NCBI GenBank assembly: GCA_028534125.1 | Contig: CM052816.1 | Coordinates: 50,470,001 to 50,534,000 of the forward strand | Direction: 5' to 3' | Source: Lama glama | Lineage: Eukaryota | DNA length: 64,000 bases | In this document: positions 1 to 64,000 of the stretch, in pieces | How the letters are laid out: each line of letters opens with the position of its first letter | Numbering within the stretch: position 1 is the stretch's first letter | Notes under the pieces: model-generated | What the model was told of the DNA's origin: nothing | What the model saw: only the letters and a program-made list of their open reading frames with translations | Databases searched by the model: none | Made by a program: the position numbers and the translations under genes

Positions 1-77
1 ACAAGATTTGTAATGAAAAAGCCCCATCCCACTCCTACACTTAGATTCCAGCCTCACAAAGGCATCACCTTTCAATG

Positions 78-335
78 CTTTTTTTTTTAATTGAAGTATA
101 GTCAGTTTACAATGTGTCAATTTTCTGGTGTACAGCATTGTGTTTCAGTCGTACATAAAATACATATACTCATTTTCATATTCTTTTTCATTATAAGTTA
201 TTACTACAAGGTATTGAATATAGTTTCCTGTGCCATAAAGAAGAAACTTGTTATCTATTTTATATATAGTAGTTAGTATCTGCAAATCTCGAACTCCCAG
301 TTTATCCCTTCCTACTGACTTTCCCCCCTGGTTAA
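78..335 (-). mobile_element. L1 3' UTR fragment (artiodactyl/camelid type)
   Basis: Poly-T followed by the reverse complement of the same 3' UTR seen at 915-1163 and 32272-32605. Confidence 0.8.
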
Positions 336-598
336 TACTTTTAGCAAATTCTCACAAACTGTCAATTTTAGCCATTTACTACTTATTTCCTTTAATCTTT
401 CTTCAATCTCTTCACTATGCAAGATGTGGATTTAACTCTTACCACTCCTCACCTCTAATTCACTTTCTCTGCTTCCATTCATTCACTACAATTATATTTT
501 TTAACAAATCATTTTAGTGTTTACATAATTATGAATGTGTAAAATTGCTCATGGCTGAACTACACACTATGTTTTATTATGTTCTTTCTTGTACAACT

Positions 599-714
599 AC
601 ACTTGACACTTGAACAACACAGGTTTGAACTTCACAGGTCTACTTAAATAGTACTACACAATCCAATGTTGGTTGTAATCTGAGGATGCATAGATGCAAA
701 TACAGAGGAACCAC
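599..714 (+). mobile_element. Tigger2a-like DNA transposon end, truncated by an L1
   Basis: CACTTGACACTTGAACAACACAGGTTTGAAC resembles the Tigger2 terminus as I recall it, and is preceded by TA. Confidence 0.6.
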
Positions 715-1163
715 AAAAAAGAATAAAATAATGCCATTTGCAGCAACATGGATGGACCTAGATCTTGTCATTCTAAGTGAAGTAAGCCAGAAAGAGAAAA
801 ATACCATATGATATCACTCGTATGTGGAATCTAAAAAAGAAAAAAAGAGGCTACTAGTGAACTCATCTACAAAACAGAAACAGACTTGCAGACATAGTAA
901 ATAGTCTTAGGGTTACCAGGGGAAAGGGAGTGGGAAGGGATAAATTTGGGAATTTGAAATTTGCAAAGATTAGCCGCTATATACAAAAGTAGATTTTAAA
1001 AAATTTCTTCTGTATAGCACAGGGAACTATAGTCAATATCTTATAATAACCTTTAATGAAAAAGAATGTGAAAATGAATATATGTATGTATATACATGAC
1101 TGGGACGTTGTGCTGTACACCAGAAATTGACACACTGTAACTGACTGTATTTCAATTAAAAAG
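715..1163 (+). mobile_element. L1 ORF2 end plus 3' UTR
   Basis: ATGCCATTTGCAGCAACATGGATGGACCTAG...GTAAGCCAGAAAGAG, G-rich GGGAGTGGGAAGGGA, A tail. Confidence 0.9.
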
Positions 1164-1514
1164 GCAATTTCCCCTAAAAGCATTAGACTCTTCTTTTATT
1201 CCATACACTGAGTTACAAACTGTTTACTTGCCTTCTGTCTTTGAAAATTGTATAGATATTTCTTAGATATCTTCTACTACTCTTCTTGGCTTTGTAAATT
1301 TATACTGAGTTTTTACCATATTAACAGAAAGCCTCATATGAAATATTTAAAGCAACATAAGACACTTAAAAGAAGTTTTGCATTTATGCTAGCTAACAGG
1401 CCATACACCCAGCTCACTTCCTCTAACGAAAAAGAATAGTTAAGTGGAGAGTTTTGAGAAACAGTGTCTAAATAAATATAGTCTCTGATATTCAAAAACT
1501 AATGAAAAATATCT

Positions 1515-1820
1515 CCGACAAAGGAGCAAAAACAATACAATGAAGCAAAGACAATTGGTTTCAAGAAATGATGCTGAAACAACTGGACACTCATACGCAA
1601 AAAAAACACAAAAGGCATCTAGATGTATAAAACCTTATATGTGTCACAAAAATTAATTCAAAACGTGGAGCATAGAACTACATGTGCAGTGCAAAACTAT
1701 AAAATCCCAAAAGATAACACAGGAGAAAATTTAGATGACCCTGGGTATGGCAGTAAGTTTTTAGATACAGCACTAAAGGCACAATCCACCAAAGAAGTAA
1801 CTGATATACTCAAAATTAAA
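1515..1820 (+). mobile_element. Old L1 ORF2 fragment
   Basis: Degenerate ORF2 peptide (NTGENLDDPGYGSKFLDTALKAQSTKE). Confidence 0.75.
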
Positions 1821-3559
1821 CAGCATTATTTATGCCTGACAGGAACATTTCAGTAATTCTGCCATAATTTCCTTCTCTTTCATGTTTGTATTCCATGCAT
1901 CACAATAAGAAAAGTATGATTATTCCTGAATATAATCCATTAAAAGCATTCAAAAAATTAAAATTCTTACTTTATTAAAGAATAGCTGAAAAAGATCTAG
2001 TAAATACTATAAGTGTATGTAATTTTAAAACAATACTAGGTAGACATTGTTATTAGTAGCACTTGTCTTCTAGAAACCTAAATTCATTCCCTAAGACTGA
2101 CAGGTACTATGTGAATCATTCCATAAAAGACTTTTTCGCTCTCTACACAATGAATAAATCACCTTGAAACAACTGTAAATGTAGCAGTAGGGGCAAAACA
2201 GAGGAAGGGTAAAAGGAAAAAATGAGTGGTTTAAAGGGCATGACAACAATAATGGCATAAATCTGAACAAAGCAAAACATTTTCTTAAAGTGAAGTCTAT
2301 CAAATGATGCAATAATCTCCCTAGGAATGCGATGAAAGCCATCACTTAAGCCCCATCACATTTGAGAACTAGCCCAGACAAAGCACTTGAGAAAATCCCA
2401 TCTGGACCAGAGCCTTTCTGGCAGGGAAATTGCACTGATGAATGTCTTAAATTTTCAACTATGTTTGTCATTCAAAAGGCAAAGATCTAAGATAGGTTAC
2501 ATTCCCTGAAGAAAATGTTTGTAAATAAATGATGCTTGAAGATCTCATGTCAAAATGAAAGGTTATATCCTTTTTAGTTTGCCCTTCTAAAAATTTAGAA
2601 ATAAAATAATTAACAGCCTTTTAGTATTGAACGTATTTCATTCACAACTGATTTATCAGTTATAACAACTTGTTTTATTTACTCTTCTATTTTAAAGCTA
2701 CCAACTTCCAGAAAGCATTGTAGCTAATAAGAATAAAATTAACATGTAAAAAGACAGAAGATTACTAATAGTTCATATTGCGTGTGTAAAGCTAGAGGAA
2801 AAAAAGCTAAAATAACAATCATTTTAAACAAAACCTCCTAGAAATTCCTCTATAACAAATGTTTTTTGAAAGAAATAATTGTTTTAAAAAGAGTTTTTCT
2901 TAACTTTTATCTTGGTACCAAAATATTGACAAACTCAAATCGTGTAAATCATTTTAAAGCAGTCTACTTATTAGTTAATAATATTCTAATCATGTCTATT
3001 CTTACAGATTGAACAATATTTTTAGGTGCATTTTTTGATGTACTAGAAAAATGCCTAAACTATGATCATCTAAGAGCTGGTTCCTGACTTAAACTCTAAA
3101 TCATTCTAGTATAGGCTAGTCTGAAATGAATCTTCACACTGGAATTAAGTCCACTGAGGACAGAGTTAGAGACTCAGTTCGTATACATTTATTTTACACT
3201 TTACATATACCTAATTAGTTTCCAATTCCACATCACATAAGATAACATAAAATCAATGCTTGTAAACTTCTTTTAAGCTACTAAATACAATAGGCAGGTG
3301 ACTAGTATTTATAGAGCAATTAATAGTCTTGTATACTACTTGCCCAAATATAGGGACTCAGAGAAAGCTTTCTGAAGGTGCTAAAAGTAGTATTTTGTTA
3401 TAGAATTTAATTATTTCCTTCTTTAGAAATATATCAAATTCCTCTTCAGAGTCTGCTGAGGACTCCCCCAAGGAGGTCTGATCAAGAATCAAATCTCAAG
3501 TGTATGTCTAGCAGGCAAGATCTGACAAGTTTTGTTTCTGGTAATTTAACTTTCAAGAC

Positions 3560-3880
3560 TTTTTTTTTAGAGCAATTTTACATTCACAGTAAAATTGAGA
3601 GGAAGGTACAGAAATTTCCCATATACCTCCACACATGTATAGCCTCCCCCATTATTAACATATTCCACTGTCTGATGTACCACAGCTTCTTTCTCCATTT
3701 ACCTCTTGAGGACATTTTGGTTGCTTTCAAATTTTGGCAATTACGGATAAAGCTGCTCTAAACATCCCTGGGCATGTTTTTGTGTGGACAAAAGTTTAAA
3801 GCAGCTTTATTTATAACTGCCAAAACTTGGAAGCAACCAAGATGTCCTTCAGTGGGTGACTGGATAAACTATGGTAATTT
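3560..3880. mobile_element. L1M 3' fragment (minus) followed by an inverted copy of part of itself
   Basis: 3678-3757 is the approximate reverse complement of 3800-3876. Confidence 0.75.
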
Positions 3881-4387
3881 AAATTTAAAACAAATAAACT
3901 GTTACTATTCCAAATGTGTGATCATTCTAATACTGAATATTCTTCTCTAAACTACATCCATCTTCATCCTTGTTTCTCAGTCCCAAAGCTAAGAATCTTT
4001 TGTTTGAAAGAATGAGTGAGGGTGTAAAAAAAAAAAAAAGAATCCTGGACAAGTTGAGAACATCAGCAAGAGTACAGAAAAGAAAAAGACTGATTTCTGG
4101 ATAGAAACTAAAAACCACATGCATGTGTCTGGATATTTAAGAATCCATAAGACTAGGAATGATAAGAAATGAAGGGAGATGAAGATACAGGCCAGGAAAC
4201 AATCATATTAAAGGTTGTGTAAATAAACTTGAGCCATATCTTGTAGAGGATCAAGAAGCACTTTTTAGTTACCTCTTGACTGGTCCGGTTGATTTGTAAA
4301 GTTGATATGTAAAGAAACTACTTACATAAAGTCATCCTAAAAATAACCCAAATCATGTCTATAATTAAATATTTAACGAATGCCTAC

Positions 4388-4691
4388 TGTGACAGGCTCA
4401 AATAATGGGCTCCCCCAAATATATTCACTTCCTAACTCCTAGAACTTGTAAAATATTAATTTTACAAGTAATAATTAATATCACAAAAGATGTGACTAAG
4501 TTAAAGATCATGAGAGAAAGCACTTATCCTACTTACAAGAGAGAATTGGAAGGAGTTCTCACTCACACACACTCACACACACACACACACACATACACAC
4601 ACACACACAAAGGTGACGTGACGATGAGGCAGAAATTGCAGTGATGTGAACACAGGTCAAGGAACAGCAGGTATAAAGCTAAGAAAGGCAA
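4388..4691 (+). mobile_element. MLT1 (MaLR) LTR 5' part, containing an imperfect (CA)n at 4562-4608
   Basis: TGTGACAGG...AATAATGGGCTCCCCCAAATAT start and GAGGCAGAAATTGCAGTGATG match MLT1C/D-type LTRs. Confidence 0.7.
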
Positions 4692-5046
4692 ACACAATAA
4701 TGTAGATAATATATAAATGTCACTGAACTGGACACTTAAAAATGTCTAAGATGGTAAATTTTATGTTATGTGTATTTCTCCACAACTTTTTTTTTCATTT
4801 TTGTTAACTCTTGTAATATGGTAATTCTGAACAGCCCTATTCAGCACCCAGTGGTTTTCTCTGTGTAATTCCTTGTAAAGAATATTGGTTATCCCATGGG
4901 GAACTAAGGCAGGGGACCATGCCAATGTTGAGAAACTTCCTCTGGGAAGCCGCAGGAGGGGAAGCTAGTAGGACTAAGACCTCCTGTGGTCAAGCAGGAC
5001 ATTTGAGAAGGGAAATGCTGGCTAGAGACATCTGAATTAACTAAGT

Positions 5047-5260
5047 CAGTGGTTCTCAACTGCAGCAATTTTGACCCCCAGGGAACATATGGTAACATCT
5101 AAAGACATTTTTGGTTGTTACAGCCGGGAAGTTGCTACTGGCATCTAGTGAGTAGAGGTCAAAGATACTGCTAAGCATCCTGTAACAACAGCTCCCCCAT
5201 CCCCACAGCAAAGAATTGTCTAGCCCAAAATGTCAACAGTGCTTAGGTTGAGAAACTCTG
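5047..5260 (+). mobile_element. MER20 (hAT-Charlie MITE)
   Basis: CAGTGGTTCTCAAC...GTTGAGAAACTCTG termini and internal GCTACTGGCATCTAGTGAGTAGAGG. Confidence 0.85.
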
Positions 5261-5814
5261 ACCTAGATGGAAGTAGTATATGCATTTAGACGTTTATACG
5301 CAGATACAGTAAAAGCTAAATCTCAAAAACGTTAATAATGTTGATTTTAAAAGAAGAGACTGTCTGTCAAAAGACACTGTAACAAGATGTATTTATTGAG
5401 GGTCCAATGTGTGTCAGGTTGTCAGGTTTTGTTCTAGCTTCTGGACTCCCAGTAGCCAACAGGACAAACTTCCTGTCCTCATGGAATTTACATGCTAATT
5501 GGGAAGGCAGATACTGAAGAATCATGTGCATTTCAGATCATAATTATAATAACAGCTCATGTGAATTAATTCATTTAATTCTTCCTACTATGCTACGAGA
5601 TATACGTCACTATTATCTCCATTTTATAAGACATTGAGGCATATAGAGGTAAGTAGCTCATTCAAAGTCTCATAGCTGACAGACCCAATCTGACTTCTTT
5701 GTAGCATTTAAAATTGTTCTTATGGTCAAACAGACTTTAGAGCTTAATTAGCTATATGTTTTTTTCAATACAAGTTTTTTGTTTTTGTTTCTGTTTTTAT
5801 GAAAGAAAAAAAAA

Positions 5815-5992
5815 AAACCTAAAAGAGGAAGGAACATATTCTACCCCCAAAGCCTCTGGAGGGAGTATAGCCTTGTCCACACAGACACTTTGATCTGGAG
5901 CTTCTGGCCTCCAGAACTGTGAGAGAACAACTGCCTATTTTCAGCCATCCAGCTTGTAGTAATTTGTTATAGCAGTCACAGGGAACTAATAC
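5815..5992 (+). mobile_element. MLT1 LTR 3' part (continuation of 4388-4691)
   Basis: CTTCTGGCCTCCAGAACTGTGAGAGAA...TAATTTGTTATAGCAG...GGAACTAATAC is the typical MLT1 3' end. Confidence 0.8.
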
Positions 5993-7314
5993 CTACTATA
6001 TACAAAAACCATGTATTATAAAATAGCAAGGAGACTTCTATACACCTACATCTATAAACCTCAACTATAAATTTTAGACATATGCAAACATGGAAAAATA
6101 TGAAATGTCTTCATAAAATTAAAATATAATCATTAATGTGTATTTTACTTTTAAGAATAAATGTTATTATTTCAAAATTAGATTCAGAACTCTATGGAAA
6201 ATATGTATCATAAACATGACAAAATTTTCTTCACAAGAAAGCCTTTTATGAGAACAGTATAGCTACTGTCACAACTAGACAAAATAAGATGAAAAACCAG
6301 AATGATATTTACTATGCAGGTGGCTTTCCTCCTAGTATTCCAGGCTTATCTACTGTCAAAAAAGTGATGTATCAAGAACAAGAACTGTCACTGAACTGAA
6401 TTAAGAAGTAACTAACTTTTCTTTGCAAAAAGGTTTATAGAAGATCCCACCAATGAAAAGTTTTTAAATGTATGTTATTTTATCAGACTCCAAAAGCTGA
6501 TGAACAGAAATTATTTCCATGAAAGCTATAAAATCTTTAGTTAATATAAGCATGACAGAAGTTATTTTTTGTTTAATTATGCCTGTAATAACAATAAAAC
6601 ATACTTTATTTAAAACCAGAAACACACATTTTTCCATTTTGATTACCAATATTCTATGTGTATCATTATTTATGATAAACATACCCCTACTGAAACTGTA
6701 CCACTAGGGAAGAGTCAGGAACTGATTGGAAGAAAAAAAATCAGATAATGTCACCTGAATGTCTGGTTTAATGTGGAATCAAAATAGTTAAGTTTTTATA
6801 ATACAGATTCAGTTCAGCAGAAATTATTCAAAACCACATGTAATTAAAGTATTTTCTATATATGTTACTTCCCTTGCTAAAGCAATTTGTCACTACAGAC
6901 CTAGGACTGATCCCAAGGAGTACTCCAAAGTGGAGCTACGGTTAGCCAGGTATTGACAGAACTGATTATAATTCCATTAAGAATAGCTTAAAATTATTTA
7001 TTATTTTCTAAATTTATATAGTACACAACATACTAACTCATAAATATTTTACAGAAATTTTTAAAAGACACAAATGTTATTAGTTACATTTATGATGAGA
7101 TAGAAAAGGAAAACAGAAATATAGTTGTTAATTTATTGCTAAATCACTTTCACACACCATCAGAGAAATATTACTGTTCCTATTACAAGTGAACTAAGGC
7201 ACAGAAATTTAATAAAATGCCCTAGGTCACACAGTGAGTGAATGAGCTGGATTTGAACCAAGAGTTATCACCAAAGCCAAAGCTCTTCTGATTACATATT
7301 GGCAACATTTTACA

Positions 7315-9965
7315 CTTCTAGGTTCTCATTTCTGTTCCACTGATCTATGTGTCTGTTGTTTTTTTTTTAAACCAGTACCATATTGTTTTGATTACTGTAC
7401 GTTTGTAGTAAAGTTTTAAATCAGAGAATGTGATACCTCCAGCTTACTTTTTTCTCAAGATTACTTTGACTATTCAGAATTTTTTGCATTTCCATACAAA
7501 TTTTAGGATTATTTGTTCTAGTTTTGCCAAAAAAAAAAAAAGTCATGGGTATTTTAATGGGGATTTTGCTGAATCTTCAGACTGCTTTGGGTAGTATGAA
7601 CATTTTAACAATATTAATTCATTGAATCCACAATCATGGTATACCTTTCCCTTTATCTGTCTTTGGTAAGTCCTCCCATTAATGTCTTATAATTGTCAGA
7701 ATATAGGTCTTTCACCTTCTTGGTTAAATTTATTCCTAAGTATTTTATTCTTTTTGATGTAATGGTAAATGGGATTGTTTTCTTCATTTCTCTTTCTAAT
7801 AACTCATTATTAGTATATAGAAATGCAAGTTTTCTTTATCTTAATTTTGTATCCTGCAACTTTACTGAATTAATTTTTACTTCAAATCATTTCTTTGGTA
7901 GAACCTTTGGGGCTTTTTATATATAATACCTTGCCATCTGAATACAGTGACATTTTATTCTTCCTCCACAATTTGAATGACTTTCACTTCTTTTTCTTGG
8001 CCTAACCGCTATAGTTAGGACTTCCAATATTATACTGAATATGGTGAGAGTGGGCATCTTGGTCTTGTTCCTGATCTTAGAGGAAAACTTTTCAGCTTTT
8101 CACCATTGAGCTGAGGGTTTGTCATACATGGCCTTTATTATGTTGAGGTACATTTCCTCTTTATCTAGTCTGTTGAGAGTTTCTATCATGAATGGATGTT
8201 GAATGTTGTTAAATGCTTTCTCTGCATCTATTTAGATGATGAAACAATTTTTATCTTTTGTTTTGCTAATGTGGTATATCACATTGGTTGAATTGTGGAT
8301 GTTGAACCTTCCTTGCCTCACTAGAATAAATTCCACTTGATCATTATAGATGATCTTTTTAAAATACTGTTGAATTTGGTTTGCTGATATTTTGTTGAAG
8401 ATTTTTGCATTGATTTTCATAAGGGATATTGGCTTGTAGTTTTCTTTTTTGTATTCTTTGCCTGGTGTTGGTATCATGGTAGTGCTGACCTCATAAAATT
8501 AGTTTGGAAGTTGTCCTTCTTCTTCCATTTCTGAAATAATTTGAGAATAGATACTAAGTCTTCTTTAAAGGTTTGGTAAATTCACCTGTGAAACCATGTG
8601 GATCTGGAATTTTGCTGAGAATTTACTGATTACTGATTTAATTTCACTGCTAATAATCAGTCTATTTGGATTTTTTATTTCTTCATGATTCAACCTTAGA
8701 AAATTGTATGTTTCTAGGAATTTATCCAGTTATTCTACGTTGTCCAATATGTTGACATATAATTGTTCATAGTATTCTCTTATGATCCTTTGTATTTGTG
8801 ATACTGGATATAATTTTTCCTCTTTCATTTCTGATTTTATTCACATCTCTTTTTTTCTTGATGAGTCTGGTTAAAGGTTTGTTGATTTTGTTGATCTTTT
8901 AAACAACCACCTCTTAGTTTCATTGATCCTTTTTACTGTTTATTTATTTTTAGTTTCTATTTTATTTATTCCACTCTGCCACTCTGATCTTATTTCCTTC
9001 CTTCTGCTAACTTTGGATTTTCATCGTTTTTCCTTTATCTAATTCTTTTAAATATAAAGTTAGATGATTTGAGATTTTTCTTGTTTCTTGAGGTAGGCCT
9101 GTATTGCTATGAACTTTCCTTTTAGAACTGCTTTTGTTGCATCTCACAGATTATGGAAAGTTGTGTTTCCATTTTCATTTGTCTTAAGGTATTCTTGACC
9201 TCCTCTTTGATTTTTTTGTTTATCCACTGACTCTTAAGTAGCATGTTGTTTAGTCTCCACATTTTTGTTTTTCCAGTTTTCTTCTTATAATTAATTTCTA
9301 ATTTCAAACTGTTGTGGTTAGAAAAGATGCCTGATATGATTTCAATCATCTTCAATTCATTGAGCCTTTTTTATGCGGCCTAACAGGTGATCTATTGCAG
9401 AGAATGCTCTACTTGCACTTGAAAAGAATGTGTATTCTGTTGTTTTTGGATGGAGTGTTCTGCATATGTTTATTAAGTTATTCTGATATAATGTGTCATT
9501 TAAGGCCAGTATTTCCTTAGTGATTTTCTGTTTGAATGATCTATCCATTGATATAAGAGGAGTATTAAATTTCCCAACTATTATTATATTGCTGTTTATT
9601 TCTTCCTTTATTTCTGTTAATACTTGCTTTATATAATTTAGTTGCTCCTATGTTGGGTACATAAATGTTTACAAATGTTACAGCCTCTAGTAATGCAGCT
9701 TTCTTTTTATTTCCATTTGCACGGAATACATTTCTCTATCCCTTTACTTTCAGTCTCTTAGTATCTTTTGATTTGAAATAAATCCTTCGTAGGCAGCAAA
9801 TAGAAGTATTTTGTTGTTTTATCCATTCAGCCACCCTGTGTCTCTTGCTTAGAGACTTTAGTCCATTGACATTTAAAGTAATTATTGATACCTTCATACT
9901 TACTGCCATGTTGTTAACTGTTTTCTGGCTGTTTTTGTAGTTCCTCTCTGTTCCTGTTTTCTTGG
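7315..9965 (-). mobile_element. Degraded L1 covering ORF2 endonuclease and reverse transcriptase regions
   Basis: Minus-strand ORFs [39 protein letters not shown] and LHPKTTEYTFFSSA are L1 ORF2 motifs, broken by stops and frameshifts. Confidence 0.93.
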
Positions 9966-12900
9966 CAACTTTTTAAAATACTTACCATAGGCTATCATCA
10001 CGGACAATATAGTGAAGTTATATCATATACATATTTAAGATAAGCAAAATCAACCCTATGTGCTTATGAAAAGATACAAACAAATACTATTGGTATATAG
10101 CACCTAAATTTAAAGTAGCTTTTTTTTTAAATCTGGTGGCCAGTGAAAGAAGTAGTAATATTTTTTATCACTAGAGGAAACAATTGCCTATGCTAGACTT
10201 ATTGTAGATAGTGTCATGGATATTATACTTAACAGCGATTTCAAGTGTATTTTTGACTACATTCAACTATTACCTTAGGCACTGACTTTAACATTTAGCC
10301 CTCATTCAAGACTCTACTGTAACTATAATATAAATCATCATAATTTACACTAAATCATTTTCACTTAACCTACCACTCTCTGTTAAGGGTCACAGGCAAG
10401 CAAATCACTTTAAAAGGTGCTATATACTTATGTTTACATAAGAATGGTTATGTAGTAATTTTGTTTTTATTTTAAATGAATCTTTTTTTAAAACTTGCTA
10501 TATTAAAAAAATACACACAAGTTGTTTATATAATGACATATATTCCAATATGAAAAATCCTCTTGATTAGCATGAATTATATAAACATGCAATTCCCCGA
10601 ATAATTAGGGTTATCTTTATCATGAAAGAATAATTCCAGCCACAGTAAATCCTAGAACTCCTTCACACTAGTTTATAGCTATGTGACAGAGCACAGAATA
10701 AATTTCCAAAATGTTAGAGTATGTTTTTGGAATAAATTTTACATCACACAAGTCCAATAATCTTTCTCAGTGTTCATATACCATCAGTACTGTCATATAC
10801 TTTTGTGTTTGTGCATATGTGTACTTGTGCATATGTGTATTAACTACTCAGTAAGTAGTTAATACTCACAGAAGTCTTCATTGCACCTACACTTTCTGTG
10901 ACCAATGCAAATATAACTTCATCTTTGAGCATGCTTTTTTTTTCCCCTTAATTGAGCTGTTAGTTAAATTACCTGAAAAACACTTTAAACTCCAAGCAAC
11001 CTCTACTATTCAAACACTATATCCTCAGACCAAACAGTTATATTACCACTCAAACCCTGATCTACCACATCGTACTTAGGAAGACTTAACACCAAGAGGC
11101 TTCCACTGCAAAGTGAGATACTTCATTATGATAGATTGCTATGAATGTGCCTCATTCAAGGATACCTAATAAAACTGATATTAGAATGATAACCACTTTT
11201 CTAATACTCTCAAAAATCTCACTGCAGTGGCACAACACAGAGACAATACAAGTATTATATTTTATGAAGAATAATAGTATTGCATTGAAAGCTACACATT
11301 ATTTAAAATAATTAGATGTTTTCCATGCTAACATTTAAGAGAATAATTTAGCTGCAAGTTGAAGATTCAATTTAATTATCACATTTTAAGATTATGTCAA
11401 AGAAATTTCTTCCTATTTTTTTAATACTGAATTTCAGCAGCTCAGGCACTTGTAAAGATTCATTTCTAAGTAATCACTAACTTAGATCAAGCACTAAATA
11501 ACAGAATTGACAATGCTATTTATGTAAGTGGCAACAGGTTAGGCAGCCAATCCTCAAAAGCCCTCACTGGACTCTCTGTGGGTGACCCATTTTGACATTG
11601 CAGCCAGTTTAGCACACAGTATACAAAACAAATGATAGGTTTAATAGAAACAAACAACACCCTCTGCTCTCTACTCAAAACAAAAAAAGTGCTCCCATGT
11701 AGAACATTTACCATCCAGGAGCTTAGCAGATTAGCTTATCAGTGCATTTATAAATCACTCCTAATGACACCACCTCTTTTGATGATAGTATTTTGACATA
11801 TTTACTCCCAACCAAAGTAATGAGTCCCACAGAAATGCAACTTCTTTGATCACTGCTTCAAAAAACTTAAAAGACAATAATTATAATTAAGAATACTAGA
11901 AATATTTGGAGTTTTTTGTTGTATTAAATAAATTATTCATTTTTTGCTAAAGCTGCTTTTAATCATTATGTTACTATTAAAGTATAACATGTAACAAAGT
12001 ATTACATGTAACAACATATTCATTACATATATTTCCTGTATCTCAAACAAATCAAAATATTGTAGACCAAGAGTAAGGTGACATAACACATTTCAACATA
12101 GTTCAGTCATCCAAAGAATATATACCAACCCTGATTAAAGAAAACAACAGTCCAGCATAAACTCTATGAACAGCAGAATATACTATGTGAAGTGGAGACT
12201 TTTCTCCTATTTTAAGATCTACTAAAAAGAACCATCAATAAGTTGATCCAAATCTCTGCTTGGCTGCAGAAACCATGAGGAAATGAAAATGTAAATCCAT
12301 ATGGTCATATTGACATACCAATTAGATGATCTGATAATTAAATATAAAATGCACTATATTTTAGTATTCTGATTTAATAATAAATTTCCTGTTTTAGATA
12401 GGGCTATTCACTGTACAATGTTGCAAAAAAAAAAAATCAAACCCTTATCTTTGCTGGTAGGAATTAAAGTTCTTTCAGCTTGTTAAATACTCTGTTAAAA
12501 AGCGTTATCTGTTTATTTAGAGAAAATTTAATACAATTTCTTTATGATTTTTTTGGTCTTTACCATAATTTTTTTATTATGATTATACTGAATGTCCTAA
12601 TTAAGCTATCTATTCCAGGGAGAATCATTTACTTTTTCTGATACTTCTACCTATCACAAACCCAAAAGAAGCACCTAACATAATGCACTACATAAAGTGG
12701 GCACTCAGTAAGGATTTGTTTTGAAAAATGTAAAGTTACATAAACATATCCTTAAGGACTTTTTTTTATATTCTCATTTACTAGAAATAGTAATAGGTAA
12801 GCGATGTCAAATCTGGTTCACAGACTCGACTCATCACAGGATGTCTTGCAGTGAACCATGAAAGTAGCCCAGAGACCTCTGAAGAATAGTGCTCCAAGAA

Positions 12901-13109
12901 GCTCCCATCAATCAGAGATGGCACAAGGGAGGGACTCTGAGTTAATTCAATTCCTCATTTCATAAACATTTTAAATGAGGATCAAAAGTTAAGTCTAAAA
13001 GGTTCAAGGTCACAGAGCAAGTAATTGGTCCCATGTTAAAATATAAAATTATCTAAAAAGCAAGAAGAGACTACAAAAAAGATTAAGATGGACAGAATAA
13101 TCACCATAA

Positions 13110-13360
13110 AAGAGCAGCTATCTTTTATTGAGTGCCTACTGTGGACCTGGTATGATGCTAAATACTTTTACACACTAATCTCATTTTAAGCTTAAACCTG
13201 CCACATGAAATAGGTATTAATTATCCACACTTTTTAAAAATGATGAAACTGAGGTTCAGAGAGATTAAGAAAGTTTTCAAAGGTCACAAGTGAATATAAT
13301 ATGTAGTCAGAATTTAAAGTCAGAACTGTTTGACTTCAAATCCTTTACCATTAACCACTA
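13110..13360 (-). mobile_element. MIR SINE
   Basis: TTATTGAGTGCCTACTGTG...ATGATGAAACTGAGGTTCAGAGAGATTAAG...AAGGTCACA core. Confidence 0.75.
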
Positions 13361-14379
13361 GTATAAATAACTTTGATTTTCTACTTCGTTGCAGTGTATT
13401 CCAGCAAATAACTTTGGTATTCTGTTTTCCTGTAGTGTTTTTTTTCCTGTGACTGAAACTACAAAGAACACCTAAACACATTAAATTCAGGTTTCTGGAT
13501 TTAGGTGGAAAAGGAAACAGAGAAGAGCGAGAGAAATAACAGAAAACATCAATTTTAATTGTCACTTTCAATAACTGACATTCATGAGAGTGTGTCATAT
13601 TTTAGTAAAGCATAATAAAATTACAAAGGATACTAATACTTATTGAATTCCTTCTATGAGCTAGGCACTATTCTGGGTGTTGGGAATACAATGATAAAAA
13701 TACAGTCCAAGTCCTTGCTGTCAAGAAATTTAATAAAGAACATATAAAAATGAATGTCATACTAGTTCTTCCTTTCCAGGAGATTTTTACTATCAATTAT
13801 AAACATTTTAGAGGAATCCATGTTCTCACTCCAATCTAAACATGCATATTAATAAAGTAAAAGCTAAAAGGCTTTCTTGTTAATGACCACACAGTCAAAT
13901 AGCCACTAGGAAAGGTAACTATGAGATCATATAAACTGCCCATCTGCCAATATATGACCTGGGCTTATTACTTGTTTTTCCTCTGACTTTTCCAATTCAG
14001 TTTGAAACAGCTCAGAGAAAATCCCCTTGCCAGATTGTTTAGTCTCACAAATTTCACCATTAGATATTTTTTCCTGAGGTTCAGCCGAACTGGCCCTTTC
14101 TTTAGTTTCATTTCATAACTCTTTTGAGTGTCAATACCAGCTGCTCACTTTCCCTGGAAATTGTCCACTTTTCAAATACAGGCATGACTTTAATTAGACA
14201 AGGCATAAACTAGGAAAGCAGAGAAACTGCTTCTAAGGAATTAGGCCAGAGCACCAATTTCTGAAAAAGCAGAGAGTTCAACAATATAAACATACTTCTT
14301 TTTTTTTTTTTTTTTGAAATATGGAGAAAAGCCACAAGACCATAAGGGACTGGAGAACTCAAAAGCTAAGTACAAATCT

Positions 14380-15935
14380 CTGCTTCTAGTCATGGTCAAA
14401 TAGTTCCCATTAATCCAACCCTACCATAGATAACAATTATAAACTCTGAATAAAATAGTTCTGTGTCTTTTTTTTTTTAAGAAAAAGACGTGAAGGCATA
14501 GAAAAGCGAACGAAAGCAGGCTGAATTTGGAAAAAGGGTAACTGCACTGCATAAAATTCTCATTTTTATGGCCTGAGTGAGGACTCCAATCCCTGCCATG
14601 AAGAACAGTTAAAATTTAATAGAAACCAGTAGTCTTACTCTCTTCTAGAATCAGAAGACAGAGTCCAGGGAAACCACAGCAAGAAAACAAGTGGGGGGGA
14701 TGGATTCTGTAAAAGGAGAGAATCAGAGAAGGGAAGCTCTAAATTCTGTGGATAAACTGTTCGAGTCTCTTGCTAATCCTCAAACCACATATGTGAGAGA
14801 CAGACTCCAAGCAGCTCTCCTAAGGTTAAAAGAACTGACCTGAAATTTCAGCTAACACCCACCACATGGGAAACAGAATTTGAAATTGGAGTACAGCCAA
14901 GTTAACTGACTTAAAAAACAAACAGACAAAGAAAAAAAAGAGTATTCTTTAAATGAATCTAAGAGATCCCTCTTTCTATAATATATCATTCACAATGTCC
15001 AGGACAAAATCTGAAAGTGCCCAACAAAAAAAGAAACAAAAACATATTAAAAATACAATACATACAATTAATGGAGACTGACGTCAGTTTATCCAGATGT
15101 TGGAATTAGAAGACAAGGATTAAATCAGCTAATATAACTATAATTAAGAATTTAAACTAAAATACGATTATAATAAATGAAAAAGTAGAAACTCTCAGTG
15201 GAGAAATAAAAGTTATAAAGAAGAACCAAATGAGAATTCAAGAAATTAACAAAATATATTACCCTCAGAAATTACTGGATGGAGATGACAAAAGAGACAA
15301 TGGCTTGAAGAAAGATCAATATACATGATTAATCTGAAGAACAGAGAGAAAAGGATTTTTAAAGTAAAAAGACAAAGGGGACTTTAACTGAAGTCTCTGA
15401 AAGAAGAAAGAGAGTAAGTATAAAAAAGTTATTGAGAAATAATAAACAAGAATTTCTTAATTTGAGTGAAAGACATAAATTTACAGATTCAAGAAACATA
15501 GAAACCCCTGCAAAGGAAAATATTTTTAAATTCCACTCCTAGGCATATCATGGTTAATTGTTTAAAACCAAAGATAAAGAGAAAATATCAAAGGCAGCCA
15601 GGAAAAAACATATTACATACAAAACAATAATAATTCAAATAAAGGCTAACTTCTCAGAAGAAACAACAGATGAAAAAACAGGAAATTAACACACTGAAAT
15701 TCCTAAAACAATGACCAAAAAGTCAATCTAGAATTCTCTGTCCAACAAAAAGATCCTTCAAAATTGAAGGCAAAACAGAGGCAACTGCAGATAAAATAAA
15801 ACTAAGAGAAATCACTGACAGCATATCTACACTGTAAGAAATGCTAGAGGAATAACTTCAGGATGAAAGAAAATGATATAGATGGGAATATACATCAGCA
15901 CGAAGGAATAAGTAACAGAATAAATGGTAAAAATC
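14380..15935 (+). mobile_element. Old L1 5' UTR/ORF1 remnant
   Basis: A-rich ORF1-like text (AAATTTACAGATTCAAGAA, CCTAGGCATATCATGG, AATCTAGAATTCTCTGTCCAACAAAA). Confidence 0.7.
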
Positions 15936-16924
15936 AATCCTACAATATAATGTTTAATTTTCTGCTTTTAGTGATCATATATTTTTTAATTAAGAGGAAA
16001 AATTAATTAAGTTGGGTGAATATCTTTAAAATTAACAGCTGTTTTACATTACATTTCTATATTTTCATTTCATTTATAAGCACATCAGACCTTACTATAC
16101 CTAAATATTTTTGGTATAATGTTAAGTTTTAAAAAAAAATGCTAATAAAACTGATTCTCCAGACATCAAAACAGCACTGAAACAGGTAAATCATTTAATT
16201 TCTAAATCACCCTAAAAAATAATCATACTTATTCCAAAGGCTTATAAGGAGTCTGTAAAATAACATGAGAAAGGTTATCACACTTTATTAAAAAGTATTC
16301 TTTTACTGATAACTATTTGAACCTCTATATTTAAGTGGCATGAAGTGTAAAAGATCACACGATATAAGTGAAATTGTATCATGTATCTCAAATTGACAAG
16401 GAAACCTACTGAAAAATTTATGCTAAACATGATTTCTAAAAATTATTTGAACAAGTAATCGGAAGGAAATTTTAATGCACTTAGAAATAAAAACAAAATC
16501 ACAGCTGGGATCTCTGAATGAAAATTCTGAAGCAACAAACAAAATGGGCATCTCTGGGATGTCATCTACCCAGTAGCCAAGTATAGAATGAGTTTCTTTC
16601 ACCAATGTAATCAGAATCTGTGATAATGTCTTTAAAAATAAGAAAGCTTCCTCTGACAAAAGTTCAAACATCCTTACAAACTCGGCCACATTAGTTCAGT
16701 GTATATTGGCTGCATGCAGATGTATAATTTGTCTTCCTGTAACTCTTTCCATTTACTGCTGGTCTTTTACGAAGGCTCTCCCAACTTTACACTTGGAATA
16801 TAGTGAATGCCTTAGAAGTTTAATAAATCAACTAAAAAATCTGAGCACATCAACTAAAAAATCTGAGTGCATATAAAATTAAAAGACGTTATATATTTAT
16901 ATCTATATCTATATAATGGTAATT

Positions 16925-17090
16925 AGCCCCACATGCTTTGCAGTCACATCACCTGTGTTCAAGCCCAGCTGGTCCACTCACTAGCTATTCGGTTTCGGAT
17001 AAGTTATATACGGCTGAATCTTTGTTTCCTCACTGGAACAGTGAGAGAATAACAGGACCTATTTCATAAAGCCATCAGGGTTGCATGTAG
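16925..17090 (+). mobile_element. MIR SINE
   Basis: CCTGTGTTCAAGCCCAGCT...CACTCACTAGCT...TTTCCTCACTG. Confidence 0.6.
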
Positions 17091-17517
17091 CATAATGTGT
17101 GATATCCAGTGGTCATTCTCATTATTAAGCACAGTAAAGGAGTAAAATAAGACAAGTACACGGTCCCAGATCTTATGCAGTTATAATACCTGAACACAAC
17201 TCAGCGTAAATTGAATTATGAAATACTGTAGAAAACCTATAGGAATATTAAGAAAGGTGATACCAATTCTGAATCAAATGAGAAGCAAAAACTTCTTGAA
17301 GAATAAGGCATTTCCACACACCCGCAAAAACTATGCACTTTTATTAACATAGTATACATAAGAGATATTTAGAGAATAACAAGAACCATACAGAGGGGAC
17401 CAAAATACCTGATTCATTTCTGTCACAAAGAGATTAAAATAGCATTACTTTTTCAGTAAAAACTTTGTATAGCATATCTGAGATAGACCTGCTTCAGATT
17501 AGTATTTGGGGAAATTT

Positions 17518-17798
17518 TGTGGTTGCCAAGGGAGTTGGGGGTGGGAAGGGATAGACTGGGAGTTCAAAATTTGTAGATACTAACAGGCATATGTAGAATA
17601 GATAAACAAGATAATACTGTATAGCACAGGGAAATATATACAAGATCTTGTGGTAGCTCACAGTGAAAAACATGTAACAATATATGTATGTTCATGAATA
17701 ACTGAAAAATTGTGCTCTACACTGGAATTTGAAACAACATTGTAAAGTGACTATAACTCAATAAAAAAATGTTTAAAAAAAAAAAGAAAAAGAAAAAA
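17518..17798 (+). mobile_element. Young L1 3' UTR with A tail
   Basis: GTGGTTGCCAAGGG...GGGTGGGAAGGGATAGACTGGGAG...CTCAATAAAAAAATGTTTAAAAA; near-identical to 18367-18631. Confidence 0.88.
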
Positions 17799-18631
17799 AC
17801 AAACTCAATCCAAAAATGGGCAGAAGACTTAAACAAGCAATTCTCCAAGGAAGAAATACAAGTGATCAATAGGCACATGAAAAAATGCTCAATATCACTA
17901 ATTATCAGAGAAATGCAAATCAAAACTACAATGAGGTATCACCTCACACCAGTCAGAATGGCCATCATTCAAAAGTCCACAAATGACAAATGCTGGAGAG
18001 GCTGTGGAGAAAAGGGAANNNNNNNNNNNNNNNNNNNNNNNNNNNNNNNNNNNNNNNNNNNNNNNNNNNNNNNNNNNNNNNNNNNNNNNNNNNNNNNNNN
18101 NNNNNNNNNNNNNNNNNNTGACTGGATAAAGAAGATGTGGTATATTTATATGACGGAATGCTATTCAGCCATAAAAACCAACAACATAACGCCATTTGCA
18201 GCAACATGGATGCTCCTGGAGAATGTCATTCTAAGTGAAGTAAGCCAGAAAGAGAAAGAAAAATACCATATGAGATCACTCATATGTGGAATCTAAAAAA
18301 AATTAAAAATAAAAAAATAATAAATACAAAACAGAAACAGACTCATAGACATAGAATACAAACTTGTTGGTGCCAAGGGGGAGGGGATGGGAAGGGACAG
18401 ACGAGGAGTTTGAAATTTGTAGATACTGACAGGCATATGTAGAATAGATAAACAAGATTATACTGTATAGCACAGGGAAATATATATAAGACCTTGAGGT
18501 AGTTCACGGTGAAAAAAAATGTGACAATGAATATATGTATGTTCATGTATAACTGAAAAATTGTACTCTACACTGGAATTTGACACAACACTGTAAAATG
18601 ATTATAACTCAATAAAAAATGTTTAAAAAAA
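17799..18631 (+). mobile_element. Young L1 ORF2 C-terminus plus 3' UTR, spanning an assembly gap
   Basis: Open ORF2 peptide [39 protein letters not shown]...PFAATWMLLENVILSEVSQKEKEKYHMRSLICGI. Confidence 0.93.
18019..18118. other. Assembly gap (100 N)
   Basis: Run of exactly 100 N. Confidence 0.99.
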
Positions 18632-18759
18632 TGGGGGGAAGTTTAACACCAGAGAAGCACACTCACTGAATAAATTTCAGTGCAACACTTTAAAATAAGT
18701 AATATCTACACAAAGGGTAATGTCTCTAATATATAAAGAGCTCTTAAAATCTGAAGAAC

Positions 18760-18930
18760 GGGGGGAAGGTATAGCTCAGTGGTAGAGTGTGTGCCTAGCA
18801 TGCACAAGGTCCTTGGTGCAATCCCCAGTACCCACATTAAAAATAAATAAATAAACAAACAAGCAAACCTAATTACCTCCCTACAAAAAAAAATTTTTTA
18901 AAGAACTACCAAAACCAATAAAAAAAAATT
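18760..18930 (+). mobile_element. tRNA-derived SINE (camelid Vic-1-like)
   Basis: GGGGGGAAGGTATAGCTCAGTGGTAGAG (A box), B-box-like GGTGCAATCCC, AAAT tail, CCTAATTACCTCCC, imperfect TSD TTAAAAT..AAGAAC. Confidence 0.85.
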
Positions 18931-18934
18931 TAAA

Positions 18935-21660
18935 AATACAAGAACAGACCATATACAAAAAAAGATATAAAAATGACCCTTACACATATAAAAAGGTGTT
19001 CAAATTCATTCAGAATTAGAGAAATGCAAGTTAACACTGAGATATCTACTTTACACTTATCATACTGGAGAAAACTTTAAAGTATAACAGCACATTCTGT
19101 TAGTGAGACTGTGGAGGAACCAGACAATTTCCTATGTTGCTGGTGGTAATACAAACTGGTCCAACTCTTCTGTAGGGGAATTTGGCAATATCTAAGAAAA
19201 CAATATATGCACTTATTTTCTAGCAATCACGCATCTGGGAATTCACCCTGAAGAGAAAATACATAGATAATTCACTGCAGCATTGTTTGAATTGTGAAAT
19301 ACTGGAAACAACTTAAATACTCATACACAGGAGAGAAGTCAAAAAATGGATATATTCACACAGTGGAATATGAAATGTCTGTAGAAGTGCAAGAGGAAGC
19401 TCTTTATGAATTGACATGGGATGATTTCCAGGACACGTGGTTATGTGAAAATATCAAAATGGAAAAAAAAAAAACCTGCTTATAGTGTACTACACTTCAT
19501 ATAAGAACAGGATATAATAAACATGCTCATTTGTACCAAAGAACATAAAAGCCAGAAACTAGTGAGCTTGTTTACCGAGAGGAGCTGGCTGGGAATGAAA
19601 TGAAAAAAGGAAGGGAATGGGAAGAGGGCAGTAGGGATGAGGGAAAAGTGGCCCTTTTCTGAATATAGCTGTGTATATGGCTCTGATATGTGGCAATTGT
19701 TCATATCCTCCCAAAAATAAGTAACTAATTAACATCAACCAGAATGTGAGTTCAACCCAAAATGGAATAGAAATACTGAAAGGATGGGAAGGAACAAAGC
19801 TAATTTGGGACATCCTGGAAAATCACATTTTAAATGTATACCGTAAGGATAAAGACAAAAAGAATTATATACAAATAGCATATAATATTTAGAAAATTTG
19901 TTTTTCTCCAGAATATAAGTAAACAATTCTGAAATGACTTTACATGTATACTAGGACTGAGTAAATAACTAAACATATCATGGATAATGGAAGCCAGACT
20001 TTTCACTGTCAGAGAAAGTTGCAAATAAGAAAGAGGAGAAGGCTAGAATAAACTCTATGACACTGGATTGAACTAAACGCTTTTAACATACATTGGAGAT
20101 GTATGGAGAAATGTCATGGTGTGCACATATATATATATATTGCACATATATGCACATAAGTATACATATATATTTGCTAGCTCTGCCATTCTGCTGAGAG
20201 GACTCAGAGGCCATGGCACCTCAGGAGCAATAAGAACACCTAGTACCCAGATACTGATTACAAAATACACACTTAAATAAAAGGAGCTGTTGCTCTTTGG
20301 ATACATGGCTGATTTCAGGGCTGGGTCGGGAAAGACAAGATAAGCCTGGTACATCTTGTTGTGCCAGAAAGCAAAGAGGGGTTCAATGTAATGGAGACAT
20401 ATTTAACCACACAAAAGTCAAGTTGAAGAAGTTCCTAGGACAATTTGAGAAAAAAAATAAACAATGAGCATAATTTAACCCATATAATAGAATAAATGTA
20501 CTCATGAGAACGCATGCTAATATAAATAACTAAATAAATGGAGAAGCAGATTTCCTTACAGCAAAATTCCAATTAATGAAGTAATGGAATGATGAAATGA
20601 GAAAATCATAATTAAATGTATCATAGTAGCTACTGGAGACAAAAATCATCAATGGGTGCTAAAATTAGTGGGTAAAAATATGATGAAAAATAGGTATTTG
20701 TATGCTTTCAAAATGTACACACAAGATACTCATTAACTACAAAAGAGGAAAAAATAGCAAGTTTACAGTAGTGGAGAGAAACCTGGCAGATACTACCTTA
20801 ATCAAGTATTCAAAGCTAATGTCACCAATAATGATGCAAGTAGATAACACGTCTCACTGAGAAGGATGTATTACTTCTTTGATATTCCTATCAAAATCAA
20901 TAAATTCAATCTAACCATGAGAAAACATCAGACAAACCCAAACTGAAGAACATTATACAAAATAACCAGCCAATATTCTTCAAAAGAGTCAAAGAAGTGA
21001 AAAACAAAGACAAAAAGTTTCACAGACTGAAAGATAAAAGAGACCTTTAAATAGGATGTGAGACATTCACTTGTATTCTGGACCAGGAAAAAAATTTCAG
21101 TGAATGTGATGAACTGAATGTCTGTGTCTCCCCAAATTTGTATGTTGAAACCTGAACCCCTCCTAATGTGATAGTATTTGGAAGTGGGACCTTTGGGAGG
21201 TAATTTGGTTTAGATGAATTCACAAGGCCAGGCCCCTCATGATCAGATTAGTAACTATAAGAATCTATAAGATTAGAGCTAGCTCTCACTCCACCTCATG
21301 AGAATACAGCAAAAAGGCAGATGAGTACAAGCCAGGAAGCAGGCCTTCACCAAAAACTGAATTGGATGGTAACTTGATCTTGGACTTCCGACCCTATAGA
21401 ACTATAAGAGATAAATGTGTCGGCCACCCAGTCTCTGGTAATTTGTTATGCAGGGCAGAGTAGACTAAGACAGTGGTAAAAAGATAAAAATTCAAATAAG
21501 ATCGGTAGATTTTTATGTCAATGTTACCTTTCTGATATTAATAATTGTACTATGGCTACGTAAAATGTAAATACTAGGGCATCAGTGTAGGATAAATGGT
21601 ATGCAGGAATTCTCCTTAGTATTTCTGCCACTTTTCTATAAAATTAAAATGTCTAAAAAA
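18935..21660 (+). mobile_element. Old L1M (MC/MD-like) ORF2 end and 3' UTR, interrupted by an LTR
   Basis: ATTAGAGAAATGCAAG...TTGCTGGTGGTAATACAAACTGGT...; AAACATCAGACAAACCCAAACTGAAGAACATT typical of L1MC/MD 3' UTR. Confidence 0.65.
21105..21472 (+). mobile_element. MLT1A-like MaLR solo LTR
   Basis: TGTGATGAACTGAATGTCTGTGTCTCCCCAAATTTGTATGTTGAAACC...GACTAAGACA; TG...CA termini. Confidence 0.85.
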
Positions 21661-24029
21661 GATAGCCGTCAAAACCTATAAATTGACCAAGAACCATAAC
21701 AAATCAGGAAAAACATCATTATAATCCACCATTATGGTTCTAGTCACAATGGGCCTATCTCCACTACTGGACTGGTTTTGGATCATTTGCAGCCGGAAAT
21801 AGCACATTGTCTCCAGGAGTTACACAAATAATGTCTTTAACTGTTTTCATGGTATGTCTTTTTGAATAATTATTTTATTTGGATGCCTCCAGTTTTGAAT
21901 AAAAATTATCTACTGATGGCCAGTTTTAATCAACTTATGTTGTTATTGCCAGAAAATTCAACAAAGAAAACGAAGCTCTGAATCTACCAGTAAATTTACA
22001 TCTGAAAAGAGTACACAGTATAATAATAACAAACATCTGTTTAAAAAGGCTTCTCTGAGGTCAAGGGAAGTCTAAGCCACTCTCAATTTTTTTAATCTCC
22101 AGATATATTAAAAGTGAAATTAAGATTACAAAAATTGCATTCACATATTTAAATTGATGTTATTTATACAGAACTTCAAAAAAATATAGCTTGAAATGGG
22201 ATACAACTTTAAACCAGCATAAAAAAATGTCTAGACAATGTGTATAAACTCATTTACAGAATTATATGCTTGAGGCCCTTCTGATTACAAGGCACCAACC
22301 CAATGGGCTCCTGGGACAAGACTCACATTATATCAACTCACAGTTTACAAAGATTTGCACACATATCAATCTTAGTGCCCACAACCATAAACCCTGAGAG
22401 TTTGTATTATTAGCTTATTTGAACTCAGTTTTTCCATCATAAAATAAAGATAAATGACTTGATGAAACCCCTATGGTTAGAATTAGATACAAGACTCAAG
22501 ACAAAATCTTGAGTTCTTTCCATTATAACACATTTCCTCTCAACAAAAGACCACCCCCAAAACATCCAGGTTTGCTGGAATTTCAAACTTAGCTAAGACA
22601 TGGTTACTGCCCTCAAGGACTTTACTGTATAATAGAAGAGACATCCAAGGAAATAATTAATAACAAAGATTTATAAAGTGTCTGAAAAAGAACTGTCCTA
22701 GAGAAAGTACACACACACACACCCCTATACACTAATTCATTAGATCCTTACAACCACTGAGTCAGGTATTAGTATTATTTCTGAATTATAAAAGAAAAAC
22801 TGAGGACAAACAACTGAATATAAGATGCCCAAAGTGTCTCACCTGAGATCCAATCAGGTCATCAGGCAGTAGGATAGCAGCATGTGCGGCATGGGTTATA
22901 TGAGTGCTGTAGGCTATAACTGTTTTAATAGTGATGTTTTAAAGAATCTAAGTATATAGTCTTTCAAAAATGTATACTAGTTTTAATGTCATTTGAACAG
23001 TATTTCTCTCTCTGCAGCCTCCTAAATTCAACACTTTTTGAGGGGGTGCATACAACTATAATACATTGCATCTCTTTCAGTCTTGCCCACTGAAACATCC
23101 TAGATGGTCTAATTATTACATTAGTTGTGATTTACTTATCAATAGTAAAGATTTCTGTTCTGAATTCATTTTTAAAATATTTAGCTTAAATATCAATTAG
23201 CAATTATTTTCCACAATTTTTCCTACTAACACAGAAGTAGGTACCATCTTCATCACCATCTGATTTTAGATGTTCCTAAAATGTTTTAGAGCCTATTTTC
23301 TCAATTGGTTATTTACTTACAATTTCAGGCTAGTAACAGTAAATGAAAATTTGATTCTTGACTGAATTTCATAATAAAACAATTTGCTTTAAGAAATAAA
23401 AAAGAAATGCCTATTTAAGAAAATAAAGAACTAAATGTAATTTAATTAAATTGATAAAGAAGACCGTAGGTCTTCATAGCTTCAGATAACCAAATTGTCA
23501 AAGTATAGCTAACTTAAACTTTTTCTATGCAATAATTAGAACAATATCAACAATGTAAGTGACCTAAATCTACTTTGAAAATTTAACTTTCTTAAGTGAA
23601 AATGTCAAAGGCCTAGAATCACCTTAATCTCTTTATTCTAATAGATTAAAATTTTAAATGATAATAACTTAATGATTTACTTTTAATTAAAGCTGGAGAG
23701 TCATGAGAATTAAAAGAAAATCCAAATTGAAAAAAAATAAATAAATAATGAAGATTATCACAACTTTTGACTCAAGTGCCCTGATAATTCTCTTCCCGAA
23801 CCTTAATGTCTTAGGTACACAGAGTGAAGCAATGATATCTAGAAGACTATGCCATTTTACTCAGGAGGGAGCTACCTCAAAGTTTAAAAGTTTCCATAGG
23901 GGCAAAATAAGCAATAAACCTAAGAGACAGGTTATCACAATATGCAATCTAACTTAAGCTACTGTAATAGATAGACAAAGCTAAAAGACTATACAGGATT
24001 ACAACATTCTTGATTTTACTACCCTGTGT

Positions 24030-25097
24030 AGAAACAACAGGGACCTGATAAGGGAAGCAGAAATATTTTACCTCAGGCATATAAAATTAGACCTAAAACA
24101 AATGTTCTGGTCCTCTTTAACAAAGGTTTAAAAGCAGGACCCTAAGGATTATATTGTTTCCAAGTAAACCACCTGTGTCCCAGAACAAAGCACAGGTTTA
24201 TAGAAATACAAACATATGCAGCAGAAACAAGAAAATTCACAATGTTTGGCATCCAAACAAAGATTAATGTACATGCAACATAAAGGGAAAATAGAATACA
24301 GGAATTATGACAGGGCAGAAAAATCTATCAAAACCTATGCCAAAATAATACAGATTATAGAATTAATGGACAAGGTCATTAAAAGTTATTAAAATTTTAT
24401 TCCATATATTCAAGGATATAAAAAAGACTGCATATGCTAAAGTGATTTATAGAAGATATTAAATAGATGTAAATCAAACTTTGATGAAAACCACAACATC
24501 TGAGATAAGAAATATACTGAATGGAATTAACAGCATATTAGACATAGAAAAGAAACAATTAATGAATATGAAAGCAGAGCAATAGAAACTATTCAAAATA
24601 AAAAATGGGGAAAATTTTAAAAAGGAAGAAAAAGAGGATAAGTGAGCTATAAGACAAATTCAAGCAACGTAATATACAGGTAACTAGAGGCTCGAAACAG
24701 GGAGGAAGGGTAACAGAAAAACTATTCAAATAATGACCAAAATTGACCAAAAAAATATAAACTAACAGATCAAAGAGGATCAATAAAGAGAAAACTACAT
24801 TAAGGCACATTATAATCAAACTGTTCAAAAGCAGTGATAAAGAGAAAAATCTTAGAAGAAGCTGGAGAAAGAAGGCACATTGCTTAGATAGGAAAAACAT
24901 GACAAGTAGCCAGAATATAGTAGAGCAACATTTTTAAAGTATTCAAAGAAAAATATCGTCAACTTAGAACTTAATACCTGGTGAAAATATCTTTTAAAAA
25001 GAATTATGAAATACAGACTTTTGCAGATACACAAAACCTGACAGAATTCATCACAAGCAGACCTGCATGAAAAGAAACATTAAAAGAAGTCCCTCTG
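24030..25097 (+). mobile_element. Old L1 ORF1 remnant hosting the cTAGE retrocopy (resumes after 26653)
   Basis: ORF1-like text (AGCAATAGAAACTATTCAAAAT, TCAACTTAGAAC, GAATTCATCACAAGCAGACCTGCA). Confidence 0.7.
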
Positions 25098-26637
25098 TAC
25101 ACAGATAAAAAACAAAAAGAAAGGTAAGAAAAAATTACCATTAGACAATAATGGAGAAAATGACATTTCAGTTACAACCCTCTCCTCTAACAACATCCCC
25201 TCCTCCCCACCAATTCTGACCAGATAACTGACCAATCCAGGATGTCAGCTGCTGGTTGGGTTCCAGGTAGAATGTTGGGGTATCCCCTGGGGCTTGTTGT
25301 GGCTGGTGGGTCCACGGTAACTGGGCAGAGCTCTGTGGTGGATCAGTGCCATGGAGGGGCTGCTCTCCTCTGTGGAGCTTGGCTTTGGGCTGATCCTTAG
25401 GAAGTTGAGTGTGGTCCTGGTTTTGTTGCTGCCCAATGGCCTGTGTACTCAGTTCATGTTCCAGAGCCTCCACTGGGAGACAGTGTTGAGTCTGCTTGTC
25501 CTCAGCTTATTGATGGGTGTCTTATTTACTTTCAGACTTATTCAGTCTGTTAGAAGTCAATTTAATAGAAGACATGAAAAGCAACTGGCAAAAACACTGG
25601 ATGCACAGATTGAGGAGAAATGCCACCTCACTGACAAGCTTTGTGTGGCTAAAAAGGAGACAACTTTAAAGAATGCCAGGCTAGAGAAGAAGCCAGCAAA
25701 TATACCCAGCCTCACTGACACCTACAGAAAGTTGATGACGGTCAACCTGAGTTCAAGGAAGGAAATCAAATTTCTCATCCAAGAACTGAAGAAAGAGAGA
25801 TCCCTACATACAAGAAGAGATGGAGGAGATGCTAAAAGTGCTCAAGTTCCTGGAAGAGGTCATGACAATCAGCACATCACAAGGGGCTTTTACAAACCAG
25901 CCAGGGGACCAAGCACCAAGTCCTGATGATCCCTTTCCCAGGAGTGGGCCCTCATATTAAAGCTGTGCTGTTCCCTCCCCTCCACTCAGGCCTCCCAAAC
26001 GGCCAGGCTGCATTCACTCACTCAATTAGATCTTCACCTGAGCTGCACTGAGGCCAGTGGATGGAGGGAAATTGCCTCCTTTGGACCAGAGTTCCTCCAA
26101 CTTTACAAGTGAGCACAGCAGTGAACTCCTTCATGGCCAACATCTCTCATCTAAAATATATTGGAATTCCCAGAACACAGCACGAAGCATGGGACTTATT
26201 TTATATTCAGAAAATGTTTGGATTATCTTTTATTAGTTGTGAAAGAAATGTTGTAATTGAGACTGATCTTCTATTTAGTTTGAATCTATATTACGCCTCA
26301 TTTCTCAAGACATTTTGGGTAACTATTATACATCAGCAATGTAAGTGAAGTATATATATAATTATTCTGTGTACAAATATTGCATTATAAATGTAAAATG
26401 TATGCAATTTGTCAATATAAACTTTTAGATGGCCATAGCATTTATTTCTAGAATTTAATTCTGATGTCATAAGTTTAAGTCAAAGAGCCTTTTTTTACCT
26501 GAGTATGTATAATTTTAAAAATAGATGAACTTTTTAAAGATGAAGTTAAATTGTACTCTTAGAAGAAATTTTTCTCATTTAATTTTTATATTCTGTTATA
26601 GCAATATCCATAATAAAAAAAATTTGATAAATTAAAA
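25098..26637 (+). pseudogene. Processed retrocopy of a cTAGE5/MIA2-family gene (ORF 25351-25926, probable frameshift near 25810)
   Basis: Intronless ORF with cTAGE-like motifs (GLIL..L, LP.G, WE.V, hydrophobic TM, SVRS, EK.LA..L...IEEK, ELK.E.S.H). AATAAA at 26612-26617, short A tail, and TSD AAAAGAAGTCCCTCTG at 25082-25097 and 26638-26653. Confidence 0.85.
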
Positions 26638-27379
26638 AAAAGAAGTCCCTCTGACAGAAAATAAATAATATTATACAGAAATCTGTATCTACAAAGAATA
26701 ATGAATCACTCCAGAACAGGTAACTTTGTGGGTAAATATAAAAGACTTAAAAAAAAAAATAAAATCACTTAAAAGACAACTCAGAATTCTGATTCTGGGT
26801 AAGATGGAGATAGTTCATTACTTCTATTACTCTCACTAATTACAACCAAAAATCCCGACACTTAAAGCAACTATTAAAAAGATTCCTTAAGGTGGAGAAA
26901 AGAAAGCATATTTAAAAGGAATCTTGGAACTTGAGGGAAGATTTGGCAGAGTTCGCTGATTGGTTTTGTTTTGTTGCCTTTTATACATCCAACCTGGATA
27001 TTAAAGAAGTCTGAAACACGACAACAACAGTGCGTACAAATAAACAAAAAGAAAAGCCACTTCCGTCTGGCTATAGGAAGCAGAAAAGGGTTAACCAGCA
27101 CAGAAGCCTTTTGCCTAAAACTCTTCCCTTCCCCTCTCAGTTCAGGCAAAGAATCCAGAAGGAGCTACACTTATCCTCATTCTGATCCCCATCTTATACG
27201 AAAGACAGGAGACTAAAGGTGGAGCCTAGTCTACTATCCTCACCCTGAACTCATGAGGTTCCTTCCTCTCCCAACTTGGTGCTGTGGACACAGAAATTGT
27301 GGGCAGAGACTTATTATCCATGCATTCTCATCCTCTCCCTCAAGTGGCACTCTTCTCCCCACTACCACAGACATACACC

Positions 27380-30300
27380 ATGATCAAGTAGATCATTCCA
27401 GGAATGCAAGGCAAAAATCTCAATCTTTGTAATCAACCATATTAACAGTCTAAAAAAGGATACTCATATGACCACATCAATTGATGCAGAAAAAGCATTT
27501 AAGGCAATTCAATACCTATTCACAATAAAACCAATCATCCAACTAAGAATAGAAAGAAATTTCTATAACTTGATAAAGAGCATATGAAAAATAAACTACA
27601 GCTAAGAGCATATGTAATGATGACAGACTGAATGTTTTCCCCCTAAAATGGGACATAAGGCAAAGATTTCTGTTCTTACCACTAAAATTCCACATAGTAG
27701 TTTCATGTCCTAGCCAGTAAAATAAGGAAAAGAGAGGAGATAAAAGGCATAAAGACTGAAAATAAATAAAACTATTCTTACTGGCAGATAACATTACTGT
27801 ATACATAAAAGATCCCAAGGAATCTATACAAATACAAAAAACAACAACAAACCACCCTGGGACAAATAAGGGAATTTAGCAAGGTTGGGGATTACAAGGT
27901 CAACACACAAACACATACACACAAACCCTGTATTTTTATATACTAGTAAAGAACTATTGGAAACTCAAATTAAAAAACAAAACCATTAGTATTAACTTTC
28001 CAAAGACTGAAATACCTACTGATAAATCTAACGAAACATGTGCAGAAATTCTGTGCTAAACACTACAAAATGCTCATGAAAGATATCAAAGAAAAACTAA
28101 GAAACATACTATGTTCATGGATTAGAAGACTCAATTGGGGCTTTTTTTTGTATATAAAACTGATTTTAAAATGTATTTGGAAAGGTAAAGTAGCTAAATG
28201 ATCTAAAACAACATTAAAAAAAAGAATAAAGTTGGAAGAATTACACAACCCAATTTTAAGACTTATAATGTAGCTACAGTAATTAAGACAGTGCAGTATT
28301 GGTAGAGGGATAGAGGATAAATTCATGAAACAGAATACAGAGCCCAGAAATAGACCCACACAAATATAGCCAATGACTTTTAATAAAGGTACAAAAGCAA
28401 TTCAATGGAAAAAGAAGAGTCTTTTCAACTACTGGTTAGTTCAACTAGACATTCATATCCAAGAAAATGAACTTCAACCTACACAAAAATTAACTAAAAA
28501 TAGATCATAGACTTATGAAGCCAGCAGCTGCTTCTGGCTCTGAAAATCAAAAATGCCTTTACACATTGCCAAAGGTCCCTGGAAAAGCAAAACCTCCTCC
28601 AGTTGAGAACCCAGTTGACTTAGGGACCTAAATAATTGAAGAGCTGTATCTTGGTCGTAGGTCAGAAGACTCAATACTGTCAATTCTATAGGTCCAATGC
28701 ATTCAGCAGACTTATTTGTAAAAAACTGACAAACTGATTCTAAACATCACCAGACAATCTGAAATATAGAGAATATCCAGAACAACTTTGAAAAAGAACA
28801 AAGTTGAAGGACTTACATTATCCAATTTCAAATTTTATTATAAATCTAAGTTATTAAGACAGTCTGAGATTGGCACAGAGATAAGTAAACAGATCAACAG
28901 AACAAAACAGAGTCCAGGTATAGACTTATATGTATCTAGTCAAGGGATTTTTAACAGAACTCAAGAAAATTCAGTGGAGAATTCACCAAAGGATTCTAGA
29001 ACAGCTGAATATCAATATGCAAAAAAATGAATTTCAATCCACATCTTGCAGTATATACCAAAATTAACACAAAATGTGTCACAGACTCTAAATATAAAAC
29101 CTAAAACTATAAAACTCATATGTGAAAGCTTAGGAGAAAATCTCTGTGATTTTAGACTAGGCAGAAATTTACCAGATATGACACTAAAAGCATGATTGAT
29201 AAATAAAAAATATTGGACTCCCTGAAAATTAAGAATTTCTCCTCTACTCCCACAAATAGAGGAGTAATCGTATATCTGTTAATGACTTAGTGTGCAGAAT
29301 ATGTAAAAACCTCTTCGAAATTCAATAAGGAAACAAGTGACCCAATTAAAAATATGTAAAGGAACCAAACAAACATATCATTAAAGAAAACATATTGATG
29401 GCAAATGTCATCATTAGACATTAGGGAAATGCAAATTTAAAATACAATGAAATACTAATACACAGCCACTAGACTATTTAAAATTTAAATAATAGGTGTT
29501 GACATGGATATGAAGGAACTGAAATTCTCATCTGTGGCTGGTGGAAATGGAAAATACTATGGCCACTGTGGAAAACTGTTCATTGGTTTTTTAAAAAATT
29601 AAATGTTCACCAATCATTTAAGCCACCTATTCTACTCCTATGCATTATCCAAAAGAATAAAACATATTTGTATACAATGACTTGTATACAAATATTCATG
29701 GCTGCTTATCTGTTACAGTCCAAAACTGGAAACAACTCAAATGTCCATCAACAGATGAATGCATAAATATATCAGGGCATGTTCATAAAACAGAATATTT
29801 ACTCAGTTGTAAAAAAAGAAAAAAGGAATAAATTAATGAATCACACAACAACCTGGAGGAATCTCAAAATAGTTGTGCTGAATGAAAAAGGCCAGACTCC
29901 CTCCCCTCAAAAAGCACCTACTATAGGATTATATTTACATAAAACTCTAGAAAACATAAAATAATTTAGTGAAAAGGAAGCTGATACGGAGTTGTCTGGG
30001 GATTAAATAGAGAGGTACAGAAGACTGGGAAACAAGATTACAAAGGTATACAAAACAAATTGGTGGGGAATGAGGATTTGTTCATTATCTTGATTGTGGC
30101 AACAGTTTCATGGGTATGCACACATTTTAAAATTTATCAAATTGTACACTTTCAATATGCACATTATATCTCAATAAAGCTATTTTTAATAAACCCACAA
30201 AAAGATTTATACATGAATGTATATTCATATACAATTTATATATATGTATATACTGCTTTATTAATTTCCACAACTGAAAACCATCCACATACAATGAAAA

Positions 30301-30830
30301 AGTCAATGTGGCATATCCACGCAATGGAATGTTACTCAGTAATCATAAGGAATGAACTGACACAAAACACAAAATGATAGGGGGGAAGGTATAACTCAGT
30401 GGCAGGGCACATGCTTAGCATGCAGGAGGTCCTGGGTTCAATCCTCAGCATCTCCATTAAAATAAATAAGTAAGTAAATAAGCCTAATTACCTCCCTCCC
30501 AAAACAATAAAAAAAATAAAAATGAAACTTGAAAAACACACACAATGATGAATCTCAAAAAATTATACTATGTAAATAAAGTTACATGCAAGAGTACATC
30601 ATACTGTCCAGTTCCATTTATGTGAAATTCTAAAATACGTAAAGCTACTCTTCAGTGACAAAGAGCAGTTTAGTGGTTGCCTGGAGCTTGGAGAGTGAGC
30701 AGAGTTGGGGAGGAAAGAGGATAACCAGGGACTGATTTCAAAAAGGCATGAAGTTACTGTCTGGAGTGATGAAAACTTTACATTATACATAGGTACATTT
30801 TATTGTATGCACATTACACCTAAACAAAAA
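27380..30830 (+). mobile_element. Cluster of old L1 ORF2 and 3' fragments with a nested MER20 end (about 28530-28615) and a SINE
   Basis: CATTCCAGGAATGCAAGG, TCAATTGATGCAGAAAAAGCATTT, peptide KKNKVEGLTLSNFKFYYK, AAACTGGAAACAACTCAAATGTCCATCAACAG. Confidence 0.85.
30380..30525 (+). mobile_element. tRNA-derived SINE (camelid Vic-1-like)
   Basis: GGGGGGAAGGTATAACTCAGTGG...GGTTCAATCC...CCTAATTACCTCCC; imperfect TSD AAAACACA(A/CAC)AATGAT. Confidence 0.85.
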
Positions 30831-31939
30831 GGTTATTTTAATCGATTTTAACAGAGGCCTGGGCTCTACTCTACCTAACTTACTACCTCTGCTTTCCTTA
30901 GGAATTTGTTTATGCTTTCAGCAACTGTTTCCTCACATACAGTGACAATGATGAAGTGAGAGCACAAGCTAAAGGAGATTAACTGAAAAGTAATAAGCAA
31001 TACTATTAACCTTCAAAAGTTCTTTTAGAGCACAGTTTTTACATGCTACTTTCTACTTCTGTTTTACTAAGAAAGTTGTTTCTTTCCTGAAAAATCCTGG
31101 AATAACCGAAAAAAATTAAAGTATAATGACTTTGAGATGTTTCTTATAAAAGAAAACATTTTAAGTCGAAGCAGAACAATATGAAACTAGAAAAAGAAAA
31201 TGAGTTCTCAAAGACAAAACTGTGTAACTAAAAATTGATCATTTTTAAAGTAATAGTTCTAAAGTCTCTTCTATGGCTTATACTTTGAACAGGATTTCTG
31301 CACCACTTACATTACTGATTTAGTTCCCACATTCCAAAAGGTCAAGATTATAAAGTATTTAATACAAATATGGCAGATGTATAGAAATACTTTTATGACA
31401 AAATACTATGATTTCTTTTTGAGGCATTCAAGCAACACATTTGCAACGCATACTCCTACAAACCTGAAAATCATTACTACTTTTGACAAAGTCTTTGGCA
31501 GAGTACCATAATAAATGCTCCAATTCTGATATTTCATCTGGAAATATCCAGTTGATTTCAAAGTCCCTCAAACCACACGGACACATGGCAATAATACAGG
31601 ATTTTGGACTGCTGTTTTTAAAAACAACTTTGACTGCTTTGGGCTAACTTATTTTAGTTCGTTTTTATGTATCTGAGAAATGTAACTTAAATAAATGCAG
31701 AGAGGCTGTTTGAACCTAGAATGCATTTTCTACTTTAAGAAAAAAGTATGACATATAGTAAGCTACAAACTAACCTATACCTTATTATATGTTGTAACAT
31801 ATAGTTTAGTTTTTTAAACTAAAATATGACTTAAACGATTATTTATAATGAAAATACTAGAGGAAGATCCCTGTAACAATAAAAAGGAAAATTTGACTGA
31901 AAGACATTTCAATCTCTCCTAAACGTAAACATGCAGAGA

Positions 31940-32270
31940 TTGCCCACTGTCCCTCAATATCTACTTTCCCCTTTTTACACAGTAATAAAAATTTCTGGAC
32001 ATAAGACACAGCTGAAAAATCATATTTCACAGATTCCCTTGCAGCTAGGTGAAGCCCTGTGACTTATTCTGGACAATGGGATTCGAGCAAAAGTAAAGCA
32101 TTTTTACACAAGGCCATAATATTACATAAAGGCCATCTAAGTGCGATGGCCTTAAAGAAAATGCGTATGTTCTTTATTTTCTCTTTAACTCAGTCCTGTT
32201 GCTTGAAAGGTGAATGTAACAGTGATCATGAGGTAAAAACTCATTGTTAAAAGTGGCAAAACAACATGAT
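31940..32270. mobile_element. Ancient LTR fragment (MLT1/LTR16-like)
   Basis: CCCTTGCAGCTAGGTGAAGCCCTGTGACTTATTCTGGACAATGGGAT motif. Confidence 0.55.
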
Positions 32271-32271
32271 T

Positions 32272-32605
32272 AAAAACAGAAACAGACTCACAGACATAGA
32301 AAACTAACTTACAGTTATCATGGGGAAAGGGATGGGAAGGGATAAATTGGGAGTGCGAGATTTGCAGATACTAACTACTATATATAAAATAGATAAATGA
32401 CAAGTTCATACTGTATAGCACAGGCAACTATCTATTCACTATCTTGCAGTAACTTATGGTGAAAAAGAATATGAAAACGAATGTATGTACATTCATGTAT
32501 GACTGAAGCATTATGCTGTACATCAGAAATTGACACAACACTGTAAATTGACTATATACTTTAAAAATATGTATATACACAAAAAAGAAAATAAAGAGAA
32601 AAAGA
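32272..32605 (+). mobile_element. L1 3' UTR with A tail
   Basis: AAAACAGAAACAGACTCACAGACATAGAAAA...GGGATGGGAAGGGATAAATTGGGAG; same family as 715-1163. Confidence 0.88.
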
Positions 32606-33849
32606 AGCAGCCCTAGGCCTCCATATCATAAAGCCATCGTATTAACCCAGGCCTGCCTATTTGGATCTTTACATTACAGAAAAGCAAACCTCCAGGCTAC
32701 TTAAATCATCACATTTTCAGTCTAGACTGTATCTGAACCCAATATCTGATGGTGAGGGTAGGGAAAAGGAAAGAAAAGAAAATGCAAATATATTTTATTA
32801 TAATTCTAAGAGATCTAAAGCCAATTCGAATGTGTTATGTTTATGTGTGTGTTTATCATGTTTAATTTTGCTTCAAACCTCATGGCTTTCCTTCATTAGG
32901 AGTATTTTTAGAAATATAAAACTACAGTATATTAGATGACCTGGAATGAATCCAAGAAATCACTTCAAAATTTTATAGATGAGAAAACAGGTATGAGCAA
33001 GCTAAATGATGACCCCAAAGTTACTCTTACCAAAAATAATTAGGTCTTTTTTATGTGGCTCATGAATGAAAATGTTTTCTGAACAGAGCCAATTACAAAA
33101 GCAAAAGAGGAAGAGGAATTAGTTTAATTTTTTTTTAATTTTTAATTAAGATGTATTGTTTGCATGACAAAGTGTGTACTGCAGAATCCCTATGAATTGT
33201 GAAAGGCAGAGGGAAAACAGTGACACAAAGTATGTGAATAATCTGCTGAGTGGGCGACAGTATTTATAGTAAAGAGATAATGAGTTCTAAATGCTTGCAC
33301 TAGAGTATATCTTCATTCAGAACAGTCTACTGCCAACTGAAGAGTTCTAATGATGGGGCAGGAAGGGTCTCAGCAGTCTACACCTTACAGATAAAAAAGA
33401 GCACCTCGCTGGCCATTCAAGATTTATTCCAATAAGAATTGAGGTAAAATAAAAAACTTCTATGTTATCTGCAAGGAATAGCCAATGAGAGCATAAATGA
33501 AATTTTAGGTATTATGAGCTCAAAAGCAATCTCATGAAAATTATGGACCGATTCCCTCCAAACAATATACATAAATATCAATATACACACTATATATATA
33601 TATATATATTAAATATTTCATTGCTTTGGAAAATGACAATTCTTTCACTCTAATAAAACACAAGATACTATTTCCAAAAAATCAGGTCTTTTTGGATATA
33701 AAAATTAGTAGTTACCCCCTTTTAAAAAACAGAAAAAAAAGAAAATTTGATACAAATGTAAATTTCAAATAAGCCTTGTATGACTTAAATACTCTAAACG
33801 TTCAAATTATGGAGTGATCTCCAATGCAGCATTAGACTTATAAAACTTC

Positions 33850-34870
33850 TTGAAGCGGCAGCCAACAACTGCCCCAAAACCCTAACTCTCAGTGGTATCA
33901 AACTCACAGCAGACTGTACTTAGAACTCATGGAATATACTTTACCATGGGAGAGTAAGCTTGTGTCAACAAACAACCGAATTCACTACAACTTTTTGAGT
34001 TGAATCTACATTCATTCTTTTCTTTTCTTCTAAGTGTTAGGAGGTCATTACTGGCAACAATCAGATGTGTGTGTCATCAAGGAAAGGATTACAAACTCCT
34101 TTTAAATTTTTAGGTCATCCAAAGCAAAATTAGCCTTAAAAACTATTCTGCCATGTTTCCAATTGTCTGCATATTTTTGCCAGCAGATGAATTTACAAGA
34201 TACTGTCACTCTGAAATTCAACTTGCAGAAACACATCCTGAAGCACTCACCAGAAGATTCCCACGGAAGTTTGGCCAAATGAACTTGTGATTTTCATCTG
34301 CATCCATAAGGCTGACTCAAAGCACCTCAAACTGAAAGTTTTACCACATCCAAATATCCAAAAATATCTATCAAGTAAGTCAAGTCACGAACTCCTCCTC
34401 ATCAAACTGTTCTGGGAGTAGCCTTTCTTTTTCTCGTAAGCAAATGAAAAAATGAATAAATAATGAGGCATCTATCTAAACTGCATTGTAGTGTTTTAGG
34501 GCTTATCTGTTTGGAAACCAACACTTCTGCATTGCTGGGAATCTCTTATTCTGTTTCCATTTCTTAAGAAAACCTGTTGAAAGGTGGTTCAAGGCTTTGG
34601 CTCTGATAAAGCTGATTAACTTCAAGGTAGTAAACAAGGTATCTTTTCAGGATTATTATCAGTTTTTGAGACTGATAAATGCCAAGTCGATTGTAAAAGC
34701 CTTAAGTCATGAGGAATTGAAGTTCTTTCTTCACAAAAGCAACAAGATCAGATGTATCTCCAAGCATGGCAAGTACTCCATCCATGCCTGATGTACCTAA
34801 CCCTCCTTTCCACCATGCCAAAGATATCAAAAGCCTTTCAAGTTCCCAGAAGATACCTCTGAAACTTGGG
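33850..34870 (-). mobile_element. Fossil hAT-Charlie transposase coding remnant
   Basis: Manual minus-strand translation across frames: GMDGVLAMLGDTSDLVAFVKKE (34723-34788), LKLISFIRAKALNH, EQFDEEEF, LTYLIDIF, LAKLPW, NPFLDD, QAYSPMVK. The order matches Charlie/Buster transposases; many stops. Confidence 0.8.
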
Positions 34871-36122
34871 ATCTGTTACACACCAGGGTACACAAAATAG
34901 ATGAAAACCAGAAACTGGCTGCATGAAATAATGTTAGTTATTATAAACAAATAAATGCTTGTTGAGTGGGAAATAGCATTATTCCCAATTTGACAATAAT
35001 CTGCTTCAAAATATCAGAAGAGTCAACAGTTCTGTAGTATACATTTGATTGTACTTAAGTCATAGGAAAGAACATTTTGTGATAAATAACAGAATTTCAG
35101 TAGTCAGCTCAAACCTTACTTACCCTATTTTAAATTTTCATCTTAAGGACCTCAGCATATTAAAACTCATGTAAACAGACAGCTTAGTAGAATAAGTATG
35201 TATCTTTTAAACAGATATAATTACTGAATCCAGGCTCTTTCTATTATTCTCTATAGGATAAATGAAAGCAATGATTCCATCTGTTCCTTCAAATGTTTCT
35301 CTAATTGGTGAGATCCTTTTAATCATTGTGAATTAAAGAATTTTCTTAAAAAATAATTTTTAAAATTCAGTTCAGCTCCAGCACAAACTGTCTATAACAG
35401 TCTCTAAACTTAATGCAGTGAAAATCTCCCTCCTTTTCTTGTATTATAGATCTAATATCTGACTGACAAACCACTGATAAAGAGCAAGTAATTCAACCTC
35501 TAAATATACCATAAACTTGAATAAAATATACAAACACTAAGTACTATACTTTTGATAAATAAATCATCTGCCGTGATTTAAATTGGTGCAAAAAAATGTA
35601 GAAACTGAGCAGGACAAGTAGCAGATATTCTTGTCTTTATAGTATGCAAGTTTTGGAAAGCTTGGTTTGAAAGTTATTTCTTTTTATTTTAATAATTCTA
35701 AGTTTGATAACATAAATAAAATACCTTAATTTCTAGTCATACATCTGACTACACTTAACTATATCATTTTATAATTTCAAATACATTCTATTAAGGAAGA
35801 AAATAAGTCATAATTATTAAATATTCAGAGGAAAATATATTATTTTCTTTATTAAAATGAGTATTTCCCCCAAACTTATTTCAATAAATCTTGCCTCATG
35901 GTATAAAACTTCTGACCCCACTTTTCAGAATTGCTCATTCATGTGATTATCTCAATATTTAGTTTTAAAGCATTAAAAACAAAATACATTTTCTAATAAT
36001 TATGTTCCATAATTCATTAATATAAAGCACATATAATGACTATCACTTTGAAGGATTTTCCAACTTAGAAACCAAGTACTTTCCAACTTTTATTTCTGAT
36101 GTATTCTGGGAATAATATGCTA

Positions 36123-36395
<273 letters not shown>

Positions 36396-37529
36396 TTATT
36401 AACTTGAAAACAAATTTCTAAACGTAAGAATAAAGTTGTTTACTTGTTGCTACTAATTTATTACTTATGTAACAGAAATGTAAACAAAAAGTCAAATGAA
36501 TCCCCACATATTTTTAAGTCAAATTATACCCCTTAACTGATCGAGCAATTTTTGAGAAATACAGTAATTTAGTCTCAAATCTCATCTGAAAAGCATTAGA
36601 CTCCTTGCATTCTTTCTCTGTCCTCAGACGAAAGAAACAACCAGCTTGTGTACCTGCTCCAAGGCCATACCAGAGAAATTATTTCCTATGAAGATTAATA
36701 AGCTCCGTATTTTACATCTTTCTTCCTTGTCTCAATTATTAAAGAGATTAAATACTCTATCATCTATTTCTCACTCACATGGGCAGAGTCAAATTTAAAG
36801 TCAAGATGGAGTTCATTCTTTTCATCCCATTAGGCGCCAACAATAAAAAAGGTGGATGAAGGGAGTTGATGAGGAAGGAAAGGGAAGGGATTAATATTTA
36901 CTGAGTGTCTCCTCTCTGATAAGCATTTTATTACATATCTGGCTTCCAATTCTCTCAATACTTAAAGCTGATGTTTCACTCATCCACAGAGATTTTTACT
37001 TCAATAATTATATTTTCAATCTTAATATTCTCTTTGCTTCTTTTTCACAATATCCTGTCCTTGCCACACCCTTCTTTCAAATATCTGAAGGATTTAAATA
37101 TATTTAAGATCTCATTCAGATGATCTATAATGCATAGATCTCGCTCTATGCATGGTTCCTGGGGTATTAATTCCACTTTTCCTAGCTGCTGACATATTCT
37201 CATTCTGCTTTTTTTTGTTTCATGCTTTGTGATACTTGAACATAGCTCTCCTCCAGCCAGCGCATCGAGCGCTCTGGGCACCAGAGGTAGCCTTAAACGA
37301 AAGTTGCTGGTTTGCCTTTCTCGGAGTCCCTACAGGTCTCACCAGTTCTGTACCAGCTGTGAAAGTCAATTTCTTAACTTGCTTTTTACACTTGAGGCAA
37401 GAAGTTAAATTTAAACTCCCTACCCTGCAACCCCTACATAATATGGACAGGATTCTGATTCTTTTTAGGACTTTTATTTACTCACAGTCCTTAGTGACTA
37501 CTTTGAGTCTACGCTGTATCTCCAGCCAG

Positions 37530-37536
<7 letters not shown>

Positions 37537-37574
<38 letters not shown>
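37537..37574 (+). repeat. (TG)19 microsatellite in XRCC4 intron 2
   Basis: Direct count of a perfect TG run. Confidence 0.95.
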
Positions 37575-37577
<3 letters not shown>

Positions 37578-40500
37578 TTTTTAAGATGAGATCATTATCA
37601 CGGGTCACTTCCAGGCTCCTTTCTTTATCTTGAGAGCTCAGTTCCAGTTTCTTAAGAGGCCTGCAGTCTCCACTCCACTCAGGTACTGTTATAACCAGTC
37701 ATTTAGATGTATATGTAGTTCATATATCCCATGTAGTTCTTTAACTCCCATTAACTGTTTTAGTTTTCAGATACCTCTTCATGCATTGCAGCTGGGGACT
37801 TCTCTTTCTTACATTCAAAGGCTGCAATGTGTCTGTTTGCTTTTGAAATTACAAGATTTAATTTAACGTTTGCTAAGAATGCATGTGTGGCTGGGTGATT
37901 TCCTGTGTCAACTCAGGCTACCACAATGACCAAAGACCCATATGGTTCTACACTTTCACATTTAAAGGTTACTTTTATCTATTTTATTCCTTATAACACT
38001 GAAAGATAGTTTCATTTTACAAATGATTAAATTGAAATTAAAAAAACAAATAATAAAATTGAGGCTCAGAGAAACTAAGTAAGGGTCTAGGGTCATGGAG
38101 TCAGTAAGTGGTAAAACTGGGATTCATACTTATATCTCAACGGTTTTTCTGTTTTGAGGTGAAGCATTAGGTAAATTATTTCCTTCCATAATATCAAAAA
38201 AATTAGTATAAAATATTATAGAAAACAATGAAATCTTGATTAAAGAATTCCTAAAAATATAACAGCTTTTCATAACTTTGGTCCATGTGCTATCAAGTGT
38301 CTGGAAGCCCCATGAAAAACAGGCAACTAGGAAGAATCTGGGAATGTATCCATATTTTTTTCATGATCAATTTTTAATAAGTTCTGACATTGGAATATGA
38401 GTCTCAACACAGCCTTTGAGAAAAGGTAAGAATAAAAATATTCTTCTGTGATTTTACAGCTTCTAAAATTCTGCCACATATTTTTCTCTGCCTGAAGCAT
38501 ATGCATATTTAAGATTATCACCACTATAAAATCTACTGACCTTTCAAAAACCCTATTAGCTCTCCTGAAAAAACATAAAAATAAGAAGGCAAATGTTTCC
38601 TATCTGAGGAATAATTTCATATTTTGTGTTTGGAGAGTTTTTGTACCTAGAGAGAGAAATTATTTCACAGAGAAATAGGAAATAATCTATAGAATCTATC
38701 TTTAATGTAACTATAGAAAAATTCTTAAGAAAATATACACACAAGAAGTATGTCTACTGACAAAACATCTAGTAAGAAGTATTCTAAATTTCATTAAAAT
38801 GAAAAGAAACCATTCTGAAAATATTGAATAGAAGTTATTGATTCATTTATTCAAAAAATGCTCAATGAACATCTACTATGTGCCAGGCACTATTTAAGGC
38901 ACCAGGGATACAAGTTAGATACTTGACTCAGGTACTGACATCTTAGATATCCTTTCAGATAGCCTCTTACATATTACCTTAGATATCCTCTTATGTTACT
39001 CCGGTCTAAGATTATGTTATAAAATATTTCATTCTTGGAAGGAAAAAAAACTTATGCAAGGAAATCATTTCTATTTATACTTATTCTTAGAAAATGTTTT
39101 TAAAAAAGGTATTAAGAAAAAAAAAATTCCTTGAACATTTCTTGTAACAGTTAAAGTGAAATTCTGACTGCCTATTTAGAACTTCAATCCTAGAAAAACA
39201 CTTTGGTCACTGGTTTTGAATTCTGTACTGGAAGAAGCACAGCTGTAAGCACTCAATGCTCCAAAAACTTCAGTGCTCAGGGATAAAAGTCACGGAGATA
39301 ATCAAACTCAGTAAGGACACAGCTGAACCACACAATATGGCATAAAAAGTGAGTAGGCCAAAATGACCAAAAAACAAAGAATTGTTCTTAAACAGGTAGG
39401 GAGCCAAGAAAGCATCCCTTTAACACTGTTTGTGGGGAGGTGAAGATGTACGTGAGGAAAGAAGATTCTTTACTTTGGATCCTATGTTTAATGCATCAAA
39501 AGACGGCATATCCTAAGTTGGTGTCAGAGTCAAGAAAGCACACAGACTTAATAAGTCATCACATCATGGACACATATTACTACTTCATTCATTAAAAATC
39601 CTTTTTCTACTGAGCTCTGTCACATTATTTCCATATAGGTCACCAAATATATCAATGTTTAGAACAAATGTAAGTGGATATATTATTTGATAATATATGC
39701 AGTAATAAAATTTAATTTACTCTTCAGTGAACTTTAAACTACTCCAAAGATGGGTGATATAAGCTTCTTAGTGACTGCAATTTTTATGAAAATCACATAA
39801 TAGTCATCGATCATTAACCTACTTTGTTACTTAACCCTGTGATATAACCCTCTATAATGTTGAAGTGATGATAGACCGCATGATAATTAGACCCCAAAAC
39901 ATTCATTAGATAAAACATTGCTAATGGAAAAGAAATCAGTGAGTTTAGTGTGTGGGAGATTAAAAGGAACCCCACATCCTTTTAATTTCACTCAAATGAA
40001 AAGAGAAAAAAAATTATCCAAATTGAAGGTTGCAGCAATCAAAAGTTGTACAAAAAACAGGATGAGGTATAGGAAGGAAATTCATTTTTATGTTTCAATT
40101 ATTTAATTGTTTCAATGTTCTTAATCATGTTACTGTCTATCTGTAAAGTGCCAAACCAAATTGTAGTTACGTATAAGCCTTAACTAAACATGGAAACAAA
40201 ATTATTTGGTTTCATATTTTGCCCCTGAAATGTACACAAGAAAACAGAAATGAATAATAAAAGCCATAAAACATTTGTGAGATTTAAAAGTTTGATCTCT
40301 GAAAATAACCATATCCAGTGCACTGTAAAGATTTTCTATTTGAAAACTTACTCATTACAGCAAGCCAAAATGTTCACAAACCACCAAACGATACAGAAGT
40401 TTGATAACACATTTTTATCACACTAAATTTCATTAGCTGAAAAACAAATGGTAAAACATACTGCATTTATGATCAATGCTGACAATAAGTAAATATGACA

Positions 40501-42371
40501 CTAGAGTTTTCATTAAAAAGTATGCTCACTCTAAAATGAATGGTTCACTTTCCTTTTTTCCCATAACCAGTTTTACATATTTGAGGCATCCATTCATTCT
40601 TTTTTTCCAAAGAATATCCACTGAGCATGTATGTCTTATGTACTGGTCTGGCTTCTTATGAACAGTGGCTGACAAATTGGTGTCCCTTGTTCTCAATGGT
40701 TGCAGATTAGTTAAACAATACTCATATTAATAACACTAAGAGCAACTGCTAGCACATTTTGTATGACATAAACAAAATGTTCCATAAATGTAAAGTTTAC
40801 TTAAATTTCTGGTTAAATTAAGATTTGAGAGTTATTCAGAATAATCTTTTTTTCTTTTCCCAATCCTTAAGGATATACAAAATTCAAATAACATATTATT
40901 ATTGTTCTTTGCCTTGGTGAATGAGGTTTACTGACTACATTAAAATTTAATCTTTTCCTTTGATAATTAAGGCTCTTAAAAAACCTCAAGGTCATCCGTC
41001 TGACCGTAACTTCTCATTATACAGAGTAAGCCATTTGCCAAATGGAAATATCTAAGTTACAAATACAGTATTCTTTACATACAACCAATCACTTCACCTA
41101 GGACCTGCCTCCTGAGCTGTGCTGTTGGAGCCGCTCTTTTCTCCCAGAAAACTGGCATTAACCTACTGCCATGATCTTCAACACTGTGCATTACTCACCA
41201 TTCACCCTAAAACAGAGCTACTGTCAGTTGGGCACACCTTTACCAGCAAACACACAGCTAACCTGCCCAATTTTCCTCCACTCCTGCACTGCGACAACCA
41301 ACCAACAAGTGATTTCTCTTACGTAGAAATTTACAGCTTAAATAGATATAACTAGTACAAACATTATCCTTGAAATTTCTTTATTTTACAATAATACGTA
41401 TATCAATATTCCTTGCTCTCTGTCATAAAAAACTAGTAAGAAAACCCCAAAACCCTAAAGTAAAAATTCAGTTTGACTATATTGTATAACACAGTTTCTA
41501 GTATTCAAGAAAGAAATAAAGCTTCACAATGTATTGTGACTTTAAAAAGTGATATAATAATTACAGGAACAAATTTTAGGGAAATATTTCAAAAATTGAT
41601 AAAAGATATAAATACATGTAAATTAACATGACAAAATTATGTTACCTAAAACATCATTTACAACATAACTCTAGAAATGACTGCTGTTTAACTGTAGAAA
41701 TAGCTTTAAAAATCTTTGAATAAAATACTTTAGACGTGTATTAAAACTTTGCTATATGAGTAAAACATAACTGCAGATATTTTGACTTTACACCTGCAAT
41801 GTTCCATAAATGATCAGGGCCATTAGCCTTTTTAAAAGATTATTGCCAAAGATTAAAAGAAATCAAAAGTCTATTTCATAAAAATAATGGCCAAAATCCC
41901 ACATACGGATTTGAACCTTGGTTTACAAAGTTTTAGGCTTTGAGTTCAGTTTTGTTTTGTTACAAATGTAGTACATGTTCATTGGAAAATAATTCAAACA
42001 ATATAAGTATATGAAACAAAAAAGAAAACCATCACCACCCCATCCTCCCAAGTGTTGGCCCAGTCAACCCACCTTCCTATGCTCCCAATATTTCCCTGGG
42101 GTCCTGAGAAAAGATAACATTTAAAAAGTACTATTTATGTTTTGTACAAAGAGACCATTTTAAAACCTCTGACCAACTCCGTTACTAAGACCCAAATGGT
42201 TATTTCTCTTTCTTTCTATTAATATTACTTACAGAAAACAGCATCAATATTACAAATCAGTGTGTAAATTAGGCAATAACAAGTAAAAGTAATTATGTTC
42301 GTTTTAATCAATATCTATTAAAGAAACACTATAATTTAAAGTATCACTGAGAACTGAGGAATAGCACATTA

Positions 42372-42554
<183 letters not shown>

Positions 42555-43179
42555 TCACCTGTCATAAAAGAATAAAATTAATATTTTTGCAAGAAATTGT
42601 GACTATCAAATAGTGATGTATTGGTCTCTCAGTTACATTAAGCACAAAGGAAGTAAGTAAAACAGAAAGCTGTATAACAGCCAACCATCAACTCTGTAAA
42701 GCACAGTCCCGTACAATACTGATTCACAATTTTTACCGATAAGAAAAGCAGAGGCTCATAAATGGCAAGTGATTTGCCCAGGTCATGGAACAAAATAGAA
42801 ATTACTATCTCCAACAATATGAAGATTACATTTTCTCCAGAAGTCAGTAGGCTCTTTCTCTACAACAAAAGAAATGGTCACAAGAACTTGTATGAGTGAT
42901 CTAGGAATAATCTCGAGACTGGGATGTGATTATAATTGGTGAGAATAAATTTGATCAAGGGTCTTAGTCTCCCATCTGGAAAAAGACTATGTGAAATGAA
43001 AAAGGAGAGTAAGCACAAAGATTAGGAAAAGAAAACCTGAGAACCCAAGAACTGGCCGAACCCTGTCATGCCTTCTCTAAGAAAGGGGTTCCCAGGACTC
43101 ACCCTGTCCACTGAGACAAAAGTACCCTGTAATAGAGATGGGTTATAACAAGCTATCATAGCCTGACGCCAGTAAACTT

Positions 43180-44390
43180 TCTTTGAATTTTTATAACTTT
43201 ATATTGAAGTATTATATACAGGGAGAAGTATATATATCTAAAATCCAACCTGGTAAGTTTCACAACTGAACAAATCCATTATCAGTGTCTAGATGAAGAA
43301 GCAGAATATTACCACCCCAGAACTCATTCTCACAACACCTCCTTTCTAGTCACTATGTCCCCAAATAACCACTCACCTAACAGAGATGAGAGTTTTCAGT
43401 ACTTTTGTACTGTTACATAAATATAATCATACTGCACATTTTGTGACTGGCTTCTTTCGTTCAACATTATATTTGAGAAATTCATCTATATTGTTTCTTA
43501 GAGTTGTAGATCGTACTTTTCCAGGTTGTGAGGTTCAAACAGTGTTGTCACAAACATGCTAGCAAATATCTAGGCTTTTCTGTTGGTACATGCCTTTGAG
43601 TATATACCATGAGTGGAATTTCAGGATCAGAGGAAACACATATGTTCAGTTTTAGTATTATACAGACAAAAGTTTCCCAAAAGGTTTGTACCAATCTACA
43701 CACTTGGGATATGAGAGTTCTCATCATTCCATGTCCATGCAAACATTTCTCATCTTTTTAATTTTAGCCATTTTGGTGGGTATGTAGTAATACATTGTGG
43801 TTTTAATTCACATTTCCCTGATGAGTAATGAGGTTTAGTCCTTCTCATATCTTCACTGGACATTTGTATATCCTGCTTTGTGGAGTTAAATCTTGCCAAT
43901 GTTTTTATTCAGTTGTATTTTTCTTATTGATGTTCCTATTGTTATGTTATTTTCTTCTTGATTTATTCTTTATATTTTGTATATGAATCCTTTATAGATA
44001 TACATACTGTGAATATCTCCCTCCATTCTGAAAGTTACCTTTTCACTCTCATAATGGTATCTTTGGATAAAAAGTTCTTAATTTTCATGAAGTTAAAATT
44101 TATCAAAATTTCTATGCTATAGTTATATTTTTTATGTCCTGCTTAAGAACTGTTCAGTCACTAAGACATTCTACCATGTTTATCTAACAGCTTTACAACT
44201 GTACCTCTCACATTTAGATCTGCAATCCATCTGGAATTGATTTTTGTGCATCCTGTTAGGAAGAAGTCAAAATATATTTTTTTCCACATGGAGATCTCAT
44301 TGACCCAGTACCATGTATTAAAGATTATCCTTTCCCAACTGCAGCACTGTGTTACCATTGCCATAAATCATGTGACCAAACATGTATACA
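43180..44390 (-). mobile_element. Old L1M 3' region
   Basis: TTTAGCCATTTTGGTGGGTATGTAGT...GGTTTTAATTCACATTTCCCTGATGAGTAATGA; minus ORF KINSRWIADLNVR is ORF2-like. Confidence 0.8.
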
Positions 44391-44569
44391 AGTTCAATTT
44401 TTATTTGTTTGACTTTTTGTAGGAATGTGATTTTATATTTTCTACTTGGCTTATCAAGGTTATACTGAATAGTGATTCTGTTACTGTGGTTCAACATATT
44501 CATAATATCTCAGAGACCCAACCATTTAAAAATTTGATAAACTTTTCTTCTAAGTTTTAAAATCACTTA

Positions 44570-44905
44570 CGTAAAATACTGAGCAGGACAAGCTCAAGCA
44601 TAGACTTCTGTGGCTTGCCATTGGAAACAAGCCTCTCTTAGACGTCAGTCACTACTACTAGGCGAGTGTACTGCTGATATCTCCAGTTAAATCACAAAGA
44701 TATCAGTAAAGTCCTTTGCAAAACCTGCCTACTCTGCCAGTTTAGCAATATTATTTAAAAAAAAAATTTAGATTTTTTCTTAGTGACCCCACTTTCATTT
44801 CTAATGATTATGGATTCTTTTTCTTTTAATTCAAAAACTATTCTTCTGGTAATTCACTCTAGAATCTTGTTCAGATTATCCTCAAACTTACCGGACTGCA
44901 GTATG
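44570..44905 (-). mobile_element. Possible L3/CR1 fragment
   Basis: CTAGAATCTTGTTCAG...CAAACTTACCGGACTGCAGT resembles antisense CR1 RT (Y.PVSL) sequence; very degraded. Confidence 0.4.
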
Positions 44906-47900
44906 ACACATATTCTTTAGTTTAAAGCAAACAACCATATTTTTTTTTCTAATACTGGAATATCCTATGGCCATGTGCACTTCATTAAGAGATGCCTAAG
45001 CTATAGAAGCTAACGAACAAAACTAAAAAAGTACCCTAAAAATTACAAATACGCAAAGAAAAAACATTATAAAAAGTCAAAATTAGCAACAAAGCACAAA
45101 CTTCAAATATGAAAAACTAGAGAGAATTATTCTTTAATCACATAGTATGAATCTCTTACTAGATGATTCTGAAAAAGTTAAAAGAATATTCTTTAATCTT
45201 TTATTTGGGGAGGAGGGTACAAAATTACCTCAAATTTTTATGACAAATACAAATAATATACTATGACATTCCAAAGGTAAGTTATTCATTGACAACTGAT
45301 TAATAAGTTTCAATAGGAGCAAATTTTGAATCAACTTTTAATTTGCTTCCTCAATTTAAAAGTATTATGTTCTCACATATAAAGCATCCTATTTTTCTCA
45401 ATTAACAAGTGAATGTGAAAATAAAAACAACTCACTCTGTCAGCTCTTTACAAAACAAAGCTAACTTCTCTATCTTCTGGGGGTGAGAGGTATGCTTAAT
45501 TACAGAATGCTAGAGTTGTACTATCTTATATAAAAACTACAAGGAACCAGACAAAAGTCCAAAATGAAAGAAAATGATATCTAAAATTAAGAGTGTAAAA
45601 TACCTCTAAACTGATAAATCAGCAATAATTCTAACAGCTACCTAAAGATTACTCAGGAAGTTATTCTTCCCAATAAAAAAAAAAGACAGTTATAAAACAA
45701 GCACACCTGTAGCCACATCAATTAAGCACGTTACATTTTTTAAATATACAAATCTGTAGGTTGGACTACATCATAATCACTGAAAAAAGTAGAGTTATTT
45801 TTAAATATTTCATTTAGTCAAATTTTTTTCCTACATTGAGGTCTTCTTTGCCTAAATGTACTTAATTCTGAAATGTTTTATCCACTTGTAAATATTTTCT
45901 TTTAGATCAGTTAGTGAATACACTTAACATGTAATAAATTACCCACATTTTCTGTAATTCTTAAATTTGAAAATTACTGGAAAGTGTGTGCAACTGTTTT
46001 TCTATGCCAATCATTGAAAAAGACACATACTTAGAGGCTTACATAATTCCAATGGGCCCCAAACCCACAATTCTGGGTGGGAGTAGGGAAATAGAAACTA
46101 CTGTTGAAGGCGGTTTTTTTGCCTCTTTACAATTTATACACACACACACACACTGAGATACATACACACTTATAGAGATTATTTCTTCTTAAATATGCCT
46201 CAGAACCATGACTATTGTTAGCATTAATATAACTGATTATTACTCTAAAATAGCAATTGGTTTCACTACTATTTCTTAGCATGTTTGAAACAAATGACCA
46301 ATTTCTAATTACAGAAGCAAGTTAACTTAAAATTCAATATGGCAGATGCCCATAAGTAAATCATACTTTCACAATAATATAAAAGATTTTAATCTCAATA
46401 ATGTTAAAAAGACATTTAGGGATTGATTAGTTTTAACATCTTTGAATTATTCATGTTTCAAACATTTTCCAATTTTCTGACTAACTCTAGGTACTCATCA
46501 CAAAATCTAAGTATTTTAAAGATTCTATTATTTTCATTAACTCAGATTTGAAATTTTGGGTGCTACCTATGGGCCATATTTAAGTACTTAACATATTAAT
46601 AGCCCAAACGTGACAACTCAGTATCCTTTAAGTATTTTATGCCTCAATAGCCTAATAAATGTTTTCTTTATATCAACTGAGTTAATTTCCTGATAGTATA
46701 CTATTTGAACCAATTTTGAATGCACTTCATTCTTTTACTTAGTGAGGTCACAGTCTCATTAAATACAAATACAAAATACCTAACGCTCAACCATAGAAAC
46801 AGAAAAAGGATGACTTGGAATTTCTTTTAAGATTCAGTAAGAGCGAATCAAGGATCTCTTTGCTTTCACCAGTACTGTAAATGGGAATAGTCAGTCATGG
46901 GTTTTCTGCCCCAAGACTTTACTTGAAGAAAGGGGGTGGAATCATCTTCAGAAGGACTGATTGATTAGGGCCATAAGAAAGCCTGTGTTTTGTTTTTTAA
47001 GGGCACTAAAGGTCGGACTAGTATCAGCACCTCTCCCAGCCAAAACCAAGGATCTAAGACAAGCCTGCAGGTGGAAACAGTTGGGTCCCACCCCAATTTG
47101 TACATCAGTAGCTTTATTGAGAGCTCAGAACAGTTGAGAATTGAGAAGCTTATCTTTAGTACTTTGTGTCTTTGATACTTGGCTTCTCTCTTAGAAGAGA
47201 AGTAAGTTGTTGGCTGGTATGCAATTGATGTGATCTAGACTCTGAACAAATGCCATTCACAGTTGCTTCTGAATAAACAAGACGCTTTTTAAATTAGTTT
47301 ACAAAGAATTTTGTATGCCCTTTTGGATGCTGATAAGAAGGAGCGCAGAAGCCAACTCTCTTAGGTCAGCTCAAGTTAGTGACAACACTGTATCATTGAT
47401 AACACAATTTTGAACTTGAGCTTCTTTTATTTTCCTTTATAGTAAGTTATGGCTTCCTTTCAAGCTGCTTGGGCTGCAGGTGTTCAAACTTCAGCAGCAA
47501 TGCCAAGGAGTTGTACTTAACAGATCAGAAAGGGCTAAATGCATGTTTCTAATGAAGCAATTAACTTAAGTGCCCCCTTGTTGAAGAAAGTAGGCTGACA
47601 CCTAAAGTGAGTTCCGAATAAAGATTAGCACACAGCACATGTTGTTAATAGTCTGTAATTAGATTCCTGATCACATTATTTTTTATCTTATTTTTTAATG
47701 AGGAAAAGAAAAAATATATAAATTGTAAACCAAAAGCATAGTGATAAATTTTTTAAAGTACTATCACATTACAAAAATTAAAGGATAGGACCATATATAA
47801 TTGCTAGAAAAAAAGGAAAGACATATTTATGCCACAGCCACTGGGCTATTTACTTTTGTTAAGACAAACGTTACATAACAATTTCAGAAATTTGAGTATA

Positions 47901-48282
47901 AAGAAAAGGACTATTTTTTTTTAGTATTTTTTAAAGCATTGCTTATTCGTATTTATCTTAGAATTCTCACACTGAGTATTTTTTAATTAATAACTTATTC
48001 CAGTATTTTCATTATTAATAGCATGTTGACTTGCTGGTTGCTGTTATCTACCTGACCAAAGGGTAAATTAAAGTCTTTGAAAAACGACCACAAAATCAAT
48101 TTACCTTTAAATTTCCAAAGCAATTAAAATCAAAATAACCTCCTATAGAAGAAATGTTTTCCTGGAATTATGTTTTTAAGTTAGAATTTTATAAACTTTA
48201 AGGGTAGAGAATTTACAAGATTATTAAATACCTTTCTAATTATGTCAGGATTGTCTCCATTCTGTTAATTTTGAAATGAAAG

Positions 48283-48398
48283 TAAGGTGACCATCAGTAA
48301 AGGCTTGCCTGAAATTTTCCCAGTTTTAACAATGGAAGTCCCATGCCCTAGGAAAGCTCTCAACTACCCCAGACAAACTAGGATGGGTGGTTACCCTA
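48283..48398 (+). mobile_element. MER81-like hAT-Blackjack MITE
   Basis: TAAGGTGACCA...TGGTTACCCTA terminal inverted repeats, about 115 bp. Confidence 0.7.
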
Positions 48399-49407
48399 AG
48401 TAAGAGTAAAATGTAATACTGTTGGCATAATCTTGTTGAAAAATTTGTAATATACAGCTGATGTTCAAGGAAGACATTAACAATTTGACGCTTCAGGCGA
48501 AAAGCATTAGAACTATAAAGTAAGTGTAAAAACTAAGGCATCTTTGCCATGGTCATAGTCGATCTTCAATTATCTTTTATGAGTATGGAATGCCAGCTGC
48601 TGGCATTCCAAATATCGTATTACTGCTCATTTCCTCTGCTTATCTTTTACAAACACCATTAATAATCACTAGTTTCAGTGATTCGTTTAAATTCCACTTC
48701 CTCTCCTTTCTTTTCTTACCCAATAAGTGAGTATTCAAAAATAATGAAACATTCTGAATAAATTTCCCATATAAAATCTAACACCTAGATCCAAAATGCC
48801 ATAAAATTGGACCCAAAGTTCCAAGACTTTGACTTTGTCCATATTCATCAAAGGGACATTCTTGATTACAAATAACCATGGCAGAAAGAATAAGTCTGTT
48901 TATCACTTTGGAAACTCTAAACTTTCACAAGAACACTTCAGCCCTAAACAGAGTTTCATGTGAAGGTGACACGTAACAGAAATGAAGGGACAAGATAGTA
49001 CCTGAAATATAGCATTAGCTAAGCAACAGTCTTTTTTCATTAAGAATTTAGTAATTATGATTTCTTACACCTCAAAGTTATTTAATTTCAGAGTAAAGAA
49101 GCTCCTATAAAAACATCACCAGTTAAGCTTACATATAGTGTTTCCTACTTGAAAATGTGCTGCTCAAAAGTGAAATATAACTAAAAGCACTTGTATGAAA
49201 AAGAAACAAGATTTGTACTGTACTTTTCCTCTACTCACAAACCCACCATTAACTTACAACTATACCCCTTTATCTGCCTATTTTTCTAATGGCAAACAAG
49301 GCGATGAATGATAAGACCGGGGTACAAATGAGAATTAACCCTGAAAAAAAAACTACAACATACCCTCAACTGATGACCCTACCTAATTTTGTATGGCTAT
49401 ACAAAAC

Positions 49408-49490
49408 TATTCAGGAACTATATGAAATTGCCAATATTTAACAATTTTTAACCTATAAAATAATGTCAATTTCACATGGTCCAAATAATA
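49408..49490. mobile_element. MADE2 mariner MITE
   Basis: ATATGAAATTGCC...TGTCAATTTCACATGG inverted repeats, about 80 bp, TA-flanked. Confidence 0.7.
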
Positions 49491-50019
49491 GTAAGTTATA
49501 AACAGCACATGAGGACTTACATACCTACCTGGATGAATAATTCCATGCTTATTGCCCATGCTCTCACTGATGAGTCTTAGTCATTTGCAACCACATCCCT
49601 GAACATACTGTGGACAACTCCAGTGGGAGAAGGTTCCAAGATAAAAAATTCAATTCTGAGTCAACCCTTGCTAAAGCATTCTCAAATTGAACTGAAACTC
49701 TGTACGTCCTAAAATGTAAACCAGGCCTTGTTCTTTTCAGCGAGGACAGATGCTTTAATGCCTCCAGGGGCTGCATAGGTCAGGGGCAAGCCCAGCACAC
49801 TCACTGCATGACTAGCGGGGACTGAGGCAGACAGGAAATTCCCAGGGACTGTACAAAGGCGGCAGCCACTACTCAGTGCAGACTGTTAGTGTGGGTAAGT
49901 ATTGATCCTGGGTGCTCTGCCACTTTGAATATTCAAAAAGCCTACATGTCTCTAGTTTTACACTGGAGCCACCTGACTTTCAAAGGTGGCTCATATATTT
50001 TAAAACCTCTGGGTGTGTA

Positions 50020-50770
50020 CGTGGTATAGTAAGAAATATATTTGTTCCTTGTCCCCAAGAGAGCGCCCAAACCCTTGGAGTTTCCTGAGTGACAGGAATA
50101 TCTTTTATTGTTCTCGAGGACCCCCTTTCAGTCATACCAGTGTTTATGCTAATGAGTTTATCCTTAGGGTGGGGGTCGCTAGATAGCCTCAGGATGTGGC
50201 TGGTCACCAGAAAGGCCAAAAGATTAAAAGGCTGACACTTTCAGCCTCACCCCAACTCCAACTCCAGAGAGGAATGTGGAGTTAAAGACTGAGCTCTATA
50301 AAAACTTTGAAACAAAGAAGCTGGGAGTGCAGGGGTGGAGGAAGAAGTCTTTTGGGTTGATGAACACATCAATGTACTGGGAGAGCGGCATGCCCAGTCA
50401 GGGCACTGAGCTCTGCACACTGACCTGCCATACTTGCCCTATGCATCTCTTCCATTTGGTTGCTCCTCAGTTGTATTCTTTGTACTAAAATGGTAAATAA
50501 AGCATTTTCCTGAGTTCTGGAAGCCATTCTAGCAAATTATCAAACCTGAGATTGTCATGGGGACTCCCAATTTATAGCAGGTCAGAAGTATGGCTGACCC
50601 AGGGCTTGCAACTGGCATCTGAAGTGAGGACAATCTTGTGGGACTGAGCCCCTTAACTTGTGGAAACTGACTATAACACCAGACAGTGATAGAATTGAAT
50701 TGAATTGTTGGACACCTAGTTGGTATTGGAAAATTGGAAACTGGTTTTTAGTGTTGGAAAACATCCAATA
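50020..50770 (+). mobile_element. MER21-like LTR
   Basis: AAACCCTTGGAG, TATGCTAATGAG, GCTGGTCACCAGAAAGGCCAA, CTTGTGGGACTGAGCCCCTTAAC. Confidence 0.75.
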
Positions 50771-53700
50771 TGCCAAACAAAACAGCCTTAGCCCAGCTGT
50801 TAAGGCTATTGGTGTATAACCTCCACAATCTGAAACCAATTGTTTTATCCCCAAGCCCTTGGAATAGGGAATCTTTACCTGACAAATCTGACCTTTTCTG
50901 TCACTGGGACAAAGAGGCCCAGATTGGCCTCTCACAAATACAGTGACTTTTGAAATATGGCATGTCAAGCATAAATATTTATTTAGATCCTGCCAGACGC
51001 CAGGTACTATGCTAAGTGTTAGGAATAGACCTGTGAATGAAATAGACATATTCCCTGACCTCAGAACATTTCTACTCTCAGGAAGAGAGAGTCAAATAAA
51101 CATGTTACAAAACATTGTGATAAGAGCCATAAAGAGGTAGTAAGAGGAAACCTCTCCCACTCCCAACAAGGGAACCCAGATGAGACACACTCAGACTCCA
51201 AGAGTCATGAGAAGTTTTCTGGAGGAAACGGGATCTATGACCTAAACGGTGAGTAGGAATTCTGAATCCACCATTGCCGACTGCCCTTTTGTTTATGCTC
51301 TTCCCTTCTAGTCTACATATGAGTATCTATCCATCCTTTCAAGGTCTGGGAGCACTGAAAGCAGCTGTGATCAGCCTTCAAGGATCCCAGATATCAACCA
51401 TCTTATCCCCCAACTGGAGAAAAAAGAAAGAAGGCCTAACATAGGGAGGATATGAGGATCATCATGTTCCAAGAGATCCGGCCCCATCTTCCTCCTAATG
51501 GAGGAGGCCCCGAGCTGAATTATGTCCACTGAGTCACTCAACAGTGAGTTTAGACTAAAGAGCTACTGATTCTTTGAAATTAACTTTGATGGCTTCAGAA
51601 TTCTAGAATCACTCTACTGACTTCCCATGTTTTGATCTCTACAACATTTGAATAAAGCAAGCAATGAAGTTAACCTAGATTAGAAGTCATTTGTTACTAC
51701 GGTATCAGAGTATTGGACGCTGTGCTTCTACAGTGTGGAATGGCAGTGTCTGGCAGCCACTATGTGTAGCAGGCAGCAAAAAAAATAAGGCCACATGGCT
51801 AAGATAGAACCTCTTTACATTATCATAATAATCAGAAAGATTAATCAATCCATCACCCTTTTATGACTATAACATAACATCAATCTTGAAATCCTGAAAA
51901 GTTAGATTTCTTCAAAAGATTCTGAAATAGCACTGAATCAGAGATGTCCATGCCTACAAAACATAATGAAGTCATCAACGATATTCAGACTACAGAATTA
52001 TCAATGATGATTTTCTCATTAGGAGGAAGTTAAAAATATCACATGCTTTAGAAAAATCAAGTAAGTAGTTATTTTTAAGTTAAACACTTTCCCCAAAGAA
52101 TTAATGAAATATTTAGTAACAAAGTTACCTTGTGGAAAAGAAGTTTAATTTTGTAATGCAGAATTTAAAAATCTGATCTGAATAGCCATCCAAAGTTATT
52201 CTCCGAGTCACCCAGTGCACAGAACAAAACCAAAATTTTCCACTAAGTTGCAATAATGAACTGACATAAATTTGAGGGAAACCAGTTATTAAAAGTCCAC
52301 TCCATAACCAGTCAAACATTCACTGAGGAAGCATTGTGTACAAACTTTGTGCTCAATAATAACTCCAGCAAATTAAAACAAACAAAAAAGTAATGATACC
52401 TTCCCTCAGAAGCTTCTGATCCAGTTAAGAGAACATGACAAAATAGAGTTCTACAAAATTATAACTAAAATACAAGGTAGTATAATTTTGCTAGATAGGA
52501 GTTAATGTACTAACAGAAAAATAAGAAAGAGATATGTTAAATACATGGTAGATGATACATGAAGTTTCTGCATTTTCTAGTGTAAAAAAAATTACATGAC
52601 CAAAATAAACAGAAATAAGAGATATTAAGAGGAATACAAAGTTCATAAAATGAAATGCCAACAATAAACTAGTAGAGTCACTAAAAACAACAATGTAATC
52701 CCAATGCCTTAAAAATTACCACTCATTAACAAGTGAAATGCATATTAGTTAATTCAGTTTGGCCTATGTGAATATTCATCTTTAACCAAGGTATAAGAAT
52801 GTCCAATGAAAGACAGGAAACATAAAATATCCAGAAGGATGCCCCCTGATGTGAATGCTTTTCATTGTAAAATGAATGTTATATATTAGAGGAGTTAGCT
52901 CCAAACTAAAGATGGGCACTAAAATAAATTATCAAATTTTCAAAACACAAAGTCATTTGAAATATTTTGTGAATTTTAACACGATATCTTGCTCAGAAAA
53001 CAAAGACAAATGTTAACTATGCTCAATTTTATAGAACTGCTGTTGTTTGGAAATGCCTCATTTTTGGTTAAACCTCATTTAGGAATTATCTATAATACAG
53101 ATATCTATCTAACTGATGGACAGTAAGATTCAGTCAGGTTAGAACATTCTAGGACATGAAGATCATGGTTAGATAGTTAGATGAAAACATTTGGTTCAGG
53201 TTTATTTGGTTTAATATCTAAGGAGGTTGTTAGCCTCAGGACAAAATGAAAGAGATGGTGGTAATAATTTGAGAATACGAACAACTAGATAAAGACAGAA
53301 AAATTAAGGTACATATTTGGCTAATTACAATGTGTGATACAGAAAGAGCCTTATTAAATCATTAATTTCTCCTAAAACCTCAAGCTATGTGGCTATCAGT
53401 GAGGGAGTAAAACAAAAATGTACTGAGCATATGTCATGAACTGTGCTGGGAACTTTACATACATTACTTTAATCTTCAGAATCACCCATTCTAAAAACAA
53501 GAAAACTGAAATTGAGCAAAGTGCAGTAAAGATAGAAGCATATTCAAAATTAGGTCTATCCAACATACTGCCTAAAAAGTCTCATCCCTAGACAGCCTCT
53601 TTATGAGTCTCATGTTTAACCTTAAATTAAACTTCTTGGCTCTCAGTCTTTCTGAATTTTCTCCATTTATAATTATCAAGGTACCAGAATTATAGCCACC

Positions 53701-54319
53701 TCTTACCTTTAAATGTTCTCTGCTTCTGCTGCTATTGAATTGCCTTTCCTTAACCTATGAACAACTTATCACAATGTATTAACACAAATCTAAATCATGA
53801 GCTCATGTATAACCCAGAATTTCCCATGTACAGACTTCAAATAGTAGAGGCAAAGTTCTTTATACAACATTAGTATACCATCTCCACAAATACTCAATTT
53901 TAGATTATTCTAATAACAAATAGAATTTTCAAAGTATAGAGTCTAATCCTTCTTCTACTGAGAACTCATGAAATTCTAAAGAAAAACATTCTTTGAGTCT
54001 TTATATGGCTCAAGATATCTACAGAAACTCCTAACATCACTTGTTTTAAAATTAAAGAAGAGTTACTAGAGTATAAATTTATGGCCAGCAAACATGTCTG
54101 TATATATAAATATTCCTCTTTCTTTCCTCCACATTCTGACTTCTTTTATTTCCTAATACAAATTCTGTCTTAAAGCCAAACTTCTTGTATTTTGAGAGAG
54201 AAACAGGAAAGAACTCATAATCCATTGGCTTAACCAATACAAAAAATAACTCATTATCCATTGGTTTCTTTGGCAAAAGCCATAAATCCTCTACATAGCA
54301 TTATGTATGATATATTCAT

Positions 54320-54965
54320 GCTAAAAAATAAAAAATCCAACATGAATCTGATCAAACCTCCAATTATAGGAAACATAAAGGACGAAGGAACATGTTAAAT
54401 GGAACTAAAGGGATGCAATCAGCAAAATCCAGACTGTGGGACACTTCATAGGGCAACCTACCCAGTTTTTCCAACAAATAAACTTCAATACAAAAGGGAT
54501 GGGAAGGTTGGCATATTTAAGTTAAAAGAGACTTAAAAGCCATAAGCAACTGAAAAATAAAGACCTTATTTAAATCTTGGCTCAACCAACAAACTACTAA
54601 AATTTATCAAGTAGTAACTGGAGAAAGTTAAAAGACAGATTAGGTACCTGATAATAGTAGGGAATTACTGTTAATTTTTTAAGGTATGTTAATAGAATTG
54701 TGGTTATGTTTTCTAAAAGTGTCCTTACTTTTTAAAGATAGTAAGTACTTTTTAAAATATTACATGTTAGAATATTTACAGATGAAATTATACTATGTCT
54801 GGAATTTGTTTAAAAATAATTTAGAAAGGAAAAGTGAAGTATGAGTAAGATATAAATGAAATGAGATGGGCCATAAGTTGATAACTGTTGTGCTAGGTAA
54901 TAGGAATCCATTAGCCTCTCTACTTTTATATATATTTAAAATTTTCCATGATAAAATGTATAAAA
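54320..54965 (+). mobile_element. Old L1 (MC/ME) 3' UTR fragment
   Basis: ATGCAATCAGCAAAATCCAGACTGTGGGA, AATATTTACAGATGAAAT...ATGTCTGGAATTTG, AAATTTTCCATGATAAAA. Confidence 0.7.
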
Positions 54966-57899
54966 AGAAAAGTTTTCAATAATTGTTCTTTGATCATCAG
55001 GATAAGTGTTTGTTATAAGTTTGTTACAGGGTATCTTTGTAAAAAGAGAAAAAGTCATCTATTAAAAATTTACTCTTAAATACATAACTTAATATTTCAA
55101 AATTTAGGAGCCTATCCAAAGAAGTATTGAACTCATTGGTTCTAGGAAATACTCCTATCTGATAAACATTACACCAGGGACACTGGTGCATAATGCATTG
55201 GTGAATTTTACATACAACAATGAATCAAAGATACTAAGGATAAAAAATATATTTTGTATAAATCAACTCAAAAGCTGATAATAAAAAAATCCGAAATTAT
55301 TTCAACATTTATTGGCTACACATTAATGATTTGTTCATAAGGCCAAAACGTGGAAAAAATTAATAGAACAAAATATGTAATACATGAACCACTTTATATG
55401 TATATTCAAAGACTGCACAGAATATCCACAGCAAAGAAAACAGAAGCAATAATTGTACTGATACTTTCCACAGTTTCCCATCCTATGGCACATCATTAGA
55501 CTCATGACATCTCAGATTTTTTAATCTAACCAATATGAGTCAAATACCTATTATAGTTCCTGGCACATAATCAATAAGCAACCTTATCTCAAATGGCTGA
55601 ATTCATTTAATCTGTACCAATTTGAATGACTTTAGCTTATACTTTTCCTTCTCCATTCTCAATTAAAGAGTTCTGTATTGTTCGCTATCACTAAACATTG
55701 GTCAGAGAATGCCATCAGTGGATCGGTCCTTCCCCCCGCCCCCTAACTGAGGTTAAAAGTGTTCACTCACCCAACATTTAGAGACAATCTGTTGACTTTT
55801 GCTACCCAATACAGACTTCCTGCTTCTAGCAACAAAACTTCTACTGACCCCTACCTCTGCTATCTCAGTCCACAGGCTTTGAGGAACCTGACTTTGGCCT
55901 TTAGCTCCAGTAGTTCACAGATCTGGGCTCAACCAACATTACATTCTAATACCCAGTAAATGATTCAAAGATGAGCACACAATTCAAATTGGGACATCTG
56001 AGTCTAGTAAGGTTCAATTTCAAGACCTTAATTTGCATATAGAGAATCCTTTCCTGGATTTGACGCTGTAAGCCTAGAGCTGTTCAGAACAAAACCAACA
56101 AGCAGAAAGTAGAACTGCAGGGTGGGTAGCAGCTCAGATCTGATTCCAGCAGCACCAGAATCTAGATCTGATCGTGATTATTTTAGATATAAGGCCAAGA
56201 AATTCCTTTTCGCTTAAGCTATCATGTGTCAGGCTTTGGAATCATACATACAGAATCTTCACTATCATTTATTGGTTATGTGAACATCAGGAAATCATTT
56301 AAGTCTTTTAACCTCAATAATCTCAAAGCATCTGCAAAACAGTTGTAAGTAAGCAAATGTGTATATTCCATCAGTGGTATGAGTACCACACTTTGGGAAA
56401 CACTCTATTAAACTCATAATATTCAACACCAAACAGGAAGTTTTACATTTTCAGCTTTATATGCTTACATTTTTATCAAATCTAAAACACATGGCATTTC
56501 GAAAACACTGGGACTTTATCACTACATAATAAATAACTAGTAACAGGTGGTTCAAGAAGACAACTGGTAACTATTCTGCATAAGGCCCTAATGATTCTAG
56601 AAAAAAAAAGTATGTCTCTTCAAAACAAAAGTTCAAGTTCGGTTACATGGCAAAAAATGTTTCCCAAGTTTTAAAAATCATGAATTAGTAATTTTAATGT
56701 TTTCTTCTTAAAACTCAACATCTTACCTTAAAATATTGGCAAATTCTCTCTAAAATAAAGAGCCAATTTTTTTAAGCCATTCAATTTAAATTTTAAAATT
56801 GTGTGTTTCTGTTCTATCTTTAATACACTGAAAACAACAGGTCAAAATCCTTTTATGAACCTCTAGGCAAATTTGTTTTTTCGTGTTTATCGAGTTATTT
56901 ATAGAAACAAATGTAGTTTCTGCAAGAATATAAGACTTCAATTGTACTTTGCATTCATCATTCACAATATAAACATAACATTACGATATGATAACGTAAT
57001 TAGATTACTGTGTAACAGCTGTCAATCTTTGCTATCAGAAAAGAGAAGCAATAAGAGGACCAGACCCAATACCCATGGTTTATGCTCTTCTAGGACTGTT
57101 TGGACTTATTATTCTAAGAATGTTAAGTTTAAACTTTTAGAAGTCTGCAAAACACATGTAAGATTGTTTGTGTGGTTCCAATAACTCGATGTAAAGGCTT
57201 CAAATGTCTCTATTTTGAATGCTGTGTTATATTGCAGTGATACTCACTTGGGAATTAACAGTGGTGATCCATGATATTCAACCAAACATACCAACTTTAC
57301 CGGCTCATTACTCTACAGATTTTCTGAGACATAGTTTTCAGATAATAACCAGGACATATTTCCTCATCACATTTAAAGTTTAGAAACATGTTTTCTCTAT
57401 TGCTAAATTCTCAAAGCACAAACTTTCGGTTCCCAAAAGTAGTATCTGAGTCATGATTTGAGCAAATTTCTGTAAGAATAATGCTTAAAATGAAGAGGTT
57501 GGTTCCTAAACACAATATTAAGATTTCTTTTATTCAACTGAGAGATGAATAGCATAGCACAACTAATTTATGAAGTTACAAATTGCAACCATGCTGTCAT
57601 TTTAAAAAAACACTAAAGTTAAACCCACATATGGAACTATATTAATATATCATATTGTACAAGCATCTACCTACAAATTTCCAAAGAGGCATCAATAAAC
57701 TTTTTAACTTTTTAAGTGTCCCAAAGTTTAGACAGATGTTACCCTATTTTCTCTGAGTTTTTCTCTGAGCAGCTGTTCATTTGGACATGTCCCTTATTTA
57801 TTGATATACTGTGTTCAATGCTAGGGTCACATTTCTTAAACAGGAACTTGGCAACTTCCAAATTCAATGGTAAATATTGACATATCTCAGCATGTCAAT

Positions 57900-58850
57900 A
57901 TTTATACTGTCAGGACACTTTCATGAGTCTCTTCAACAATGGCTGCATCTTATTTCTTGGCAGCCACTTGTTTCTGTTTCAATTGAGCAAGATCTTACTG
58001 TATTCCATAAAATTCTCATTAACTGTTCAGAAAAAAATTACTGTAAGCTAATAGCATTGTCACAGAAAGACAAGATTGAACTCCTTGCTTATTTCAACAT
58101 TTTGGTCACTTCTACAGGGTTAGAGAAGCTCAAAGAAACAAGGCACAAACACAGGAGTGTACTCCAAGTAATACTCGGTCGTGATTGCTTAATCCCAAGA
58201 CTAATCATCATTTTCAATCCCACTGCTAAGGTTGAAAGCTGCTGAAACCTTTTCAGAACTTATAGAATTAAAAATTACTTCCTTTTTTGTTAGTCCTAAA
58301 AGCTAGACAAATTTATAAAAGATTGGTTTACAGCCTGCTACGATGATGATCGTATTCAGGGAGCAGTATGAATCCAGAATGCCTACCATCAAAGGGAGTT
58401 GGAAAGTCTGACTCATTATATAGAATTAAAGTGTTTTAGATGCAAAATTAGTTTACCTAATATTTGTAAGTATCAGAAATCACTTTAACAAACTCATCAT
58501 CACCCACTCAATCTTAAGAGCAAATTTTCATACCGCTGAAAGAAAATCTTTGCAAAATCTTGTAAATACCCTGGGATTTCCCAATGGCACAAAAACAAAA
58601 GTTTAGTTGATAGCTAAATACTGGCATCTAGCAAAAGCATGAATGCCTCATGAGCAGTTTGGAACTCTAACATGGATTTTTCCTTTTGGGCAACAAAAGT
58701 CTCAACACTGTTTTTCTTCCAAAAAGAGCCCAATTTCATCAATGTTAAAAATTTGCTAACTAAATAACCTTTTGTTCACTGATCAGCCAGTGTCTTAGGA
58801 AACTGCACGACACACTTTCTCATCAGCACTGGCAGCTTCGCAAAGGACAA
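57900..58850 (-). mobile_element. Fossil Tigger/pogo transposase coding remnant
   Basis: Minus strand: EAASADE (58819-58839), QIFNIDEIGLF/WKK (from 58755), ETFVAQKEKSM, HWE/NPRVF, KFxKGF...IENDDxSWD. Collinear with Tigger DDE transposase motifs; frameshifted. Confidence 0.8.
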
Positions 58851-59039
58851 GGAGCAAATGGCCCAGGGCTATAACTACCGCCTACTTGTACAAAAAGAAC
58901 TATCTATCCTTCTATTACTTTAAAGACAGCCACCTTTCCCTCAAAAACAGTATTGCAAGTACAGCACTGATTTTATACTCAGAAGACCCCTACTGAGCTC
59001 AAAACTCCACAGCTTTATAGAGTAACTCTGGCCACTAAT

Positions 59040-61300
59040 GCATTAAAATGTTCACTGACTACATTCTATATACCAGGCTTTGAGGTCCCAAAGATAATTA
59101 AGACACATCCCTAGTTCTCTAGTGAGACAAAAACACCCAGAGAGGATTATTATACAAGCTTGTGAAGTACAGAGGCAGGGTGGGAGCTCCTCTGAGAAGG
59201 AGCACATCGACCAGCCTGAAATTTCAGGGGAGGCTTCCTTGCGTTATGCCTGATATGAATGTTAAAAGGTGGAAAAGGTTTAAGAGTAGAAGGAAAAAGG
59301 TAAGGAAACACATTCCAGGCAGAAGTATCTGCATGAGCAATGCCTTAGAGGCAAGAAACAGCATGCTATGTGTAAATAAACAATTCAGTGTTTCAGACTG
59401 ACTGAAAATCAAGGATCACAAATTCAAAGATCCAATCGACTTCATTATTTCAACTATAACATACTGTGTACTTCTATGCCTCAGACAATGTTTTAGAACT
59501 TGGCATAAGGAAACAAAACAGACAAAAATTCCTGCCTTTGAGGAATTTACATTTTAATAGATGAACAATTTTAAAATATACATAATAAATATGTAAAACA
59601 TATAGTATGGTGATAAGAGCTGTAGTAAAAGGAGAAGATGAAATAGGGCAGAGGAAACTGGGAGTGCAGAAGCCAGTTTTTTTGGGGGGGAGGGGAAAGG
59701 GCGGGATGGCAGACAGTTGCAAAACTGCAATTTTAAGTAAGAGGTTGAGATAGGCTTTACTGAAAAAGTGACACTTGAACTACTACATAAAGGAGAAGGT
59801 ACTAGTTGTGTGGATGCCTGATAAAAAGCTTTGTAAGTAGTTGAAACAGCCAGTGCAAAGGCCCTAAGGTGGAAATGTGCCTAGTGTGTTTAAGAAACAA
59901 GGAAGCAGTATGACTGGAACAGAGTGGGGAGAGAATACAAAGACATGAGGTCACAGAGGTCATGGGAAACCAGATCATGCAGAATCCTGTAGGCCAATGT
60001 AAGGACACTGGCTTTCACTGTAAGTCAAATGAGAAGTCATAAAAGGTTTTTAAACAATGAAGTAATTTTAGATTCTCTTTTAATAAACTTTTTATTTTTG
60101 AATAATTCTGAATTTACACAAAAGTTGCAAAGACAATAAAAAGTTCCCATATATGCTTCACTCAGTTTCCTCTAATACTAATATCTTACATTGCCATGGT
60201 GCATCTATCAAAATGAACTCTTATTAACTGAACTCCAAATTATTTGGATTTTGCCAGTTTTCCCACTATTATCTTTTCTCTTTCAGGATACAATCTAGGA
60301 TAACACATTGCATTTAGAATCTTACACTTTTACATTACAATTCAAGTTTTTAACTTACATCTTAAAAGCACCATTCTGGCTATCGTATGAGAATAGCCCA
60401 TAGAGAGGCAAGGATTGAAGAAAGCAGGGAGACCAGCTAGAACACTATTACTATAACCCAAGTAAGAAATGACAGCAGCTATTAACAGACATCCAAGCAA
60501 GATATGATAAGTCTACCAACAGCAGAAACAGTAGGAAATGGTCAAATTCTAGATATATTTTATACAGAGAATCAACTGGATTTGCTGACAGATTTGGTGA
60601 AATATAAGAGAAAGAACTGAAGATGACTCTAAATATTTAACTTTGAGAAACTGGCTGTATAGAGTTGCCATCAACTGAGATGAGAAGGAATGGGATAGGT
60701 GTGGGGGGGGGAAGAGCTCAGTTTGTGACATTTAAGTCTGAGATACTTCTAAATAAATAAGTGATGATGTAGAGATGGACAACTATATAGGTGAGTCTGG
60801 AGTTCAGAAAGAGGGGGGGACTAGAATATGGGAGTTTTGGGTAGACAGATGGTATTTAAAGCCATTAAACGTTGATATCATCTAAAGGAAATGTAAACAC
60901 GAGGAAAAGAAGAGAACCAAAGCTGGAACCCTGGAACTTTTCAACAGTAAGATATCAGGAAGAAAAGAATGAAGATTGAGAAGGAACAACCAATGAGATA
61001 GAAAGAAAACCAAGAGAGTGTGGTGTCCTGGAAGTCAAGGGAAGAAAGTATGTCATGGAGATGGGAGTGATTAACCGTGTCAAGGGTTGCTAATAGGTGA
61101 AACACAATAAGCACTGAGAATGATCAACACCTGAAGATCACTGCTAACACTAACAAGAGGATTTCAAGGGAGAGTAGGAGCAGTAGCTATCTCAAGAAAG
61201 AACAGTAAAAGAGAAATTGGGATTTGGAATTTGGAGCATAGAGAACTTCTTAGAGGATTTTTGCTTAGAGAAGCAAATAAATTGGGTAGGAAGTGAAAAA
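59040..61300 (-). mobile_element. L2 fragments with a nested L1MC 3' piece (about 60078-60320)
   Basis: CATTCCAGGCAGAAG, CAGCCAGTGCAAAGGCCCTAAGGTGG, CAGATCATGCAGAATCCTGTAGGCCA, GGTGTCCTGGAAGTCAAGGGAAG are L2 hallmarks. Confidence 0.8.
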
Positions 61301-61598
61301 AGGTTAAGAGAAACATTTCTTAAGGTGAAAAAAAAATAGCATGCAGGTCAAACAAGTTTTATGGCTCTTAATCTGACAGCCATGAGGAAAGAGAATTAAA
61401 AAAAAAAAGAGTGGGCAAAAAAGGACAAAGACAAACACTAGATCACAAATAACTTCAATCTCAGACTACGGAGACTAGCTGAGGATCAAAGAAAACAAAG
61501 ACTTAAGTAAAACCACTTTTTTTTTTTAATACACGTGACTATCACTGAATGAGAAAAAAGAGAAATCACAGTAAGGGAACAATCAGCACTATCAATAT

Positions 61599-62185
61599 TG
61601 TTACTGAGTAGGACCCTATGGGGCCCTCCCAGAACAGACTCTCTCCCCCAACCCTCAGCATGCAATGTCCGCCACCTCCCTCTGGTCTATAGAAAAGCAG
61701 AAAGAAAGGACAACAGTCAATAGGACAAAATAATAATCATTTAGCCATTAAACAAAGTCAAGAAATCTTAGTTATTCCTCAAGGGCTATAGATACTATTC
61801 TGAGCCATATTCTTTGAGCGGTTTTGCAGTTACCGAAACCCCCACCAGGTGGAAAAAGTTAACTGCATGCTGCCCACAAACACGTAGACCCCAGACCATA
61901 AGGTTGATGATGTTAACTCCTGATTACCTCACCACCTACCAATCAAAAGAATGTCCATGAGCTGATCATACACCCTGCAACTCCCCCGCCTCACTCTTCT
62001 TTAAAACCTTTAAAAAACCTTTCCTAAAGCCTTCAGGGAGTTGTCAGGTCTTTTAAGCACTAGCTACCTGGACTCCTTGCTTGGCACCCTGCAACAAACA
62101 CTGCACTTTCTTTTACCACATCCCGATATCAATAGATTGGCTTTACTGTGCAAGGGCAAATGAACCCAACTTTGGTCCGGTGACA
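61599..62185 (+). mobile_element. ERV1-class solo LTR (MER41-like)
   Basis: TGTTACTG...CGGTGACA termini, 4-bp TSD ATAT/ATAC, 3' AATAGATTGGCT...GAACCCA motif. Confidence 0.75.
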
Positions 62186-62911
62186 ATACTAGATACCAAG
62201 TAAAAAGAGAAGAGAGGAGAAAGTGGTCTGATGGTATAAAAGTAATACCACTTTAATTTTAAAAACCTTTTAATTTAAAAAATCTTTAATTGAGTGCCTA
62301 ATATGCAAGTCAATCAGTCCTACATCATTATCCCTCCCTTAAAGGGGTTTTTAATTTAGTGAAAAAGCAAGCCAGGTACATAACAGACAACTCTTACTGA
62401 GTGCTTACTCACAAATACTTGACTAGATGATTTACTTGTATTAACTCATTTAATCCTCACAATGCTGGGGAAGCCTGTGCATTCTCCCCACAGAAAAAAT
62501 ACATACTTACTATTTTTATATACCACTCTAGTGAACCCATGAAACCAAAGTTGAAAATACTCTCCTAGATGCAGGAGAGACAATAAATTTTGAACAAGGA
62601 AATGATACAGTCATTTCATTTTTAGTAAGAAAGTGACCGAAATGGCTTAAAATGAGAATCCATAGCAGAGCTGCCAGAAAGGAGACTTTTGAAATAGCGA
62701 TGTAAGACAGTACTTAAATTAGCTCACTGATAGCAAAAACCAAGAGCAGGGAGCTTACATGTTTAAAGGCCATGTGGTTCAATTACGCTCCCTAGAAACC
62801 TCACTGCAAGTCAGATTGACTTTGCTGAGTTACATGAAAAATATAATTGATATACAAATATGTATGTTCAGCCTTATTATTGCCATTTGTGTTCCTCTAT
62901 GGGTAACTTAA

Positions 62912-63046
62912 TAACTTTTTTATTGGGAGGGGTGGGAATTAGGTTTGTTTATTTATTTTTTTTTTTTTAATCGAGGCACAGGGGTTGAACCCAGGACCCT
63001 GTGCATGCGAAGCACACACTCTACCACTAAGTTATACCCTCCCCCC
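62912..63046 (-). mobile_element. tRNA-derived SINE (camelid Vic-1-like)
   Basis: Reverse complement of the SINE head (CTCTACCACTAAGTTATACCCTCCCCCC); perfect 16-bp TSD TCTATGGGTAACTTAA at 62896-62911 and 63048-63063. Confidence 0.9.
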
Positions 63047-64000
63047 TTCTATGGGTAACTTAAAAACAACTGGCAGTGTTCTTTCCTATTTTGAAGCTGA
63101 GGTATCTAAAAGCCCATGGCCTAAAATTAATTAAAATCCACAAATATAGTAAGTCAACTGGGATCTTTAACAACTTCAGTTCCTGGTGCTCTTCACAAGT
63201 ACAACATATTACTATCAAAAGTTCATAAAGACCAAGATGATCTTTACATGAAAGCAAAATGTCTACAAATACACTACTACTACTTTGGAAGCCAAGCTTG
63301 ATGAGTTGCACAACATAATTTCCATAACCAAGCCAAGGTTATTTAATTTGAATGGCAAGACCTGCAAGGTACAAAATAAAGCAACTACAAGGGAGAGCAT
63401 TAAATGGCTTGTTTTTTGCTAGCAGAAGGGTACAGTGCATTCTTATACATGTCTTATTCCCCTTTCCCATGCCCATTAAATTTCTGGAACAGATCATCTT
63501 TGTTCTTCTGCTGCACTCTCATGATCCCATAAATAAAGCTCAGTAAATACGTGCTAAATTTGTGTATTTGACCAACTCTTGACAATTCAATAGATTGAAA
63601 AGTAAAGTTAGTTGTGGTTAAAAAACAAAAAGAAAAACAAAAACTTGGTGTGCAGTAGCAAACAATGTAACCACAGACAGCAGAAATCCAAACGTTCTAA
63701 TCACTGCATTGCCCTAAAGGGAACAGTCTCATCGTTTGGCCAAGAACAGCACATAGATCAACACCTTAAATAAGTTAGTTTCCTTCCCTCTTCTTTCCTA
63801 TCCCACTTTGAGTCAAATTTTTTTTAAAAATAACATTCTAAAAAGAATCATCTGCTGCCTGAGAAAATAAATAAAACTATACACTTGGAGCCAAAGAGTT
63901 GCCATAATTTTCTGATTCGCCTGAGACAGAGGGAAAAACCGCGCCTGCAATTTAAGAATAATCACGATAACCATGCAAACTGAACACGGTAAAGCACCTG

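Follow-up and report, generated by a model that had tools for sequence, protein, structure and literature searches.

cTAGE5/MIA2 is described as a scaffold of ER exit sites (PMC4164946, PMC4927275, PMC5007089). Its Sec12-binding site covers residues 61-115, with E75/K76, K89 and S97 being critical (PMC4927275), and the accounts of the protein assign TANGO1 binding to coil 2 (residues 301-650) and Sec23 binding to the C-terminal proline-rich domain (651-804). Primate CTAGE retrogenes are intronless cTAGE5 derivatives that spread by retroposition, and PMC2394760 presents them as primate-specific and intact relative to the parental ORF. HAL1 half-L1 elements are non-autonomous, are mobilized by L1 and carry a target-site duplication (TSD) and an A tail (PMC5753468), and the D4Z4/DUX4 and DUXC arrays consist of multi-kb tandem monomers containing a retrogene (PMC13558733). 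The alpaca satellites VpaSat08-5290, VpaSat09-5280, VpaSat11-5308 and VpaSat12-5280, with monomers of ~5.3 kb (5.28-5.31 kb), map to short arms in 16-20 chromosome pairs and constitute the most widespread camelid satellite family (PMC13751797, November 2026). The main text of that paper describes them without a gene origin, and the terms CTAGE, MIA2 and retro occur in it zero times.

Here we relate these systems to an insertion within a 64-kb stretch of Lama glama DNA (the window). Our reading comprises three layers: a dead copy made by the L1 machinery, a boreoeutherian family of short cTAGE5 paralogues (mini-cTAGE) from which it derives, and the amplification of this family in camelids, including its presence in a satellite. 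We assign the three layers jointly a probability of roughly 0.8.

The L1-type insert is 1,540 bp long and occupies positions 25098-26637 on the plus strand (Table 1). The two TSD copies are identical at 16/16 positions, a length inside the 7-20 bp range of target-primed reverse transcription, and this 16-mer has only two occurrences in the window. A TT/AAAA site and a poly(A) signal with A tail preceding the 3' TSD accompany it. The TSD, the AATAAA signal and the Kozak start GCCATGG (25348-25354) had been reported in an earlier sequence-only reading and are confirmed here; the A tail reported along with them is present, with just 4 A lying outside the TSD. The filled 3' junction occurs in both DNA runs, and no empty allele was found among 13 joints in contigs of the sequencing runs. 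Paralogue pieces, which are short (125-346 nt), align without intron-like joints.

Across the insert, ORF1 of an old host L1 picks up again, with Pfam matches upstream to PF17490 (E 4e-5, 24975-25067) and PF02994 (E 0.007, 24761-24934). This upstream ORF1 was considered as part of the mobile unit and ruled out by single-copy depth over 24900-25097. The insert lies downstream of and antisense to the first two coding exons of XRCC4, and the next exon was not found within the window. This setting fits the earlier placement in XRCC4 intron 3. Rfam and TRF added nothing at the insert locus. The locus is a dead copy produced by L1 target-primed reverse transcription from an RNA ending in the mini-cTAGE 3' UTR. 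Taken alone, the copy is an ordinary dead insertion.

Table 1. Features of the insert and its surroundings (positions in the window)
Feature	Position	Strand	Basis and remarks
Host old L1, ORF1 C-terminal part, upstream of insertion, outside repeated unit	24761-25081	+	Pfam; single-copy depth
L1 endonuclease site TT/AAAA (TT precedes 5' TSD copy)	25080-25085	+	sequence
5' TSD, 16 bp	25082-25097	+	sequence
Insert 5' part, family 5' region	25098-25350	+	tblastn; depth 41-62 x unique at 25098-25229
Mini-cTAGE ORF, N part	25351-25804	+	Kozak start, N-terminal hydrophobic helix, TM at residues 46-64, predicted Sec12-binding half of coil 1
Stretch bracketed by published VpaSat08 primers	25372-25958	+	587 bp in window vs 603 bp in satellite
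5-codon deletion relative to family, in coil	25654-25659	+	alignment; paralogue contigs start with loose letters before 25656
Frameshift, insert 5 nt shorter here than intact camel-type members	25805-25807	+	alignment to family
Family C-terminus, out of frame in insert	25811-25960	+	68% identity to P0007 residues 165-211; family stop 25958-25960
Stretch collinear with first 400 nt of VpaSat09-5280 monomer	25895-26299	-	shared words, hand alignment
3' UTR	25961-26637	+	vestigial cTAGE5 codons to ~26143; AATAAA 26612-26617; tail 26634-26637
3' TSD, 16 bp	26638-26653	+	sequence; contigs of runs X1 and X3 span junction mismatch-free
Host old L1 continues (ORF1 end, decayed ORF2 pieces)	26654-29800 (right end approximate)	+	nhmmer matches to other window L1 pieces; translation
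XRCC4 first two coding exons	~42548-42410, 36360-36190	-	PF06632, E 1.5e-7 and 1.2e-11

The reading frame of the insert holds ~152 uninterrupted cTAGE-like codons from 25351, with 32% identity to pika cTAGE5 residues 13-159 (E 4e-18), in line with the ~153 codons and one-third match estimated earlier. Beyond the frameshift, 39 foreign residues lead to a stop at 25924-25926, and the frame is hence not open to the family stop. The insert is ~88% identical to long paralogue pieces. At 35 of the 40 listed differences (of 466 in total), the window is opposed by at least 80% of the paralogue depth in both DNA runs, which gives at least 35 private substitutions. The eight ORF sites of this kind comprise 6 replacement and 2 silent changes, a small count drawn from the 40 of 466 difference rows with 2 satellite-dominated sites left out. 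The copy is therefore old and broken, and not young-looking as had been proposed. It had also been argued that a pristine TSD is hard to reconcile with decay in place. The computed probability of a perfect 16-bp TSD is 0.13-0.44 at 12-5% divergence, which is likely enough that the TSD offers no proof of youth. With an assumed substitution rate, the insertion would date to roughly 10-40 million years ago.

A protein search (103 candidates), biased toward long ORFs, recovered a family of 23 short paralogues of 117-251 aa, 50-71% identical, which databases label as hypothetical, 'MIA2-like' or 'cTAGE9-like'. Members occur in camels, ruminants, pig, donkey, a bat, a ground squirrel and a tree shrew. 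In the tree, the insert groups with camel sequences (100/99) inside a single mini-cTAGE clade (100/100), which departs from cTAGE5 on a long stem branch; the insert also shares the internal deletion of the family. The members in donkey, bat, ground squirrel and tree shrew mean that the family is specific neither to camelids nor to artiodactyls; the camelid or artiodactyl family suggested earlier thus stands with regard to its expansion in camelids and not with regard to its range. The family predates the primate CTAGE retrogenes by far. Sequence comparison indicates that a parent gene exists, an unnamed mini-cTAGE of ~205 predicted residues, which is boreoeutherian and not camelid-specific. 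Before the boreoeutherian radiation, a cTAGE5 copy would have dropped ~320 internal codons, with residues ~165-190 joined to ~480-510, and acquired an early stop. The outcome would be a ~205-aa ER membrane protein that keeps the Sec12-binding segment, while the TANGO1-binding coil 2 is gone almost entirely and the Sec23-binding proline-rich domain is gone as well.

Pfam gave no cTAGE model on the ORF or on full cTAGE5, with weak unrelated hits only, and a PDB search by sequence returned three weak coiled-coil-type matches (E 0.36-0.74). The one metagenome candidate among 150 stretches to pass (L001) proved to be an unrelated eukaryotic gene with introns whose match spans 33 residues, and was rejected.

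Similarity of the family to cTAGE5 is highest in the predicted Sec12-binding segment, where region 61-97 is 48% identical to cTAGE5, as compared to 27-35% in other segments. Among the 23 members, E75 is retained in 22, K76 in 17, K89 in 22 and S97 in 4. Equivalents of E75 and K89 are also found in the TANGO1-like protein P0254, so their retention may reflect the coiled coil alone. The insert itself, judged from its sequence, has the TM and coil 1 with the Sec12 segment (S97 changed), codes for a short piece around residues 480-530, and is otherwise devoid of coil 2 and the C-terminal proline-rich domain. An AlphaFold model of the family alignment displays three helices (pLDDT 53.7, pTM 0.20) and is too weak for a fold search; the predicted complex of cTAGE5 36-200 with mini-cTAGE 36-185 scores 0.03 and gives no answer. 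The most likely role of intact members, which we propose tentatively, might be that of an ER-anchored Sec12 binder competing with or modulating cTAGE5 at ER exit sites. Its action would probably take place in germ cells, because mini-cTAGE RNA retroposes. Family contigs are numerous in RNA runs X15 and X16 (X15 being RNA by guess, and neither being labelled testis), where the depth profile differs from that of the DNA runs; we do not count them as evidence of expression. Such Sec12-binding-only anatomy would be a natural counterpart of the separation-of-function constructs employed in ER-exit-site work.

The family has been amplified in camelids. Summed contig depth rises exactly at the insert edges, with a median of 154 times the unique flank in one DNA run and 132 times in the other, 1295 and 898 contigs aligned to the insert and peaks of 8062 x and 9001 x unique. 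Summed contig depth is not equal to copy number; the depth data suggest on the order of 100 dispersed camelid copies.

The link to the VpaSat satellites emerges from a comparison over the first 400 of 5,280 nt of the monomers, aligned by hand. Three minus-strand words of the window (11, 12 and 21 nt) recur collinearly in VpaSat09, the only one of the 14 monomer starts to contain them, the chance probability of the 21-mer match being ~4e-6. The letter beside the 21-mer is the variant at 25992, with depths of 79084/85197 (X1) and 25015/25884 (X3). VpaSat09 nt 8-106 match window 26299-26201 at 68/99 positions in an ungapped alignment made by hand. The forward VpaSat08 primer matches the window once, at codon 8 of the ORF (17/20; 0 in 100 shuffles). 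The reverse primer falls at the family stop with 12/20 matches, a score that 44 window sites reach on their own, and counts only via the collinear alignment. The 603-bp VpaSat08 product compares with 607 bp expected for an intact camel-type ORF. A by-eye match between the VpaSat08 start and the insert 3' end was AT-rich and unconvincing, and was dropped. Three loose-end words from the 5' peak gave 0/3 matches in the visible 400-nt monomer starts. The internal deletion, the likely carrier element and the satellite link had all gone unnoticed in the sequence-only reading.

VpaSat08 and VpaSat09 are thus multi-kb tandem monomers with gene-derived sequence, and by these alignments the satellite almost certainly contains mini-cTAGE sequence, homologous to both ORF and 3' UTR of the insert. 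Unlike the satellite, the insert is a single dispersed copy with TSD and shows ~69% identity to VpaSat09 over the UTR positions that were counted, which makes it a cousin rather than an escaped monomer. In VpaSat09, the C-terminal part reads as 37 open codons by hand, with 12/23 residues as in the window. Loose ends behind 25385 are in frame, yet the 603 bp between the VpaSat08 primers are not 3n+1, which points to a frameshifted VpaSat08 consensus. Coding monomers in the satellite appear unlikely. For camelid assemblies and FISH, the VpaSat08 probe covers the part homologous to the ORF and can be expected to hybridize to dispersed copies as well.

The origin of the copy and of its ORF can be explained in other ways. 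Decay in place of an MIA2/cTAGE5 retrocopy would account for the 32% identity to cTAGE5 and for the cTAGE5 vestige in the 3' UTR, where squirrel MIA2-like residues 482-579 match 25811-26143 (tblastn, E 5e-4). The probability of this origin is negligible, since the N part is 53-68% identical to short proteins of other mammals and the AU test rejects grouping of the insert with cTAGE5 orthologues (p-AU 0.0002); the earlier proposal of a short cTAGE paralogue as the source is borne out by these results together with the 23 short relatives and the 100/100 clade. Very improbable, too, is a young or still functional retrogene whose 191-aa product would have a new C-terminus. The perfect TSD, the strong Kozak start, the 191 open codons and the retained equivalents of E75/K76/K89 would agree with it, and P0005, another expressed-looking member, terminates in the same alternative frame. 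However, P0005 carries two additional residues at the shift, which marks its frameshift as a separate event, and the private substitutions, the 6:2 ratio of replacement to silent changes, the 5-codon coil deletion and the 4-A tail speak against youth, as do the 8 longest listed pieces of RNA run X16, which are only 81-91% identical to the copy. A functional gene might also be absent altogether: the ORF could be a passenger carried by a non-autonomous retroelement that was already active in early boreoeutherians, with intact ORFs surviving by chance among its many copies. Many short matches of the wider protein search are frameshifted fragments, the proteins diverge nearly neutrally (50-65% between ungulate orders), the C-terminal endings of ruminant and pig members differ, and 21 of the 30 clusters looked up are nameless, with no annotated function among them. 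Against this, ORFs of 199-211 aa occur in several lineages with a common stop (9 of 23 hits; also P0114, P0122 and P0113), the Sec12 site is the stretch closest to cTAGE5, and the tree tracks species relationships, with the pig group, ruminants and camelids inside an artiodactyl clade (100/99). We regard the passenger explanation as unlikely and a functional mini-cTAGE gene, on the sequence evidence, as likely.

The route of the camelid amplification is a matter of similar weighing. The gene probably spread inside a half-L1-type carrier element, of which the insert would be a 5'-truncated copy, and one related copy would then have been amplified in tandem to give the ~5.3-kb VpaSat08/09/11/12 satellite. 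Depth is high over the whole unit and lowest at its 5' end, as truncation predicts. Alternatively, the insert may be a full-length retrocopy of a mini-cTAGE mRNA starting near 25098, with no half-L1 carrier at the locus and with the satellite arising from tandem duplication of the genomic gene locus with its flanks. No L1-like part of the HAL1 type (L1 5' UTR and ORF1) was found inside the 1.54-kb insert, the sequence from ~25124 on is homologous to sequence upstream of family transcripts in other mammals (tblastn, spurious N-extensions of P0175, P0025, P0095 and P0020), and depth stays at 40-60 x up to the very 5' end; given the depth minimum there, we still consider a full-length retrocopy somewhat unlikely. 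That the satellite monomer represents the whole carrier element is, on balance, the better guess. No L1 5' UTR was recognized within the window for comparison with the satellite. It is a long shot that tandem copies of an entire half-L1 retrotransposon carrying mini-cTAGE make up the main short-arm satellite throughout living camelids, numbering in the thousands (tens of Mb) and including monomers with an open germline-expressed frame for a Sec12-binding ER protein. If true, this would be a D4Z4/DUX4-like coding macrosatellite at genome-wide scale.

Literature on CTAGE retrocopies, HAL1, macrosatellites and camelid satellites yielded no account of the family or of the satellite link, with Repbase/Dfam and subscription journals outside the scope and a Repbase entry possible; a term search in PMC6675863, PMC7830431 and PMC6726744 returned no CTAGE link. 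Neither the boreoeutherian short cTAGE5 paralogue nor the derivation of the most widespread satellite family of camelids appears to have been described before. The path from housekeeping gene to retrogene, mobile element and chromosome-arm heterochromatin would be a rare traceable case of the birth of a large satellite.

Mini-cTAGE shares with cTAGE5/MIA2 the N-terminal hydrophobic helix, the TM, the first half of coil 1 and a piece of the coil 2 end. It differs in length (~205 versus ~800 aa), in its ~32% identity, in its long stem branch, in the loss of S97 and in the near-complete absence of coil 2 and the proline-rich domain. Like the primate CTAGE retrogenes, it is an apparently intronless cTAGE5 derivative spread by retroposition; unlike them, it carries an internal deletion, has diverged much further, is boreoeutherian and has given rise to secondary copies of its own. 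With HAL1 elements the insert has in common the L1-mobilized, non-autonomous nature, the TSD and the A tail, whereas it has no ORF1 and a host gene forms its 3' part. VpaSat resembles the D4Z4/DUX4 and DUXC arrays in being a multi-kb tandem monomer containing a retrogene. In contrast to D4Z4/DUX4, VpaSat apparently numbers thousands of copies spread over 16-20 chromosome pairs, and its cargo is a membrane-traffic gene, perhaps within a retroelement.

Two identical 16-mers flank the 1,540-bp insert and are found at no other place in the window; TT precedes the 5' copy, giving a TT/AAAA L1 endonuclease site. The 16/16 target-site duplication, the AATAAA and the antisense intronic position in XRCC4 had all been read from the sequence alone, and all hold, the last because the XRCC4 exons lie on the minus strand. 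Of the A tail seen in that reading, four A stand before the 3' duplication and no more lie outside it. Both flanks belong to one old L1, with ORF1 domains upstream (Pfam PF02994, E 0.007; PF17490, E 4e-5) and the end of ORF1 plus a decayed ORF2 downstream. In runs of organisms A and C, contigs span the filled 3' junction with no mismatch. By every testable mark, the XRCC4-intron insert is a processed copy. Elsewhere in the window, a younger-looking L1 3' end with an A-rich tail encloses 100 N, and several elements are probably tRNA-derived SINEs.

Features of the insert and its surroundings in the window
Feature	Position	Strand	Basis or remark
Insert	25098-26637	+	
Kozak ATG of the ORF	25351	+	
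Five codons missing	25656		relative to camel-type members
Five bases missing	25805-25807		relative to camel-type members
Family C-terminus, out of frame in insert	25811-25960	+	
Vestigial cTAGE5 codons in 3' UTR	25811-26143		squirrel MIA2-like 482-579, E 5e-4
AATAAA of insert	26612-26617	+	sequence
XRCC4 coding exons	~42548-42410 and ~36360-36190	-	Pfam-based
Younger-looking L1 3' end	17757-18330		
100 N within that L1	~18000-18120		
tRNA-like match	18765-18836	+	probably head of tRNA-derived SINE
tRNA-like match	62972-63041	-	probably head of tRNA-derived SINE
SINE-like element	~30375-30500		matches element at 18754-18882

The ORF comprises 191 codons, of which the first ~152 are cTAGE-like (32% identity to pika cTAGE5 residues 13-159, E 4e-18), in agreement with the ~153 uninterrupted codons, Kozak start and one-third identity estimated by eye. 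A query with the first 153 codons returned 103 candidates, among them 23 proteins of 117-251 aa with 50-71% identity, nine of which share a C-terminal stop after 199-211 aa. Searched against 1.84 billion representative sequences, a profile of 12 family proteins matched 255 proteins (150 of them listed). Named clusters, 9 of the 30 looked up, come from yak, red deer, pig, donkey, two camels, bat, ground squirrel and tree shrew, with dromedary as a further named species; members are labelled "hypothetical", "uncharacterized", "MIA2 isoform X8-like", "cTAGE family member 9-like" or "cTAGE 8". In a 24-row IQ-TREE, a long branch (100/100) separates the 14 short proteins from the rest, and the insert groups with Camelus ferus P0113 and with P0005 (100/99), nested in an artiodactyl group (100/99). 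A 42-row FastTree agrees; both trees cover the N-terminal 150-160 residues of a hand-picked subset of the 269 collected proteins. MIA2 is not the nearest relative by tree, as grouping the insert with cTAGE5 is rejected (p-AU 0.000185, 24-row IQ-TREE). The placement indicates that the insert sequence is camelid and that this mini-cTAGE family, judged from its protein sequences, is at least boreoeutherian. The short cTAGE-like parent family proposed by the sequence-only reading exists, as a clade of its own; of the suggested camelid or artiodactyl family, the camelid amplification stands, while the donkey, bat, ground squirrel and tree shrew members reach beyond it. The insert is a copy from an unnamed boreoeutherian mini-cTAGE family that was amplified in camelids, and we consider it highly probable (about 0.95) that this family is present in their major satellite. 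A literature search that covered mainly openly accessible papers, and no repeat databases, gave no account of the short family or of where the satellite came from.

Several collected proteins are composite. The camel models LOC116156032 (P0270, C. dromedarius), LOC141579233 (P0023, C. bactrianus) and LOC116666871 (P0204, C. ferus) are mini-cTAGE copies whose TM region contains the 5' part of a MAPK1/ERK2 retrocopy; residues 93-130 of the dromedary protein match ERK2 (E 3e-6), and its fusion is in frame up to the family C-terminus. In P0113 (EPY73647.1) the first 49 residues are repeated, followed by the 5' region and the whole ORF; it looks spliced across two adjacent copies, which hints at local clusters. 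In the unnamed predicted protein P0117 (1606 aa), three cTAGE5-like units, nearly identical and each with an internal deletion, follow one another head to tail; this is a further case of tandem cTAGE amplification and, on its sequence, falls outside the mini clade. P0271, P0125 and P0215, fused with EF1G or an aminotransferase-fold fragment, are probably neighbouring retrocopies merged by annotation.

Mini-cTAGE retains cTAGE5 residues 1 to ~165-190, resumes at ~480-510 and stops ~25-45 codons on; the vestigial codons in the 3' UTR are matched more weakly by P0147 (E 0.045). In cTAGE5, coil 1 (61-300) is described as binding Sec12, coil 2 (301-650) TANGO1 and the proline-rich domain (651-804) Sec23/24 (PMC4164946, PMC5007089), and Sec12 binding as requiring aa 61-115, with E75/K76, K89 and S97 critical (PMC4927275). 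With two defining domains of cTAGE5 absent, the insert is not cTAGE5 itself. Identity to cTAGE5 reaches 48% in segment 61-97 versus 27-35% in the other five non-overlapping segments, and among 23 members E75 is retained in 22, K76 in 17, K89 in 22 and S97 in 4. Tentatively, mini-cTAGE might be an ER-anchored Sec12 binder without TANGO1 or Sec23 bridging, a competitor or modulator; this is weakened by the frequent absence of S97 and by a TANGO1-like protein that has these E and K residues too.

The copy had been thought young, and its pristine duplication hard to reconcile with decay in place. At 35 of the 40 differences listed, out of 466, at least 80% of the paralogue depth (summed contig depth) departs from the insert in both DNA runs, and private change of the insert, from the listed differences, is at least 2.3%. 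Fourteen long paralogue pieces are 81-91% identical to the insert (mean 88%). Eight such ORF sites among those listed, with two satellite-dominated sites excluded, comprise six replacement and two silent changes, a small count that is the expectation without selection. The insert has drifted towards A+T, with window A against paralogue G at 54-68 and window T against paralogue C at 53-59 places per run, and the reverse at 15-21 and 27-32; its ORF retains a single CpG. With neutral substitution at 1.5-2.2e-9 per site per year, the insertion is about 10-40 million years old, and the computed probability of a perfect 16-mer at such an age is 0.13-0.44, so a perfect duplication does not show youth. 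Youth is not borne out, given the codon loss, the frameshift, at least 35 private differences and ~88% identity to paralogues; the insert is very likely a dead, old copy.

Contigs that match this stretch at 80% likeness number 1295 and 898 in the two DNA runs. The step in summed depth coincides with the insert edges, rising to 41-62x the unique flank at the 5' end and to medians of 154x and 132x over 23 insert bins. Summed depth is no copy number, but such values suggest roughly a hundred copies of the entire unit. Such amplification also explains why the best-matching runs share only 0.39-0.45 of sampled words. Family contigs also occur in X16 (reproductive-system RNA; its eight longest pieces listed are 81-91% identical to the insert) and in X15 (guessed RNA), with DNA carry-over uncontrolled; germline transcription of some member follows from the inherited insertions alone.

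Two positions are far deeper, at ~8,060x and ~9,000x unique (25364) and ~2,230x and ~2,560x (25992). VpaSat08, 09, 11 and 12 form one 5.28-5.31 kb alpaca satellite family in a 2026 catalogue, PCR-positive in all camelids tested, mapped to the short arms in 16-20 chromosome pairs and matching no known satellite (PMC13751797); CTAGE, MIA2 and retro are absent from that paper's main text. For 14 monomers, we compared the opening 400 nt. VpaSat09 contains, in the same order, three minus-strand window words (11, 12 and 21 nt) that no other monomer start holds. By hand alignment, VpaSat09 nt 8-106 matches window 26299-26201 at 68/99 positions, ungapped, and its first 400 nt are collinear to ~25895 with one ~24-nt gap. 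The letter adjoining the 21-mer in VpaSat09 is the variant at 93% and 97% of depth at 25992 in the two runs, which links the ultra-deep contigs to this satellite. The VpaSat08 forward primer has one window match, at ORF codon 8 (17/20; none in 100 shuffles); the reverse primer matches 12/20 at the family stop, non-significant alone, at the same 12-nt spacing from the 21-mer as the near-identical VpaSat09 site. The bracketed product measures 603 bp in the satellite, 587 in the window and 607 in an intact camel-type ORF; 603 is not 3n+1, which argues for a frameshifted VpaSat08 consensus. On the other side, 37 C-terminal codons are open in VpaSat09, and the frame is kept in contig loose ends behind 25385. 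Primers and collinearity together make it highly probable that the monomer contains the mini-cTAGE ORF region and 3' UTR. It is ~69% identical to the insert, more distant than the dispersed paralogues.

The insert itself could be a plain copy of a mini-cTAGE mRNA with no carrier element, as it contains no L1-like part and the L1 upstream is its single-copy host. We nevertheless regard this as rather unlikely, and favour as the probable origin a 5'-truncated copy of a larger half-L1 carrier element. VpaSat08-5290 nt ~200-400 may be L1-like, resembling the 5' end of a mammalian element, and its orientation, going by the primers, is that of the gene; this stretch takes in the VpaSat09 reverse and VpaSat11 forward primers. 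With slightly less assurance, we lean towards the satellite monomer being the whole putative carrier.

The interest lies in the mini-cTAGE family and its satellite link, not in the insert itself. The insert is not one of the primate CTAGE retrogenes as described in PMC2394760, and it may belong with HAL1, in the account of PMC5753468, although these 1.54 kb hold no L1 part. The likeness of the satellite to the D4Z4/DUX macrosatellites, as presented in PMC13558733, is one of gene-bearing build.
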